From NCBI GenBank assembly GCA_017396025.1, contig JAFQNF010000046.1, positions 18,788 through 82,787 on the forward strand: a stretch of 64,000 bases of DNA, in the 5' to 3' direction. Positions 1-64,000 of the stretch are shown piece by piece. Numbering within the stretch: position 1 is the stretch's first letter; every line of letters starts with the position of its first letter. The stretch comes from a bacterium (GTDB taxonomy: Bacteria; Cyanobacteriota; Vampirovibrionia; Gastranaerophilales; Gastranaerophilaceae). The notes below the pieces were generated by a model. That model was given only the letters and a program-made list of their open reading frames with translations, ran no database searches and was not told where the DNA came from. The position numbers were made by a program, and so were the translations under genes.

Positions 1-1908
1 TGGAAGATTTGGATTTTCTGCAGAATACAAGTCGAATCTTGAAACGCCAAGTTCTTCAGATACACTTGCTTTTTTCGCAATGTATGGAGATGTTAAAATA
101 CCCAATAAATTTGTTGCAACAGGCAATGTTTCTAATGGAACATCCATTGCTTGTTTTAAAATGTAATCTTCTGTTGAATAATCATTTCCAAAGTAGCTTT
201 GAGGATTAATATCAGAGCGCATATCCGCATCATCTAATAACCTAGAATGATAATTTCCATCTAATACATTTTTAACAACTTCTACATCAACAACATCAAG
301 AGTTGAAGCAGGCAAACTACCATCTGAAACTAATTTTCTAATATGGCTCATTGCACTATTTGCATTAGATAAGTTTGCATCAGGACCAAAAAGTTTTGAA
401 GCATATGATAATTGTGTATCAGTTGCCAATTTTGTCCAATATTTACCAGAATTGATAGCATAGTCTCTAACAGCTAAAGCACCTCTATCAAAGTTTTCAA
501 TTGCTTGTTCTTTTTGATAGTCTGGCAAATTAGAGAATCTTTCATCATCTTTATCCGCTCTATAGAAGTTCAATTTAGCAATATCAACGTTACCATCCCA
601 AACTTCTAAACCACCTGCAGCACTCTTATTTACTACATTAAAATATGTAAAGTCAGTTGCAGCTTTAATGTTATCAATTTTAGATAAATCAACTGTTCCA
701 CCATTTCTTTTAGCTAATCTGTTGATATTTCTTGATAATTCTGCAGGATTAACTTCAACTGGGAATGGATAAACTGCATCATCATGACGAGTTATATCAT
801 AAATATTATCTGTATTTTTATTTGCATATGTTGTCATATCCATTGGTTTATCAGACGCTTTTTGTTCTGGTGATGCTAATCTGTCATCATAGAATTGAAC
901 ATATGTCGGTTTCTTTGAATCATAGTTTGGATTTTTTGGAGAATATGTTCCATCAGAATCAATACTAAATGGAGCGTTAATTATCTTCATTCTTGTATAA
1001 TCACACTTATCAGGAAGAATACCCAATGAAACTTTTTCACCAGCTCTAAACATATCTTTTGAAATAGACTCTGGACCTCTTCTTAAGAATTCAGATAAAT
1101 GGATACCACCAAAACCTTCATTAACTAAAGCAGCATCTGAAATCCAGTTAATACCATGTTTAAATAATTCTTCTTGTAGTATTTTAAATTCTTCTTCTGT
1201 ACCCAAATTTGGAGCTACTCTATAAGCATTTTCCGTCCAATATAAGTGAGAAGAAATAGTATCTTTTGTAAAAGGTGTACCAACTATTCTTTTAACACCT
1301 TCTTTTTCTAGTTCTGGTAATCTTTGAATAATACCAAAGAAATTACCACCTAATTTATTAGCATGGTTTCTAACACTTGTAAGTGCTTTTGCACGTAAAC
1401 CTTCATTAATTGATGGTTTTCCATCAACATTTTCAACACCAGGATAGTACTCATCTGGCATGATTAACTGCATAGCACCATTTTTATTAATAGTTGCACG
1501 ATTATTCAATACAACATTATATTTATCATCTTCTTTATCACTAAAAATACCAATTACAGTACCATTATCAAAAGCATAAGTTGGTTGTGCTTTTTTATCA
1601 TTTTTATCAGTTAGTTTAAATCTATATGCAAATCCAATATCAGAAGTAATAGCTGTTTGAGAATCAATATCTACAGTTACATTACCGTCTTTTCCAAGTG
1701 GGAACGTTAATACTGGTTTTTCACCTTTTAATCCCAAATCACCTTTTTTATTTTTTGAAATATTATAAAGCTCAACTTCACAATTATACTTATCTGCATC
1801 GTATAAATAGAAGAACTTATGGACTGGATATCCTTGTTTATCAAGCTTTTTGCTATGTCCTTTAAATGCTAAATTTTGTGCGGTAATATTGCTTTTTTGA
1901 ATATTCAC
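1..1908 (-). CDS. Alpha-amylase-family (GH13)-like protein; the C-terminal part runs off the window start
   Basis: Open minus-strand frame from GTG at 1908 (AAGGAG 6 nt upstream) to position 1 with no stop. It is absent from the ORF track because there is no stop in the window. My translation: VNIQKSNITAQNLAFKGHSKK...GGNFFGIIQRLPELEKEGVKRIVGTPF...YWTENAYRVAPNLGTEEEFKILQEELFKHGINWISDAALVNEG. This follows the GH13 beta1-beta3 layout, but region I is NE instead of NH. Confidence 0.5.
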   Translation of the reverse strand, partial: MNIQKSNITAQNLAFKGHSKKLDKQGYPVHKFFYLYDADKYNCEVELYNISKNKKGDLGLKGEKPVLTFPLGKDGNVTVDIDSQTAITSDIGFAYRFKLTDKNDKKAQPTYAFDNGTVIGIFSDKEDDKYNVVLNNRATINKNGAMQLIMPDEYYPGVENVDGKPSINEGLRAKALTSVRNHANKLGGNFFGIIQRLPELEKEGVKRIVGTPFTKDTISSHLYWTENAYRVAPNLGTEEEFKILQEELFKHGINWISDAALVNEGFGGIHLSEFLRRGPESISKDMFRAGEKVSLGILPDKCDYTRMKIINAPFSIDSDGTYSPKNPNYDSKKPTYVQFYDDRLASPEQKASDKPMDMTTYANKNTDNIYDITRHDDAVYPFPVEVNPAELSRNINRLAKRNGGTVDLSKIDNIKAATDFTYFNVVNKSAAGGLEVWDGNVDIAKLNFYRADKDDERFSNLPDYQKEQAIENFDRGALAVRDYAINSGKYWTKLATDTQLSYASKLFGPDANLSNANSAMSHIRKLVSDGSLPASTLDVVDVEVVKNVLDGNYHSRLLDDADMRSDINPQSYFGNDYSTEDYILKQAMDVPLETLPVATNLLGILTSPYIAKKASVSEELGVSRFDLYSAENPNLP

Positions 1909-2101
1909 TTCTAACTCCTTTGCATGCAGAAATCCATATTGTCTTAATTCTTCTGAACCTATTTTCTTGCTTTATTATATCCTACCTTTTAACAAAAATT
2001 TACATAAAAAAGCTGTAAATATTTGTTAAAAAAAAATTTTAAAATTTTTAAAAAGTGACAAATCCGAATTTCTTTGTATATTATTCCTATGGGGAGTACT
2101 T

Positions 2102-2386
2102 ATGCTTAATATTATAAATACCCAAATACCCAATAATGATAACATTATTGCGGCAAGAAAAATTTCATCTTCAACAAACAGAAGAGCTGTAATTCTTGAT
2201 GCTCCACAATATGTCCCAGAATATTCAATAACAAAAAGGATGGAAGAGCAAGACTTGTTTAGAAATACAGCAATTCAAGCAAGCATTATAAAAACAGAAA
2301 ATAAAAATACAAGAAAAAGGGTTCTTAAAGGATTATTATTGACTGCTAGCGCAATAATTGGAATTATTTTATGTAAAAAATCTTAA
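2102..2386 (+). CDS. Small hypothetical protein with a C-terminal transmembrane anchor
   Basis: 94 aa ORF with GGGGAG upstream of the ATG. Hydrophobic tail LLLTASAIIGIILC followed by KKS. N-terminus MLNIINTQI resembles the leader seen on other proteins in this window. Confidence 0.4.
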   Translation: MLNIINTQIPNNDNIIAARKISSSTNRRAVILDAPQYVPEYSITKRMEEQDLFRNTAIQASIIKTENKNTRKRVLKGLLLTASAIIGIILCKKS

Positions 2387-2458
2387 CTTTAATAAAAAAA
2401 ATAACAATTTTTTATTTCATTGTTTTTATATAAAACAAATCCCCGCGGAGCATTATTA

Positions 2459-3946
2459 ATGTCAATAAATATCTCTCAAAAATTCCCTATATACAAACAA
2501 CAAGTAAATGTAGAAAGAAAAAGTCTTTCTACTAGTTTGTCTTGTGTAAACAAAGACACATTTGTTCCATCTTTTGGGTTCAAAACGAAGAGAGAAAATT
2601 ATGGACTTTTGCATTCAATAAGAAACATGTTTAATGTAGAACACACCCCAGAAATAAATCCAACTGTCGAAGAGATATTAAATAGTAATTCATCACCATA
2701 TGCAGTTGAACTTTCAAAAGGCGTAAAAGCCCGTTTTGGAGAGAATATACCAGCAAAAAATTTCGAATGCATCATGTCTCCAGATGAATTCAGGAAAAGG
2801 CTACCTGAATTGAATGAAAAAAACTTTAAAGGTACAACTGAAAACATCGTAAATGGCTTCTATTGTGCAGATTTAGATTATGCAAGTAATTTTTCAAATG
2901 GAAAAGGAAGCATTTACGACATTTTAGAAGACGTTCTAGAGTATGCAAACCAATATAAAACCAACAATCCTGATGGAGAAAAATTTATTTTTGCACTTAC
3001 CGATAGAGACTCTCTTGAAGGAATTCAACGCATAATCAAAATAGTTGGAGAAAATCCAGAAAAATTCAAAAATGTACAGATACTTCCTGCCGTAAAACTT
3101 TCATTTACGCATGAAGCGCCAGAATCCAATATTGGATTTGAGAATAGTGAAATGTTAGTTTATGGAATAAATCCATTTTCACCAGATTTAACTAAATTTA
3201 TCGAAAAATTAAGTAGCAAAAGAAAAGCAATGGTATTAGATTTCATAAGAGAAATTAATAGATTATATCCAGAATTTTCTTATAATATCTTAGATTTCGC
3301 AGAACAAAATAGCTTAAAATACCTAAAAGATTACACTACAGTATCAAACTTATACTGGAGAGCAAGAGAATATGCTGAGTCAAAAGGTGATACAGTAATC
3401 AGAGGGAAGAAACTAGTTCCTGAAAAAATAAAAAAAGATGCAGATGGAATCATACAAGAATTAGACAGAATTTATAGAGGTTCTGATGAAAGAAGTATAC
3501 CAAGGTACTCATCTAGTTTGATTGATGAAAATTCAGACTTAAACAGAGATATCAGAACTGTATTTAGCACTTTTTCAACTCATGAAGAGAAAGAAGATGG
3601 AAAAGTAACTTCTTCTGCAGAAAGTTTGTATGATGAAATGGTTGATTGTTTATCAAAAACAGAAGGAACAAAACCTATTATGGCGATATCTTCTCCATTT
3701 TATTTATCTCACTATTTTGAAAAAAGGAATACAAAAACATACGACAACGTTGTAAAATTCATAGAAAAACTTCAAAAAGAATCAAACGGAATGCTAGTTG
3801 CTTTTGAGTCTTTTTCTCCAAACTATAGAAAAGACCAATACATAGATATGGATGAAGTTGAAAGATTTAATGACTATATGAGAAAGAAAACCGGTTTGTA
3901 TGAAGTAGGTGGCGACTTCGATCACGCATTAAACGGTTCTACTTAG
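2459..3946 (+). CDS. Hypothetical protein with a degenerate PHP-like domain
   Basis: Track ORF is 2420-3946; I prefer the internal Met (MSINISQKF) at 2459. Segment ADLDYASNFSNGKGS...FALTDRDSLEG...LPAVKLSF...MLVYGINPF mirrors the PHP layout (DLH.H...SDG / iaiTDHd / GvEis / hilgyg), but the metal-binding His residues are replaced. N-terminal DTFVPSFGFK motif. Confidence 0.45.
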   Translation: MSINISQKFPIYKQQVNVERKSLSTSLSCVNKDTFVPSFGFKTKRENYGLLHSIRNMFNVEHTPEINPTVEEILNSNSSPYAVELSKGVKARFGENIPAKNFECIMSPDEFRKRLPELNEKNFKGTTENIVNGFYCADLDYASNFSNGKGSIYDILEDVLEYANQYKTNNPDGEKFIFALTDRDSLEGIQRIIKIVGENPEKFKNVQILPAVKLSFTHEAPESNIGFENSEMLVYGINPFSPDLTKFIEKLSSKRKAMVLDFIREINRLYPEFSYNILDFAEQNSLKYLKDYTTVSNLYWRAREYAESKGDTVIRGKKLVPEKIKKDADGIIQELDRIYRGSDERSIPRYSSSLIDENSDLNRDIRTVFSTFSTHEEKEDGKVTSSAESLYDEMVDCLSKTEGTKPIMAISSPFYLSHYFEKRNTKTYDNVVKFIEKLQKESNGMLVAFESFSPNYRKDQYIDMDEVERFNDYMRKKTGLYEVGGDFDHALNGST

Positions 3947-4823
3947 TATTTGCTAAGTTGTAAGTCAAAACAACATCATTACCTTGTTCTGAAATATAAA
4001 GAACTTCATTTTTTATATATAAGAAATACGGTTGTGAAACTTTTTCCATGAAAACACTTACACTTCCGCCTTTTGTAACTTTTAATATATTATTCGCATC
4101 ATAGTTTGCAATATAAATGTTGTCATAAGAATCTATTGCCAAACCAATTGGACCATCTAACAAGTAATCTTTAATAAAGTTTGTTCTGTTTTTCTTTTTA
4201 TCAATTTTTACAATTGCATTATCTGAATAACTAGCAACAAACATATTTCCCTCAGAATCAACAACCATTCCAGCAGGGGAATTAAACTTATCTATAAGAA
4301 CCTTTTTATTTTCATTTGCTGTCGTTATTTTAGCTCTTTCAATCTTATTTTTTTCAGCATCAAACAATGTTTTTGCATCACGATACATTTGATGAGCTAT
4401 ATGGAAGTATTCGTAATCTTCAGGAATATACTCTAAATATTTCATTGCTAAAGAATAATTTTTTCTATTATAAGAAATCTTTGCGGCTTGAAGAATAGAG
4501 TCATAATCCTTTGGATTAAGCGCAATAATTTTCACATAGGTTTTGTAAGCTTCATCATAATTTTTTTTAGCAACCTGAATTGATGCGATATTATAGTATG
4601 CATCTGTCATCTTAGGATTATATTTTAATGCTTCTTGAAAAGATGCTAATGCACTATCATAAGCCTTAGAACGGTATAAAGAAACTCCGGTTTTATAAGC
4701 TTTCATAGCTTGTTGCATTAATTCTTCATCAAGTTCTTCCGTATTGGCAAATGAAACCATGCCTGCCTGTAAGCAAACAACTGACATTACCAAAACTAAA
4801 CCTTGTAATATTTTTCTTTTCAT
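3939..4823 (-). CDS. Exported TPR plus NHL-repeat protein
   Basis: 294 aa with an N-terminal signal-like segment (LVLVMSVVCLQAGMVSFA). TPR-like repeats (AYDSALASFQEALKYNPKMTDAYYN..., YDEAYKTYVKIIALNPKDY). NHL-like blades (DSEGNMFVASYSDNAIVKID, DSYDNIYIANYDANNILKV). Confidence 0.7.
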   Translation of the reverse strand: MKRKILQGLVLVMSVVCLQAGMVSFANTEELDEELMQQAMKAYKTGVSLYRSKAYDSALASFQEALKYNPKMTDAYYNIASIQVAKKNYDEAYKTYVKIIALNPKDYDSILQAAKISYNRKNYSLAMKYLEYIPEDYEYFHIAHQMYRDAKTLFDAEKNKIERAKITTANENKKVLIDKFNSPAGMVVDSEGNMFVASYSDNAIVKIDKKKNRTNFIKDYLLDGPIGLAIDSYDNIYIANYDANNILKVTKGGSVSVFMEKVSQPYFLYIKNEVLYISEQGNDVVLTYNLANTK

Positions 4824-6316
4824 TACACCAACGTCATTGCGGGAACATTATATTTAAATTGTACAGCTTCTTCTAACTTAAAGGCAACATTTAACAATTT
4901 GTTTTCATTTAAGCAATTAGCTTGAAGTTGTAAACCAATTGGCATACCAGTAGAATCAAGTCCAACAGGAATATTCATAGCAGGAATACCAGCAAGGTTT
5001 GCTGTAATTGTCGCAATATCTGTTAAGTACATGCTTAATGGATCAGATACTTTTGAACCAATATCAAACGCCGTGTGTGGACAAGTTGGAGAAATTAATA
5101 CATCAACTTTTTCAAATGCATTATCAAAGTCTTGTTTTACTAATCTTCTCAACTGTTGAGCTTTTTTGTAGTAAGCATCGTAGTAACCTGAACTTAGAGC
5201 ATAAGTACCAAGCATAATTCTTCGTTTAACTTCTTCGCCAAAACCTTCAGCACGAGTTTTTACATACATATCATAAAGATTTTCTGGGCTAGCAGTTCTA
5301 TATCCATATTTAACACCATCAAATCTTGCTAAGTTTGAACTTGCTTCTGCAGTTGCAATTACATAATAAACAGCAATTGAATATTTAATTAAAGGAAGTG
5401 AAATTTCAACAATTTCAGCACCTAATGCTTTATATGTTTCGATTGTTTTTTGCATTGCAGTTGCAACATCTGGAGTTAAACCTTCAGAGCATAACTCCTT
5501 AATATAACCAATTTTTACGCCTTTTAAATCTTTTCTTAAATCAGCTGTAAAATCAGGTGTTGGACGATTTAATGATGTAGAATCTTTTTCATCATGTCCA
5601 GCGATAGCATTTAATAATAAAGCAGAGTCTTCAACTGTTCTTGTGATTGGTCCAATTTGATCTAATGATGAAGCAAAAGCAATTAAACCATATCTTGAAA
5701 CAGTACCATAAGTTGGTTTTAAACCAACCAAACCACAATAACTACCTGGCAAACGAATACTGCCACCAGTATCTGAACCTAAAGCAATAGTTGCTTCACC
5801 AGCTGCAACAGCAGCTGCACTACCACCAGAAGAACCACCAGGAACTTTATTTAAATTCCAAGGATTATGAACAATTTTTGTTGCAGAGTTTTCATTACTA
5901 GAACCCATTGCAAATTCGTCCATATTAGCTTTACCAATGATTGGTATTAAATTAGATTTTAATTTTTGTGTAACAGTTGCATCATATGGAGATACAAAAT
6001 TAGCTAGAATTTTGCTTGATGCAGTTGTTGGATAAGATTTTAAATTGATATTATCTTTTAATGCTAAAGGAATACCAGCTAAAGGAGCAATTTCTTCTCC
6101 ATTTTTAATTTTTTCATCAACTTTTTTTGCAGTTTCTAATGCAAAATCTTTTGTTAAAGAATTGTATGCACCAATTTTTTCTTCTACTGCATCAACTTGA
6201 TTATAAACAGCTTCAACTAATTCTACTGCGCTAACTTCCTTATTTAATAAAGCCTTTCTTTGTTCTGATGAAGACTTTGTGATTAATTCACGAATATCCA
6301 CTTTAATACCTCTCAT
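4823..6316 (-). CDS. gatA: Glutamyl/aspartyl-tRNA amidotransferase subunit A
   Basis: 497 aa with the amidase signature GGSSGGSAAAVAAG and GSDTGGSIRLP. Length and layout are typical of GatA. The stop overlaps the downstream start (TAATG). Confidence 0.95.
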   Translation of the reverse strand: MRGIKVDIRELITKSSSEQRKALLNKEVSAVELVEAVYNQVDAVEEKIGAYNSLTKDFALETAKKVDEKIKNGEEIAPLAGIPLALKDNINLKSYPTTASSKILANFVSPYDATVTQKLKSNLIPIIGKANMDEFAMGSSNENSATKIVHNPWNLNKVPGGSSGGSAAAVAAGEATIALGSDTGGSIRLPGSYCGLVGLKPTYGTVSRYGLIAFASSLDQIGPITRTVEDSALLLNAIAGHDEKDSTSLNRPTPDFTADLRKDLKGVKIGYIKELCSEGLTPDVATAMQKTIETYKALGAEIVEISLPLIKYSIAVYYVIATAEASSNLARFDGVKYGYRTASPENLYDMYVKTRAEGFGEEVKRRIMLGTYALSSGYYDAYYKKAQQLRRLVKQDFDNAFEKVDVLISPTCPHTAFDIGSKVSDPLSMYLTDIATITANLAGIPAMNIPVGLDSTGMPIGLQLQANCLNENKLLNVAFKLEEAVQFKYNVPAMTLV

Positions 6317-6402
6317 GCTCTAATGTAAACATTATAAATTAAAGAAACTTTTTTGTAACTTTTTTGGCATAATGTTATTATATATAAAAAGAGGGATATG
6401 AT

Positions 6403-7464
6403 TTGGCAATTATTTCAGATGATGACAATATAAAAAATGTAAAACCGCAAAAAAGTGAAGACACAACAGCGGAAGAAACTTCTTATGATATGTCATTTGA
6501 AGCGAATATCAGACCAAAACACTTTGACGATTATGTTGGTCAAGGTGCATTAAAATCTACTCTAAAAATTTCAATTGAAGCAGCGAAGAAACGTGAAATT
6601 CCATTAGACCACATTCTATTTTATGGGCCACCAGGCTTAGGGAAAACAACTCTAGCGTCTGTTATTGCAACAGAGATGGGAGCGAATATAAAAATCACTT
6701 CCGCTCCATCATTAGAGCGTCCTCGTGATATTATCGGAATTTTAATGGCATTAAAAGCTGGTGATGTTTTATTTATTGATGAAATTCATCGTTTAAACAA
6801 AATTTCAGAAGAAATTCTATATCCTGCAATGGAAGATTTTTATCTTGATATGACAACAGGAAAATCTCAAACATTAAAATCTATTAGAATACCAATCCCA
6901 AAATTCACCTTGATTGGTGCAACGACAAAGGCAGGTTCTTTATCTAGTCCATTGCGTGACCGTTTTGGAATTATCCATAGACTTGAATTTTATACAGAGG
7001 AAGAACTTACAAAAGTTATTCAAAGAACTGCCAATATTTTAGATATTGGAATAAAAGAAGAAGGTGCAAAAGCTATCGCAAAGCGCTCTCGTGGTACACC
7101 AAGAATTGCAAACAGATTAGTTAAAAGAGTTCGTGATTACGCTATTGTAAAATCAGATGGAATGATAGACGAAAAAACAGCAAACGAAGCTTTAGATATT
7201 CTGCAAATAGATAAATACGGCTTAGATAATACTGACCGTTCTTTATTAAATATCATTGCAAACAAATATAGTGGTGGTCCTGTTGGCATTGAAACTTTAG
7301 CAACAGCACTAGGAGAAGACGTTAAAACAATAGAAGATGTTTATGAACCATATTTAGTTCAACAAGGTTTTATCCAACGAACACCAAGAGGAAGAAAACT
7401 AACACCATATGCTTGTAATTGTTTTGATTTAAAAGATATCGATATTCAACAATCTTTATTTTGA
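6403..7464 (+). CDS. ruvB: Holliday junction branch migration ATPase RuvB
   Basis: TTG start. Walker [28 protein letters not shown] and the C-terminal EPYL.Q.GF..RTPRGR motif are all characteristic of RuvB. Confidence 0.95.
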
Positions 7465-8232
7465 TAGCATATTAACAATTTCTTCGTGATGATTTTTTAG
7501 CGCAATATCTAAAGGATAAAGCCCCTCAAAATTAGTAAGTTTTTTATCAACTTTTCTAGTTGATAAAAGATACTCAACAACTTTTGCCCTGCCATTTTTT
7601 GAGGCAATAAACAATGGTGTTTCTTGAAGTTCATTTTGAGAATTAATATCAGCACCATTCGCAACAAGAACTTTTACAGTTTCTAAATTTCCAAAAGAAG
7701 AAGCATAATGAAGTGCAGTATTTCCAAGTAAATTTCTCAAATTAGGTTCGGCACCAACAAAAAGTAAATACATAACAATATCATATCTATTTACAAAAAC
7801 AGCTTGAATTAATGGAGAATCACCTTTTTGATTAACAGTATTAGGATTTGCACCTTTAGAAACTAAAAAATGAACTAAATCAAAATTTCCATGATATGCA
7901 GCATAATTAAGTGCTGCATCACCAACATCTGTTTTTATATTAGGATCAGCACCAGCTATATTAACAAGTTCTTCCGCATAATAATTATTACCAGTAATAG
8001 CCGCAGCAATTAAAGGAGTAACACCTCTTTTATTTTGTTCATTTACACTTATTGTTGAATGTAAGAAATAGCGAAATGCTTGGTCATTAGATTTCATAAC
8101 AGCATCTATAAATGCCTTTATGTTGTATCTATAACCTATTCTTTTTAATTCATCTTTATAATTATTTCCAGCAGCCTGAACCATAGCTGTTGAAAGGAAT
8201 ACAAAAAGAATAAATAACGCTATTTTTTTCAC
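7456..8232 (-). CDS. Exported ankyrin-repeat protein
   Basis: Signal-like N-terminus ([17 protein letters not shown]). About 6 ankyrin repeats (G.TPL..A......iv..Ll..GA.pn pattern, e.g. [28 protein letters not shown]). Confidence 0.85.
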
Positions 8233-8349
8233 AAAAACCTCACCTTTAGCAACAATTATAGATATTTTTCATTTTTTTAGCAATTTTTTATAAAAAATTT
8301 TCTTATTATATAAACAGGTTGACAAAATGAAAAAAAGTGTTAACCTTAA

Positions 8350-8470
8350 AATTGAAGTTATTGGGAAACTCCTCGAACGAGGGACTATGCCGTAGCTGTG
8401 AGGGAAGATTTTAAATCTTCTGGAGTCAGAACACCAATTACTGTCTGGATACTTGCGAGCACGAGGTGAA
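8350..8470 (+). promoter_or_regulatory. Cobalamin (B12) riboswitch leader
   Basis: TTATTGGGAAACTCCTCGAACGAGGGACTATGCCGTAGCTGTGAGGGAAG...CTGGAGTCAGAACACCAATTA. It contains the GGGAA core, a CCGtAgCTGTgA element (consensus CCCGCaACTGTaA) and a B12-box-like AGTCAGAACACC, closed by ATTGG/CCAAT pairing. It sits directly upstream of a TonB receptor plus Btu-like ABC operon. CGAGG occurs both in the P3-like stem and in the RBS (CGAGGTG), which allows alternative pairing. Confidence 0.6.
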
Positions 8471-8474
8471 TTTT

Positions 8475-10580
8475 ATGAAAAAGATTTTAGTTTTTGCTAT
8501 GGCTGTTATGGCTATGTTTAGCGCTGTTCCTGCATATGCAGTTGAAGAAGAAGTTACACTTGATAATTCTGAAGAATCTTTGACAAATTCGCTTCTACTA
8601 TTTGGAGATGTAGAAGAGAAAGAGTTATATTCTTACAGTAATTACGCAGAATCAATTGAATCTGCAGGTGCAAGTGTTGATATTATTACAAGAAAAGATA
8701 TCGCTAAACAAGGAACACCACAGTTATCTGATTTATTAAACCAATCAGGTAGCTTGTTTGTACAAAACGGAAATGGTTCAGATGGTTCAGTCTCGTCAAT
8801 TAGAATGCGTGGCACAGATAGAGTCCGCATGACAATTGATGGAGTTAGAGCCGATAGAACCTCAACAACCAGCCCTGGGGTAGAACCTCAGTTTATTTTG
8901 GCTGATGACTTAGAAAGAATCGAAGTAATAAGAGGACCTCAAGGAAATGTAGCGGGAACTAACGCTTCTGGAGGTCTGATTGCTCTTCAAACAAGACGTG
9001 GACGTGGCCCATTATCTATTGAAATGGGTAGCGAAATGGGTAACTTAGGAACAGTAAAAGAAAGATTTGCTGTTATGGGCGGTGACCATTCGTTAGATTA
9101 CTATATGGGAGTAACTTGGTTTAAAACCGATGGTGGTATGAAAGTTACAAACATGGGTAAAGTTAAAAATGATGACTACAACAATTTAAGCGTTGTAGCA
9201 AACGTTGGTAAACGAGTACTTGATGAGAAAGCAGAAGTTCGTAATATTTTTAGATTTGCAAGAGCAAGAAAAAATATTGGTATTGGTTACCAACAAGCTG
9301 CTCCTTATGGTTTGTACCAAGCACCTAATAACTATGCATTAAATTATGACATTATGAATGTTACATCTTTTACTCATAATCCAACAGATAAATATAATTA
9401 TGATGCAAAATTTAGCATTTATCATAACGAAAACAATAGTTATATAATGCCTGATGATTTAAGCGGTGACCCTAAGTATGAATCAATTTCTAAAATCAAT
9501 TCAACAAGGTTAAATGCACAAACTCAACACAATTATAAAATTACAGACTGGAATACATTCAGCGCCGGTTATAATTTAGAAACAGAATTCATTGATGGAA
9601 ACACAAAAGATGTTGGTATGTGGAGCGGAACAGTTCTAAATGGATACTCTGGAAACACAATCCAAAATGATATTTTTGTTAATGATTCTATTAACATTAA
9701 AGACAAATTATTTATTCGTGGTGGTGCTAGGTTAATACACAATTCCGATTTTGGAACATATGTTACACCAAACGCATCTGCAGCATTAGTACTTCCTACT
9801 TTCAAACTTGCTGGTGCTAAAACTAAGTTTAGAGGTTCTTGGGGACAAAGTGTAAATAACCCAACTCTATACCAAAGATTTGGTACAGTTAATTCTGCTT
9901 ATATGAAATCTTTAGCAAATCCAAACCTAGATGCAGAAAAAATGGAAAGCTGGGATGTTGGTGTTACACAAAGCTTCTTTGAAGACAAATTATCTTTTGA
10001 TTTAGGATACTTCAATAGTAACTATAAAGATTACATCGGTCACCACGGATCAACAGACCCTGTGACTTGGATGTACACTGGTAAATATGTAAATATTGAT
10101 AGTGCAAAAATTCAAGGTACAGAAGCAAAAATCACTTGGGAACCAAAACCTTGGATTAAAGCAATTGCAAGTTATACATTTACTGATTCAGAAGATAAAT
10201 CAACAGGTCATTCACTTGCTGGCGTCCCAAAAAATTCATTAAAAGGAACAATTTATTGGACACCAAATGACATAGTGAACTTGTTTGCTGGTGTTGAAGC
10301 AAATGAAGGTCGTTATATGTCTGCAGCAACAAATGCAGAAAAAACTGGAAGCTATGTTGATGTAAAACTTGGCGGTAAAGTTAGATTAATAAAAACAGAA
10401 AACACAGAAATTGCACTAACAGGTACTGTTTATAACTTGTTAGACCAAGATATTTCAATGTATAAAGGAAGCGATGGGGTTTCATACTACGCTCCTGGAA
10501 TTCATTTCCGTGCTGGTTTAGCAATGAAATATACGCTTCCAGAAAGAGATAAAAAGAAAAAAGAAACAGAAAATCTGTGA
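8475..10580 (+). CDS. TonB-dependent outer membrane receptor (BtuB-like by context)
   Basis: I prefer the ATG at 8475 (GAGG about 8 nt upstream); the track gives GTG at 8466. Signal peptide ends AVPAYA. Plug-domain motifs (DIITRKDIAKQG, IRMRG, IEVIRGPQG). Long beta-barrel ending in an aromatic-rich segment. Confidence 0.9.
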   Translation: MKKILVFAMAVMAMFSAVPAYAVEEEVTLDNSEESLTNSLLLFGDVEEKELYSYSNYAESIESAGASVDIITRKDIAKQGTPQLSDLLNQSGSLFVQNGNGSDGSVSSIRMRGTDRVRMTIDGVRADRTSTTSPGVEPQFILADDLERIEVIRGPQGNVAGTNASGGLIALQTRRGRGPLSIEMGSEMGNLGTVKERFAVMGGDHSLDYYMGVTWFKTDGGMKVTNMGKVKNDDYNNLSVVANVGKRVLDEKAEVRNIFRFARARKNIGIGYQQAAPYGLYQAPNNYALNYDIMNVTSFTHNPTDKYNYDAKFSIYHNENNSYIMPDDLSGDPKYESISKINSTRLNAQTQHNYKITDWNTFSAGYNLETEFIDGNTKDVGMWSGTVLNGYSGNTIQNDIFVNDSINIKDKLFIRGGARLIHNSDFGTYVTPNASAALVLPTFKLAGAKTKFRGSWGQSVNNPTLYQRFGTVNSAYMKSLANPNLDAEKMESWDVGVTQSFFEDKLSFDLGYFNSNYKDYIGHHGSTDPVTWMYTGKYVNIDSAKIQGTEAKITWEPKPWIKAIASYTFTDSEDKSTGHSLAGVPKNSLKGTIYWTPNDIVNLFAGVEANEGRYMSAATNAEKTGSYVDVKLGGKVRLIKTENTEIALTGTVYNLLDQDISMYKGSDGVSYYAPGIHFRAGLAMKYTLPERDKKKKETENL

Positions 10581-10592
10581 TATAGTTAACTT

Positions 10593-11576
10593 ATGACTAA
10601 AACAAAAAAAATCACAACAATCTTTATTCTACTTGTTATATTATTAATTTCTTTGTACCTTGCAATGTACGCAGGGTACAAAGATTTTGGTTATAATATG
10701 CTATATAAAGCCTTTAATTTGGGCGAAGATACAGATAGTATGATTTTAACCGTACTTCGATATCCAAGAGCATTAAAAGCGTTTATAGCTGGTGGTTGTT
10801 TAGCTTTAGCTGGGATGTTTATGCAATCTGTATCTAAAAACCCATTAGCAGAACCTTATATCACAGGTATTTCTGCAGGCGCAGGTCTTGGAATTGTTCT
10901 ATCAATCCTGTTATTTAACAGTTCAAACTATTCAATTTTTGGATTTATTGGTGCATTAATTTCATCTGCACTAGTTATTATATTCTCTGGTTTAAGCAGA
11001 TTTTCAATAACTAAACTAATCTTAATTGGTTTATCAATGAATATATTTGTAAGTTCCTTAATTTCACTAATAATTCTAGTAAACCCATTAAAATCTTATA
11101 TGATGATGTTAATTTTATCTGGCGGAGTTACAAATAACGAAATAATTTCTAATAAAATGCTTGTTATTGTATTTTGTTTGTTAATGATTGCAAGTGCGAT
11201 TTTCATACCAAAACTAAACTATTTAAGATTAGATAGCGAACTGCTTGAAACAAATAAAAATAAAAAATATTTATACACAGTTATTGTAATTATAATTGCA
11301 TCATTTTTAACATCTTTAAGCGTATTTGCAGCAGGCATTTTAGGTTTTGTTGGTATTATCGCACCACAAATTTCAAGAATGCTTTTAGGACAAGATTATA
11401 GATGGTTATTCATTGCAAACACTCTAATCGGTGGAAGCTTGATTTTATTAGCAGACTATATAGCAAGAACAGTAATCTATCCACTTCAAGTTCCATTAGG
11501 TTTAGTTGTAGCATTTATTGGCGCACCTGTGTTTGTGTTCTTTTTAACTAGAAAAGGAGATATGTTCCGTGATTAA
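10593..11576 (+). CDS. ABC importer permease, FecCD/BtuC family
   Basis: 327 aa, multi-pass, with typical FecCD features (RYPRALKAFIAGG.LALAG..MQ, GIIAPQISRML, PLGLVVAFIGAPVFVFFL). Confidence 0.9.
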   Translation: MTKTKKITTIFILLVILLISLYLAMYAGYKDFGYNMLYKAFNLGEDTDSMILTVLRYPRALKAFIAGGCLALAGMFMQSVSKNPLAEPYITGISAGAGLGIVLSILLFNSSNYSIFGFIGALISSALVIIFSGLSRFSITKLILIGLSMNIFVSSLISLIILVNPLKSYMMMLILSGGVTNNEIISNKMLVIVFCLLMIASAIFIPKLNYLRLDSELLETNKNKKYLYTVIVIIIASFLTSLSVFAAGILGFVGIIAPQISRMLLGQDYRWLFIANTLIGGSLILLADYIARTVIYPLQVPLGLVVAFIGAPVFVFFLTRKGDMFRD

Positions 11577-12291
11577 CATTAAGAATTTATCTCTAAAAGT
11601 TGATAAGCTTACAATTTTTGAAAATGCTGATATAAATATTCCAAAAGATAAAATAACAGTCCTAGTTGGACCAAATGGCGTTGGAAAAACTACACTTTTA
11701 AAAATAATTTCTGGAATTATAAAACCTCAAACAGGTTCTATAGAAAAAAACTGCAAAGAACTATTTTATTTACCTCAAAGGATAAAATATCCTTCTGGAA
11801 TAACTCTTCAAGAATATATTGAATCATCATTTTACAAGCAAAATTGGAAATGGTTTTTATCAAAAGAAGAAAAACAAAAAATTGATGAAACACTAGAACT
11901 TTTAGAACTTACTGATAGAAAAAATACACTAATAGATAACCTAAGTTCAGGTGAACTTCAAAAAGCGAATATTGCACTAGGGCTAGTATCTAATGCCGAT
12001 GTATTTTTACTTGATGAACCAACATCCAACATGGATTTAATAAATCAAATAAAAGTTTTAGATATCATCAAAAAGCTTACAACAAAAGGTATTTCTTGTT
12101 TGATAGTGTTGCACGACATCAACCTATCAGCTAGTTATGGTGACTATTTTATCGGACTTACAAAACAAAATAGAATAATCTGTGAAGAAAAAAATAAATT
12201 TTTCACACCAGAAACACTTAATGCAATTTTTGGAATTAATTTTAAGGTAATAAACAGCGATGAAGATTTCCATATACAAATATTTAATTAG
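11569..12291 (+). CDS. ABC importer ATP-binding protein (BtuD/FecE-like)
   Basis: Walker A GPNGVGKTT, signature LSSGELQ, Walker B VFLLDEPT, H-loop LHD. The start overlaps the permease stop. Confidence 0.9.
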   Translation: MINIKNLSLKVDKLTIFENADINIPKDKITVLVGPNGVGKTTLLKIISGIIKPQTGSIEKNCKELFYLPQRIKYPSGITLQEYIESSFYKQNWKWFLSKEEKQKIDETLELLELTDRKNTLIDNLSSGELQKANIALGLVSNADVFLLDEPTSNMDLINQIKVLDIIKKLTTKGISCLIVLHDINLSASYGDYFIGLTKQNRIICEEKNKFFTPETLNAIFGINFKVINSDEDFHIQIFN

Positions 12292-13054
12292 CACTGTTTG
12301 CCTAATAATTGGATTAACTTCATATGCAACAACATATGCAAGTTTATCACCTGTTCCAACAGAAATTATTTATGCACTTAATGCTGAAAAAAATCTAGTT
12401 GGTGTTTCTACAACTTGTAATTTTCCAGAAGAAACAAAAGAAAAACCAATTATTGGCGATACCTATTTTGTTAATATGGAAATGATGGTAAAACTAAAAC
12501 CAGATTACCTTTTTACAATGTCATCTGCAAAACCAATGCTCGGACAACTATCTCAAACAAAAACAAAACCAATTTATTTTGAATTTACGAAAATAGAAGA
12601 AATTTATGATGCTATAAACTATATTGCAAAACTTACAAACACAGAAGAAAATGCACCTAAATTGATAGCTGATATAAAAAAGAAAGTCGAACAAAGCAAA
12701 ACAAAAAATTCTAAAAGAATTCTATACGTAGTTCAAACAGAACCACTAATTACAATTGGAGAGAAAAGTTTTATAACAGATATTATCGAAAAATCAGGTC
12801 ACACATCAGTTACTTCAAATATTGAACATTATTACCCTAATATTACGTTAGAGTATGCAATGAAAATGGACCCTGATGTTGTTATAATTTGTTTTCCAAC
12901 AAACGTTGAAAAAATACAAAAACTGTTGCCTAATGCTAAATTTTTATACTTAACAGAAAATCAACGTGACATAATAAACCGTTCTGGTCCAAGAGTTTAT
13001 GAAGCAGTTAAGTTATTTGCAGATTTAAACTTGAATGAAAAACCTACAAATTAA
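12260..13054 (+). CDS. Periplasmic substrate-binding protein (BtuF/class 8 SBP-like)
   Basis: Signal/lipoprotein-like N-terminus, LKPDYLF and DPDVVII motifs typical of siderophore/cobalamin-binding SBPs. Last gene of the riboswitch-led operon. Confidence 0.8.
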   Translation: MKISIYKYLISTVCLIIGLTSYATTYASLSPVPTEIIYALNAEKNLVGVSTTCNFPEETKEKPIIGDTYFVNMEMMVKLKPDYLFTMSSAKPMLGQLSQTKTKPIYFEFTKIEEIYDAINYIAKLTNTEENAPKLIADIKKKVEQSKTKNSKRILYVVQTEPLITIGEKSFITDIIEKSGHTSVTSNIEHYYPNITLEYAMKMDPDVVIICFPTNVEKIQKLLPNAKFLYLTENQRDIINRSGPRVYEAVKLFADLNLNEKPTN

Positions 13055-13922
13055 TTTTTATCTCTGTCCACTCATCACCAATTTGTTTTCCTTGAAGAGT
13101 ATTTCTCTTTAGTCTTATTTTTTTATAATGTTTATCAGAAATCAACTTTCCTGTAGAATCATAAATCTGATATAACTTTCCTTTTCTTACAAGAATATAT
13201 TCACCAAGATTTTTTATTTTGTCATATTCTGGAAATAAAATAAGCGTTCCCTTATTATTAGTTAAACCATATTTTCCAGATATTTTTAAAACATATGTGT
13301 CATAAAGTGATTTTATTTTGTCATACTCATTTTTCACTAAAATATTATTAGAACTATCCATCATTCCATAGTACCCATTTAATTTAGTGATATATAAATT
13401 TTTACCGACTTCTTCTATTGATTTATATTTTAACGGAGAAATAGTATTTTCACTTAAGTCGATAATTCCGTACTTCTTATCTGCTCGAACAAGCAACCTA
13501 TTCGGCGCAATTTCTCGCATCGATGTATATTTTCTTGATGAAATAATTTCACCATCTGCTCTCATCAAATTATATTTTTTATTTTTTCTAAATATAAAAT
13601 AATGATTTTTCTTATATACTAAATGACTTGCATTTGTACAATTATCCTGTATTATCGAACCATCTTTGTTCATCAAAGTATAATATGTATTCGAATATCT
13701 TCTACCATCTGAATAATAACGAACAACTGTTTCGGAAGTCATTTTATGTTCATCGCAATCAGAAAATTTATGTTCTTGGGAATATGAATCAGTTCTAATC
13801 AAATATGAACTTGAAGAAGAATGATGCCTGTGAGGAGGTGGAGTCTTTGGCGGCTTTGCAATTGCTAAAGAACTAAAGCAAAATATTACACATAATAGCA
13901 ATATAAATTTTTTCTTCATCAC
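13044..13922 (-). CDS. Exported WG/KWG-repeat protein
   Basis: Signal peptide (FILLLCVIFCFSSLAIA). Repeated units KYGIIDLSENTISPLKYKSIEE, YYGMMDSSNNILVKNEYDKIKS and KYGLTNNKGTLILFPEYDKIKN match the WG-containing repeat layout. Confidence 0.6.
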   Translation of the reverse strand: MMKKKFILLLCVIFCFSSLAIAKPPKTPPPHRHHSSSSSYLIRTDSYSQEHKFSDCDEHKMTSETVVRYYSDGRRYSNTYYTLMNKDGSIIQDNCTNASHLVYKKNHYFIFRKNKKYNLMRADGEIISSRKYTSMREIAPNRLLVRADKKYGIIDLSENTISPLKYKSIEEVGKNLYITKLNGYYGMMDSSNNILVKNEYDKIKSLYDTYVLKISGKYGLTNNKGTLILFPEYDKIKNLGEYILVRKGKLYQIYDSTGKLISDKHYKKIRLKRNTLQGKQIGDEWTEIKINL

Positions 13923-14008
13923 TTTTCTTCAATTCCTACATTTATTATAACGATAAACATAAATTATAGTTCAATTAGCAAGTTTGAATTTGTTCAGGTT
14001 TAAAACAT

Positions 14009-15079
14009 ATGACCATGAATATTTCTTTAAATAACACATATGGAATATTTCAATCAAGCACAGTTAAGAGAAGTGCAAATTCATCGTGCTCATTTTCGAA
14101 ATTAACATCTCAACCAACAGACGATTGTTTTATAAGAAGCACTAATTTAATAAAAAAGATTACAAATAAACAAAGACTTCAAAACTTATATAATCGAACA
14201 TATGATGATACATTAAGACTAATTACAAAAGTAAACCCTGTAGTTAGTGAATTAAAATTACAAAAACCAGAATTTAGAATAGAGAAGTTTGACGATCCAC
14301 AAAAAGGTGGTGGATACGGTTTTGCTGATAACTGCATAACCATAGCAGAAGATATGTTTGATTATTGTTCTTACATTATAGGAACGACTGATGAAAATGG
14401 AGAGATTGATAGTTTTATAGGATTTGCTTCTGAAAACAATAAAAATGAGAAAATAAAAGAAGCAAGAACTTCAACCCCTAATGCAACTCTTATCAAATTA
14501 ACTGAGGAAGAAAAAGATATATATGTTCAGTCTGCAATAGCACACGAATTAAGACACTTTGTTCAAAATCATTTAATAGCTTCAACCAAAAACTGTGGTG
14601 AAATACAAAAAGCCGGTTTTAATGATTTCTTAAAAGCCGCAAAAGATGAATTAACAAAGGTTAAAGAAGAATACATACAAGCTTGTAAAGAAGCAGGAAT
14701 CACACCAAATCCAGAAATAATAAAAGACGATACCCAATACTACGAAACCTATACCCCTAAAAAATTACTACCAGAAACTACTACATTAAAATTTTCTTGT
14801 TTTTCTGATGACAACAGAAGATTATCAGTAAAAAACCATCTATTAAAATCACAAATGGATGCAACAAAAGGAAAAGGAATTAAAAGTTACGACGATGATT
14901 ATCATTCTAGTGCATTAGAAATTGATGCTTATAATTTCCAATACGAATACCTTTTATTTACAGCAGCAACAAATAAAAATGTTAGAAAAGACGTAATTAC
15001 TGCACTATCTCTGTATCCTTGCATGAATAGAGACGACGGGTTAGAAATTATGAATAAAAGAGGAATTAACTTCGTTTAA
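14009..15079 (+). CDS. Hypothetical protein with an HExxH motif (possible zincin-like metallopeptidase)
   Basis: 356 aa with no signal peptide. It has a single AIAHELRHFVQNH motif and the N-terminal leader MTMNISLNN...SSCSFSKL. Confidence 0.45.
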   Translation: MTMNISLNNTYGIFQSSTVKRSANSSCSFSKLTSQPTDDCFIRSTNLIKKITNKQRLQNLYNRTYDDTLRLITKVNPVVSELKLQKPEFRIEKFDDPQKGGGYGFADNCITIAEDMFDYCSYIIGTTDENGEIDSFIGFASENNKNEKIKEARTSTPNATLIKLTEEEKDIYVQSAIAHELRHFVQNHLIASTKNCGEIQKAGFNDFLKAAKDELTKVKEEYIQACKEAGITPNPEIIKDDTQYYETYTPKKLLPETTTLKFSCFSDDNRRLSVKNHLLKSQMDATKGKGIKSYDDDYHSSALEIDAYNFQYEYLLFTAATNKNVRKDVITALSLYPCMNRDDGLEIMNKRGINFV

Positions 15080-15154
15080 ATAAATTTTCTTTTTTTCTAG
15101 CTTTCTTCGTAATAAAATTCTTTTTGAAACATCAAAAAGAAAGAGTTTAAGAAT

Positions 15155-16120
15155 ATGTTAAAGGATATTTTTGAAGAAAAAAAAGGTTTTAAACTTGTTT
15201 GTGGCGCAGGAAATGAAGATGCTGAAGAAGTAGAAAAATTAGTTACGATATACTCTTTAGCTGGGTGCCCATTTTTTGATGTTTGTGCAAAACCAGAAAT
15301 TGTAGATGCAGCAAAAAAAGGCTTAAAAAATGCAGGCATTACAGAAAATAGATATTTATGCGTTAGTGTAGGAATAGCTGGAGATCCGCACATAACTAAA
15401 GCAGTAATAAATGAAGAGAAATGTATCAAATGCGGAAATTGTAAAAATATTTGTCCTCATGGTGCAATTACAGATAACTTTGAAATAAAAAGAGAAAGAT
15501 GCTTAGGTTGCACTCAATGCGCAAAAGAATGTCCAACAGAAGCAATATCAATGCAATCTCAAATTCAAGACTACAAAGAAGTTTTACCGCAACTTATCGA
15601 AAAAGGAATTGATTGTATTGAATTCCACGCAATTTCAACAGATGAAAATGATGTTGATGCAAAATGGAATCAGTTGAATGAAATGTTTAACGGAATGCTT
15701 TGCATCTCACTTGACCGTTCAGAACTTGGAGACAAAAAATTGAAAGAAAGAGTTGAAAGACTTGTTTCAAAAAGAAAACCTTACACAACTATAATTCAAG
15801 CTGACGGTGTTGCAATGAGCGGCAACAATGATGAATATGGAACAACACTTCAAGCTGTGGCAACTGCTCAATTGTTCCAAAATTCTAAAATCCCAGCATA
15901 TATTATGATGTCTGGAGGAACAAATACAAAATCAACACAGCTGACAAAATTATGTGGAGTGCAACCTCATTGTTTAGCTGTTGGTTCATTTGCAAGAAAA
16001 ATTGTTAGTGACTATTTAAAACAGGATAATATTTTAGAAGATAAAAAATCCCTAAATGAAGCTGTTAAGATTGCAAAATCATTGATTGATATTTCATTGG
16101 AGAATATGAAAAATGATTAA
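15155..16120 (+). CDS. LdpA-like iron-sulfur protein (two 4Fe-4S ferredoxin motifs)
   Basis: CIKCGNCKNICPHGAI and CLGCTQCAKECPTEAI are two CxxCxxCxxxCP motifs. The N-terminus FKLVCGAGNEDAEEVEKLVTIYSLAGCPFFDVCAKPEIV resembles the cyanobacterial LdpA family as I recall it. This needs verification. Confidence 0.55.
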   Translation: MLKDIFEEKKGFKLVCGAGNEDAEEVEKLVTIYSLAGCPFFDVCAKPEIVDAAKKGLKNAGITENRYLCVSVGIAGDPHITKAVINEEKCIKCGNCKNICPHGAITDNFEIKRERCLGCTQCAKECPTEAISMQSQIQDYKEVLPQLIEKGIDCIEFHAISTDENDVDAKWNQLNEMFNGMLCISLDRSELGDKKLKERVERLVSKRKPYTTIIQADGVAMSGNNDEYGTTLQAVATAQLFQNSKIPAYIMMSGGTNTKSTQLTKLCGVQPHCLAVGSFARKIVSDYLKQDNILEDKKSLNEAVKIAKSLIDISLENMKND

Positions 16121-16886
16121 TCTTTGTACTAAAGATTGGGAAATAAACAACATTGAAACTATTCTTTTTGACAAAGATGGAACATTTATTGACCTGCATT
16201 ATTTTTGGGGTCAAATGACAGAACTAAGAGTTAAAGAAATAATAAAAAGATTCAACAAAAATAACGAAATTTTTGAGCAACTATGTCTATGTCTTGGATA
16301 TAATCCAAAAACAGGCAAAATGCTATCCGATGGAATAACTGCGCTGTACTCTCGTTCAAAAATAATAGATATTTTTAAATATGATTTAAAAAAATACGAT
16401 ATTTATACAACAGATATTGAGCTTGAAGAAATTTTTGATTATGTAAGTAATATTTTTTACGAAAATATGCAAAAATATACAAAGCCAATCACAGAAGCAA
16501 TTGAATTTATAAAAAAAGTTCGTGCATTGGGAATAAAAACAGGTATTGTCACATCTGACGCCAAAAAATCAACAGATTTAACTATAAAACATTTTCAATG
16601 GGAAAATCTTTTTGATGTTGTAATAGGAAGAGAATCATCAACAGAAACAAAGGAAAGTGGTGTTCCAACAAAAATGGCACTAAGGGAATTAAATGCAAAC
16701 CCTAAAACAACTGTTATGATTGGTGATGCACCTATGGATTATATAAGCGCAAAAAACGCAGACATTAATAAAACAATCCTTGTTGCAACTGGGCAGATTG
16801 ATGAAAACAAATTAAAAGAAACTTCTCAATATACAATCAGTAAACTTGATAAAATAGAAATAAAAAAGAAAGACCCACTTTCGTGA
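16113..16886 (+). CDS. HAD-superfamily hydrolase
   Basis: Motif I ILFDKDGTFID, motif II VTSD, motif IV GDAPMD. The start overlaps the upstream stop. Confidence 0.75.
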   Translation: MINLCTKDWEINNIETILFDKDGTFIDLHYFWGQMTELRVKEIIKRFNKNNEIFEQLCLCLGYNPKTGKMLSDGITALYSRSKIIDIFKYDLKKYDIYTTDIELEEIFDYVSNIFYENMQKYTKPITEAIEFIKKVRALGIKTGIVTSDAKKSTDLTIKHFQWENLFDVVIGRESSTETKESGVPTKMALRELNANPKTTVMIGDAPMDYISAKNADINKTILVATGQIDENKLKETSQYTISKLDKIEIKKKDPLS

Positions 16887-16910
16887 GTCTTCTTTTTATT
16901 TGCACATCTT

Positions 16911-17832
16911 TTATTTAATGAAGTCGAAACCGAATCCGCCCCAAATGCTGTTAAGAAATCTATTCCAAAAACCACCAGCATCAATTACGTCATGACCAAA
17001 TCCACCTCTAACGATATTGCCTTTGCCTTCAATTCCTATCTTATCAGAGCCTGTTCCGCCTTTTACAATATTTCCATTACCATTAGAATATACGCTGTCT
17101 TTGCCACTATCACCATCTACATAAGAGTGGTCACCATATGATGCAAGAGAATCTTTTCCACTTCCACCGTGAAGAGTGTTATGGTCACCGAGTACGTCAA
17201 CCATATCTGCACCTTTGCCACCATTAGCAATTACATGGTCACCTTTGAACTTAATGTAATCATCGCCTTTGCCACCATTGATAGAAACATGATTAATATC
17301 TTCACCATAAATTAAGTCATCGCCTTTTCCGCCAGTTACTTTTGAATGGTCAGTGTTATACAAACCAACATTGTCATCGCCCTTGCCTGCATTCACATCA
17401 ACTTTAGATGAATCTACAACAACAATATTATCATCACCTTTTCCAGCATCAATATCTATATTTTTAGAATTTGAAATACTAATATTATCTGTACCAGTAC
17501 TTCCATCAATATCTACATTTTTAGAATCTAAAACCACAAGATTAATACCTTCTGATTCCAAATCAATTTTTGCATTATCTGCTTCAGCAAATGTATATGT
17601 ACTATTTGCATTTCCACCTTCAATGCTTATATTTTTCCCATCAAAACCATCAAAAGTATATGTTCCAGTTTTTTCATCATATGAAATTGTAGGCTGATCT
17701 TCGCCCCAAGTGCCTTTCCATACAGAATCATTATCATAAGTTACTTTAGAACCATCTTTAAGAATAACTGTTGTTTGATTACCATTGTTAAACGAATGCA
17801 TAACTGCATCACTGTTGATACCGTTCATCATA
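16911..17832 (-). CDS. Beta-roll (RTX-like GGxGxD) repeat protein
   Basis: I prefer the start MMNGINSD at 17832 (AGGAGAG upstream). There are about 9 units with an 18-aa period (GGKGDDLIYGEDINHVSIN / GGKGDDYIKFKGDHVIAN / GGKGADMVDVLGDHNTLH ...). The C-terminal tail is Gly/aromatic-rich: GGFWNRFLNSIWGGFGFDFIK. Confidence 0.65.
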
Positions 17833-17949
17833 AAAAACTCTCCTCTTTCTCCAATGTATAGATATAAAGAATTTTTTATAAAAAATATTGCTTTTTTATA
17901 TACCATTTATTTAACTTTTGTTAACAAAACTCTAAAAAGCCTCTAAACA

Positions 17950-19017
17950 CTACCTATTCAGAATTTTATCAAATAGCTTTTGAAGAGGATTTCTAATATC
18001 CGTTTTTTGAAGATTAACTAAAATTGGATATAGAGAAGACGGATACTTATACATATTTTTATGATGTAGAACTTTTATAAGATTTTTATGTTCTTTATGA
18101 TTAGAATTGGTAATACATAAACTTTCATTATATTCCGTATATGCACAACAATCTTGTTTATACTCCCAAAAAATAGGAAATGCGCCATATTCATCAGCCA
18201 TATCAATAAATGCCGGCATATCCTTGTAATTGTTAGACATAACTACAAATTGAATTAAAAAATCAAAATTATATTGTTTCTTTAATCCGCTTAAATATTC
18301 TAAATTTTGAAGCAACATATCAAACAGTTTTTCACCATTTTTAACAACTTTACCATATGTTTCCTTTGTTGCAGCATGAATAGAAATACGTATAGTATCT
18401 ATCTGACTAGGATTAATATTTAACTTATTAAATATCTTTTCATTACACAAAATACCATTCGTTGTAAAATCAAACTTAAGTTCCGGATATGTTTGTGCTG
18501 CTTTTTGTATAACTTTTCTACTATGTCTTGAACCAAAAGGATCACCATGTGTATTTATAACTAAAATTTTTGTAGTTTTTAAAAATGGAATTAAAAAATC
18601 ATCAATTTTATCATCCCATTTTTGTAGTTCTTCTTTAGATAAACGTTTTACTTTGTTTCTACAGATAATACATGCAACATTACACTCATAATCATAACCA
18701 TATCTAACCCTTAATGGTAAGGTTTCCATTTTCGGTTTAAAATCACTCTGAAAATCAGAAAAAAAGTTTCTATTATGTAACATAAAGCATTTATCTGCTT
18801 TACATAAAGAATAATCATTATTTAATATTCGTTGTCTTAAATCAATTGCTTTTTCAGAGTTCCAAACATCTTCCACACTATTTTCAAAAACATTTCCTAT
18901 TGAATAATATTCATTCCAACTTGGGCAGCAAACATAAACACTACCATCTGAGAATATTTCCATTTCTTGAAAAGGTGCTGGGCAAAAATCAAATTTATAA
19001 CTCATGTTTTTATCCAC
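17950..19017 (-). CDS. Radical SAM enzyme with an N-terminal SPASM/twitch-like Cys module (paralog 1 of 3)
   Basis: N-terminus FCPAPFQEMEIFSDGSVYVCCPSW...SIGNVF...DVWNS...SLCKADKC, then the radical SAM core CNVACIIC (CxxxCxxC), HGDPF, TNGIL and IRISIHAAT. Confidence 0.75.
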   Translation of the reverse strand: MDKNMSYKFDFCPAPFQEMEIFSDGSVYVCCPSWNEYYSIGNVFENSVEDVWNSEKAIDLRQRILNNDYSLCKADKCFMLHNRNFFSDFQSDFKPKMETLPLRVRYGYDYECNVACIICRNKVKRLSKEELQKWDDKIDDFLIPFLKTTKILVINTHGDPFGSRHSRKVIQKAAQTYPELKFDFTTNGILCNEKIFNKLNINPSQIDTIRISIHAATKETYGKVVKNGEKLFDMLLQNLEYLSGLKKQYNFDFLIQFVVMSNNYKDMPAFIDMADEYGAFPIFWEYKQDCCAYTEYNESLCITNSNHKEHKNLIKVLHHKNMYKYPSSLYPILVNLQKTDIRNPLQKLFDKILNR

Positions 19018-19039
19018 ATATTAAATAACGAACATATTT

Positions 19040-20011
19040 TTATAGCATCGTTTTTCTTAATTCTTCATCAGTTTTTGAGCTCAAATATTTTGGAGCAATA
19101 TCAAAAACTGTTTTACAACCGGTTTCTCCTTCTTTTGAAAGTCTATAAATAGCCCTTGCATAAGCAACTAAAACACTTGAAGTAAACTCAGGATTTGAAT
19201 CTAATTTTAATGAATATTCTATAACGTGGTTTTTATTTCCAGCAGTTTTTCCTGTTCTTATAACAAAGCCACCATGAGGAATTCCACCATGTTTTTCATT
19301 TAATTCTTCTTCAGAAATAAAATGAACAGTTGTGTCGTAAGGCTCAAAATAATTTGGCATTGTTTTTATCTCTTGTTCAATTCTTGCTTTGTCAGCCCCT
19401 TCTTCAACAACAACAAAACATTCACGAGTATGCATTTGTCTTGCAGTAAATGTTGGATTTTCACCTTTTCTTACAGTTTCTAATGCTTCTTCAACAGGGA
19501 TTGTATATTGTTTAGCGTTTTTAACACCTTCAATTCTTCTTATCGCATCACTATGACCTTGACTAATTCCTTTTCCCCAGAAAGTATAATCTTTACCTTC
19601 TGGCAAAATTGCGTTTGCATAAAGTCTGTTTAATGAGAATAAACCTGGATCCCAGCCTGTTGAAATCAATGCCAAATGATTACCTTCTTTTGCAGCATTA
19701 TCAACATTTTCAAAATGAGTAGGAATTTGTTTATGGTTATCATAACTATCTACGACATTGAACATTTCTGCATATTTAGGAGTTTGAACAGGCAAATCAG
19801 TTGCACTACCACCACAAAGAATTAATACATCAATTTTGCCTTGCCATTGTTCAATGTCATTTAGACTAACAACTTTTGCATTTGAATTAATTTTCAAATC
19901 TGACGGATTTCTTCTTGTAAATACAGCAACTAATTCCATATCTGGATTTTGGCTAATAGCATATTCAACGCCCCTGCCAAGATTTCCATAACCTAAAATT
20001 CCTATTTTCAT
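19040..20011 (-). CDS. ddh: meso-Diaminopimelate D-dehydrogenase
   Basis: 323 aa. MKIGILGYGNLGRGVE..., STGWDPGLFS, WGKGISQGHSDAIRRI and GIPHGGFV are collinear with Corynebacterium Ddh as I recall it. Confidence 0.9.
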   Translation of the reverse strand: MKIGILGYGNLGRGVEYAISQNPDMELVAVFTRRNPSDLKINSNAKVVSLNDIEQWQGKIDVLILCGGSATDLPVQTPKYAEMFNVVDSYDNHKQIPTHFENVDNAAKEGNHLALISTGWDPGLFSLNRLYANAILPEGKDYTFWGKGISQGHSDAIRRIEGVKNAKQYTIPVEEALETVRKGENPTFTARQMHTRECFVVVEEGADKARIEQEIKTMPNYFEPYDTTVHFISEEELNEKHGGIPHGGFVIRTGKTAGNKNHVIEYSLKLDSNPEFTSSVLVAYARAIYRLSKEGETGCKTVFDIAPKYLSSKTDEELRKTML

Positions 20012-20171
20012 ATATTACCTTTTCTATTTTTCAATAACAATTCTCGAAAAAATTATTGCACAAAAACAAGTAAAGTATCAAAAAATTAAAAATATTAAAG
20101 TTTTATTTAAACATACCGATTATAAGAAAATGTATTACTTACAAATAAAATAGGTAAAATCTTTTAATATT

Positions 20172-23100
20172 ATGAGTAAAAAGAAATTTTTTGTGGAGAG
20201 CACGTGCATTTTATCTATTGCTTGTTTGTTGACTCTGACAACAAGTAGTATTAGTGCGAGTGCATACTCTCCAACACTTCAAGAGAAATCAGCTTATAGA
20301 GCAACGCCTGTCCAAGATGTTTCTAACTCAATGTTTACAATACACCAATATAACTCAGAAACAGGAATAATTGACGCAATCAATTACGAGTTAGGACTTA
20401 AAAAAACAGAATATGGAAGTGGAAATGCATCTAAAACGTATTCAATAGGAGTGTTAGAAAATTATAACATTGATATCACAGGGAAATACTCTAGTGAAAA
20501 TTTAGGCGACCATATTTACATTAAAAGTAAAGACTATTCTTCAACAAATTACACATCAGACTACGTTGAGATGAGCAAAGCTACTGTATGGTCAAGTTAC
20601 GCTTTCGGTGGTGCAATTACGAACTTTCAAGGTAAAATGGGTGATATTTCTGGTATTTTTATCGGAAACAGCGCTATAACAGACAAAAAACAAGCGTGGG
20701 CTGGTGCAATATTAGCAAGAGGAAGTATTGGAGATATAACATCTGACTTCATTGGTAATTTTGCAGATTCTAGCGTTACAGAAGCATCTGGTGGTGCTAT
20801 TGCTGCAGCACAATACAACGTAGAAAGCATTACAGGTGACTTTATTGGTAACTATGCAAAAGGAGAACTAACTTCTGGAGGATTTGGTGGTGGCTTGTAT
20901 ATTGTTAATAACTCAGTGATAAAAACAGTAACTAGTAATTTTATAGCAAACTCAGCACGTTCAGAAACTGCCGGAGCTTACGCTGGGGCAGTAGATATAT
21001 ATAGAAATAGTAAAATAGAAAACTTAACCGGTGACTTTATCGGAAACTATGCAGATGGATATAGAGAAGCTTACGCTGGTGCAATTGAAATCGTTGGTTC
21101 TGCAGATTATATAACAGGTGATTTTATAGCAAACTATGCAACATCTAAAAACGGTATTGCACTTGCAGGTGCTGTTGAAATAATGGGAACAGTTGGAGAT
21201 ATCACAGGAAACTTTATTTCAAACTACGTAAAATCAGAAAATGATTCAGCCTTTGGTGGCGCTTTTTATACAGAAGGCAGTTTAAACAATTTAAAAGGTG
21301 ATTTTTTCTCAAATTATGCTATTTCAGAAAAAGGAAACGCCTATGGTGGTGCAATATATTCATCAGACGCAATAATTAACGAAATTGATAGCAGTTTTTA
21401 CGGCAATTATGCAACAGCAAAAGAAGGAATAGCACAAGGTGGAGCTATTTATACTAATAATGATTTAAATTTCAGTGCAGATAATAAAACTATCGCATTT
21501 GCAGAAAACTACACGGAATCACAAGGTGTTCGTGACGACAATGCCGTATATGTTGATAATACTGATGCAACACTTACATTTAATTTAAAAAACAATGGTA
21601 ATCTTTTAATTAAAGATAATTTTAACGGTCAAATAGGATATAACGTTAATATAATTGGCGATGGAACAAATACCTTATTTTTACAGAACGACCTTAATAA
21701 TGCAGATGTTCTTTTTAACAATATAATGTTAAATACCATTGACGGCAAAAGCAAAGTTTACAATTTTAATTCACTTTCAATTGCAAACAATATTAATTTT
21801 ATTGCTGATGTTGATTTCCAAAAAGAAGAAATGGATAGATTCTATACAAATGATTCATATAATATTCAAAATGGTTCACAACTGAATATTAATGCCTTGA
21901 ATTTTTTAAACGAACAAAAAAAGGATAAAGTTTCTATATTTTTTGCCGAAAAAGGCTTAAAAGATAATGTCGTATATAGTGGAACAAAGAAAATTGTTAC
22001 CCCAATATATGTTTATGATATTGCATACGAAAACAAAGATGACGCTGGATATTTTGTATTTACAAGAGGTTCAGCATCAAATGGTGTTAGCGGATACAAC
22101 CCTGCAACATTGGTTTCTGAAACGAACTCAACTGTTGGTGCAATAGGTACAATGAACCAAGCTATGACTTATGCTTTTGTTCATTCTGATACAAGTATGA
22201 ACATTCCTTCTGCAATTCGTATAGGAATGAAGAATCAAAACAAATACGCTTCTGCTTCACTTGCAGATATTTCAGGTGCAGGCAGATTTTCACCACTATA
22301 TCTTCCTTCTAATGAGGGTGCAAGTTTTTGGGTAAAACCTTACGCTGTATTTGAAAACGTACCATTAAAAAATGGACCAAAAGTTTCAAACATTTCTTAT
22401 GGTACATATATCGGGTTTGATACAGATATCAAAGAACTTAGAAGAGGCTGGCAAAGCGTATATACAGGTTATATTGGATATAACGGAGCTTCTCAAAGAT
22501 ATAGTGGTATTGATACAGTACAAAATGGTGGTTTACTTGGTGGAACACTTACTTTGTATAAATGGAACTTCTTTAATGCAACAACACTAAGCGTTGGTAG
22601 TAACGTTTCTGATAGCCAAACAATGTATGGACATGATGACTATGCAACTTTATTATCTGGCATAGGGAACAAAACAGGTTATAATATTGAATTCAAAGAT
22701 GGAAAAGTTATATTACAACCAAATTTATTACTATCATATACTTTTATAAATACATTTGATTACACAAACTCTGCAGGTGTAAACATTGATAATAAACCAC
22801 TACATTCTTTACAAATTGTTCCAGGATTTAAAATCATAGGAAACCTAAATAATGGATGGCAACCTTATTTAAGCGTTTCTATGAATTGGAATCCATTAAT
22901 GGGCGCAAAAACGAAAGCAAACAATATTGAGCTCCCAAAAACAGAAATTAAACCATACGTACAATATGGAGTAGGCGTTCAAAAAACAATAAAAGACAAT
23001 TTAACAGCATACGGACAAGCAATGGTTCAAAATGGCGGAAGAAACGGTGTATCCTTAACGGCTGGAATACGTTGGCTACTTGGCAGTAAAAAAGAAAAAC

Positions 23101-23195
23101 AAGAAAAAGAAATTATAACAACTAGTAAAAAAGTTTTTAAAAAGCTATCACAAGAAGAAAAAGAAAAAATTATTAAAAAAGAATATGATGTATAA
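20172..23195 (+). CDS. Autotransporter with Pmp-type (GGAI / FxxN) passenger repeats
   Basis: Signal peptide ends SISASA. About 10 units with a roughly 28-30 aa period (GDFIGNYA...GGAI). The C-terminal roughly 280 aa is beta-barrel-like, with alternating hydrophobics, and ends GIRW. A 39-aa K/E-rich tail follows. Confidence 0.8.
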   Translation: MSKKKFFVESTCILSIACLLTLTTSSISASAYSPTLQEKSAYRATPVQDVSNSMFTIHQYNSETGIIDAINYELGLKKTEYGSGNASKTYSIGVLENYNIDITGKYSSENLGDHIYIKSKDYSSTNYTSDYVEMSKATVWSSYAFGGAITNFQGKMGDISGIFIGNSAITDKKQAWAGAILARGSIGDITSDFIGNFADSSVTEASGGAIAAAQYNVESITGDFIGNYAKGELTSGGFGGGLYIVNNSVIKTVTSNFIANSARSETAGAYAGAVDIYRNSKIENLTGDFIGNYADGYREAYAGAIEIVGSADYITGDFIANYATSKNGIALAGAVEIMGTVGDITGNFISNYVKSENDSAFGGAFYTEGSLNNLKGDFFSNYAISEKGNAYGGAIYSSDAIINEIDSSFYGNYATAKEGIAQGGAIYTNNDLNFSADNKTIAFAENYTESQGVRDDNAVYVDNTDATLTFNLKNNGNLLIKDNFNGQIGYNVNIIGDGTNTLFLQNDLNNADVLFNNIMLNTIDGKSKVYNFNSLSIANNINFIADVDFQKEEMDRFYTNDSYNIQNGSQLNINALNFLNEQKKDKVSIFFAEKGLKDNVVYSGTKKIVTPIYVYDIAYENKDDAGYFVFTRGSASNGVSGYNPATLVSETNSTVGAIGTMNQAMTYAFVHSDTSMNIPSAIRIGMKNQNKYASASLADISGAGRFSPLYLPSNEGASFWVKPYAVFENVPLKNGPKVSNISYGTYIGFDTDIKELRRGWQSVYTGYIGYNGASQRYSGIDTVQNGGLLGGTLTLYKWNFFNATTLSVGSNVSDSQTMYGHDDYATLLSGIGNKTGYNIEFKDGKVILQPNLLLSYTFINTFDYTNSAGVNIDNKPLHSLQIVPGFKIIGNLNNGWQPYLSVSMNWNPLMGAKTKANNIELPKTEIKPYVQYGVGVQKTIKDNLTAYGQAMVQNGGRNGVSLTAGIRWLLGSKKEKQEKEIITTSKKVFKKLSQEEKEKIIKKEYDV

Positions 23196-23230
23196 AAAGA
23201 AAGAGAGCTGAGCAGCTCTCTTTTTTTTAT
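23195..23230. terminator. Bidirectional rho-independent terminator
   Basis: AGAGAGC-TGAGCA-GCTCTCT hairpin (23202-23221) flanked by an A-run on the left and T8 on the right, between convergent genes. Confidence 0.65.
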
Positions 23231-23234
23231 TATT

Positions 23235-23693
23235 TTATATATTCAAATATTTAAAAAATGCCTCACATCCTTCAACTACATCATCATATGTTTCATCAAA
23301 GTTGCCTGTGTACCAAGGATCTTTAATATTTCGTGGATTATTTGTATAATCAAGAAGTCTTTTGATTTTATTATCTTTATCTTGCCCAACAATACACTCA
23401 ATATCTTCTATATTTTCAGCATCCATAGCAACAATATAATCAAAATATTCATAATCTTTTTTACGAATTTTTCGTGAATAATGTTCTTCAAAAGGAACAC
23501 CTTTTCTTCTTAAAATTTCCTTTGTTCCTCTATGAATACCGGCGTGACACATTTCGTTATAGCCTTCAGTCCCTGCAGAATCTATCTCAAAATCAGATGC
23601 AAGCCCTTTTTCATTTATCATATTTTGAAAAACCATATGTGCCATTGGGGAACGACAAATATTACCTAAACAAACAAATAAAACCTTTATCAT
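23235..23693 (-). CDS. Low-molecular-weight protein tyrosine phosphatase
   Basis: 152 aa with the active-site loop VCLGNICRSPMA and a downstream DP motif (IKDPWYT). Confidence 0.9.
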   Translation of the reverse strand: MIKVLFVCLGNICRSPMAHMVFQNMINEKGLASDFEIDSAGTEGYNEMCHAGIHRGTKEILRRKGVPFEEHYSRKIRKKDYEYFDYIVAMDAENIEDIECIVGQDKDNKIKRLLDYTNNPRNIKDPWYTGNFDETYDDVVEGCEAFFKYLNI

Positions 23694-23757
23694 AAATTCC
23701 TCATTATAAATACGAAATTACAAAACAATTATAACATCTTTCCTAAAAAGAAATATT

Positions 23758-23786
23758 TTGACTAGAATATAAATACTTAATATAAT
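23758..23786 (+). promoter_or_regulatory. Near-consensus sigma70-type promoter for radical SAM paralog 2
   Basis: TTGACT (23758-23763), a 17 nt spacer, then TATAAT (23781-23786), about 24 nt upstream of the ATG at 23810. Confidence 0.5.
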
Positions 23787-23809
23787 TTTTACATCAAAAG
23801 GGTAATAAA

Positions 23810-24775
23810 ATGTTTTGTCCACAGCCATTTGAGCAAATAGAAATATATGAAAACGGTGACGTTTATACCTGTTGCCCTAACTTTATAAATTTTTTCAGCA
23901 TTGGAAACATATACCATCAATGTTTTGATGAGATTTGGAATGGAGAAAAAGCACTTAACTTTAGAAAAAAGATTTTATCAGGCGATTTTTCACTTTGCAG
24001 TAATAATTGCAATCGTAAAACTTGTTTAAATGAACAAAAAGATTATTTAAACGAAAAAGTAACAATGTATCCAAGAGAAATTGCCGTTAGTTCTGATAAA
24101 TCTTGCAATGTTCAATGCAAAATATGCAGGGACAAACTGATAAATATTAAGCATAACGAGAACAATATTAAGGAAGAAATAGAAAAATATTGGCTACCAA
24201 TATTTAAAGATGCCCAAATTATAAGATTTGGTTGCACTGGCGAGCCGTTTTTCTCTGTCAAAGAAAAATTAATGATAAAAATGGTTGCAGATTCATATCA
24301 AAAGGCAAAATTTGATTTTCACACAAATGGCATACTCGGAAATGAAGTTCTTCTAAAAGAATTAAATGTATATAGTAGAATACGAGAAATTACAGTTAGT
24401 GTACACGCAGCTACGGAAAAAACATACAATTCTATAGTAAATGCCGGAAACTATAAAAAAGTTTTGGAAAATTTAAATTTATATTCAAAAATGAAAAAAA
24501 ATAATTTACTACACAGATTTCGTTTAATTTTTGTTGTTATGTCGTACAACTACAACGAAATGGTTGACTTTGCAAAACTATCACAAGAATTGGGTGCAGA
24601 TGTTGAATTTTGGGCATACCGCAAAAATGATACAATGCTATCTAACATTTATAATGAAGTATCAGTTGTAGAAAAAAGCAATCCGTCACACAACGATTTA
24701 CTGAAAATATTAGAAAATCCAATATTTGACAGTCAAAATGTTACTTTATACCCAGAATTAAAGAACTTACGCTAA
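23810..24775 (+). CDS. Radical SAM enzyme with an N-terminal SPASM/twitch-like Cys module (paralog 2 of 3)
   Basis: MFCPQPFEQIEIYENGDVYTCCPNF...SIGNIY...EIWNG...SLCSNNCNRKTC, then CNVQCKIC, TGEPF, TNGIL and ITVSVHAAT. Confidence 0.75.
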   Translation: MFCPQPFEQIEIYENGDVYTCCPNFINFFSIGNIYHQCFDEIWNGEKALNFRKKILSGDFSLCSNNCNRKTCLNEQKDYLNEKVTMYPREIAVSSDKSCNVQCKICRDKLINIKHNENNIKEEIEKYWLPIFKDAQIIRFGCTGEPFFSVKEKLMIKMVADSYQKAKFDFHTNGILGNEVLLKELNVYSRIREITVSVHAATEKTYNSIVNAGNYKKVLENLNLYSKMKKNNLLHRFRLIFVVMSYNYNEMVDFAKLSQELGADVEFWAYRKNDTMLSNIYNEVSVVEKSNPSHNDLLKILENPIFDSQNVTLYPELKNLR

Positions 24776-25489
24776 ATCATCCTGAATGTTTTCATCAATT
24801 TGCATTTGAACAGCTTTAATATCAGCATTGGCATCTATTGTAACAACCTTTTCTCCGTAGTAGTTTACTAAAGTATCCTTAACTCCATTGTAAACATCAA
24901 TTCTTGTTTTTAACTTATCAACAGTATCATCTTCTCTACTTTGATGCTTTGCTCTAGATGTCATTCTTTCAATTAGTTTATCTTCGTCAACCACAAGCTG
25001 AATAACTTTAATTTTCGCATTTTCTTTAGAATTTAATTCATCAATCATTTGTGCTTGTTCTTCGGTTCTTGGGAAACCGTCCAAAATATAACCATTTTGG
25101 CAATCTTCTTGAGAAATTCTATCCACTAAAATTCTGCCAAACAGTTCTGTTGGCACAAGTTTTCCATTATTCATATATTCTCGCGCTTCAAGCCCCAATT
25201 TAGTTTCATTTTTTACTTCTTCTCTCAACAAATCACCAGTTGAAATATGCGCAATATTCAATTTTTTAGCAAGTTTTTGTGCTTGAGTCCCCTTTCCACT
25301 AGCTGGCGGACCAAGAAAAATATAAATCGTTTTTTCTTTTAATCTGGATTCTTTATTCTTATCTTGAACCTTTCCACTAAAAGAAAAAGTATCAGCTTTT
25401 AATGGGCTTAACATTCCACTTCTTTGGAAAGAATAATTATTTTTATAATTGTTCACACGAAAACCACTTGTAACTTTTGAAATAAACAT
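24767..25489 (-). CDS. adk: Adenylate kinase with an N-terminal extension of about 53 aa
   Basis: Core starts IYIFLGPPASGKGTQ at about aa 55, with typical Adk motifs (GDLLR, GFPRT, R..DD). No Met lies near the P-loop, so the extension (or at least the part from M26) is encoded. The extension carries ADTFSFSGK. Confidence 0.9.
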   Translation of the reverse strand: MFISKVTSGFRVNNYKNNYSFQRSGMLSPLKADTFSFSGKVQDKNKESRLKEKTIYIFLGPPASGKGTQAQKLAKKLNIAHISTGDLLREEVKNETKLGLEAREYMNNGKLVPTELFGRILVDRISQEDCQNGYILDGFPRTEEQAQMIDELNSKENAKIKVIQLVVDEDKLIERMTSRAKHQSREDDTVDKLKTRIDVYNGVKDTLVNYYGEKVVTIDANADIKAVQMQIDENIQDDLA

Positions 25490-25669
25490 AAAACACTCCT
25501 AAACTACCTAATTACTATAATAAATTTAGCTGTATATAGCAAATATTATGATAAAAAATGTAAAGTTAAGTAGAAAAAGAGTAAACAATTCATTAAAATG
25601 AAAATACTCAAATTAAATTTTGTACAAAAAACCACTCAAATAAAATTTTACATAAAAGGAGACAAAGTT

Positions 25670-26038
25670 ATGAAATGCTTCAACCATCATGATAGAGATG
25701 CTTTTGGGATTGACATAATCACTGGAAAAGGACTTTGTTTAGAATGTCTTGAAGAGAACAAGGGTTTTATAATAGAAAAAAATAGCAAAATTTCAAAATT
25801 AGCCTCACAACATCTCGCTCGATTATATAAAAGTTCTGACCCACAAAATCTACTCAAAATATTTAAATATATTATGTTAACTAGCTCAGCACTATATTTT
25901 ACTCTTGCTGGTTATGAATACTTTGTAAAATCAGATATATATAAATGTTTAGATGATTTTATTCTTGGTTGTGTAGCGTTAGCTGCACTCTTTATTGTTT
26001 TTTCTTTTAGCAAAATTTTAAAAAGGGAAGGAAAATAA
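25670..26038 (+). CDS. Zn-ribbon/B-box-like membrane protein (tandem paralog 1)
   Basis: I prefer the start MKCFNHHDRDAF at 25670 (AAGGAG upstream). It has a C..HH...C..C N-terminal motif and two predicted TM helices. Confidence 0.55.
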   Translation: MKCFNHHDRDAFGIDIITGKGLCLECLEENKGFIIEKNSKISKLASQHLARLYKSSDPQNLLKIFKYIMLTSSALYFTLAGYEYFVKSDIYKCLDDFILGCVALAALFIVFSFSKILKREGK

Positions 26039-26415
26039 TGAAATGTTTTAATCATCACGATAGAGATGCTTTTAGCATTGATCCAATTACAGGCAAAGGC
26101 CTTTGCGTAGAATGTCTTGAAGATTGGCAAGGGCACTTAATTGAAAAAAGTAATAAAACATCACGAAATGGAGTACAATACAAAATCAAAGCAATAAAAT
26201 ATAGTAAAATGCTTACATTAAGTAGTATATTATTTGGCTTATTTGCAGGTGCCCATTTTTTCTATTTATTTGTATGCTTTTATTTCTTTACAGAAGAAAA
26301 AACGATATATGGATCTTTTATTTCTCTATTAGGTACAGTCACTATGTTTTATTTCTTAATTGATGCAATAAAATACGGTTATTTACAGATAAAAAACAAA
26401 ACTACTCGTTTGTAG
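26038..26415 (+). CDS. Zn-ribbon/B-box-like membrane protein (tandem paralog 2)
   Basis: MKCFNHHDRDAFSIDPITGKGLCVECLED is near-identical to the N-terminus of paralog 1, followed by two TM helices. The last 7 codons lie within the left 20-nt direct repeat. Confidence 0.6.
   Translation: MKCFNHHDRDAFSIDPITGKGLCVECLEDWQGHLIEKSNKTSRNGVQYKIKAIKYSKMLTLSSILFGLFAGAHFFYLFVCFYFFTEEKTIYGSFISLLGTVTMFYFLIDAIKYGYLQIKNKTTRL
26391..26410 (+). repeat. Left copy of a perfect 20-nt direct repeat (putative attL core)
   Basis: AAAAAACAAAACTACTCGTT, identical to 33061-33080. Confidence 0.8.
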
Positions 26416-26420
26416 AAAAT

Positions 26421-26471
26421 CTGGCAATTTCATAGCAAATGTAATTGAAAATTAATCGCTAGAATGTTTGA
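26421..26471 (+). repeat. Imperfect direct repeat, left arm copy
   Basis: CTGGCAATTTCATAGCAAATGTAATTGAAAATTAATCGCTAGAATGTTTGA aligns with 32974-33027 at roughly 70 percent identity by eye. Confidence 0.5.
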
Positions 26472-26520
26472 TTTGTTTGAACTTGAGGCTAACTTCCCGC
26501 AGTACCATAGCAAAATTTTA

Positions 26521-26602
26521 TTTTTGCCACTTTTGCCGAATTCTTGCCAAAGTTTTTGCCGTTTTTTCAGTTGTCCTTGTTGCATTTTGGCGATTTTTGG
26601 CT
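26521..26602 (+). repeat. Helically phased T-tract/GCC motif array
   Basis: TTGCC at 26524, 26533, 26544 and 26556, then TTGGC at 26587 and 26597. Spacing is 9-12 nt. The segment is locally more GC-rich than its surroundings. Confidence 0.5.
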
Positions 26603-26662
26603 TGAGCTTTGAGAGATATTAAAGGAAATTACGGTTAAAGATAGCAATTAAGCACGCTATTT

Positions 26663-27223
26663 TTATGTTATTTCATCAATTTTTTTTATTATAATTTCAT
26701 CAACAACTTTAAAAGCCTCTCGTAATGTCATATGTTTGTCATTTGTTGTGAGTAAGTCGTCGTTACTGATAATTGTAATATCTGTAAAATATTGCATAAT
26801 ATCAGCTATTGAATAAATTGCTTGGTTAATACGTTTTCTTCCTTCAAAATTAAAGGGAACAGTAACAATTATTTCTGTATTAATTCCCATATCTTTTGCG
26901 ATTTTTGCTATTACAGGTGTAGCTCCAGAACCTGTTCCGCCACCTAAACAACTATAAAGAATTAATGTTTCTGTATCATTAATAAGTTCTTTAATTTGGT
27001 CTTTTGCAAGTTCTGCCCAAGCTTTTCCTTTATTAGGATTGCCACCTGCACAATGACCGTCATCTCCAATTATTAATTTTTTATCAGCGAGGCTTAATTC
27101 CATCAATTTCTCGTCGCTGCCAATTGAAATAAGTTCATAGTTGCTAATATGGCTTTCTTTTAATGTTTTTGTAATTCTGATAGCACCTGAACCAACAGTA
27201 ACTATTTTAATTTTCTTTTTCAT
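26663..27223 (-). CDS. Stand-alone FtsZ/tubulin GTPase domain (no C-terminal domain)
   Basis: 186 aa. Tubulin signature GGGTGSG, AGGNPNKG (T3), VTVPFNFEGRKR (T5) and ISNDDLL (T6). It is collinear with E. coli FtsZ residues of about 10-200 and ends at helix H7, before the T7 loop. The T1 loop is degenerate (GSGAIR instead of GGGGGN). Confidence 0.75.
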   Translation of the reverse strand: MKKKIKIVTVGSGAIRITKTLKESHISNYELISIGSDEKLMELSLADKKLIIGDDGHCAGGNPNKGKAWAELAKDQIKELINDTETLILYSCLGGGTGSGATPVIAKIAKDMGINTEIIVTVPFNFEGRKRINQAIYSIADIMQYFTDITIISNDDLLTTNDKHMTLREAFKVVDEIIIKKIDEIT

Positions 27224-27303
27224 GAGTTATCCTCCAATTTTTTATTATAATTTGAGAATAATGCATGAACATGTCAGTTATGGACGCAACTAATAAAAAA
27301 TAT

Positions 27304-28083
27304 CTATTTTATTTCGTAAATGTATTTTTCACGAGTTGTATCTACATTTATATTTTGAAGCGTTACCTTTTTTTTATCATTTAAAACTTTTTTTCTAGCT
27401 AAAAGATGATATGGTTTTTCATTTATTTCGTGAAAAAATGTTTTAAATTGGCAATTAGAGTAGTGGCTTTTAATTAAATTAATTATTGTTCTTTCATCAA
27501 AATCATTGTTTCCAAATGCAAGAACAAAGTCTTTTGATATTTTTGTTTCAAGATATTTTTTTATAAAAGATATATTATCTTCTTTTTCATAATTTGTTGG
27601 GATTTTTTCTTCGTTACTTAAAATCCTTTTCAGTTCATTAGGGCAATGATGTCTGTATGAATATAAGTTAATGACAGCAAAATATTTAAATCCAACATTT
27701 TCTTCATTATTACAAACCATTGTTGCCCACTTCCTCGCTCTATTCATTGTGGGGTCAGATTCGTTTGAAGATGCATACGATGGATTTAACATTATATAAG
27801 TTAAAATTCCTTTTCGTGTCTTATAAAAATTGTCGTTAGTTATTTCTTCAATATAAAAATATCTTGAACAAGGAATATTCTGCATGTTTTCATAAATATT
27901 TTTTAGACACTTTTCATTTTTATAGGCTTTGAATAATTTCTCTTTTTCTTTTTTTTTATATTTTTCTTTTGAAAAAATAATAAAACCTTTAATTTGTTTT
28001 TCTATATCTTTTATTTCATATTTTTTTGGTTCAAGTTTTTCTTCTATTATACCTTTTATTGTATTTATATCCTCTATTTCCAA
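27304..28083 (-). CDS. DUF1643-like protein with a K/E-rich N-terminal extension
   Basis: LTYIMLNPSYASSNESDPTMNRARKWA...YFAVINLYSYRHHCPNEL matches the DUF1643 layout as I recall it (mlNPS.a....DpT.rrc..fa......v.NLfa.r...p..l). It lies upstream of, and co-oriented with, the mini-FtsZ gene. Confidence 0.5.
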   Translation of the reverse strand: MEIEDINTIKGIIEEKLEPKKYEIKDIEKQIKGFIIFSKEKYKKKEKEKLFKAYKNEKCLKNIYENMQNIPCSRYFYIEEITNDNFYKTRKGILTYIMLNPSYASSNESDPTMNRARKWATMVCNNEENVGFKYFAVINLYSYRHHCPNELKRILSNEEKIPTNYEKEDNISFIKKYLETKISKDFVLAFGNNDFDERTIINLIKSHYSNCQFKTFFHEINEKPYHLLARKKVLNDKKKVTLQNINVDTTREKYIYEIK

Positions 28084-28236
28084 AATTAAAATCCTTTGTT
28101 TAAAAATTCTTTATCAATAATACTTTCTTAATTATATTTGTTTCTTCTTAAAATTCAAATTAATTTAATCTTTGTTATTGTATGTCCATATGTGACGCAT
28201 ATTTGTTCTATTGTTTATATAGGAGAACTAATCTTA

Positions 28237-29450
28237 TGAAATTAGAACAAATAAAAAATTGCAAAGACGAATATTGTACACAATTTACATTTAATCTTAT
28301 AAAAATATTAAAAAAAGAGTGTAATCTCCCAAATAATGTGAGACTTTTTTGTTTATCGTATAGAAATTTAGTTTATTATTTCTTTTATAAAAATATTGTT
28401 TTTGCTGTATCTGGAATTACCGTTGAAAACAAAAAAGAAATTAAAAATATCGATTGTATCTATAAAATTATTCTATTAAAAAATACGCCAATTTCTGTGG
28501 ATGATATTGAAGTTGAAGTAGTAAAGTCTAATTCTGATAATAAATATTCACTAGAAAATTTTTTAGATTTTTTAAATAGTCCTTCAAATATAACCGAAGA
28601 CATTGATTTGCCCTATTATAAAATCATATATTTATTTCATCAGATAAATAGAACTAGATTTGAATATGGTGATTTCGTTTTTTATATAAAGCGTGATAAT
28701 GACTACTCTCTTTATTTAAATCTTTATGCTAAAAATAAAAAAAATAATAATATTGTAAAATTATATCTTCCATATATTTGGGAAAGAGATGAAAAAACTT
28801 TTCTTTTTTATAAAAAGATACCAACTAACTTAAGAAAAATATATGTGGATGATTTTTCTAAAAATTTATCTGATTATCAAAAGAGAAAATTTAAAACAAG
28901 TCTTCTAAAATTTATACAAGAAGAAAATAAATTTTTTAATATTAAAAATTTTTATGTAATTTATTTAATAAAACAAATTATTCAACCTGTTGAATTTGAT
29001 ACAGGATGGATGGCACTTCGTATTTTTCGTTCATGTTCTGAGTTTTCGAATATATGGGTTGATGACTTTTTATCTTACGGTAATAAACCTTATTTCTTAA
29101 TTGCAAATAGTAGCAATGTATACGACATTACTAAAATCGCTATTATTGACTTTAAAGAACCCAAATATGTTACTAAAGATATATATAAACAAAATCTTAT
29201 CAAATTTCTTCATTGGGAACTTTCAAAGGATTATTTAAAAAAGTTAGTTGAATTTTTAAAACAACCATATAATGGGTGGGATTCTCTTTCTATAAAAAAT
29301 GGAGTAAAAACAAATTGGCAAAAATTAATATTTAAATATAACTTTAATACTGTTCTTGCTTGTGATTTGGAAAATAAAAACGCCATATTGGACTATGAAA
29401 TTTTGCCATTAGATTTACCAATTCCTGATTATACAAAATTATTGAATTAA
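28237..29450 (+). CDS. Orphan protein (island operon gene 1)
   Basis: I prefer the start MKLEQIKN at 28237 (TAGGAG upstream); the track ORF starts at 28182. About 404 aa, K/N/Y-rich, with no motif I recognise. Confidence 0.5.
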
Positions 29451-29472
29451 TATAAAAACATAGGAATGGATT

Positions 29473-30000
29473 ATGAAAAATAAAAATAAACAAAAAAATA
29501 ATACAGAATTTAATCAAGATGAAATTATAGAAATGGATAAGCGTGCTGCATTAATTGGAAAAGCAGATACATATTCTTCAGAAGAAATATTGAAAGAATT
29601 TGGTTATTTTAGCTTGAAAGATGAACTAGTCAAAACTCATTTATTTAATGCTGAGAATAATGAAACTCCAGAAGAAACTGAAAGTTTTTTTCTAACACCA
29701 TTGAAGCAAGATGAAATAGGGCTTCCAATGTGTGTGCATCTTCGATGTATACCAAATAAAGGAGAACCTCCTTTTTTACGTTTTCAAAATGATAGAAATA
29801 ATACATTGAACAGTAATTGGGTAAAAATCTATATTGATGGTCAAATCGACAATTATGAAAACAAAAAATTAGTTTTTACACAGTCCGAATTAAATGATTT
29901 AAAAGATTGGATAAATTTAAATAAAGAAGTCATAACAAAACATTATTATAAAGTTTATAGTTCGTTGGAAGTTTGTCACAAGTTAAGAAAATTCAAGTAA
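29473..30000 (+). CDS. Orphan protein (island operon gene 2)
   Basis: 175 aa, 22 nt after gene 1. No confident family assignment. Confidence 0.5.
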   Translation: MKNKNKQKNNTEFNQDEIIEMDKRAALIGKADTYSSEEILKEFGYFSLKDELVKTHLFNAENNETPEETESFFLTPLKQDEIGLPMCVHLRCIPNKGEPPFLRFQNDRNNTLNSNWVKIYIDGQIDNYENKKLVFTQSELNDLKDWINLNKEVITKHYYKVYSSLEVCHKLRKFK

Positions 30001-30033
30001 GAATATTTAAGAAAAATTATAAGGAGCAAAACA

Positions 30034-30381
30034 ATGACAAAAGAAGAAAACAAAAAACGAATGTATTTTCACGGCGAATGTGTAATTGCTGAAATTACAA
30101 AATTACCTAAAAATCTCAAGGCTAGAAATGACAAAGATTCTATAATGATTGCTGAGTCAGAAACAGTCGGCAATGAACATAGAATTAGAGTCAAAGAAGG
30201 TGTTGAATTTTATGAAGATGCACACGGGATTCTGTATATGAAAAATACTGTTCCAACAGAGGTTTATTGCTTACACGCAGAACGCCACGATACAATCACT
30301 CTTCCCGAAGGACTCTGGCAAATCGACAAAGCTCAAGAGTATGATTATTTAACTGCAAAAATTGTATATGTTGCAGATTAA
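30034..30381 (+). CDS. Small phage-type beta-rich protein (island operon gene 3)
   Basis: 115 aa with AAGGAG upstream. FHGECVIAEITKLPKNLK...MIAESETVGNEHRI...LHAERHDTITLPEGLWQIDKAQEYD matches a small protein family common in phages (GDVll..v..lP.....vLA.GE.TGH.H.....H.eH..i.lp.G.y.v..QrEy). This is from memory only. Confidence 0.5.
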   Translation: MTKEENKKRMYFHGECVIAEITKLPKNLKARNDKDSIMIAESETVGNEHRIRVKEGVEFYEDAHGILYMKNTVPTEVYCLHAERHDTITLPEGLWQIDKAQEYDYLTAKIVYVAD

Positions 30382-30397
30382 GGAGAGTTTATTTACA

Positions 30398-31678
30398 ATG
30401 ACAATTCCAAATGTTTATATAATTAAATCGGATAATGTTGACGAGATTGTAAATGAACTAAAACTCTACAGGCATAAATGTCAATTTTCTATTGTTGAGT
30501 CAAATAGTGCAAAAGATCTTCTTGCACAAATTGGTATTCTAGAAGAAGACAAGAAAATTTTTCAAGATTTAAATAAGCGCCATTCCCAAATAATTACAGA
30601 AAACTATAACAAAGCAGTTGAAAATATCAGATACAATAAAAAAATTGAACAAAGAATGGCGATAAAAAAATACATTGATTCTATTTTAATGGATGACACA
30701 AGACAATTATATGATGATCAAATCAAAGCACTTTGTAATGAATTTTATTTTGAATTTATTTATTCAAATAAAAAATTGTGTACACAGTTACCAAAACCCA
30801 ATATAAAAATTTTAAATTATTTTGATAAAGACATTCTAAAATCTTTACTTACAACTAATGCTTATAAAAAAGTTTTTAATAATTATTTTAAAAAAACATT
30901 TAAATATATAAAAAGACCACCTTATGAAGAAATATATTTCCCTTATTATGACCGTTTTGAGAATTGTGATAATGGGGTTTTGAATTATTATTCAAGTTTT
31001 GGTGGTGTTTTTCAAGCTCCGGAAGGATATTATAATCTATATTTTGGCGATTTCAGAGAAATTGATTCTAAATGTGAAATATTTCTTAATTGGTATAAAA
31101 AAGCTTTTAATGTACTTGCAATGTTTTATAACGAAAACAATAACACTATTTATGTTATAAAGCGTCCCCCAAAAGGCTGTTTTACGATGGCAGAAAATGG
31201 TGATATTACCATTATTTCTGAGAATAAAAAACAATTTATTAAAGGTCATTTATCATTTGACTATATAGTTAGAACCCCTGCAGAAGAGTTAGATATCAAA
31301 GACTATGCATCAATAAGAAATGCAGATGCAAAGGCTAAATTTGTCGAGAAAGTTGGATTTGAGAAATTATTTAAATTTGGCATTTTAATTGATACTTATG
31401 AAAATTATCCGGAAAATGAAATGTGGGCAAAATCCGAATATAAAATTATCGATATGCATAAAATTATTCCTCCGAGAAGAAAACAAAGCCAAGTTGGCGC
31501 CAGTATGGGCATTGCAGAGCGTTTTTCATACGCCCCATTTTTATACATGAAAAACCAAACAACAGGTGTTTATCATTTGGAAGGCTTGCACCCACGTTGC
31601 AAAACTCTCTATGATGCACTCAAAATGCGTTATAACGGTTTAAACATCAAAGATTATGACATTAAAGATATTAAATAG
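30398..31678 (+). CDS. Orphan protein, C-terminal half possibly DUF6745-like (island operon gene 4)
   Basis: I prefer the start MTIPNVYIIK at 30398 (AAGGAGAG about 11 nt upstream). The C-terminal IRNADAKAKFVEKVGFEKLF...FLYMKNQTTGVYHLEGLHPRCKTLYDALKMRYNG resembles a domain with the pattern NaevRr..iErvG.erf ... v.N.t..dG......l.Vp....a.eAvAwt. Low certainty. Confidence 0.45.
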   Translation: MTIPNVYIIKSDNVDEIVNELKLYRHKCQFSIVESNSAKDLLAQIGILEEDKKIFQDLNKRHSQIITENYNKAVENIRYNKKIEQRMAIKKYIDSILMDDTRQLYDDQIKALCNEFYFEFIYSNKKLCTQLPKPNIKILNYFDKDILKSLLTTNAYKKVFNNYFKKTFKYIKRPPYEEIYFPYYDRFENCDNGVLNYYSSFGGVFQAPEGYYNLYFGDFREIDSKCEIFLNWYKKAFNVLAMFYNENNNTIYVIKRPPKGCFTMAENGDITIISENKKQFIKGHLSFDYIVRTPAEELDIKDYASIRNADAKAKFVEKVGFEKLFKFGILIDTYENYPENEMWAKSEYKIIDMHKIIPPRRKQSQVGASMGIAERFSYAPFLYMKNQTTGVYHLEGLHPRCKTLYDALKMRYNGLNIKDYDIKDIK

Positions 31679-31727
31679 TTTATAACTATTTTAAAATAAA
31701 ATATAATTATATAGAAAGTGATAAGTA

Positions 31728-32960
31728 ATGAATAATAATTTTGCTGATTTTTCTTGTGTAAGAATGGATGAACAAAACCCAAAATGGGAACACTCTATTT
31801 CTCGTGAAATTGAAATATATAAAAAAGATTATGATATAAGAAACCCATTTGAACGTGATTTACATAGACTTACTCACTCAAATGGTTATAGAAGATTAAA
31901 GAATAAAACACAAGTATTCTTTGCACCACAAAATGACCATATTTGTACAAGAATAGAACATGTTACACATGTTTCTTTAGTTGCTGAAACTATTGCAAGA
32001 TATTTAAGATTAAATACTGATTTAGTACGAGCAATAGCGACAGGTCACGATATAGGGCACGCACCTTTTGGACATCAAGGCGAAACTATTCTTAATGAGA
32101 TAGCTAAAAAATACGAGCTAAAAAAATTCTGGCACGAAGGAAACAGCTTACATTTTATTGATAATATTGAAACTCTACCAGACTATCAAGGTTATCAAAG
32201 AAACTTAGATTTAAGTTATGCAGTTCGTGATGGAATAGTTTGTCATTGTGGAGAAGTCGATGATAAAATTCTTTTACCGCGCAATTCAGAAAGAATTTTA
32301 AGTGAAATTAAAAGAGAAGAAAAAGAATGTGCATTTACATATGAGGGTTGTGTTGTAAAAATTTCAGATAAGATTGGTTATATTGGTCGTGATATTGAAG
32401 ATGCACTATCTTATGGCATATTGTCCGAATATCAAATACAAGAATTAGAAGATATTATTCAAAATACATACAAAGATTTAAAATTAACTGAAATAAATAC
32501 AACAGTTTTAATGCATAAATTCATCATAGACTTGTGCGAAAATTCATCACCAGAATTGGGTTTGTGTTTTTCTGATGATTGCTTTAAAGCATTGCTAAGA
32601 ATTAAAAAGTTTAATTATGAAAATATCTACAACCACTCAAGGCTATTACCATTTAAAAACTATGCAAGACTTATCATAAATACAATTTTTGATAAACTTG
32701 ATGAACTCTATGGAATAAATTTAGTTTTAAATTTTAAAAAAGAAAAAAACTTTTTCCCTGAGCTAATTAAACATTTTGAAGATTGGTTAATAAAATATTC
32801 AAACTATGATTTAGAAAAGAAAAAAGAACTTAAATTAGAAAATAAAATTGTTTATAACTTAGAAGAACAAGACGAATATCGAAAAGCTATTATAGACTTT
32901 ATTTCAGGAATGAGTGATAACTTCGCCATTGCAACATTTAACGAAATAATTAGTTTTTAA
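31728..32960 (+). CDS. dGTPase-like HD-domain triphosphohydrolase (island operon gene 5)
   Basis: RDLHRLTHSNGYRRLKNKTQVF, TRIEHVTHVS, GHDIGHAPFGHQGE and the C-terminal DFISGMSDNFA are all typical of the Dgt/dGTPase-like family. Confidence 0.85.
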   Translation: MNNNFADFSCVRMDEQNPKWEHSISREIEIYKKDYDIRNPFERDLHRLTHSNGYRRLKNKTQVFFAPQNDHICTRIEHVTHVSLVAETIARYLRLNTDLVRAIATGHDIGHAPFGHQGETILNEIAKKYELKKFWHEGNSLHFIDNIETLPDYQGYQRNLDLSYAVRDGIVCHCGEVDDKILLPRNSERILSEIKREEKECAFTYEGCVVKISDKIGYIGRDIEDALSYGILSEYQIQELEDIIQNTYKDLKLTEINTTVLMHKFIIDLCENSSPELGLCFSDDCFKALLRIKKFNYENIYNHSRLLPFKNYARLIINTIFDKLDELYGINLVLNFKKEKNFFPELIKHFEDWLIKYSNYDLEKKKELKLENKIVYNLEEQDEYRKAIIDFISGMSDNFAIATFNEIISF

Positions 32961-32973
32961 GCAAATTTAGAGC

Positions 32974-33027
32974 CTGTAGCGATTCCATAGAAAATGAATT
33001 GCAAACCCTTGCTATGAAACTGTTTGA
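32974..33027 (+). repeat. Imperfect direct repeat, right arm copy
   Basis: CTGTAGCGATTCCATAGAAAATGAATTGCAAACCCTTGCTATGAAACTGTTTGA aligns with 26421-26471. Confidence 0.5.
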
Positions 33028-33060
33028 CACTTTTTATAAAACTGCAAGACTGTTGTTAAC

Positions 33061-33080
33061 AAAAAACAAAACTACTCGTT
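33061..33080 (+). repeat. Right copy of the perfect 20-nt direct repeat (putative attR core)
   Basis: AAAAAACAAAACTACTCGTT, identical to 26391-26410. Confidence 0.8.
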
Positions 33081-33100
33081 AAAATACAACAACGAAACAA

Positions 33101-33148
33101 AAAAGAGAGCCTTTCGACTCTCTTTTATTAATCTGGGGCGGAAGGATT
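33101..33148 (-). repeat. Duplicated tRNA-Gln 3' fragment plus terminator (copy A)
   Basis: AAAAGAGAGCCTTTCGACTCTCTTTTATTAATCTGGGGCGGAAGGATT is near-identical to 33288-33336. It contains the last 16 nt of tRNA-Gln and a GAGAGTC-GAAA-GGCTCTC terminator hairpin (minus-strand sense). Confidence 0.8.
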
Positions 33149-33285
33149 GTCTTGAATTTGCTCCACGCTCACAGAGTATCGCCTTTGTGGCTTTGCCACA
33201 GTCGGCTTTTTCTGTTCGCTATCCGGCATAAATGCCGTACGCAAATCCGCTCGAACCTCCTTCTCCGATTCTCTTCCTTCCGCAT
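33149..33285 (-). other. GC-rich spacer between the two tRNA-3'/terminator copies (integration scar or structured RNA)
   Basis: It contains GGAGGTTCGA (minus sense, 33251-33260), which is the 5' half of the tRNA-Gln T-arm. Hairpins at 33186-33200 and 33224-33237. An 8-bp inverted repeat, GCGGAAGG (33138-33145) / CCTTCCGC (33276-33283), brackets it. Confidence 0.4.
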
Positions 33286-33321
33286 AAAAAAAGAGAGCCT
33301 TTCGACTCTCATTTTATTATT

Positions 33322-33394
33322 CTGGGGCGGAAGGATTCGAACCTCCGAGATGCCTGGACCAAAACCAGGTGCCTTACCACTTGGCGACGCCCCA
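33322..33394 (-). tRNA. tRNA-Gln (anticodon UUG)
   Basis: Minus-strand TGGGGCGTCGCCAAGTGGTAAGGCACCTGGTTTTGGTCCAGGCATCTCGGAGGTTCGAATCCTTCCGCCCCAG folds as a cloverleaf. Acceptor is TGGGGCG/CGCCCCA, the anticodon stem is CCTGG/CCAGG with loop TTTTGGT, and the T-arm is GGAGG-TTCGAAT-CCTTC. It is near-collinear with E. coli tRNA-Gln. No CCA is encoded. A GAAA-tetraloop terminator follows (33286-33310). Confidence 0.92.
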
Positions 33395-33422
33395 ATAAGG
33401 CTGTCTGTCTCTCGACTCTTAT

Positions 33423-33451
33423 ATATTATTAAGACCATACACAAAAGTCAA
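33423..33451 (-). promoter_or_regulatory. Near-consensus promoter for tRNA-Gln
   Basis: Minus sense: TTGACT (33446-33451), a 17 nt spacer, then TAATAT (33423-33428), about 28 nt upstream of the tRNA 5' end. Confidence 0.5.
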
Positions 33452-33538
33452 GAGATTTTTTAAATTTTTCTATACTTTTAATTATTTTTATGGCTTAATT
33501 AGTATAAACATACACGACACAAAAAAAGGAAATTAAAT

Positions 33539-34195
33539 ATGCAAGCAAGACGTGCTGCCAGAGAATTAGCTTTAATATTATTTTCTCAAATGGATACAAT
33601 AGAAAACCTTAACAAATGGGATTTTCAAGATATAGTTCTGAAATCAGTTAGAACACTCACAAACAATTCCGCTGACGAATTAAAAGCTGCTTCAGCTGCA
33701 ATTATGGAAATGAAAGAATACATTGAAGAATACGAAGCAAATCATCCAAAAAATTTGGAAAGACCAATTGATGTTTCAAATGTGCCAGTTCCAATGCCAA
33801 TGACATCAGATATGCAAGGCAGATTAGATGATTTATTAAATATTGCAGAAAAAACAATGTTGGCTCTAGAAATTGCTGAAATGGCAACTTTAGAAGAGAA
33901 TTCTGATGTAAAAGAATACATTGTTAAAATTGCAAATGCCTTCAAGGCAAATAAAAATACAATCGATGAACAAATTAAAAAATTCGCTTTCGGTTGGGAT
34001 ATCAATCGTTTAGTTAAAATGGATAAAGATATTCTAAGAATTGCAATCTGCGAACTTTTATATGTTCAAGATGCACCTTTAAAAGTTATTATTGATGAAG
34101 CCCTAGAATTAGCTAAAAAATACTCAACAGACGATTCTGCTGCATTTGTTAACGGCATTTTAGGCAAAGTGGTTATTGAAAATAACTTAAAATAA
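33539..34195 (+). CDS. nusB: Transcription antitermination factor NusB (long form)
   Basis: N-terminal RRAARELALILFSQ and C-terminal ILRIAICELLY...P..V.IDEALELAKKY......FVNGILG. At 218 aa it has an internal insertion compared with the roughly 140 aa typical NusB. Confidence 0.85.
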   Translation: MQARRAARELALILFSQMDTIENLNKWDFQDIVLKSVRTLTNNSADELKAASAAIMEMKEYIEEYEANHPKNLERPIDVSNVPVPMPMTSDMQGRLDDLLNIAEKTMLALEIAEMATLEENSDVKEYIVKIANAFKANKNTIDEQIKKFAFGWDINRLVKMDKDILRIAICELLYVQDAPLKVIIDEALELAKKYSTDDSAAFVNGILGKVVIENNLK

Positions 34196-34210
34196 ACTTA
34201 GGATTAATCA

Positions 34211-35194
34211 ATGTTTAATTTCTTTAAAAAGAACGATTCCAATAATGAACAAATTGAACAAAAACAAGAAAGTTCAAAGTCATTTTGGAATTTTTCTTTT
34301 GAGGGACTAAAAAAAACAATCTCAAATACAACTCAAAACCTTGTAAACGACGTTGTTGCAAGTATTGAAGAAGAAGAAGAATTTGATGATTTTATCCTTG
34401 ATGATATGGAAGACCTATTAATTAAGGCTGATTTAGGTGTAGGATTAGCTTCATCAATTACAGATAAACTTAGAAAACAAACAAAAGTTAAACCATCACA
34501 AATAAAACAATTTTTAAAAGAAGAATTTTCTGCAATTTTATCAACAGCTGGCTCATCTGATTTAAATATTTCAGACAACGAACTAAACATATTTTTTATA
34601 ACAGGTGTAAATGGCGCAGGGAAAACAACATTAATTGCAAAACTAGCAAATAACTTTCGACTTTCTGGCAAAAAAGTTTTAGTTGCAGCAGGCGATACTT
34701 TTAGGGCTGCAGCCGAAGAACAACTTGATATTTGGGCACAACGTGCACAAGTTGATATTGTTAGAAAAGACGGAATTGATTCAGCTGCTGTTGTTTATGA
34801 CGCAATAAAAAAAGCACAAAATGAAAACTATGATATATTATTAATCGATACAGCGGGCAGGCTTCAAAACAAACGTAACCTAATGGAAGAGTTAAACAAA
34901 GTAAAAGCTGTTATAGATAAACTTGCACCAAACTGTTTAAAAGAAAGTATGCTTGTTTTAGACGCAAATACAGGCCAAAATGGTTTATCTCAAGCAAAAT
35001 TATTTTCTGAAGCTGTTAATCTTACATCTGTTGCGCTAACAAAATTAGATGGAAGTGCAAAAGGTGGCATAATTATCGCAATAGCAAAAGAATTTCAACT
35101 TCCTGTAAAATTAATTGGCGTTGGAGAAAAAATAGACGATTTAAAACTTTTCAATCCTAACGACTTTTTAAACGCTCTTTTCGAAAAAAAATAA
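34211..35194 (+). CDS. ftsY: Signal recognition particle receptor FtsY
   Basis: NG domain motifs: GVNGAGKTTLIAKLA, AAGDTFRAAA.EQL, DTAGRLQN, TKLDGSAKGG. Confidence 0.92.
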   Translation: MFNFFKKNDSNNEQIEQKQESSKSFWNFSFEGLKKTISNTTQNLVNDVVASIEEEEEFDDFILDDMEDLLIKADLGVGLASSITDKLRKQTKVKPSQIKQFLKEEFSAILSTAGSSDLNISDNELNIFFITGVNGAGKTTLIAKLANNFRLSGKKVLVAAGDTFRAAAEEQLDIWAQRAQVDIVRKDGIDSAAVVYDAIKKAQNENYDILLIDTAGRLQNKRNLMEELNKVKAVIDKLAPNCLKESMLVLDANTGQNGLSQAKLFSEAVNLTSVALTKLDGSAKGGIIIAIAKEFQLPVKLIGVGEKIDDLKLFNPNDFLNALFEKK

Positions 35195-35249
35195 AATTTC
35201 AGGCAATTTCTTTTCTTCAGTTGTTTTACAAAGACAAAAGGAGAAAAGT

Positions 35250-35834
35250 ATGAGCATAATCAAACCAGGAATTGATACGCCACATATCATAAGGCAAGCA
35301 TTAAATGCCAAAGGTCTTGCAACATTAGCACGCGAAGAAGATACTCTGCAAGCAAGAAATTCAAAACCAAAATCAACACAATACGCAAAAACGAGCCAAT
35401 TTTGTCCGCAAGATAAAGGGAAATACACAGACAAATCCCCAGAAGAAATTTTTGACAGAGCTGGAATCAGAACAAAAAAACTACAAGATGGAACTTTGGC
35501 TATTTCTGAATACTATAAACCAGATTTATGGTTAACTTATAAAGAATTAGGTATAGATGAAGAAAGACTTGTTGCGAATGTAAGCAAAGTTTTAGGTAAT
35601 ATGAACTTGGTAGATTCAAGCCTTAAAACAACAGGTGGAATAAAAGTAGTTCAAGGAGATCTTTCTATTCCTGCTGATTGTAAAATGGAAGACATGAGTT
35701 CTATAAAAGAAGTTTATGGAAGTGTCCTAATCCACTCCGATACAAAAGAAGAAGCAAAATCAATGCTAAAGAAAATGAAATTTAGACCAGATTTTGTGGG
35801 CGGAAAAGCAATAATTCTTCCAAAAAAAATCTAA
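35250..35834 (+). CDS. Hypothetical protein
   Basis: 194 aa ORF with AAAGGAGAAAAG upstream. No recognisable motif. Confidence 0.4.
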   Translation: MSIIKPGIDTPHIIRQALNAKGLATLAREEDTLQARNSKPKSTQYAKTSQFCPQDKGKYTDKSPEEIFDRAGIRTKKLQDGTLAISEYYKPDLWLTYKELGIDEERLVANVSKVLGNMNLVDSSLKTTGGIKVVQGDLSIPADCKMEDMSSIKEVYGSVLIHSDTKEEAKSMLKKMKFRPDFVGGKAIILPKKI

Positions 35835-36565
35835 GCTGAAATAAAATCCAAAATAGCATTAATAAAGGTTAATGGGTGAACCGGACAACCTGGAATGTAT
35901 AAATCAATAGGGTATTTTTCTAAAAATGCCCTATTTAATTTTGTAGAATTTTGGAATACACCACCAGATATTGCGCACGCGCCACAAAGCACAACTATTT
36001 TAGGAGCTGGGGTAGATTTATAACAATCTTCTAACGCATGTGCCATATTTTCTGAAATTGGACCTGTTATAACAATACCATCTGCGTGTCTTGGTGAGGC
36101 AACAAAGTCTATTCCAAATCGGCCCATATCAAAGTTTACGTTAGAGCAAGCATTTAGCTCCATTTCACAACCATTACATCCGCCAGCTGAAACTTGTCTT
36201 AATTTTAATGACTTACCAAAAACCTTTTTTATTTCTTTTCGAACTTCAAAAGCAACTTTATTATATTCTTCACCAGTCATATTTGGTGTAATAATCAACT
36301 TATTTCTATCTGTAGAGGCTAATTTATAGTAGTTAGAAAACTTTATTGAACTACATTTTCTTGCACAAGCACCGCAAAAAGTACATTTTCCCATGTCAAT
36401 TGATAATGGATTATTTGAAATAGCACCCGTTGGACATATTCCAACATCAACCTGAGCATCAACAATTGTAGGAAAACCTCTAAACTGTTCTCTCATTTGA
36501 GCATTTGGAATATCTTTTATAAATTGTTGTCCTTGATATATTCTTAATTTTAAAGTTTCTAACAT
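35831..36565 (-). CDS. NuoB/HycG-like small subunit with an N-terminal 4Fe-4S ferredoxin-like extension
   Basis: CTFCGACARKC (CxxCxxCxxxC) is preceded by CPTGAI. NuoB-like cluster ligands follow: GGCNGCEME, GACAISGG and IPGCPVHP. Confidence 0.8.
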   Translation of the reverse strand: MLETLKLRIYQGQQFIKDIPNAQMREQFRGFPTIVDAQVDVGICPTGAISNNPLSIDMGKCTFCGACARKCSSIKFSNYYKLASTDRNKLIITPNMTGEEYNKVAFEVRKEIKKVFGKSLKLRQVSAGGCNGCEMELNACSNVNFDMGRFGIDFVASPRHADGIVITGPISENMAHALEDCYKSTPAPKIVVLCGACAISGGVFQNSTKLNRAFLEKYPIDLYIPGCPVHPLTFINAILDFISA

Positions 36566-36575
36566 AATCTATTCC

Positions 36576-38039
36576 TTATAAATCGTTTCCACAATATGAA
36601 AGATTAAAACTCTTATTACATAATGGGAAATCTGAAATTCCATTATTTCTAACTGCCATAGCTAAAGCAAACCAATTATTGAAAGATGGGTCTTTTATTT
36701 TATAGCGAGACAAATTCCCCTGAGAATCTGTTAAAGCAATATGAACGACTTCACCTCTCCAACCTTCAGTAATCGAAATAACAAAACTATCTGGTTTTGA
36801 AGATGATACATATACATTCATAGGCTCATCATTATATGTTTCTAGTTTTGATAACAATTTTTTTATAATATGGAATGATTGTTTTATTTCCTTATATCTT
36901 AAACGAGTTCTTGAATAAACATCACCTTCTGCTTTTATTGTTCTGTTTTCAACATCTTGATACCACTTATCTGGAAAATCAAAACGAGAATCTAAATTAA
37001 TACCAGAAGCTTTTGCAGCCATACCAACAAGCCCTAAACTTTTTGCTTGTTCTTCACTTACAACACCAGTTTTTTCAAGTCTAGAAGAAACTGTAGGCGA
37101 TTTAAGCATTGTTTTAATTGTTCTTTCAACATCTGTTGCTACTTTATTTAAAACTGAAACAATTTTTTCTGATAACTGTTTATCAATATCAAAATTAACA
37201 CCACCAGTCGTAATTAAGCCACGACCAAAACGGCTTCCTGATATTTCTAACATTGTGTTAATAACTAAAGTTCTTGTTGCTCCAAAAATAGATGCACCCA
37301 TTAAATAAGCAATATCACCAGCAATTGCACCTAAATCACCAATATGTATTGCACTTCTTTCCATTTCTAATGCAATTAGCCTAATCAACTGTGCTTTATT
37401 AGAAATTTCACAATCTCCCAAAGCTTCCATTGCATTTGAATATGCTAAATTGTATGCAATTACGCTATCTCCACAAATAGATTCTGCTAATTGATTTGAA
37501 GGCGAAGATATCATTAATTCTTCAACACCTCTATGTTGCCAACCAAGTTGAATTTCTAAATCATATATTTTTTCACCATGACACATAAATCTAAAATGAC
37601 CTGGTTCAATAACACCTGCGTGAATTGGTCCTACTGCAACTTGGTGAACTTCATCCCCTTCCATTTCAAAAAATTTATAATCATTTTTATGATTTCTCAT
37701 TGGTTTTAACCAAGGATGATTTTTTGGTTCAATTCCAAATTCTTCATAAAATTCACGCTCAAACACATGAAAAGCAGGAATTTCTTGTGTAATAGATTCA
37801 TATTCTTTCTCTTCTTTTGCAAAAACAGAAGATGAAATATAAAGTTTGCCTTCTATATCATCAGCCATTACAACAAATAATCGAACATTTTCTTCTTCTT
37901 GCTTACCAAAGAATCCAATAACTCTTTTGTTGATTTTAATTATTTCCTCTCTTAAATTTGGAAAATTTAAAACAGGAATTTCTGATATATTAACTCTTTT
38001 TTTATTTTCTGTAATTAACCAATTCATAATTAAACTCAC
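36576..38039 (-). CDS. NuoC-NuoD fusion / HycE-like large subunit lacking canonical NiFe ligands
   Basis: NuoC-like FEREFYEEFGIEPKNHPWLKP. NuoD/HycE-like GPIHAGVIEPGHFRF and WQHRGVEEL. The L1 motif reads CGDSVIAY (canonical CGIC...H). The C-terminus NLSYCGNDL replaces DPCxxCxxR. Confidence 0.8.
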   Translation of the reverse strand: MSLIMNWLITENKKRVNISEIPVLNFPNLREEIIKINKRVIGFFGKQEEENVRLFVVMADDIEGKLYISSSVFAKEEKEYESITQEIPAFHVFEREFYEEFGIEPKNHPWLKPMRNHKNDYKFFEMEGDEVHQVAVGPIHAGVIEPGHFRFMCHGEKIYDLEIQLGWQHRGVEELMISSPSNQLAESICGDSVIAYNLAYSNAMEALGDCEISNKAQLIRLIALEMERSAIHIGDLGAIAGDIAYLMGASIFGATRTLVINTMLEISGSRFGRGLITTGGVNFDIDKQLSEKIVSVLNKVATDVERTIKTMLKSPTVSSRLEKTGVVSEEQAKSLGLVGMAAKASGINLDSRFDFPDKWYQDVENRTIKAEGDVYSRTRLRYKEIKQSFHIIKKLLSKLETYNDEPMNVYVSSSKPDSFVISITEGWRGEVVHIALTDSQGNLSRYKIKDPSFNNWFALAMAVRNNGISDFPLCNKSFNLSYCGNDL

Positions 38040-39474
38040 AGTCCTAAAATACTTAATTGTATTAATTCATTTAAATGCAACGGAATATATATTCCAAGGA
38101 TAAAAGCAATAACTAAAAGACATACTTGAGGCGCATACATAGAGAATGTAAGCTCTTTTGTTTTTTCTATTAATAAATCTTTTTTATCCAATGAGATTTC
38201 ACCATAGCACATTTTTAAAACAGCTTTAGCAAGTCCATACAATATGATTGTCAAAAGAACCAAAAATGCTATACATAAGAAATATTGTTCTTTTTGAATC
38301 ATAGTTTGAACCATCAAAAATTCTGAAATAAAAAGAACTGATGGAGGGAACGCTGTAATTCCAATCATTGATAATACCCACAACCAACCAGTCTTCTTAT
38401 CAACAGATAAAAGCCCATTAATTTTTTTTATCTTTTTTGTTCCATAAATTTCTAAAATATTGCCAGATGTTAGGAAGAATGCTGCTTTTATCAATGAATG
38501 TCCAACAAGATGAACTACAGCAGCAAACATACCAACACCACCAAGAGCACATCCAATAACTAAAATACCCATATTTTCGATAGATGAATAAGCAAGCATC
38601 CTTTATAATTATTAATATGGTAAATAAATACAGCTGCAACAAACAAGGATAAAAAGCCCATAACAAACATCATTATTCTTGCATAACTATCACATTGTGC
38701 AGCAACCATAATATTAAATACTTTTAAAATTACAAAAAATGCAGAATTTAAAAGTGTTGCAGATAATAATGCAGAAGCTGGTGATGGTGCTTCAGAGTGT
38801 GCATCAGGCAACCAAAAATGAACAGGTGCTAGTCCCATTTTTGTACCAAAACCAAACAAAATAAAAATAAAAGATAACTTCAACCAAAAATGATTAAAAG
38901 TTTGTGCATTTAAAATCAAGTCATAGAAATTAAGAGAATTTAAATCACCAGTGGCAATTGAAAGTATAATTATTCCAACAAATGCAAGCGCAATACCAAT
39001 AGAGCATATGAATACATATTTCCAAGCCGCTTCTATTGAAGTTTTTGTTTTGGAAAAATAAATCAAATAAGCACTAGCCAGCGTTGTTGCTTCAACTAAA
39101 ACCCAGGATAAACCAAGATTATTACTTACAATTACACCGGTCATTGCCATTACAAAGATTAATAACATATATGTATAATGTCTTTTTCTTCGAACAGCGA
39201 CATCTTCTAAATTCATATAACGTTTGTTATAAATTGCAACAGCAAGGAAAATAACTGATAAAACCATTAAAAATATCACATTAGAATTATCTATATGACA
39301 ATATCTATCAGTAAAACGCGCTGTCTCATTTATAAAATAATATCCGCTAACAATAAAATGTATTATTGCATATACAATCACGAAAAAATTATTTAATTTT
39401 TCTTGTTTAAATAAAAACAACAAAATACAAGCTAATATTGGCAATACTAAAAGCAAATTAATCATCATATTCAC
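38036..39474 (-). pseudogene. NuoN/HyfF-like antiporter subunit, interrupted by a 1-nt frameshift
   Basis: ORFs 38560-39474 (N-terminal part: GTKMGLAPVHFWLPDAHSEAPSPASALLSA) and 38036-38599 (C-terminal part: MLAYSSIENMG...HLVGHSLIKAAFF) are consecutive parts of one protein. Adding one A to the AAA run at 38602-38604 restores ...NNYKRMLAYSSIENMG... Confidence 0.7.
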
Positions 39475-40108
39475 AATCCCTCAAATCAGATAAATGAGAT
39501 ACTTCTAAATCATCAAATTTGGTATTTATATGTTTTACAAGTAAGCCCAAAATAAATACCGCAATAAATAAATCAAGAAGTACGCCAAGATTAACTATCA
39601 TTGGCATTTCTTTTGCAACGGATAAAGAAAGCAAGAAAATACCATTTTCCATTGTAATAAAATCAATTACATTGGAAACAACTTTATGTTTTACAGTAAT
39701 TAAAATCAAACTAATTATAATTACAGCAATTGAAACACCAAAATACAATGGATTAATCATCTTCATTGCTGGCATGTTAATACTTGAAACTAAAAAACCA
39801 GCAAAAAGAATTACAGTCGCAATAAATAAGCTATAAAAGTGATGAATATTCGCTTCTGTATCTCTATATTCTTTTGTACGTTTAATCAATCCACCTAAAA
39901 AAGTTGGTATAATAACAGATTTAATTAGTAATGTTTCAAATGCAATGAACAATAAATTGAATACAGAAAACTCATTCATTCCCAAAACACAAATCAAAAA
40001 CAATAATATACCTTGCAAAACAAGAACATTTACATGAGCAGCCAATCTACTTGTAGCTGCAACATATAACATTGTAAAACCAAATAATATTATAAATGCA
40101 TTTTCCAT
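39458..40108 (-). CDS. HyfE-like small membrane subunit (NuoK-related)
   Basis: 216 aa, about 7 TM helices, positioned as in hyf operons. Assignment rests on size and context. Confidence 0.65.
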   Translation of the reverse strand: MENAFIILFGFTMLYVAATSRLAAHVNVLVLQGILLFLICVLGMNEFSVFNLLFIAFETLLIKSVIIPTFLGGLIKRTKEYRDTEANIHHFYSLFIATVILFAGFLVSSINMPAMKMINPLYFGVSIAVIIISLILITVKHKVVSNVIDFITMENGIFLLSLSVAKEMPMIVNLGVLLDLFIAVFILGLLVKHINTKFDDLEVSHLSDLRDCEYDD

Positions 40109-40111
40109 AGT

Positions 40112-41035
40112 TTAACCACCATAAATCCTAATTGTAATCAAAGATAAAATAACTAGCGCCACAGCCGACATTGCAAAAACGAACTCAAAAACATGCGACA
40201 TTCTAAATCTTGCAATAGCAGATTCTATTGTACCAATTAGAAATGCAATGAACATTAATAATACAATATACAAAGCAATTGAAATTCCGAATGGTAGATT
40301 ATAAGGAATTACAAGATTTGCAATTATGGACGAAATCAAAACCATTTTAATTGCACTAGCCCAGCTTAAAAAAGCCAAATCACAACCAGAGTTATCTAGA
40401 ATCATTACTTCATGAATCATTGTAAGTTCCAAGTGTGTTGCTGGGTCATCAACAGGAACTCTAGATGTTTCTGTAAGCAACATTATCATTAACGCAACAA
40501 CAGCAAGTATAATAATACAAAGACCTAAAATATCAGCATTATATAAAAATACATTTAAACTTTGGAACGTATAAAAACCAGCAACCGCACCAATAGATGC
40601 CATTATTATAAAAAATGCAGGTTCAATCAATGAAGTAAAACAAGCTTCTCTTGATGCACCCATACCTTCAAAACTACTACCTGTATCCATCGCACTAATT
40701 ACGGCGAAAAACTTACCAAGTCCTAATATATAAGCAAAAACAATAAAAGCAAAATCAATGTTTATAATACTAAAGCCCATAACTGTTGGAACAAATAAGC
40801 CTGCTGTTATAGAAGTTGCTAGCGCAATAACGGGCGCAAGCTTGAATACAAATGAGGTTGTTGAACTAACAACAGGCTGTTTTTTTAATAATCTTACAAA
40901 ATCATACAGAGGTTGTAATAACACAACACCTTTTCTTCCACCCCAAAATGCTTTTGTTTTTTTTATAATTCCAAGCATTATAAAAGGAAAGAATAAAATT
41001 AATATCAAATTTAATAAAATAAGCAATATAATCAT
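40112..41035 (-). CDS. NuoH/HycD-like membrane subunit
   Basis: 307 aa, multi-pass. GGRKGVVLLQPLYDFVRLLKKQ is typical of the NuoH/HycD N-terminal region. Confidence 0.8.
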   Translation of the reverse strand: MIILLILLNLILILFFPFIMLGIIKKTKAFWGGRKGVVLLQPLYDFVRLLKKQPVVSSTTSFVFKLAPVIALATSITAGLFVPTVMGFSIINIDFAFIVFAYILGLGKFFAVISAMDTGSSFEGMGASREACFTSLIEPAFFIIMASIGAVAGFYTFQSLNVFLYNADILGLCIIILAVVALMIMLLTETSRVPVDDPATHLELTMIHEVMILDNSGCDLAFLSWASAIKMVLISSIIANLVIPYNLPFGISIALYIVLLMFIAFLIGTIESAIARFRMSHVFEFVFAMSAVALVILSLITIRIYGG

Positions 41036-43014
41036 CCTAAAAATACCACTCCTACTAGCGCTAAAATTAAGAATATTAATCCATACAAAATATAATGTTG
41101 AATATTTCCATCTTGAAGACGTTCAAACTTTGACAAGAATTTTTCATCAAATTTAACTATAGGATTAATTAGGTATGCTTCTTCTACATCTTCAATCGAT
41201 GAATTATAATGAGCATCCTTAGGGAACAATCCTTTTGGTTTTTTTACATCAAATATTTTTTTAAATAATGGAGTCATTATTGAAGAAAATGGACCAATAT
41301 ATGATGAAGCTGTGTATTGAATATGATTATTTCCTTTATCATATCCACATCCCCAAGTATTATAAACAATAGACTTTCTGCAAATTAGCATTCTAACAAC
41401 ATAAACTATTACAAAAATTAGAATAAACAATCCAAAACAAAGGAATAATTTAACAAGAACAGAAAGTATTGCAACGAAATCTGTATAGAAATATTGAACA
41501 CCAACAAAATCGGCAACTGAACAAGAAACAGGAACAAAGACAATTGGTGCACTTATACCAATAAGCAATGTTAATAATGCTAAACAACCCATTGGAATCA
41601 ACATTGTCTTAGAAACATCCGCATCTACTTTTTGGCTACATTCATGTCGTGGCAAGCCTAGAAATGTAATTGAAAATATTTTTGTAAAACATAATAAAGC
41701 TAAAGTTCCAACAAGAGCCAATCCAGCTGCTGACAATATAATTAGTATAAATAAGCCAGAAGTATCCATTTTTAATGAACCAAATAAGCCTAAATAGATT
41801 AAGAATTCGCCAATAAACCCGTTAAAAGGAGGCAATGCACAAATAGAAAGACAAGCGATTAAGAAAAATACTGCAGTCTTCGGCATTGATTTTATAAGCC
41901 CACCTAATTTTTCAATATTTTTAGTATGAGTTTTCAAATAAACACTACCTGCGCCCATAAATAATAATGACTTAAATATTGAGTGATTCAAAATATGGAA
42001 AATAGCACCAGAGAAGCCAAGCAATGTAACAACCGAATTATTGTAGAACATTCCTATCATTCCAACACCAATCCCAATACCTGCAATACCAATATTTTCT
42101 ACAGAGGAATATGCCAAAATCTTTTTAATATCTTTTTGAGTAACAGCATAAACTATTCCATACAACGCTGTTAATACAGAAACACAAAGCATAAAAAATG
42201 CAATTAAGGCCGTTGGCTTATCTATAATTAATAAGACTCTTAAAATACCATATAGTCCTGTCTTAATCATAACAGCAGACATAATTGCAGAAACATGGCT
42301 AGGTGCAACAGGATGTGCATCAGGTAACCAATTGTGCATTGGAACAAAACCAGCTTTTGTTCCAAATCCTAAAAATGCCAAGAAAAATATAATATCTTTC
42401 AAATAAGGTTTTTCAATAAAAATTGTTTTAAATGTTTCAAAGTCATAACTTCCTGCCTTAACAGACATCAAAGCCATTAATGCAATAATAAATACTACAG
42501 ATATATGCATATAAATTAAATACTTAATACCAGCAGATAAAACTTCTTTTTTATCATCTTCAAAAATAACAAGAAAGAAAGAAGATAAAGACATTAATTC
42601 CCATACAACTAAGAAAAATAATGCATTCTGCACTACTGTAACAAGAAGCATAGATGCTGTTAACATTGGTAAAAAGAAACAATGAGATGCAAATTTTTTA
42701 GATTTGCCCTCATACGGTTTCATATATCCATTTGAATATAAAACACCTAAAAAACTAACGAATGAAATTATAATTATAAAGAAAGCACTTAAAATATCTA
42801 TTACAAACGGAACTTCTCCGAAAACACCATTCCAATTACAAATCAATCCTTCTGGCAACCCCAAAAGCAAAGTTTTAAACGCTGGAATAATTGCAAATAT
42901 AGAAGCAAAAAAAGACAATACAGTTATCATTTTTAACTTTATATTTTCTCGACAAAAAAGCGAAAACACTCCGCTTAAAACGAATAATAAAATCCCTATA
43001 AAAAATATTTCCAT
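41032..43014 (-). CDS. NuoL/HyfB-like antiporter subunit
   Basis: 660 aa. GTKAGFVPMHNWLPDAHPVAPSHVSAIMSA and ILAYSSVENIG...HILNHSIFKSLLFMGAGS. Confidence 0.85.
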   Translation of the reverse strand: MEIFFIGILLFVLSGVFSLFCRENIKLKMITVLSFFASIFAIIPAFKTLLLGLPEGLICNWNGVFGEVPFVIDILSAFFIIIISFVSFLGVLYSNGYMKPYEGKSKKFASHCFFLPMLTASMLLVTVVQNALFFLVVWELMSLSSFFLVIFEDDKKEVLSAGIKYLIYMHISVVFIIALMALMSVKAGSYDFETFKTIFIEKPYLKDIIFFLAFLGFGTKAGFVPMHNWLPDAHPVAPSHVSAIMSAVMIKTGLYGILRVLLIIDKPTALIAFFMLCVSVLTALYGIVYAVTQKDIKKILAYSSVENIGIAGIGIGVGMIGMFYNNSVVTLLGFSGAIFHILNHSIFKSLLFMGAGSVYLKTHTKNIEKLGGLIKSMPKTAVFFLIACLSICALPPFNGFIGEFLIYLGLFGSLKMDTSGLFILIILSAAGLALVGTLALLCFTKIFSITFLGLPRHECSQKVDADVSKTMLIPMGCLALLTLLIGISAPIVFVPVSCSVADFVGVQYFYTDFVAILSVLVKLFLCFGLFILIFVIVYVVRMLICRKSIVYNTWGCGYDKGNNHIQYTASSYIGPFSSIMTPLFKKIFDVKKPKGLFPKDAHYNSSIEDVEEAYLINPIVKFDEKFLSKFERLQDGNIQHYILYGLIFLILALVGVVFLG

Positions 43015-43089
43015 AACTCTCTTCTGTTATTTTGTTTCAACTAACAGCTTAATTATTACGCTAATAAAAATTTAATACAAGCAAATTTT

Positions 43090-43746
43090 TCAAAAAATAA
43101 AAACACATATTACAGTTGTTAATATTCCAATTACAATCAATGCTAAAGTAGCCAAAACAACTTGTTTTGGGCGTTTCTTCTCAATGCAAGTTGACGTACC
43201 AAGAACATGGCTTGTAGAACCAATTGCAAGTCCCGTTGCAATATCACTTTTTATCTTAAAAACTTTTAAGATTTTATGACTAAACACTGCACCATAAATA
43301 CCAGTCAAACAAACAAAACAAGCTGTAAGTTCGGGAATACCACCAATTGCCTTTGATATTTCTATAGCAATTGGCGTTGTTACAGTCTTAGGCATTAATG
43401 ATGTTATAAGCTGCCAATCTACATGAAAAATTTTTCCCAAAACTATTGTTGTAATAATAGCTGTAACTACGGAAATAACGAACCCAAAATAAATTGCTCT
43501 CTTATTTTTTAGTAAAATTTTAGCGTTATCAGATAGTGGAAGTGCAAGTGCAATAGTTGCTGGGCCAAGCAATAAAGTTAAGAAACAAGCAGATTCATTA
43601 TATGAATTATAATCAATTTTAAATGTACATAAAATAACAATCAAAATTATACTTGTCATCATCATTGCTGGAATTTTAATACACTTAATTCTTTTTACAA
43701 CTTCAAAAATTAAGATAGTTAAAATAAGTCCCCAAACGTTAATCAT
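43090..43746 (-). CDS. lrgB: LrgB-like membrane protein
   Basis: 218 aa, multi-pass. PKTVTTPIAIEIS and GSTSHVLGTS are typical of LrgB/CidB. It overlaps the upstream lrgA-like gene. Confidence 0.8.
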   Translation of the reverse strand: MINVWGLILTILIFEVVKRIKCIKIPAMMMTSIILIVILCTFKIDYNSYNESACFLTLLLGPATIALALPLSDNAKILLKNKRAIYFGFVISVVTAIITTIVLGKIFHVDWQLITSLMPKTVTTPIAIEISKAIGGIPELTACFVCLTGIYGAVFSHKILKVFKIKSDIATGLAIGSTSHVLGTSTCIEKKRPKQVVLATLALIVIGILTTVICVFIF

Positions 43747-44131
43747 TTTTCAATTTCCTCATTTTTTGGAGCCTTACAAATTTTATAACATTTTCTACAA
43801 AGATTGCTGTTAAAAGTAAAGTAAGAGTCGTTGTAACAACAACATTAATTAATATTGGAATTAAATTTTTTTCAATAACACCATAATATGTAATAATACC
43901 AACAGCTAAAGGAACAAAAAGTAATGGCATATATTTAAGAATACAGTCGCAAATATCCTTAATCCACTCACGTTTAAGGAAATTCAATTGCAATAACAAA
44001 AACATAACAATAATACCCAATATCGGTGCAGGAAATGGAATATTTGAAAATTTCACAAATAAATTACACATAAACTGAATTGTGCAAAGTATAACAAAAC
44101 CTATTAAACATCTTAAAACTCGGCTAATCAT
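43739..44131 (-). CDS. lrgA: LrgA/CidA holin-like protein
   Basis: 130 aa, 4 TM helices, immediately upstream of lrgB and overlapping it. Confidence 0.7.
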   Translation of the reverse strand: MISRVLRCLIGFVILCTIQFMCNLFVKFSNIPFPAPILGIIVMFLLLQLNFLKREWIKDICDCILKYMPLLFVPLAVGIITYYGVIEKNLIPILINVVVTTTLTLLLTAIFVENVIKFVRLQKMRKLKND

Positions 44132-44153
44132 AAAATTATGTTAGCACGAAAAT

Positions 44154-44891
44154 TTATTTAACAGTAAATGTAGCAGTTACTGTTGCAACAACTTTTTTCT
44201 CAACAGCGGTTGTATCATTAATTCCATAGTCATTTACTTCTGTTGAATCAACTGGAACAATTTGAAATACACCCATTCTTGCAGAATTCATAACGCCAAT
44301 TTTACCATTTGTACCAGAAACAATGCTTTCGGCTCTTAATTTAGCGTTTTTTGAAGCTTCTCCAACCATTTGAATTTTAATATCATCTAAATTAGAAACA
44401 AAATACTGGATTCTTTCTGCATTCAAATTAATATCTTTATTAACAAGCTCATCAACTTTTTTTGACATTTCTGTAAATTTATTTATATCGTTAGATTTTA
44501 CAGTAACACTTTGATAAACAGTATATGTATCAACATCATTAGACGTATGTCCATTAGGCAATCTTTTATAATTTTCATAACTATTTATTGATGAAAAAGA
44601 AATATCATTTTCTTCTATACCATTTACAATCAAAAATTCTTTTATTAACTTTGCATCAGAATTTAGTTTTGCATATCCATCCTTAAGCAAAGGTTGTTTT
44701 GTTCTAAAATTAATAGTCCAAGAAGCACTATCAGATGTTACCTTTTGGCTTGCACTACCGGTAACTCTTATTGTTTGATTTTGCAATTTTTGAAATTCAA
44801 CAACAGATTTAGATAAAATCCATGTTGAACAAACACTACCCAAAGCAATTAATAATCCCAATATAACAATCTGATAATCTTTAATTTGCAT
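44154..44891 (-). CDS. SIMPL/DUF541-family periplasmic protein
   Basis: 245 aa with an N-terminal anchor. IRVTGSASQKVTSDSA... and the C-terminal VVATVTATFTV fit the SIMPL layout. Confidence 0.65.
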   Translation of the reverse strand: MQIKDYQIVILGLLIALGSVCSTWILSKSVVEFQKLQNQTIRVTGSASQKVTSDSASWTINFRTKQPLLKDGYAKLNSDAKLIKEFLIVNGIEENDISFSSINSYENYKRLPNGHTSNDVDTYTVYQSVTVKSNDINKFTEMSKKVDELVNKDINLNAERIQYFVSNLDDIKIQMVGEASKNAKLRAESIVSGTNGKIGVMNSARMGVFQIVPVDSTEVNDYGINDTTAVEKKVVATVTATFTVK

Positions 44892-44902
44892 ATAAATATC
44901 CT

Positions 44903-45994
44903 TCAGTCAAACATTAAACTGTACAATCTAGGTGTAAAATTATCTTTATATTTCATACATAGAGGATTTCTTAAAACCTTTTTTAAATCTTCATGCAAAG
45001 GATGATCTGGTTCAACAATAAAGTCATTATCTAAAGCAGTATAATTATATTGAACCTGCCGCAATTCCCAAAAAAATGGACGAGCACCAAAATGTTCTGC
45101 CATTCCTATAAAATCTGGTATTTCTTTGTAATTGACTGCAGATACAACAAAATGAAGAAAAAACATAAAACTATGTTTTTCTCGAGCCAAAGACAAAAAT
45201 TTAAGATTTTCCAAAATAACAGGAAAAAATTTCTCGCCATTTTGAACTATTTTCGAATAAGTTTCTGCAGTTGCAGCATGAATAGAAACCCTTATTGCAT
45301 ATATACGATCAAGTGAAATTTTTAACTGTTTCAACATATTCTCAGTACAAAGAATACCATTTGTTTGGAAATCAAATTTTATATGCTTATACTTTTTTGC
45401 AACTTTTTCTGCTAGTAAACGACTATGTCTTGAAGCAAAAGGATCACCTTTTACATTAACCTCTAATACTTGAACATCATTAAGAAGTGGTATAAGCAAA
45501 GAATCTATTCTAGAATTAAACAATTGTAATTCTTCATCAGAAAGACAAATAATTTTATCTCTACACATTTTACAAGCGATGTTACATTCAGAATCATATC
45601 CAAGCTTAACAGAAACTGGACTTTTTTTCATATGAATTTGAAAAGAGGGATGATCTTTCTTCCAAAAAGATTTTTTTAAAGTTCTTTTTGAAAGAGGAAA
45701 CAACTGCCTTTTACAATATGGACAAGAATTCTTATCACATAAAGAATAATCTTTATTTAAAATTCTTTTCCTAAGTTCCTTTACACGTTCCGGATTCCAA
45801 ATTTCTTCATAATTATCAGAAAATATGTTTCCAATCGAATAAAAATTATTCCAATTAGGGCAACAACAATATACATCACCATTTGAACCAACTTCAAAAG
45901 TTTCAAATGGCAACGTACAAATATGTTCAAAACGTTCTTTATTTTCTGAAAAATTGCTATTCAAGCTCATCTGTTTCTTCAGCCCCAGCTTCAT
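44903..45994 (-). CDS. Radical SAM enzyme with an N-terminal SPASM/twitch-like Cys module (paralog 3 of 3)
   Basis: ICTLPFETFEVGSNGDVYCCCPNW...SIGNIF...EIWNP...SLCDKNSCPYC, then CNIACKMC, KGDPF, TNGIL and IRVSIHAAT. The start may be the internal Met at 45970. It overlaps the nusA stop region. Confidence 0.75.
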   Translation of the reverse strand: MKLGLKKQMSLNSNFSENKERFEHICTLPFETFEVGSNGDVYCCCPNWNNFYSIGNIFSDNYEEIWNPERVKELRKRILNKDYSLCDKNSCPYCKRQLFPLSKRTLKKSFWKKDHPSFQIHMKKSPVSVKLGYDSECNIACKMCRDKIICLSDEELQLFNSRIDSLLIPLLNDVQVLEVNVKGDPFASRHSRLLAEKVAKKYKHIKFDFQTNGILCTENMLKQLKISLDRIYAIRVSIHAATAETYSKIVQNGEKFFPVILENLKFLSLAREKHSFMFFLHFVVSAVNYKEIPDFIGMAEHFGARPFFWELRQVQYNYTALDNDFIVEPDHPLHEDLKKVLRNPLCMKYKDNFTPRLYSLMFD

Positions 45995-47195
45995 CGTTTT
46001 CGAATGCTGCTACATCTTCTTCATCCATAGCATATTCTTCTTCTTCACGAATTTCTTCAGCAATTTCATCAACTTCATCTTCAACAACGTCTTCTTCATA
46101 GTCATCTTGATGTTGAGCGTGTGGAGCATATTCCATTTTTGCTGCTTGAGATTCACTCTTAATATCTATCTTCCAGCCTGTTAATTTGTGAGCCAATCTT
46201 ACATTTTGACCGTCACGACCAATAGCTAAGCTTAATTGATCATCTGGAACGATAACAAAAGCTTCTCTTGAATATTCATCATCAGCTAATATATCTACAG
46301 AAACAATTCTTGCTGGAGATAATGCGTTTACAATGTATTCAACAGGGTTTTCGCTATATCTTACAATATCAATTTTTTCATTTTTAAGTTCGCCAATGAT
46401 AGTTTGAATTCTGCTACCTCTTGGTCCGATACAAGCACCTACTGAATCTACGTCTGGATCATTACTTGTAACTGCAATTTTTGTTCTGTAACCAGCTTCA
46501 CGAGAAATTGATTTAATTTCAACAATTCCATCTTCAATTTCTGGAACTTCAAGTTCAAATAATTCTCTAACAATTTCAGCGTGTGCATGAGAAACAATAA
46601 CTTGAGGTAATCTTGATGTTTCTTTTACGTTAAGAACAAATACTCTGATTCTGTTGCCAGATTTATAGTATTCACCAGGAATTTGTTCTTTTTGAGGCAT
46701 AATCGCATCTGTTTTACCGATGTTTACGATTACGTTTCTATTTTCAACACGTTGAATGATACCAGTTGTTAGAGTACCTTTCTTTTCCATAAATTCATCA
46801 AGAACAAGTTTTCTTTCAGCTTCTCTAATTCTTTGAGTAATAACTTGTTTTGCACTTTGAGCTGCAATACGACCAAAGTTTTCAGGAGTTACTTCAATTT
46901 TAACTTCGTCTTCTAATTCAACTTCGTCATCAAGTTCTTTTGCATCTTCTAAAGAAATTTCTAAATCTGCATCTTGTACTTCTTCAACAACTAATTTTGT
47001 TCTGAATACACCGATTTCACCAGATTGTTCATCTAAAATAGCTTCAACATTTGGAACTTCTTTTTGTTTTAAATGTTTTTTATAAGCTGTAACCATAGCA
47101 TCACATAAAGAAGCAATAATAACATCTTTAGATATGCCTTTTTCTCTTTCAAGTTCTTCACAAGCTTCAAATAACGCTGTTCCGATTTTAATCAT
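45957..47195 (-). CDS. nusA: Transcription termination/antitermination factor NusA
   Basis: 412 aa. S1 domain (TGIIQRVENRNVIVNIG) and KH domains (GACIGPRGSRIQ, AIGRDGQNVRLA). Acidic D/E-rich C-terminal tail. Confidence 0.95.
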   Translation of the reverse strand: MIKIGTALFEACEELEREKGISKDVIIASLCDAMVTAYKKHLKQKEVPNVEAILDEQSGEIGVFRTKLVVEEVQDADLEISLEDAKELDDEVELEDEVKIEVTPENFGRIAAQSAKQVITQRIREAERKLVLDEFMEKKGTLTTGIIQRVENRNVIVNIGKTDAIMPQKEQIPGEYYKSGNRIRVFVLNVKETSRLPQVIVSHAHAEIVRELFELEVPEIEDGIVEIKSISREAGYRTKIAVTSNDPDVDSVGACIGPRGSRIQTIIGELKNEKIDIVRYSENPVEYIVNALSPARIVSVDILADDEYSREAFVIVPDDQLSLAIGRDGQNVRLAHKLTGWKIDIKSESQAAKMEYAPHAQHQDDYEEDVVEDEVDEIAEEIREEEEYAMDEEDVAAFENDEAGAEETDELE

Positions 47196-47206
47196 TGTGT
47201 CCTCTC

Positions 47207-47740
47207 CTATATCTCACTTGAATATAATTTTGCTGAAATAATATTTTCTTTTTTAATCAAAATATCTTGTTTATCTTTGTAAGCAAATACTGTTAAACCT
47301 TCTTTTTCATCAAAATCAACAATTTTTGCTACAAACTGTTTTTCACCAGATTCATCAACTGCTTCTTTTAGTTTTAAGTTGATATCCTTGCCTTTAAAAA
47401 TCAAATACTCTTTATCTGATTTTAATTTTCTTTCAATTCCTGGAGTACTAACTTCTAGGTAGTATTTGAATGGAATCAACTCTTCTAAAAAATCTGATAG
47501 ACTTCTTGAAACATTTTCACAATCATCAAGTCCAACATTTCTTTCAGTTGAGTATATGAATATTCTTAGAAACCATCTGTGATTTTCACGAACTAGCTCA
47601 ACTTCAACAGGAATTAAACCAAAACGCATTAACGTATTATCAATTAATGGCTCTAATTTTTCCATTAACTCTCTTTTATTTACGTACTCAAATGGCGCAT
47701 TATCACTTGACTGAGATTTATGGTGTTTATCTCGTTTCAT
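47207..47740 (-). CDS. rimP: Ribosome maturation factor RimP
   Basis: Located immediately upstream of nusA. LEVSTPGIERKLK is the conserved RimP motif. Confidence 0.85.
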   Translation of the reverse strand: MKRDKHHKSQSSDNAPFEYVNKRELMEKLEPLIDNTLMRFGLIPVEVELVRENHRWFLRIFIYSTERNVGLDDCENVSRSLSDFLEELIPFKYYLEVSTPGIERKLKSDKEYLIFKGKDINLKLKEAVDESGEKQFVAKIVDFDEKEGLTVFAYKDKQDILIKKENIISAKLYSSEI

Positions 47741-47774
47741 GGTACCTTCCTTTCCGCAACTAAAACCGTTAAGT

Positions 47775-47802
47775 AAATAAAAAAGAAACGGGGCTCCGTT
47801 TC
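47775..47802 (-). terminator. Rho-independent terminator
   Basis: Minus sense: GAAACGG-AGCC-CCGTTTC followed by a T-rich run. It lies between the 113-aa gene and rimP. Confidence 0.55.
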
Positions 47803-47883
47803 TCTAATCAACATAACTATATATTATCATAAGATATTTTTTTTTGAAACAATCTTTTTATATGTTTAATTAAAATTAACAAA

Positions 47884-48225
47884 TTAATTATACAATTCTT
47901 TTTCTCTTGGTTTTCCAGCTTTTTGTTTACCTTTTTGTGAATAATCAAATTTAGAAAGAGCTTTTTTAATATATTCATCTATTTTTTCTTTTGGTAAATT
48001 CTCAGCATCAAATTTTTGATATTGTTTATAGCCAATACCTTTTAAATCTTTCTCAAATTTATCATCTAATTCATTCGGCAATGATACTCTAGCTGCACCC
48101 GTTTTAGAAGAACTAATCAAACCACCATATTGTTGAGTTAATGTTCTTAATTTATCTTTCTTTGCATTATTAACTCCAGGTTGAGTTATTGGCACTCTAT
48201 ATGTAGATGAAAAACTTACGTTCAT
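47884..48225 (-). CDS. Hypothetical basic protein
   Basis: I prefer the start MNVSFSSTY at 48225 (AAGGGA upstream). 113 aa, K-rich. Confidence 0.45.
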   Translation of the reverse strand: MNVSFSSTYRVPITQPGVNNAKKDKLRTLTQQYGGLISSSKTGAARVSLPNELDDKFEKDLKGIGYKQYQKFDAENLPKEKIDEYIKKALSKFDYSQKGKQKAGKPREKELYN

Positions 48226-48317
48226 AATATCCCTTTCTTTTCTCTCAACAGAAATAAAACACATAATAATATTTTTTGCTAAAAATTGGGTATAATATAT
48301 ATAAGAGGTGAAGAATT

Positions 48318-49124
48318 ATGAAATCAGTAAAAGAAATAGCAACAGAATCCAAAATATTAGAAAGACTTAAGGATTTTCCTATGTGCACGGAAATCGTTAA
48401 GTACTTATTTGCTGATGAAGAATTGCAAGAAATGCAAGAATACGCAAACAATGTTTCTATCAAACGTCTTGGTTATAACGACCACGGACCTGTTCATATG
48501 AAGCAAGTTGCAAGCAATTCTATTAAAATGCTAAATATTCTTCACGAAGCTGGTATTAAAACATCTTTAGAAGAAGAAGAAATTGGTTCTTTTGAAGATA
48601 GTATGTGCGGGGTTGTTATTGCCTGCCTAATGCACGATTTAGGAATGATGATAGGAAGACAAGGACACGAAGAAATGTCTGTTCGTCTTGCTTTACCATT
48701 AATAGATAGAACCCTAATTAAATTTTTCCCAGATGATATTCATAAACGAGTTGTTATAAAATCACTTGCACTAGAATCTATTATTGGACATATGTCAACA
48801 AGAAAAATCCACTCATTAGAAGCTGGCATAATCTTGATTGCAGACGGTTGTGATATGACAAAAGGTAGAGCAAGAATACCAATGGCACTTAATAGCACAC
48901 CAAAAGCTGGTGACATCCACAAATATTCAGCCAGTGCAATTACAAGAGTTAAAATTTATCACGGAGAAAATAAACCAATCAAAGTTGATGTTGAAATGGC
49001 AACAGAAGTTGGTTTCTTCCAAGTTGAAGAAGTTCTTTTAACAAAAGTTGAAGCTAGTACTGCAAAACAATTTGTTGAACTATATGCAGGTGTTACTGGA
49101 GAAGAAAGAAAACGTTATTTGTAA
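48318..49124 (+). CDS. HD-domain phosphohydrolase
   Basis: HGPVHMKQV ... CLMHDLGM (the H...HD metal motif). 268 aa. Confidence 0.7.
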   Translation: MKSVKEIATESKILERLKDFPMCTEIVKYLFADEELQEMQEYANNVSIKRLGYNDHGPVHMKQVASNSIKMLNILHEAGIKTSLEEEEIGSFEDSMCGVVIACLMHDLGMMIGRQGHEEMSVRLALPLIDRTLIKFFPDDIHKRVVIKSLALESIIGHMSTRKIHSLEAGIILIADGCDMTKGRARIPMALNSTPKAGDIHKYSASAITRVKIYHGENKPIKVDVEMATEVGFFQVEEVLLTKVEASTAKQFVELYAGVTGEERKRYL

Positions 49125-52100
49125 CTTTTTCTTTCAGCAAACTGAACAAAAGAACCAAACTCCCTTAACTGTTCAAACGACAATTTAACTTTAACACACC
49201 CCCAAGGATCAAAAACGTTATAACTTAATATATTTCCTTGTTTATCAGTTTCAGCAGGAGTGATAGGATATGCATGATTTTCATGTATACCTAGTGTTTC
49301 ATAATTATTATTTCTCAAGCCTTCTTTTGTGGTCCACACTACAATATACTTATCAAAAGTTTTTGGATTTGTTACATTCTCTTGAGTTTTTTTATCCGCA
49401 ATATGTTCCCAAAACGAATTTTGATATCCTATTCTTTGATAGAACTTTATAGTATCACCACCATTGCGGCCTTGGGTTTCGGCAGTATTATAGCCATCTA
49501 TTGTTTCTTTGAACACATAACATTCCCATTCATCAGTTTTATCATTTCTTCTAACAACAAGATTTTCAATACCTAATTCTATTAATTTTTGTATTTCCTG
49601 TAATTTTTCTTGTGCAATTTTCTTTTCATCATCAGTCTGACCACTGGCAAGTTCTTTCAATAAATATAAGAAATAATTTTTTATACGATAAGCTTGTAAT
49701 TCTTTTCCATCAGCATATTCTAATAATTTAAACCCCTTTGCTCCTTTTGAATAATTTTTAGCCAACTCAGAAGAGGGAAGATTTCCATTTTCAAATCTTA
49801 TTTCTTCATATTCCCCTTTTGGAAACTTTATTAAAATATCATCACCATCTTGATAAAACATTTTTAAGATATTTACACGTTCATTTGCATCTCTAAAAAT
49901 AGAATTCATGCCCGCCATTTGCCAACAATTACCAATTTGACCCTGAGTTGTTGCATATCTTTCTACTGGCGGAAATAAATCAAAATAGGTTTGTTTTGAA
50001 ATATTTAACTGAGTTGAAGTATTTTTACCAGTAACAATACGAATATATTCTTCATCTTCCAATTCAAAAACATCACCGACTTTTAATTGTTTCAATGCAT
50101 CATTTTCCTTTACAAAAGTAGGGATAAAAGCATCAATTGGCTCTGTTCCATTTATATATGCTTCATACAGTAAATCAATATCAGAAACAACAAGAGAGTT
50201 TAACTCAACCTGCGTTGGCAAATAATCAAATACATGCTTATCAACAACTCCATTTAAAACCAAATCAAGTAACATTTGCATATTACTCGCATTAACAGAC
50301 GCTGGATTAATATTTAACATATATTTAAATGCTTCTAATTGGCAAATTTCTTGCTGTTTTTGAGGAAAAACAGGTTCCCCATTTACATCTCTTAATTCTT
50401 GAAAATATGACAAAGCGTCCATTCTTTGAATAGAATCGTATCTATCCGCAGCAAAACAAGAAACAAAATCTAAAATTTCAAACAACTCATATCGCGTATA
50501 AAAATCTATTCTAGATTTAATATCAGTTACGAAATCTAAAACACTATTCGGATCAAATTCTTTAGAGTAAAAAATATCTGAAAAGTTTTTTTCTGCCAAA
50601 AATTTTTCTAAGAAAGTGCTATCGTTGTATCTTTGCTTATTATCAAATAAAAAAACAAAATCACTCCAAGATTCTGGATCAAAATCTTTTTCAGCAACAA
50701 AAGAAAAGTCATTTAATTGAGATAATAATGTTTCACCATTTGCATAAGTCGTACCTAACAAATTTAGGAAACTTGCCATGTTTTTTATATAATCAAAATT
50801 TATATTTTCAAATTCCCCTGTTTTTGTGAGTAATCTAGCAAAATAAGTTCCTTTTTTATCAACAGAGTTAATATGTTTTATAACTTGATTATCCAACATT
50901 CTTAAAAACTTTAGTGCATCCATATGAACTTCTGTTTCAGAAAATCCAGCATCTTTTACTAACGAAGGAGACAGTGATTTTTTTCTCAATGTTCCATTTA
51001 AAGTTATTTGACGGCCCTTAAATGACACTGTTTGTTTTCCAGTCAAATTATTTTTTTTAGCAATATCAACAATTCCGCCAATTTCTTTTATTTGTTCATA
51101 ACTAATAGGAATTTCTATTATGCTATGAGGATCTATAAGTTTAAATTTTGAGACTCGTCCATTTTCATCCACATCTAATGGATACATTCGGTAAGAATGG
51201 TCAACAAGCAAACCTTCTGGCGCTTTTTCCTGAGGGAAACCTCTTGGTATGCCATAAGTCACAACATTATTTTCAAAATTTCCCGCATAAGATATAAAGT
51301 CATTTCTCGCCATTTCATCCTTGTTATAAACCTCTATAGGATATAAAAGACGCATAAATAACTCTGAAGAATTGCCACCATCTCTACTCACTGTTGATCC
51401 ACTATCAAAGCCGTGCTTTTCTTTTTTCCATTCTTCAAAAGTCCAGTCTTGTTTTTCATCCAGAGAGACAACAACACTATCCCAATTTTCTTCAAGTAAA
51501 TCTATTAATCTTGATGCTTTTTCATCAATAAGTCTTTTCTCATTTTCTGTTTTTGCAGAATCATAAGCCTGTCTATATTGAAGCATTAAAAATCTAATTT
51601 TATCGGCATGAGATTCTTTCCCGTCCGCAAACTCCAAAAGTCTAATACCCTTTGCACCACGAGAGAAATATCGTTTATCTGATTTTGGAGGCAAATTCCC
51701 ATTTTTAAAAATATGTTTCGTATAATTTCCATTAGGGAATCGAATTACAACATCATTACCTTCTTGAGAAAATAGCCCAAGTATTTTTTCTCTTTCTTGT
51801 GGGTCAGCAAACAAAGCATTTAAAGCAGTTAACTCCCAACAATTACCAACATCTCCTTGCGTAGATGCATACCTTTCAATTGGAGGAAAAAGGTCAAAAT
51901 ATGTTTTTTTATCTAGTCCAAGCTGTGTTGATAAACCGTATCTATTTACGATGAAAATTTTATCTTCACCATCCAGTTCATAAACATCACCCATTTTTAG
52001 ATTATTTTGTGCATCTCGTTTTGTTTTATAAGTAGGAACAAAGGCATCAATTGGTTTTACACTCGTTGAATAAGCAACATACAATTTATCAATATCATCT

Positions 52101-52888
52101 AAAACCAAAGAATTTATTTTTCCTTTTACGGGAATGTTATTAAATACATGAATACCAACAACGCCATCTTGAACTAGTTCTAAAAGCATCTCAAGATTGC
52201 TTGTATCTACACTTCCCTTATCAACACTTAAGACATATTTTAGTGCATTAATTTGATTCTTACCCATTCCTCCATTACGTTCAGCAAGAACACTTTGTCC
52301 ATCTTTAGTCATTAGAGAACGAAAATAGAATAAATCATGAACAAATTCTTCTACAGGTTCTTTTGACTTTGCAGCTTCAATCATAAAATCAAGTTGCGCT
52401 TTTATAGGGAATTTACTTATTTCTTCATCATCTCGGTTATAATATTCATCCAAAAATTCAATAGCTTTATTAGGTTTAAAATCTTTTTCATTGAATAATT
52501 CAGAAATTGGTTTTACTGAATTTAAAAGTTCTAAAAAAGATTTTTCATAAACTGTTGTTTCATTTTCAAATAAAGCAGTAGCACTATCCATCTCTGAAAG
52601 GAAATTTGTCCAAGCCGGAATATCAAACCCCTTATCAAAAGCAAAAGTATAACCATTTAATCTACTAGCTAATGATTCGTTTTCAATCTTAATTGTCTTT
52701 AAAAAGTCAAAAAATTTCTTCATTTCAGGAGACATTCTATCCACTAATGAAGGAGGTGCATACTTAGCACGAATGTTTTCACTGCTATATTGAGAATATG
52801 GCACAATAACATTTGGAGTATTTTTATTACTCACTTTCTTATTCTTAAAAGATATAACTTTCTCTGTATTACTAATCGCGTGTATTTG
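49115..52888 (-). CDS. Internally duplicated calpain-like (C2-type) cysteine protease
   Basis: I prefer the start MQIHAISN at 52888; the track starts at 52927. There are two collinear modules of about 630 aa. Each has TQG.(V/I)GNCW (Cys at track aa 363 and aa 1001), (D/N)H(S/A)Y (His577 and His1218) and DP(H/W)(S/G) (Asp599 and Asp1240). Each module begins with a [V/I]SFK motif. Confidence 0.7.
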   Translation of the reverse strand, partial: QIHAISNTEKVISFKNKKVSNKNTPNVIVPYSQYSSENIRAKYAPPSLVDRMSPEMKKFFDFLKTIKIENESLASRLNGYTFAFDKGFDIPAWTNFLSEMDSATALFENETTVYEKSFLELLNSVKPISELFNEKDFKPNKAIEFLDEYYNRDDEEISKFPIKAQLDFMIEAAKSKEPVEEFVHDLFYFRSLMTKDGQSVLAERNGGMGKNQINALKYVLSVDKGSVDTSNLEMLLELVQDGVVGIHVFNNIPVKGKINSLVLDDIDKLYVAYSTSVKPIDAFVPTYKTKRDAQNNLKMGDVYELDGEDKIFIVNRYGLSTQLGLDKKTYFDLFPPIERYASTQGDVGNCWELTALNALFADPQEREKILGLFSQEGNDVVIRFPNGNYTKHIFKNGNLPPKSDKRYFSRGAKGIRLLEFADGKESHADKIRFLMLQYRQAYDSAKTENEKRLIDEKASRLIDLLEENWDSVVVSLDEKQDWTFEEWKKEKHGFDSGSTVSRDGGNSSELFMRLLYPIEVYNKDEMARNDFISYAGNFENNVVTYGIPRGFPQEKAPEGLLVDHSYRMYPLDVDENGRVSKFKLIDPHSIIEIPISYEQIKEIGGIVDIAKKNNLTGKQTVSFKGRQITLNGTLRKKSLSPSLVKDAGFSETEVHMDALKFLRMLDNQVIKHINSVDKKGTYFARLLTKTGEFENINFDYIKNMASFLNLLGTTYANGETLLSQLNDFSFVAEKDFDPESWSDFVFLFDNKQRYNDSTFLEKFLAEKNFSDIFYSKEFDPNSVLDFVTDIKSRIDFYTRYELFEILDFVSCFAADRYDSIQRMDALSYFQELRDVNGEPVFPQKQQEICQLEAFKYMLNINPASVNASNMQMLLDLVLNGVVDKHVFDYLPTQVELNSLVVSDIDLLYEAYINGTEPIDAFIPTFVKENDALKQLKVGDVFELEDEEYIRIVTGKNTSTQLNISKQTYFDLFPPVERYATTQGQIGNCWQMAGMNSIFRDANERVNILKMFYQDGDDILIKFPKGEYEEIRFENGNLPSSELAKNYSKGAKGFKLLEYADGKELQAYRIKNYFLYLLKELASGQTDDEKKIAQEKLQEIQKLIELGIENLVVRRNDKTDEWECYVFKETIDGYNTAETQGRNGGDTIKFYQRIGYQNSFWEHIADKKTQENVTNPKTFDKYIVVWTTKEGLRNNNYETLGIHENHAYPITPAETDKQGNILSYNVFDPWGCVKVKLSFEQLREFGSFVQFAERKSYK

Positions 52889-53018
52889 CATATAAGACCT
52901 TACGCAAATACAATAACCAAACAGCATTTTTTTTGCGCGAAATAATATTCAAATTAAAAGACGGTAACATTTTTTGAAGACTTAGCAATTTTAGATATTT
53001 TTGAACCTTATATAGAAT

Positions 53019-54047
53019 ATGAACATTGGCAAAAGTAGTTCAAATATAACAAGTCAAATTGTAAAAAAAGGTGTTGATTACGCAAAATCAACATCAATTA
53101 AGCTGAGTTCAATTGCGGATGATACAGTATCTTTTACTCAAAAAGCAGCATCTGGAGCATTAACAAAACTATCAAAAGTTGCCAATTTTCGACCAACTAA
53201 TAAGGAATACAGAATTATTTCTCTACCTCAAGGCTTAGATATAATTGACGGAAAAATAGATGGAAAAACTTCTGTTCCAACAATGGCAATTATCGATGTT
53301 TTTAGCGATTTTGGGAACTATAAAATTGGAAAAAAAGTAAAATTACCTCACGGAAAAATTGTTTCAAAATTTGCCACATCTGGTCTAGATGATAAAGTTG
53401 GTGTTTTAGCCTTTGATACTACCCCAAAGGGCAAAAATGAATGGCAAGCAATGCAAGATTCATTAGAAGACCTTGTAAAAATTGTAAAAAATGGAAATGA
53501 TGTTAAAGCGTTAAACTTATCTGTAGGTGTTCCGGCAGATTTTGAAAAAATTTCAAATACAGTGGGCGAACTTATTACAGAAAAAAATGTAAGTGAATAC
53601 AAAACAAAAATATTAGAAGAATTAAAAAAATCAAAAACACAAAAAGATAAAAACACAGTCGGAATGATTAATGCAATAAACGAACTTGTTGAAAATGGAG
53701 TGGAAGTTTTTGCTGCATCTGGAAATAATCAAGGAAGAGGTATTGATTTACTTTCATTATCAAATGCACAACACATTGTTGGAGCAGATGATTATGCAAA
53801 AGCAACACAAGCATTCTCAAATTCAACATCAAAAGGCGTTCATACTTTTGAAATGCTATATGATAACGCTGGTAACTTAAAAGGATTAACCAACGGAACA
53901 ATAAGTTTTGATACAAGTGATATACCTAACCTACCAAAGAAAAATGGATTTCTAGGACAAATATTACAAGAAAAAAATGCCACCATAAAAGGTACATCTT
54001 TTTCTTGTCCAACAGCACTGAATGAATATTTAAAAAAGATTCTTTAA
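53019..54047 (+). CDS. Subtilisin-like (S8) serine protease, divergent, no signal peptide
   Basis: AIIDVFSD (Asp), LPHGKIV (His), AASGNNQG (oxyanion Asn), GTSFSCPTA (Ser). N-terminal DDTVSFTQK motif. Confidence 0.55.
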   Translation: MNIGKSSSNITSQIVKKGVDYAKSTSIKLSSIADDTVSFTQKAASGALTKLSKVANFRPTNKEYRIISLPQGLDIIDGKIDGKTSVPTMAIIDVFSDFGNYKIGKKVKLPHGKIVSKFATSGLDDKVGVLAFDTTPKGKNEWQAMQDSLEDLVKIVKNGNDVKALNLSVGVPADFEKISNTVGELITEKNVSEYKTKILEELKKSKTQKDKNTVGMINAINELVENGVEVFAASGNNQGRGIDLLSLSNAQHIVGADDYAKATQAFSNSTSKGVHTFEMLYDNAGNLKGLTNGTISFDTSDIPNLPKKNGFLGQILQEKNATIKGTSFSCPTALNEYLKKIL

Positions 54048-57000
54048 CTATTTTTTCTTAAATGCATTTTTGGCAAGTTCTTTAAATTCCGTTTCCCAGA
54101 ATGTTTCCCAATCTATTTCTTTACCCTGAACCATGCTTGATACGGTTCTTGACGCTGTTTTACCTGTAGCATTCGCGATTCTTGCCATAATTTCCTCATA
54201 AACAGTATCAATTTCACCTTTTATAGCATTGGATGAAGCATTATGAACGGCTTCTCTTAATTTCTTGCCAGCAGTAGCATTAAATGTTTCAAATAACGAC
54301 AATAAAACACCAGTCACTAGACCACTAATAGCTCCAGACTTAACAGCATCTAATAATCCATCTTTGAATTTTTCTATTTCTTCATCAGTAACTTCTTCAC
54401 CGCTAAGTAATTTTTTAACAAAATTTTCATTTTCTTCGCTATCCATTATGAAGTTAACCGCATCTTTTATAACACCAGCAGTTACACCTTTAATACCAAT
54501 TAATTCTACATATTTCGGAAGTAATGATTTAAGAGTCTCACTACTCCAATTCTGAGTTAATTTTTTTATTGCATAGTTAAGAGAATAATTTGTTCCCGGA
54601 ACTTTCAAATTCATAATATGTTTTGCCGCACCTTGGAATACCGCAGATACAAAACCGGATGTCATGTTTGCTAAAATTTCTTCACCTGATTGTCTTTGTG
54701 AACCTTGCGCATTTGAATTTGCTGCACTGGCCATTAATTCAACAGCTGCGCCAACCGTTCCACAAATCAAGATACCCGCACCCGTTGCAGAAACAGCAGC
54801 AACAGCAGCCGTTCTTGCTAAATCAACAATAAAATCTCGATGTTCAGTTACTGTATTAGCATAATCATCTATTGTTTTACCAAGCGTTGAATTGTCCGCA
54901 GCAAGTCCTTCTGAATATGATGCTTTTATTAATGTTCTTAAATTATCATAGTCTAATTTTGTATATGGGTAAGTTGCATATGGTACACCACCAGGGAAAG
55001 GAGGTGGCATCATTTCCATTCTTGAATAATCAGTAACATGTGCATCTTGAAGATTTATACCTAAATTTTCGGCTTCTTCAAGTAATTCTTCTTCAGACAT
55101 AGAATCGGCATAATTACATAATACTTGAGCCGAATATAAATTTTGTAATACTTCGTCTGAAAAATCATCACCAGTTAACGCTTTAAAGTTCGAAACGAAT
55201 TCATCTCCTTTTAAAGTTGGAAGTTCTCTGAGTTTTTGTTCGTACATTTGGAACATTTGTTCTACTTCAGCTTCGCTTGTACCCAAACCAAAGATATTAC
55301 ACATAGAAACAATTCTATCAAATGAACCCATATTTTCTTTGTACATTTCATATTGTTCTCTCAGTTCATCCATTTGACATAACAATATTTCACTATATGT
55401 TTCAGGGACATCAGTTTCATAATCAAAGTCATCTCTAATAGCAAATTGTTCACCAACAAGATCATCACCCATTTCGCTATAGAATTGTCTTGCACGTTGT
55501 ATTTCCATAAGCTCATAACTAAAAGAATTATGAGAATCGTCAGGATATAACCTTTCATTTATTTTTTCATAAATTGCCTGTATTTTATTTATATCACCAC
55601 TATTTATAGCTTCATCTAATTGTTCTTGAAGTTTTTCTTTATCCTTAAAATCCATATTCATTAAAGAAAGTTTTGCATTTAACTCTGAACCAATAGAGGT
55701 TATCATTTCATCACTTAATTTTGTTACTTGACCATCAACCAAAGGAAGTGATGCTTTCATTAAATCATATAACTCATCAGAATTAATATCTAAACCACTA
55801 TTAGCTAAGGCATCTTGAATTGTTTCAGAAGCTTGAAGTTCTTCATTTAATGGATATGCTTGTTTTAAAAGACTTAGCAAGTCTGTTGTTGTTCTAGTTT
55901 GCAGAATAACATTATTTCTTGCATCTTTTTGCGTCACATATTCTTCCATAAAAGTGCAAACAGTTGGATTTTCTGGGTCATCATAAAGCAAGTTTGTTAT
56001 TTTTTCTTCACTACGTCCATCTTCACCAGTTGCTTTCACATATTCTTGAATAACATTTCCATTTTCATCTAGTTTTTGTGCAATTCTTAAAGTTTCATTA
56101 CCATCACTATCATAGGTAACTGAAATTTGTTCTCTAAGTTCTCCATTTTCATCATAAACATATAAAACCGATGTCGTACCAATCAAATTACCATTCAAAT
56201 CATAGTTTTTTGACTCAGAACTTAAAAAATCACCATTAGAATTATATTTAACATCAGAACTTGAATGACCAGTTATCTTACCTTCTTCATCATAATTTCT
56301 ACTTTGTTCTTCAACAGTGTTACCCACAGCTGTGTTGTATTCATCACCATATTTTGTTCTATCAGAAGAAAACCAAGTATTAACAGTTATAATATCATTA
56401 TCATCAGATTCCGAGATACTACCAGTTATAACCGAATCAGTAATTGTAATTTTATCTTGACCATATCCTGTATAAATATCAGATACTGTCGAATCATTAT
56501 TAATAACAACTTTATCAGAGCCATCATCGCCTAACATTGGGTTATTAGAGTATAAAAAGTCTACTTCAGAATTACTAACAAATATATTATCATTACCCAA
56601 ATTACCAACTAGATATTCAACATCAGAAGAATTAACACTTATTGTGTCATCTCCAGAACCAGCATTAAGTTCTCCAATTTCTGAATCTTTAACGGTAATT
56701 TTTTGACTACCTTCACCTGAATAAAGAGAATCTACATTAGAATTATTAATCTCTATATTATCATCACCCCAAGAATTTGAGACATCCTCAACAGTTGAAT
56801 TTTCTATATACAGATTATCATTACCGGTTCCTAAAAAAAGATAATCAACTGTACTATCATATACACTAATTTTCGAAGATACATCACTACCATAAATAGT
56901 TGCATCCTTTGCACCAATAATTACAACTTCACCAGTTTCACTATTTTGATATACTTCAACACCATCAAGATCTTTTAATTCAATAGTTGTACCATCTGCG

Positions 57001-57218
57001 GTAGTAAAGGTGTATTTACCAGTATTCCAAAATAAAAATTTATTGGCTTCTGGTTCTACAGCTTCCCAACCATTTTCTTCAGAATAAAGTTCTTCTGATA
57101 TGCTTCCAGCATCTTGTTCAGAATCAAATAAAGAAACTTCGTCATCAACATTACCAGTACCAGGAGTATTAGCAACATACATATACTCGTCGGCGAGTGC
57201 AGTTTTCCTTATTTCCAT
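54048..57218 (-). CDS. Large beta-roll plus YD-repeat protein with a C-terminal Gly/Ala-rich hydrophobic region (toxin-like)
   Basis: The N-terminal third has units with a roughly 19-20 aa period (GTGNDNLYIENSTVEDV, AGSGDDTISVNSSDVEYL, GNLGNDNIFVSNSEVDFL). The middle has YD repeats (YDEEGKITG, YDLNGNLIG, YDENGEL, YDSDGNE). The C-terminus has AAVAAVSATGAGILICGTVGAAVELMASAA and GAISGLVTGVLLSLF. Confidence 0.6.
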   Translation of the reverse strand: MEIRKTALADEYMYVANTPGTGNVDDEVSLFDSEQDAGSISEELYSEENGWEAVEPEANKFLFWNTGKYTFTTADGTTIELKDLDGVEVYQNSETGEVVIIGAKDATIYGSDVSSKISVYDSTVDYLFLGTGNDNLYIENSTVEDVSNSWGDDNIEINNSNVDSLYSGEGSQKITVKDSEIGELNAGSGDDTISVNSSDVEYLVGNLGNDNIFVSNSEVDFLYSNNPMLGDDGSDKVVINNDSTVSDIYTGYGQDKITITDSVITGSISESDDNDIITVNTWFSSDRTKYGDEYNTAVGNTVEEQSRNYDEEGKITGHSSSDVKYNSNGDFLSSESKNYDLNGNLIGTTSVLYVYDENGELREQISVTYDSDGNETLRIAQKLDENGNVIQEYVKATGEDGRSEEKITNLLYDDPENPTVCTFMEEYVTQKDARNNVILQTRTTTDLLSLLKQAYPLNEELQASETIQDALANSGLDINSDELYDLMKASLPLVDGQVTKLSDEMITSIGSELNAKLSLMNMDFKDKEKLQEQLDEAINSGDINKIQAIYEKINERLYPDDSHNSFSYELMEIQRARQFYSEMGDDLVGEQFAIRDDFDYETDVPETYSEILLCQMDELREQYEMYKENMGSFDRIVSMCNIFGLGTSEAEVEQMFQMYEQKLRELPTLKGDEFVSNFKALTGDDFSDEVLQNLYSAQVLCNYADSMSEEELLEEAENLGINLQDAHVTDYSRMEMMPPPFPGGVPYATYPYTKLDYDNLRTLIKASYSEGLAADNSTLGKTIDDYANTVTEHRDFIVDLARTAAVAAVSATGAGILICGTVGAAVELMASAANSNAQGSQRQSGEEILANMTSGFVSAVFQGAAKHIMNLKVPGTNYSLNYAIKKLTQNWSSETLKSLLPKYVELIGIKGVTAGVIKDAVNFIMDSEENENFVKKLLSGEEVTDEEIEKFKDGLLDAVKSGAISGLVTGVLLSLFETFNATAGKKLREAVHNASSNAIKGEIDTVYEEIMARIANATGKTASRTVSSMVQGKEIDWETFWETEFKELAKNAFKKK

Positions 57219-57296
57219 TACAAAGACCCTTACATTAGAACACTTATTACTATATCGGTAATATTACAAGATATCTTTAAAAAAACAATCAATTTG

Positions 57297-57659
57297 TTAA
57301 GAAAATATAAGTTTATCCATCAATCCACAAAGTTCAGCATAGCGCTCTTTATTATAAACATAATTGTATCCAAGAACAACTTCTAATGATGTTGCAGTTG
57401 AGTGAAGCGCTCTATCTATTCTTCGTGATGATGAAGTTGGAATATTTCTCGCTCTACGTGCAAGTTCAATTTCTTGTTCTGTCAAGGACGGCATTAATTT
57501 TTCTAATAATTCTGTTTGAAATTTTGCATTTACATATCCCACCGTTAATTTATGCAAACGTTGAAGATTTGATGTCATAAAAATTGTACGCTCACGAATA
57601 AAAACTTCGTAAACAGCATCTCCAATATGAGCATAATTTTTAATATTTAATTCCTGCAA
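57297..57659 (-). CDS. mrnC: Mini-ribonuclease III
   Basis: YAHIGDAVYEVFIRE and ARRARN are conserved Mini-III motifs. I prefer a TTG start at 57659, because the track's ATG at 57824 would overlap the divergent glycosyltransferase gene. Confidence 0.7.
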   Translation of the reverse strand: MQELNIKNYAHIGDAVYEVFIRERTIFMTSNLQRLHKLTVGYVNAKFQTELLEKLMPSLTEQEIELARRARNIPTSSSRRIDRALHSTATSLEVVLGYNYVYNKERYAELCGLMDKLIFS

Positions 57660-57703
57660 AATCGTCTTTCCGTTTTTTACAATAATATAGTAATATTTAT
57701 AAT

Positions 57704-58774
57704 ATGAAAATACTTTTTGTAACAGATTTATACCCAATAGGTGAAGAAAAAATAGCAAAGGCACTATTTTACTTTGTGCAAGAATGGCAAAAATTAGGGC
57801 ACGAAGTTGATGTAATAAGAGCAAATTTTATTACTAATACATTACTTCGAGGACGCAAAATTACAGAAGAAAAATTATATGAAGAAAGCGGAACGAAAAT
57901 ATACAATCTAAATTTTCATACTCCGTTTTTCTTTAACGTTTATAACAAACTACCAAAAGATTTTTCACTAAAAAACTATGATGTAATGATTTCTCATATG
58001 CCTTGCGGGGCTTTAATGGCACAAAAACTTTTAAAAAAAGAAAAAATAAAATACATTTGCAGCGTTCACGCTTCAGACATCACTGTTTTAACAGATTTTA
58101 AATATCTACCTTTCAGAAACAGCTTAAAAAAAGCATACAAATTAGCAGATAAAATTTCTGCAAGAAGCCCTATTTTAAAAGAAAAAATAGAAAAAATCAT
58201 TCCAAATAATAAAACTTTTGTAGCGTATTCTGGAATAGATATTGAACCAATTGAAAAACCACTAAATAAAGAACTAACTATCACAACTGTTGCATCTTTA
58301 ATTAAAAGAAAAAACATTGATGTAATTATAAAAGCATTAAATGAAATGCCACAAATAAAATTAAATATTATTGGTAGTGGACCAGAAGAAAAAAACTTAA
58401 AAAAACTTGCTAATGGTTCAAATATTCAGTTTTTAGGGCAATTACAAAAACCTTTAGTTATTGAACAACTAAACAAATCAGACATTTTTGTTTTGCTTAG
58501 TGATAACGAAACTTTTGGATTAAGTTATTTAGAAGCTATGGCAACTGGAAATATTGTTATAGGTAAAAAGGGTGATGGTATAGATGGTATTTTAAAAGAC
58601 AATGAAAACGGATTTTTGATAAATCCAAATAGCGAAGAATTAAAGAAATGTATAGATAAAATTCTTTCTATGAAAGAAGATGAAATATCAACAATTAAGG
58701 CTAATTGCGCAAAAACAATCAAAGAATTAACAAGCCAATCAGCAGCAGAGAACTATCTAAAAAACATACAATAA
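57704..58774 (+). CDS. GT4-family glycosyltransferase
   Basis: MKILFVTDLYP..., and the C-terminal ETFGLSYLEAMATGNIVIG (E-x7-E motif). Confidence 0.85.
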   Translation: MKILFVTDLYPIGEEKIAKALFYFVQEWQKLGHEVDVIRANFITNTLLRGRKITEEKLYEESGTKIYNLNFHTPFFFNVYNKLPKDFSLKNYDVMISHMPCGALMAQKLLKKEKIKYICSVHASDITVLTDFKYLPFRNSLKKAYKLADKISARSPILKEKIEKIIPNNKTFVAYSGIDIEPIEKPLNKELTITTVASLIKRKNIDVIIKALNEMPQIKLNIIGSGPEEKNLKKLANGSNIQFLGQLQKPLVIEQLNKSDIFVLLSDNETFGLSYLEAMATGNIVIGKKGDGIDGILKDNENGFLINPNSEELKKCIDKILSMKEDEISTIKANCAKTIKELTSQSAAENYLKNIQ

Positions 58775-58827
58775 TTTTGTTTGTTATATAATTAATTTCG
58801 TTGCGCAAAAAAGAAACACAAGGAAGA

Positions 58828-60357
58828 ATGAAAAATAAAACATTAGCTGTAATTAAAAATATGCTCAGCAAAAAATCAACTGACGCTTTTATTGCTGAGA
58901 GTAAGTCAACAGAATTAAAAAAGACTTTAAATATATTTGATTTATTAATTTTAGGTGTTAGTGCGGTTGTTGGTACCGGTATTTTTACAATTATTGGTAG
59001 TGCAATTGTTGGTAGTGCAGATGGTGCTGGAGCAGGAACTGCCGTTGTAATTTCAATGTTAATTGCTGCAACAGCAAGCTTATTTTCAGCATTAGCATAC
59101 TCAGAAATTGCCGCAATGATACCTGTTGCAGGTAGCGCATATACTTTCACTTATGCAACAATGGGTGAATTTATGGCGTGGATGGTTGGTTGGGTATTAA
59201 TGCTAGAATACGCAATCGGAAACATAACAGTTGCAACAGCTTGGACTGGATATTTAACTCAATTATTAAAAGGTTTCAAACACATTCTTCCTGATTTTGT
59301 TGTTAATTGCCCTCTTTGGCTTAGAAACGATTTTCGTTCTATGTATGCAATGTGCGACAAATACGGATGGGATGTTCACGACAAAATGCCTTTTGTTCAA
59401 TTACCTTTCGGTGTTGAAATGCCAATCGCAATAAATATTCCCGCTATTTTTATAGTTTTAGTTCTTACAATTCTTCTAATCAGAGGGGTTAAAGAGTCAA
59501 CAAGGGTAGCTGGTTTGATGGTTTTTGTTAACCTATCAATAATTATTTCATTTGTTCTTGTTGGTGCAAAATATGTTGCACCAGAAAATTGGACTCCATT
59601 CGCACCAAACGGATTAGAAGGTATTTTAGCGGGTACATTTATTATCTTCTTTGCTTATATCGGATTTGACGCTATTTCAACTGCCGCAGAAGAAACTGAA
59701 AATCCACAAAGAGATTTACCTGTTGCTATTTTAGGAACACTTACTCTTTGCACAATTTTATATGTATCAGTTGCCTTAGTTTTAACAGGTGTAATTCCAC
59801 TTGATAGTATTAACACCCAAGCCCCATTAGCTGATGCAATGAGAGCTATCGGTAAGAACTGGTATGCAGGCGCGATATCTGTTGGCGCACTTTGCGCATT
59901 AACATCTGTATTATTAGTTTACCAATTAGGTACAACAAGAATTTTCTACGCTATTGCAAGAGATAACTTCTTACCTAAAAATATAATGAAAATAAATAAA
60001 AAATATCAAACTCCACACATTATTACTTGGATTTCTGGTTTAATAGTTATAATTGGTTCATTGTTTATGGACTTAAATATTTCTGCAGAACTATGTAACT
60101 ACGGTACATTTGCTTCATTTGTAATTATATGTATTGAAGTTCTTATTTTAAGAAAAACAGAACCAAATAGACATAGACCATTCAAAGTTCCTTTCTGCCC
60201 ATTATTCCCAATTTTAGGCATTGTGATGTGCAGTTGTTTTATGATTTATAAAGGGATGTCTGGTGGCACTTCATCACTTTACTTCCTATTGTGGATTGCA
60301 ATGGGATTAGCAATTTATATTGCTTACGGTTACAAAAATAAACGATTAAACGACTAA
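58828..60357 (+). CDS. APC-superfamily amino acid permease
   Basis: I prefer the ATG at 58828 (AGGAAG upstream). 12 or more TM helices, with FAYIGFDAISTAAEE typical of the APC/CAT family. Confidence 0.85.
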   Translation: MKNKTLAVIKNMLSKKSTDAFIAESKSTELKKTLNIFDLLILGVSAVVGTGIFTIIGSAIVGSADGAGAGTAVVISMLIAATASLFSALAYSEIAAMIPVAGSAYTFTYATMGEFMAWMVGWVLMLEYAIGNITVATAWTGYLTQLLKGFKHILPDFVVNCPLWLRNDFRSMYAMCDKYGWDVHDKMPFVQLPFGVEMPIAINIPAIFIVLVLTILLIRGVKESTRVAGLMVFVNLSIIISFVLVGAKYVAPENWTPFAPNGLEGILAGTFIIFFAYIGFDAISTAAEETENPQRDLPVAILGTLTLCTILYVSVALVLTGVIPLDSINTQAPLADAMRAIGKNWYAGAISVGALCALTSVLLVYQLGTTRIFYAIARDNFLPKNIMKINKKYQTPHIITWISGLIVIIGSLFMDLNISAELCNYGTFASFVIICIEVLILRKTEPNRHRPFKVPFCPLFPILGIVMCSCFMIYKGMSGGTSSLYFLLWIAMGLAIYIAYGYKNKRLND

Positions 60358-60400
60358 TTTTTTTGTTTGTTTTAAAATGTTGTAAAACAAGGATATAAAG

Positions 60401-62011
60401 ATGAAGCACTCAAAATATTCTGCTGTAGTTGTTGGAAGCGGTATAGCTGGTCTATATGCAGCAATTAAGCTTCATAAAGAAGCCCATTTACCTAATGGAA
60501 TATTAATAATTACAAAAACAAAATTAATTGAGTCTAATTCTAAATATGCACAAGGTGGTATGGTTAGCGTTATGCCAGAAAACAAGTTAGATTCTTGTTC
60601 TCTCCATATTGAAGATACAATAAAAGCTGGTGCTGGGCTTACCGACGCTAAAGTTGCAGAATATATTTCTAAAAGAAGTGCACAAGTCGTAAAAGAATTA
60701 CAAAATTTTGGCGTTGATTTTGATAGAGATGAAAACAATCAACTTAAATTTACAAAAGAGGCTGCTCACAGTGTAAATCGTATTTTACACGCTGGTGGAG
60801 ACGCAACCGGTTTTTGTATGGAAAACGCACTTGTTAAATACTTAATATCAAAAAAAGACATTAAAGTATATGAACAAACCCTAGCTGTTGAGCTTTTAAA
60901 AAATTCAAAAAACATATGCCAAGGCTTGATAACATACAACTATGAAGAAAATGAATATGAGATAATTGAATCTCCAGCAGTTATCCTTGCAACAGGCGGT
61001 GTTGGTCAATTGTACAAATATACAACAAACCCAGACATTACAACAGGTGACGGTATTGCCCTAGCATATAGAGCTGGTGCTATTGTAAAAGATATGGAAT
61101 TTGTCCAATTTCACCCAACAGCATTCGCACTTGGCGACAATGGAACAATGTTCTTGATTTCAGAAGCCGTAAGAGGAGAAGGCGCAAAACTAGTTGATAA
61201 AAATGGAAAAACGTTTATGGAAAAATACGATAAACGTTTAGAATTAGCACCTCGAGATATCGTAACAAGAGCTATTTTCAACGAAATGCAACTTACAGGC
61301 GCTAAAAATGTTTATTTAGACGCAACACACATAAACGAATTGAAATTTGAAAAACGTTTTCCAACAATTTATGGCACTTGCAGAGAATACAACATAAATC
61401 CTGCAGAAAACTATATTCCTGTTTCACCATCTGCACACTATTATATGGGCGGAATTAAAACAAAAGTTGATGGAACAACATCTATGGAAGGTTTATATGC
61501 TATTGGAGAAGCTGCTTGCACAGGCTTACACGGAGCAAATAGACTTGCTTCAAACTCTATTTTAGAATGTGCAGTAACTGCTTTTGAACTTGTTGAATCA
61601 TTGAAAAATAAAAATTTATCTAATAATTTTGTTCAAGACGAAAAAACACAAAAAACAATTAATTTCTACAAAGAAGAAACAATAAAAACAGAACATCAAA
61701 ATGTTGACGCAATTTTAAAACATTTAAAAGAATTAATGTGGGATAAAGTTGGAATTATAAGAAACCAACAAAAACTTGAAGTTGCAAAAGCAGAAATCGA
61801 AAATTTAAAAGAACAATTTGCGTTTGCATACAAATGTCCAAACCGAAACCACTATGAATTAAGAAATCTATTAACAATTGCAGAACTTATAGTTGAATTT
61901 GCACTTAATAGAAAAGAATCTAGAGGTGCTCATTTTAGAGAAGACTATCCACAAAAAGATTTGATAGCAGAATCTCACCAATTATCAAGAAGTACAAGAA
62001 TGAAAGGGTAA
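60401..62011 (+). CDS. nadB: L-aspartate oxidase
   Basis: FAD motif VVGSGIAGLYAA, plus HYYMGGI, GLHGANRLASNS and ESRGAHFRED. It is followed by nadC. Confidence 0.95.
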   Translation: MKHSKYSAVVVGSGIAGLYAAIKLHKEAHLPNGILIITKTKLIESNSKYAQGGMVSVMPENKLDSCSLHIEDTIKAGAGLTDAKVAEYISKRSAQVVKELQNFGVDFDRDENNQLKFTKEAAHSVNRILHAGGDATGFCMENALVKYLISKKDIKVYEQTLAVELLKNSKNICQGLITYNYEENEYEIIESPAVILATGGVGQLYKYTTNPDITTGDGIALAYRAGAIVKDMEFVQFHPTAFALGDNGTMFLISEAVRGEGAKLVDKNGKTFMEKYDKRLELAPRDIVTRAIFNEMQLTGAKNVYLDATHINELKFEKRFPTIYGTCREYNINPAENYIPVSPSAHYYMGGIKTKVDGTTSMEGLYAIGEAACTGLHGANRLASNSILECAVTAFELVESLKNKNLSNNFVQDEKTQKTINFYKEETIKTEHQNVDAILKHLKELMWDKVGIIRNQQKLEVAKAEIENLKEQFAFAYKCPNRNHYELRNLLTIAELIVEFALNRKESRGAHFREDYPQKDLIAESHQLSRSTRMKG

Positions 62012-62013
62012 TT

Positions 62014-62856
62014 ATGTCATCAGTTTTATTACACGATTTTATAGTTGAAGAACACGTTAAAAATGCACTTAAAGAAGACATCGGTTTTGGTGACATAACA
62101 ACTGATTATTTAGTTCCAGAAGATGAAGTAATTACTGCGAAACTAAACTCCCGAGAAGATGGTATTTTATGTGGTATAGATATAGTCGAAATGGTATTTA
62201 AAACATTATCAAAAGAAGTTAGGATTGAAAAATACTTTAAAGATGGAGAAAAAATAAAAAAAGGTGATACATTAGCTGTCATTACAGGCCCAGCAAGAGC
62301 AATCTTAATTGGAGAAAGGACAGCATTAAACTATGTTCAACGTTTAAGCGGTATCGCAACAGAAACAAACAAATACCAAGTTGCAATCGGCAACAATAAA
62401 GCAAGAATAACTGATACAAGAAAAACAACACCAGGCTTTAGAATGTTTGAAAAATACGCTGTATTTACAGGTGGTGCTAGACTTCACCGTTTCAACTTAG
62501 CAGATTGCGTTATGATTAAAGATAACCATATTCAATTTGCAGGCTCAATTACTAACGCTGTAAATAAAATTAGAGAAAGATTATCTCATACTCACAAAAT
62601 TGAAATTGAATGTGACACAATTGAACAAGTTAAAGAAGCAATTAATGCAAAAGCTGACATCATTATGCTAGATAATATGAACTGCGATTTAATGAAACAA
62701 TGTGTTGAATTAATTGGTGACAAAGCAATGGTTGAAGCAAGCGGTAATGTTACAATCGAAACAATTGGAGAAATAGCAAAAACAGGTGTTGACGTTATTT
62801 CATCAAGCGCAATCGTTGCAAAAGCTAAAACTCTTGACGTAGCATTAGACATGTAG
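62014..62856 (+). CDS. nadC: Nicotinate-nucleotide pyrophosphorylase (quinolinate phosphoribosyltransferase)
   Basis: GERTALNYVQRLSGIAT, DTRKTTPG, MIKDNH, IMLDNM. Confidence 0.95.
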   Translation: MSSVLLHDFIVEEHVKNALKEDIGFGDITTDYLVPEDEVITAKLNSREDGILCGIDIVEMVFKTLSKEVRIEKYFKDGEKIKKGDTLAVITGPARAILIGERTALNYVQRLSGIATETNKYQVAIGNNKARITDTRKTTPGFRMFEKYAVFTGGARLHRFNLADCVMIKDNHIQFAGSITNAVNKIRERLSHTHKIEIECDTIEQVKEAINAKADIIMLDNMNCDLMKQCVELIGDKAMVEASGNVTIETIGEIAKTGVDVISSSAIVAKAKTLDVALDM

Positions 62857-62898
62857 TTATTTTTGTTGCAAAATAAAGATAGTAAAGGGGTTAAATAT

Positions 62899-63675
62899 TT
62901 GAATATTGTTGTATTTGTCAAACAAGTTCCTGATACAAATGACGTAAAATGGACCGAAAATAATAATATAGACAGAACCAATATGGAATCTGTTATTAAC
63001 CCTGCGGATAGACAAGCCCTAGAAGCAGCATTAATTTTAAAAGATAGATATGGCGCAACTATATCAGCAATTGCAATGGGACCAGCAAAAGCTGTTGAAG
63101 TTTTAAAAGAAGCCATTGCAATGGGAGTTGATGATGCTTTTTTATTGTGCGACTCAAAATTCGCTGGTTCTGATACTTGTGCAACATCAAAAGTTTTAGC
63201 TGCTGCAGTTAAAGAAAAACTACCACAAACTGATTTAATTCTTTTTGGACAAACAGCAATTGATGGGGAAACTGGACAAACAGGGCCATCAACAGCAACA
63301 AGACTAGGATTAACATCAATATCCAATGTAATTGAAATCATTGAAATTAATGAAAAGTCAATTATTGTTAACACAGAAACTGAAAAAGAAAAAATAACAT
63401 TAAAAACAGAATTACCTTGTGCCTTATGTATTAACAACTACGTATTTAAGCCGCGAGTTCCAAGAATTAATGGTTATATTAAAGCACAAGATTATGATTA
63501 TAAATCTTACAACATATATGACTTAAATCTTACAACAGATGATGCAGGTGTAAAAGGTTCACCTACTTACGTTTCAAAAGTATTTAAAAATAAAGAAGGA
63601 AGAAATTGTAAACTTTTGAATTATGAAGATGAGGGTTGTATAGAATCACTTAAAAAAGAAATATTGGAGCAGTAA
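62899..63675 (+). CDS. etfB: Electron transfer flavoprotein beta subunit
   Basis: NIVVFVKQVPDT, INPADRQALEAAL and GQTAIDGETGQ. I prefer the TTG at 62899 (AAAGGGG upstream); the track starts at 62863. Confidence 0.85.
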   Translation: MNIVVFVKQVPDTNDVKWTENNNIDRTNMESVINPADRQALEAALILKDRYGATISAIAMGPAKAVEVLKEAIAMGVDDAFLLCDSKFAGSDTCATSKVLAAAVKEKLPQTDLILFGQTAIDGETGQTGPSTATRLGLTSISNVIEIIEINEKSIIVNTETEKEKITLKTELPCALCINNYVFKPRVPRINGYIKAQDYDYKSYNIYDLNLTTDDAGVKGSPTYVSKVFKNKEGRNCKLLNYEDEGCIESLKKEILEQ

Positions 63676-64000
63676 TGGAACCAAACGGCATTTTGATATA
63701 TGGCGAATTAAATGAAGATTTGAACGTTCATAACGTTGTTCTTGAGCTACTAACAAAAGCCAGAGAATTAAAAACAAAAATCTGGAATCAAAGAATTATG
63801 GTTTGCATTATCGGAAAAAGAATGAACTATGAACCAATAATTCAAGAATTAGGAAATCACGGTGCAAACGATGTTGTATTAATAACAGATGACAGATTAG
63901 CAGAATACAACAATAATTATTACGGAGAGATTTTCACACAAATAGCAAAAAAATATCCACCAAGAATAATTTTAATTGGTGCAACAAATCAAGGCAAAGA
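63675..64000 (+). CDS. etfA: Electron transfer flavoprotein alpha subunit (N-terminal part, truncated by the window end)
   Basis: The ATG overlaps the etfB stop (TAATG). The frame stays open to the window end: MEPNGILIYGELNEDLNVHNVVLELLTKAREL...IILIGATNQGK, which is typical of the EtfA N-terminal domain and context. Confidence 0.75.
   Translation, partial: MEPNGILIYGELNEDLNVHNVVLELLTKARELKTKIWNQRIMVCIIGKRMNYEPIIQELGNHGANDVVLITDDRLAEYNNNYYGEIFTQIAKKYPPRIILIGATNQGK

Follow-up and report, generated by a model that had tools for sequence, protein, structure and literature searches.

A putative mosaic, SCC-like island of gut Gastranaerophilales carrying a dNTPase gene and a DUF6745 gene pair shared with phages

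The island and its seven genes

Five co-directional genes, here called g1 to g5, lie within a strain-variable island of 6,670 bp (about 6.7 kb, one repeat copy included) in the window, i.e. the whole stretch of 64,000 nucleotides that was analysed. Loci and contigs from other assemblies are given by L numbers. The features of the region are:

26391-26410, no strand: left copy of a perfect 20-bp direct repeat, AAAAAACAAAACTACTCGTT
26411-33080, no strand: strain-variable island, seven genes, no recombinase
26663-27223, minus strand: FtsZ/tubulin-like protein, 186 aa, N-terminal GTP-binding domain only
27304-28083, minus strand: DUF1643 protein, 259 aa (Pfam PF07799, 2.6e-12; phrog_3230, 2e-13)
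28236-29450, plus strand: g1, orphan protein of 404 aa, very AT-rich (about 20% GC)
29473-30000, plus strand: g2, 175 aa, specific to Gastranaerophilales elements
30034-30381, plus strand: g3, all-beta protein of 115 aa, the small partner of the DUF6745 pair
30398-31678, plus strand: g4, 426 aa, an N-terminal half and a DUF6745-like C-terminal half
31728-32960, plus strand: g5, HD-domain dNTP/dGTP triphosphohydrolase of 410 aa, catalytic H...HD...D intact
33061-33080, no strand: right copy of the perfect 20-bp direct repeat
33321-33395, minus strand: tRNA-Gln (UUG), 240 nt to the right of the island

The insertion target is a gene for a 125-aa membrane protein (26038-26415), whose last codons contain the left copy of the repeat. 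The empty site is seen in conspecific contigs of four independent samples (L039, L040, L044 and L045), which join exactly at one copy of the repeat; that copy is exact in L045 and has one mismatch in the other three. Compared with the window by blastn, L039 matches 25433-26410 and then 33061-34204, with an overlap of 20 nt. The mobile-island setting proposed by the sequence-only reading of this DNA was correct, and the repeats and empty sites define it to the base. The GC content is 0.20-0.30 within the island against about 0.30 outside it. No recombinase homologue was found anywhere in the window, and the island is also devoid of a primase or helicase; nor did any of its genes match structural, packaging or lysis families in Pfam or PHROG, as would be expected of a prophage remnant. 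Some related elements carry Phage_Mu_F and GH108 genes. The tRNA-Gln region is a hotspot of strain variation. In strain L042 a different gene lies at the tRNA, and by eye its product resembles a restriction endonuclease and a helicase N-terminus, with no Pfam match.

The FtsZ-like protein matches Pfam Tubulin at 2.7e-26 (profile positions 1-187 of 190) and NCBIfam ftsZ over positions 17-203 of 353, stopping at the point where the T7 loop of FtsZ would start. Paralogues of its gene recur in related elements, and the DUF1643 gene is also present in loci L012, L032, L100 and L103.

The row of five genes on the plus strand, with products of 404, 175, 115, 426 and 410 aa, is real; the gaps between them measure 22, 33, 16 and 49 nt, and identical genes were called by gene callers on independent metagenome assemblies. 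The start of g1, earlier put at 28237, is one base upstream of that, at the ATG of 28236 that follows an AGGAG. The Shine-Dalgarno-like sites that had been ascribed to all five genes are evident for g1-g4 (AGGAG, AGGAA or AAGGAG, 8-13 nt upstream), and the site before g5 is weaker. It also holds that g5 alone has a direct match to a recognisable family: g1-g4 gave no significant match in Pfam, PADLOC or NCBIfam and no sequence or fold match in the PDB, and their PHROG matches were weak (g3 to phrog_27831, E 0.0073; the rest, E 0.04 or worse). The order of the genes is constant within the species, the gaps are short and no terminator-like site lies between the genes, although there is one inside g2; the five may therefore be co-transcribed and could still interact. 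A promoter-like TTTATA-17-TATAAT lies at 31679-31707, in the gap before g5.

The first gene of the row, g1, is an orphan restricted to its lineage, and some strains can do without it. It has no match in four HMM libraries or among PDB sequences, and its family is narrow, with 57 cluster representatives among 1.84 billion; no Pfam domain was found in the nine representatives scanned, two longer forms included. Elsewhere it was seen only in L022, with a fragment in L027, and it is disrupted in the strain contigs L010 and L133.

The dNTPase gene g5 and its relatives

The product of g5 matches Pfam HD (2.9e-09) and HD_assoc (5e-11), the PADLOC dGTPase model (8.8e-52) and, marginally over the cut-off, TIGR01353 (153.0 bits against 152.35). 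Its best PDB match is the dNTPase of Thermus thermophilus (2dqb, 1.3e-31), with which its motifs TRIEH, GHDIGH and SDKIGY...D align (TRLTH, SHDLGH and SDAIAY...D in 2dqb), and residues 21-251 also match the antiphage Vibrio protein Vdg (9vwa, 3.8e-19). Protection against phage is an established function of stand-alone dGTPases (bioRxiv 10.1101/2021.04.26.441389; PMC13519002), and Vdg, a 'dGTPase-like' protein, also confers it (PMC13519002). The suggestion that g5 is a defence gene stands to the extent that the enzyme is intact and accessory, being missing from the empty-site strains of the same species, and that two close relatives lie among defence-type genes; it falls short in that g5 does not reach the cut-offs of the curated antiphage models (NF041026, 111.3 of 400 bits; PRK05318, 99.2 of 383). 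The best NCBIfam models are of the PRK01286 type, which are not named as antiphage.

The relatives of g5 keep company of their own. Two of them, 69% identical (L100 and L103), follow an FtsZ-like gene and are accompanied by DUF1643. L100 additionally carries a WYL-type (WCX) regulator, a downstream UvrD/PD-(D/E)XK helicase-nuclease gene and type I restriction-modification genes, and in L103 the helicase-nuclease gene is upstream of the g5 relative. Beyond the species, the relative nearest to g5 (L098, 75% identity) has ordinary metabolic neighbours. Within the species, a single 2.2-kb contig (L133) joins a truncated g1 to an intact g5, with g2-g4 missing. g5 was absent from all 25 cellular loci with g4 relatives and from all viral loci, and g3-g4 were absent from the 31 loci with g5 relatives; g5 is hence independent of the pair.

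The g3-DUF6745 pair in cells, phages and elements

The g2 gene, which has no Pfam family, is here a fusion in which the C-terminal end of a 98-aa protein (g2b) is joined to a 135-aa domain (g2a). Homologues that are 52-67% identical directly follow a serine recombinase gene and precede g3 in L014-L016 and L032, and in L100 g2 occurs together with the dGTPase and without g3-g4.

The g3 protein had been likened to a small phage-borne beta protein, which was borne out: it is predicted to be all-beta (AF2 model with pLDDT 80 and 12 strands) and its relatives are phage proteins. It has no fold or sequence match in the PDB and its family is absent from Pfam. The homologue in L037 matches phrog_27831 at 7.7e-10 over the whole profile, and g3 is linked to that family transitively through alignments; relatives were found at 50 IMG/VR loci. 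Across 25 homologues the identity is 66-92% with 43 invariant positions, and such conservation between genera indicates strong purifying selection. The conserved motifs are LHGE(C/A), ADSETTGNHH, C..ERHD and a C-terminal EYD...V.D, and in the broad family G14, E43, G46, H49, H85, V113 and D115 are invariant.

The low-certainty likeness of the C-terminal half of g4 to DUF6745 holds as well. Residues 239-418 (nt 31112-31651) align with the PF20530/DUF6745 protein P0099 at an hhalign probability of 99.9%, and Foldseek pairs the g4 model with the Ma-LMM01 phage protein of the DUF6745 family at an E of 1.9e-7. Compared directly with the Pfam PF20530 model, g4 has no match at E up to 1, whereas its relatives in L029, L031, L036 and L037 match it at 1e-9 to 1e-20. 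Conservation is lower in the N-terminal half (residues 1 to about 235), which the model shows as mostly helical and which gives way to WG_beta_rep in paralogues of g4.

The two genes travel together. A g3 gene is adjacent to the g4 relative in 24 of 25 cellular loci, which, having been retrieved through g4, cannot give the frequency of elements without the pair; these loci include one genome each of Methanobacteriaceae, Clostridia and Muribaculaceae. Conversely, searching with g3-like proteins gave 52 viral loci, and 46 of them contain a DUF6745-like gene, always on the same strand and within 300 nt in 37. The phage neighbours of the pair vary: in the cultured phage Ma-LMM01 it (gp175/gp174) lies between the genes for DNA polymerase and uracil-DNA glycosylase, and in a T7-like contig it is just upstream of the RNA polymerase gene. 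No structural-protein family was among the families listed for the 87 nearest open reading frames (roughly 100 aa or longer) scanned. As phage and mobile-element genes, g3 and g4 are not structural, and their place in phages is in early or DNA-replication regions.

In related Gastranaerophilales, a gene for a large serine recombinase precedes g2-g3-g4. The string DUF2924-(WG repeat)-serine recombinase-g2-g3-g4 recurs in L014-L016 and L032-L033, with variants that have no g2 (L013) or have other genes between g2 and g3 (L017/L018 and L034/L035).

Interpretation and likeness to known systems

We propose, with a probability of about 70%, that the locus is a mosaic, SCC-like, recombinase-less island holding at least two independent units, and that the five genes are not a five-part machine. 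They are plus-strand cargo of an island inserted at the 3' end of a gene for a small membrane protein in a gut bacterium of the Gastranaerophilales (Melainabacteria), and the modules of this island recur, differently combined, in the integrative elements of related bacteria that have a large serine recombinase. One unit would be g5, a stand-alone enzyme that most likely hydrolyses dNTPs by itself, and its accessory status suggests that it may limit phage DNA synthesis. The other would be g2-g3-g4, with a core formed by the obligate pair of g3 and a DUF6745-domain protein, common to many phages, whose products probably work together. The invariant His, Glu and Asp residues suggest that g3 is the conserved part and serves in metal binding, catalysis or target binding, and the DUF6745 protein may be the partner of g3, its N-terminal domain being interchangeable (helical in this case, WG repeats in others). 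In lytic phages the pair occupies early or replication regions, and in the elements it comes immediately behind the recombinase gene; this genomic context suggests that it serves the mobile element itself rather than the host, conceivably in DNA replication or repair, in establishment or in counter-defence, and not in host defence.

The sequence-only reading had favoured a single five-gene defence system, with g1-g4 as sensors of infection or regulators of a dGTPase effector. The genes are indeed co-directional, tightly spaced, constant in order within the species and located in a variable island, and dGTPase domains serve as effectors in multi-domain immune proteins (PMC13519002). Yet conservation of the five-gene order elsewhere was not found: the set does not co-occur outside the species, only g3-g4 and often g2 travel together, and g5 and g1 travel apart, so that the co-occurrence and synteny across unrelated genomes by which a multi-gene defence system is recognised are lacking. 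The genes are scattered or independent in other genomes, a natural variant keeps g5 intact without g2-g4, g1 is disrupted in some strains and g3 and g4 are widespread in lytic phages with no adjoining dGTPase, which makes a single system highly improbable. The data favour the other option given in the same reading, namely independent systems. That these would be two defence systems, the dGTPase beside g2-g3-g4 as an anti-phage, abortive-infection or toxin-antitoxin-like exclusion module with the DUF6745 protein as sensor and g3 as effector, seems to us unlikely. Related loci do lie near GmrSD, DarT/NADAR, type I restriction-modification, a WYL-type regulator and reverse transcriptase, sensors are known to combine a constant C-terminal domain with a variable N-terminal one, and defence genes often ride on mobile elements and prophages. 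Against this, viral contigs commonly carry the pair, and in a T7-like phage and the lytic Ma-LMM01 it lies among early or replication genes; its fixed place after the recombinase gene is that of a backbone rather than a cargo component; g2-g4 have no PADLOC match; and conservation is far higher in the small protein than in the large one, when we would expect the opposite of a toxin-antitoxin pair.

Two further explanations concern whether the genes act at all and for whom. The absence of a recombinase, primase and helicase, the fused g2, and the very AT-rich g1 that is broken in some strains could be read as decay, with g1-g4 as the inert remains of a prophage or integrative element and g5 at most still functional; this we consider improbable, since, the deletion variant L133 aside, every contig that carries the island and covers g2, g3 and g4 has them intact, the conservation of g3 indicates strong purifying selection and Shine-Dalgarno sites precede all the genes. 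A more serious but still doubtful possibility is that g5 is a housekeeping-type enzyme of the dNTP pool that rides on the island and is no immune gene. The metabolic neighbours of its closest outside relative, the PRK01286-type scores together with the Thermus match in the PDB, and the failed antiphage model are what such a plain enzyme could show, but the gene is missing from empty-site strains of the same species, the 69% identical relatives adjoin mobile-element genes and in L100 also restriction-modification genes, and the protein matches both the PADLOC dGTPase model and the phage-protective Vdg (PMC13519002).

The preferred reading of a mosaic island can be set beside several known systems. 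Like the stand-alone anti-phage dGTPases, which act by nucleotide depletion (Tal et al., bioRxiv 10.1101/2021.04.26.441389; Vibrio Vdg, PMC13519002), g5 is a single-domain HD protein, accessory and matched by PADLOC; unlike them, it fails the NF041026 clade model and is nearer to the Thermus-type dNTPase. The pair g3-g4 agrees with gp175-gp174 of the Microcystis phage Ma-LMM01 (a hypothetical protein and a DUF6745 protein; phrog_27831 and phrog_31813) in families, adjacency, strand and order, although the identity is only about 25-35% and the phage pair, unlike that of the island, belongs to the DNA replication and repair module of a lytic myovirus. In common with tRNA-side defence islands and hotspots, the island is strain-variable, lies beside tRNA-Gln and consists of genes whose relatives adjoin restriction-modification, GmrSD and DarTG genes; unlike in such islands, g5 is the only one of its seven genes that belongs to a recognised defence family. 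An analogy can also be drawn with the elements of the staphylococcal cassette chromosome (SCC). The island is of another phylum, has another target gene and carries no recombinase, and ccr-less pseudo-SCC forms exist. The recombinases of the related elements, where one adjoins g2-g3-g4, are accompanied by DUF2924, and any kinship to Ccr is putative. As in SCC elements (PMC10581047), the insertion affects a chromosomal gene at its 3' end, between short direct repeats (roughly 18-20 bp) and with an empty site in other strains, a DUF1643 gene is present, and the related elements carry, besides large serine recombinases, a primase and helicase and cargo for restriction or defence; the likeness is an analogy, and the island is putatively mobile.

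Borders and natural variants of the island

A perfect 20-bp direct repeat, AAAAAACAAAACTACTCGTT, occurs at 26391-26410, where it lies within the last codons of a gene encoding a 125-aa membrane protein, and again at 33061-33080, 100 nt past the stop codon of g5. Empty sites were retrieved through contigs encoding an identical NusB protein, and four such contigs (L039, L040, L044 and L045), all of this species and each from a sample of its own, carry the membrane-protein gene, one codon shorter, with tRNA-Gln and nusB immediately after it. In a blastn comparison with the window, L039 matched 25433-26410 and then 33061-34204, the overlap being exactly the 20-nt repeat. Because these matches meet at one 20-nt repeat, 26411-33080 (6,670 bp) is a precise presence/absence polymorphism among same-species contigs, which bears out the proposal of the sequence-only reading that the genes lie in a mobile island. 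The island holds seven genes, five on the plus strand and two on the minus strand.

Genes of the island
26663-27223, minus strand: FtsZ/tubulin-like protein of 186 aa, N-terminal GTP-binding domain only (Pfam, NCBIfam)
Within the island, minus strand: DUF1643 protein gene (Pfam)
28236-32960, plus strand: g1-g5, open reading frames of 404, 175, 115, 426 and 410 aa, separated by gaps of 22, 33, 16 and 49 nt

The GC content of the window is about 30% and that of the g1 region only 20%; no recombinase homologue was found in the island or elsewhere in the 64,000 nt. The relatives of the window are metagenome-assembled genomes labelled Candidatus Gastranaerophilales or Melainabacteria, and the island thus described has exact borders and, in this uncultured gut lineage (Gastranaerophilales), naturally occurring variants with an empty site or a deletion. 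A literature search on mobile elements or serine recombinases of Gastranaerophilales found no paper.

Both flanks show further features. On the left, tandem paralogues at 25598-26038 and 26038-26415 (plus strand) encode small proteins with a Cys-rich, zinc-ribbon-like start (CFNHHDRDAF…C.EC) and, judged by eye, hydrophobic and probably membrane-spanning C-terminal halves; a 102-nt stretch is 79% identical between them, and the island sits in the last codons of the second. An adenylate kinase gene (24767-25489, minus strand; 240 aa) carries an N-terminal extension of about 60 aa before its P-loop, GPPASGKG. On the right, a 51-bp direct repeat at 33099-33148 and 33287-33337 consists of the last 17 nt of tRNA-Gln and its terminator hairpin. 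The 3' end of tRNA-Gln was considered as the attachment site of the island and rejected, its repeat being only 188 bp away and so not the island boundary. The two copies bracket a 137-nt segment that is missing in some strains (L002, L132, L133 and L136) and is 79% identical to positions 13021-13126 of L032, a related element, just 3' of its g4-type genes. A stable fold is predicted for the minus strand of the unit 33127-33290 (-56 kcal/mol, z -4.35), its paired ends resembling an acceptor stem; Rfam gave no credible match for it and ARAGORN called nothing. The unit may represent either a small mobile gene for an RNA or what is left of an attachment site. In another contig of the same species (L042, positions 1-592) an unrelated gene replaces the sequence beside tRNA-Gln. 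Its product had no Pfam match and by eye resembles, at its N-terminus (…GDLFEEFV…YGVDGVY…YQVKFR…), the nuclease N-terminal domain of restriction/helicase enzymes; if it is of nuclease type, the tRNA-Gln flank would be a hotspot for variable genes.

The five-gene run and its dGTPase

The sequence-only reading described g1-g5 correctly apart from a one-base offset at the start. Shine-Dalgarno-like motifs (AGGAG, AGGAA or AAGGAG) stand 8-13 nt 5' of g1-g4, with a weaker one before g5, and on independent metagenome contigs of the species gene calling gave these five genes as well. The sequence-only reading had further put the five genes forward as a candidate novel defence system, to which this compact arrangement lends itself; the distribution of their relatives argues otherwise. 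An alignment search with g4 relatives gave 21 loci in species-representative genomes which, with four annotated loci from two look-ups, make 25. In 24 of these a g3 homologue (46-90% identity) adjoins the g4 homologue, invariably in the same orientation; 13 have g2, one has g1 and another a fragment of it, and none has the dGTPase. Conversely, g3 and g4 are absent from all 31 examined loci with g5 relatives (44-75% identity). Within the species, a 2.2-kb contig (L133) has g1 cut to 163 aa and lacks g2-g4, and its g5 protein, 100% identical, is joined to the truncated g1 via about 90 nt of different upstream sequence; a small indel splits g1 in a further strain contig (L010). Within-species dN/dS was uninformative, the sequences being more than 99% identical. 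A single five-gene system is therefore very improbable, and a tempting false lead, the "new five-gene dGTPase defence system", is removed. We favour instead, at a probability of about 0.7, an SCC-like island that lacks a recombinase and is a mosaic of two or more functionally independent units, which leaves three testable objects: the bounded island, an accessory dNTPase and the g3/DUF6745 pair.

As the sequence-only reading had stated, g5 alone has a direct family match; g1-g4 gave nothing significant in direct HMM scans against Pfam, PADLOC, NCBIfam and PHROGs. The g5 protein has HD and HD_assoc domains (Pfam), matches the PADLOC dGTPase model (8.8e-52) and barely passes TIGR01353, and its H...HD...D residues align with those of the Thermus thermophilus dNTPase 2dqb. 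Since its gene lies inside the island, g5 is accessory in the species and not the resident dgt here; a chromosomal dgt beside nusB was ruled out, as the empty-site strains lack g5 at the locus. We propose that g5 would act alone via dNTP hydrolysis, and an immune gene is the somewhat more probable reading. It matches Vibrio Vdg (9vwa), a stand-alone dGTPase-like enzyme that protects E. coli from phage (PMC13519002); the first report that stand-alone dGTPases defend by depleting nucleotides is bioRxiv 10.1101/2021.04.26.441389. Relatives at 69% identity lie directly 3' of a short FtsZ-like gene with DUF1643 nearby (loci L100, L101 and L103), and one such locus adds a g2 homologue, a WYL-type regulator, a UvrD/PD-(D/E)XK helicase-nuclease and a complete type I restriction-modification system. 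The less probable reading is a plain dNTP-pool enzyme: the closest relative (75%, L098) sits among ordinary metabolic genes, and g5 falls below the cut-off of the curated antiphage-dGTPase model. If g5 is phage-protective, an accessory Thermus-type dNTPase would widen nucleotide-depletion immunity.

Searches of PDB sequences with g1 and g2 gave no match. An exhaustive HMMER search placed g1 in a tiny family without an annotated domain, two longer members of which have extra C-terminal parts that match none of the sequences compared. In the window, g2 is a fusion of the end of a 98-aa gene, g2b, with a 135-aa gene, g2a; a pooled weak-match Pfam scan of 11 family members gave no consistent family, and a suspected DUF4160-like identity, for which one match at E 0.15 was obtained, was dropped.

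The g3/DUF6745 pair

The likeness of the C-terminal part of g4 to DUF6745, previously a suggestion of low certainty, is now firm, as hhalign aligned the g4 family with a PF20530 (DUF6745) protein at a probability of 99.9% over g4 residues 239-418. Relatives of g4 form about 100 clusters; some carry PF20530, and some have WG_beta_rep repeats instead of the N-terminal half. Foldseek with the g4 AF2 model (pLDDT 77) recovered the DUF6745 protein of the Microcystis phage Ma-LMM01 (E 1.9e-7), but for the g4 and g3 models alike nothing in the PDB below E 0.1. PDB sequence searches with g3, a broad g3 profile and the g4 profile gave no match, no solved homologue was found for either partner, and a literature search for DUF6745 found no paper. 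The description of g3 as a small phage-borne beta protein agrees with its all-beta AF2 model of 12 strands (pLDDT 80) and with its viral relatives. Its identity is 66-92% over 25 clusters, with 43 invariant positions; over 54 family members G14, E43, G46, H49, H85, V113 and the C-terminal D115 are invariant and H13, E15, C79, R84, E102 and D104 nearly so, which suggests a putative metal or catalytic site. The family is absent from Pfam, and a pooled weak-match Pfam scan of the 54 members gave no consistent family. In one locus (L018:9608-11875, compared with L017:9608-9952) the g3 frame runs to 755 aa, with about 1.9 kb extra after residue 108; the extension has no significant Pfam match and may reflect either inserted sequence or an artefact of assembly.

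A broadened g3 alignment, scanned against IMG/VR, recovered 50 viral loci, or 52 with two from another look-up, which duplicate L048 and L051. A DUF6745-like open reading frame is present in 46 of the 52, always on the same strand, within 300 nt in 37 and usually in the order DUF6745, g3. The block of Ma-LMM01 holding the pair (gp175 and gp174) belongs to the middle, DNA-replication/repair class in a transcriptome study (PMC5780444). In this cultured lytic cyanophage the pair lies between the genes for DNA polymerase (gp178) and uracil-DNA glycosylase (gp173); finding it needed a more typical family member as query, as tblastn of g3 and the C-terminal half of g4 against cultured phages gave no match. 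On one T7-like contig the pair stands just upstream of the gene for a single-subunit RNA polymerase, beyond which come SSB and primase-helicase genes. Its phage neighbours vary (RecT, YqaJ, PD-(D/E)XK nucleases, a methylase, PP-loop ATPases and many unknowns), and a third constant partner was looked for in phages and not found. The families listed for the 87 closest open reading frames scanned, each of about 100 aa or more, include none of structural proteins. The pair is conserved in dozens of phage contigs and a cultured cyanophage.

Outside phages, the loci retrieved with g4 extend to a Methanobacteriaceae archaeon and to one genome each of Clostridia and Muribaculaceae, and the pair has thus moved horizontally. 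In related genomes a string recurs: a short FtsZ-like gene, DUF2924, (a WG-repeat protein), a large serine recombinase, g2, often duplicated, g3, g4 and a WG-repeat protein with a DUF6745 C-terminus. At loci L014-L016 the recombinase gene, g2, g3 and g4 are consecutive, with gaps of about 10-25 nt. We propose that g2-g3-g4 would form a mobile-element module with the g3/DUF6745 pair as its core. The fixed place after the recombinase gene and the location in early/replication regions of lytic phages point to a pair that would work for the element, in its replication or repair, its establishment or in counter-defence, and not for the host. Beside this element-serving role, a part of g2-g3-g4 in defence or exclusion, in keeping with the cargo of some related elements, appears unlikely. 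Conserved phage gene pairs of such a kind have repeatedly proved to be counter-defence or DNA-modification systems. The activity of the module may be that of a metal-dependent enzyme whose substrate or target, while the element replicates or becomes established, would be DNA, nucleotides or a conserved host component; counter-defence is included in this proposal. Tentatively, we take the pair for an undescribed obligate two-protein module of lytic phages, serine-recombinase integrative elements and islands of Bacteria and Archaea, with a new fold or activity and, in gut Melainabacteria, with g2 as third partner and a fixed place behind the recombinase gene.

Related elements and their nearest analogue

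Around the string lie genes for a DnaB-like helicase, a DnaG-type primase, a reverse transcriptase, Phage_Mu_F, GH108, DarT/NADAR, GmrSD, an HTH protein, a WYL-type (WCX) regulator and DUF1643, and the loci bearing it are integrative elements that combine a replication module with a variable cargo of defence type. In related elements (L032-L035 and L100) the variable cargo includes GmrSD, DarT with NADAR, type I restriction-modification, a UvrD/PD-(D/E)XK helicase-nuclease, a reverse transcriptase and a WYL-type (WCX) regulator that is 65-70% identical between genomes. Taken together, these genes suggest that gut Melainabacteria have a family of integrative elements, so far undescribed, that carry defence genes. 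Short FtsZ/tubulin-like proteins of 180-220 aa, with the N-terminal GTP-binding domain only, are encoded in the window (26663-27223, minus strand) and in L012, L017, L022, L032, L034, L100 and L103; compared by eye with E. coli FtsZ, they end just before the T7-loop position. Their genes open modules in the integrative elements of Gastranaerophilales, which often have two such genes each (25-40% identity), and in L100 and L103 one stands directly upstream of the dGTPase. We speculate that a subunit without the T7 loop might cap FtsZ filaments and so inhibit division, or be a GTP sensor.

The island of the window has a subset only (the FtsZ-like gene, DUF1643, g1, g2, g3 and g4), plus the dGTPase. 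Staphylococcal SCC elements encode large serine recombinases, a primase, a helicase and a DUF1643 protein, carry cargo of restriction type, and insert in the 3' end of a gene with flanking direct repeats of about 18 bp (PMC10581047). They are the nearest described analogue, by analogy only. The island of the window has no recombinase; SCC forms without ccr genes exist too. The g3/DUF6745 pair may be a genuine novelty, as may, in second place, the FtsZ-like proteins reduced to their N-terminal domain; the island as such is a fresh version of an already known element type.
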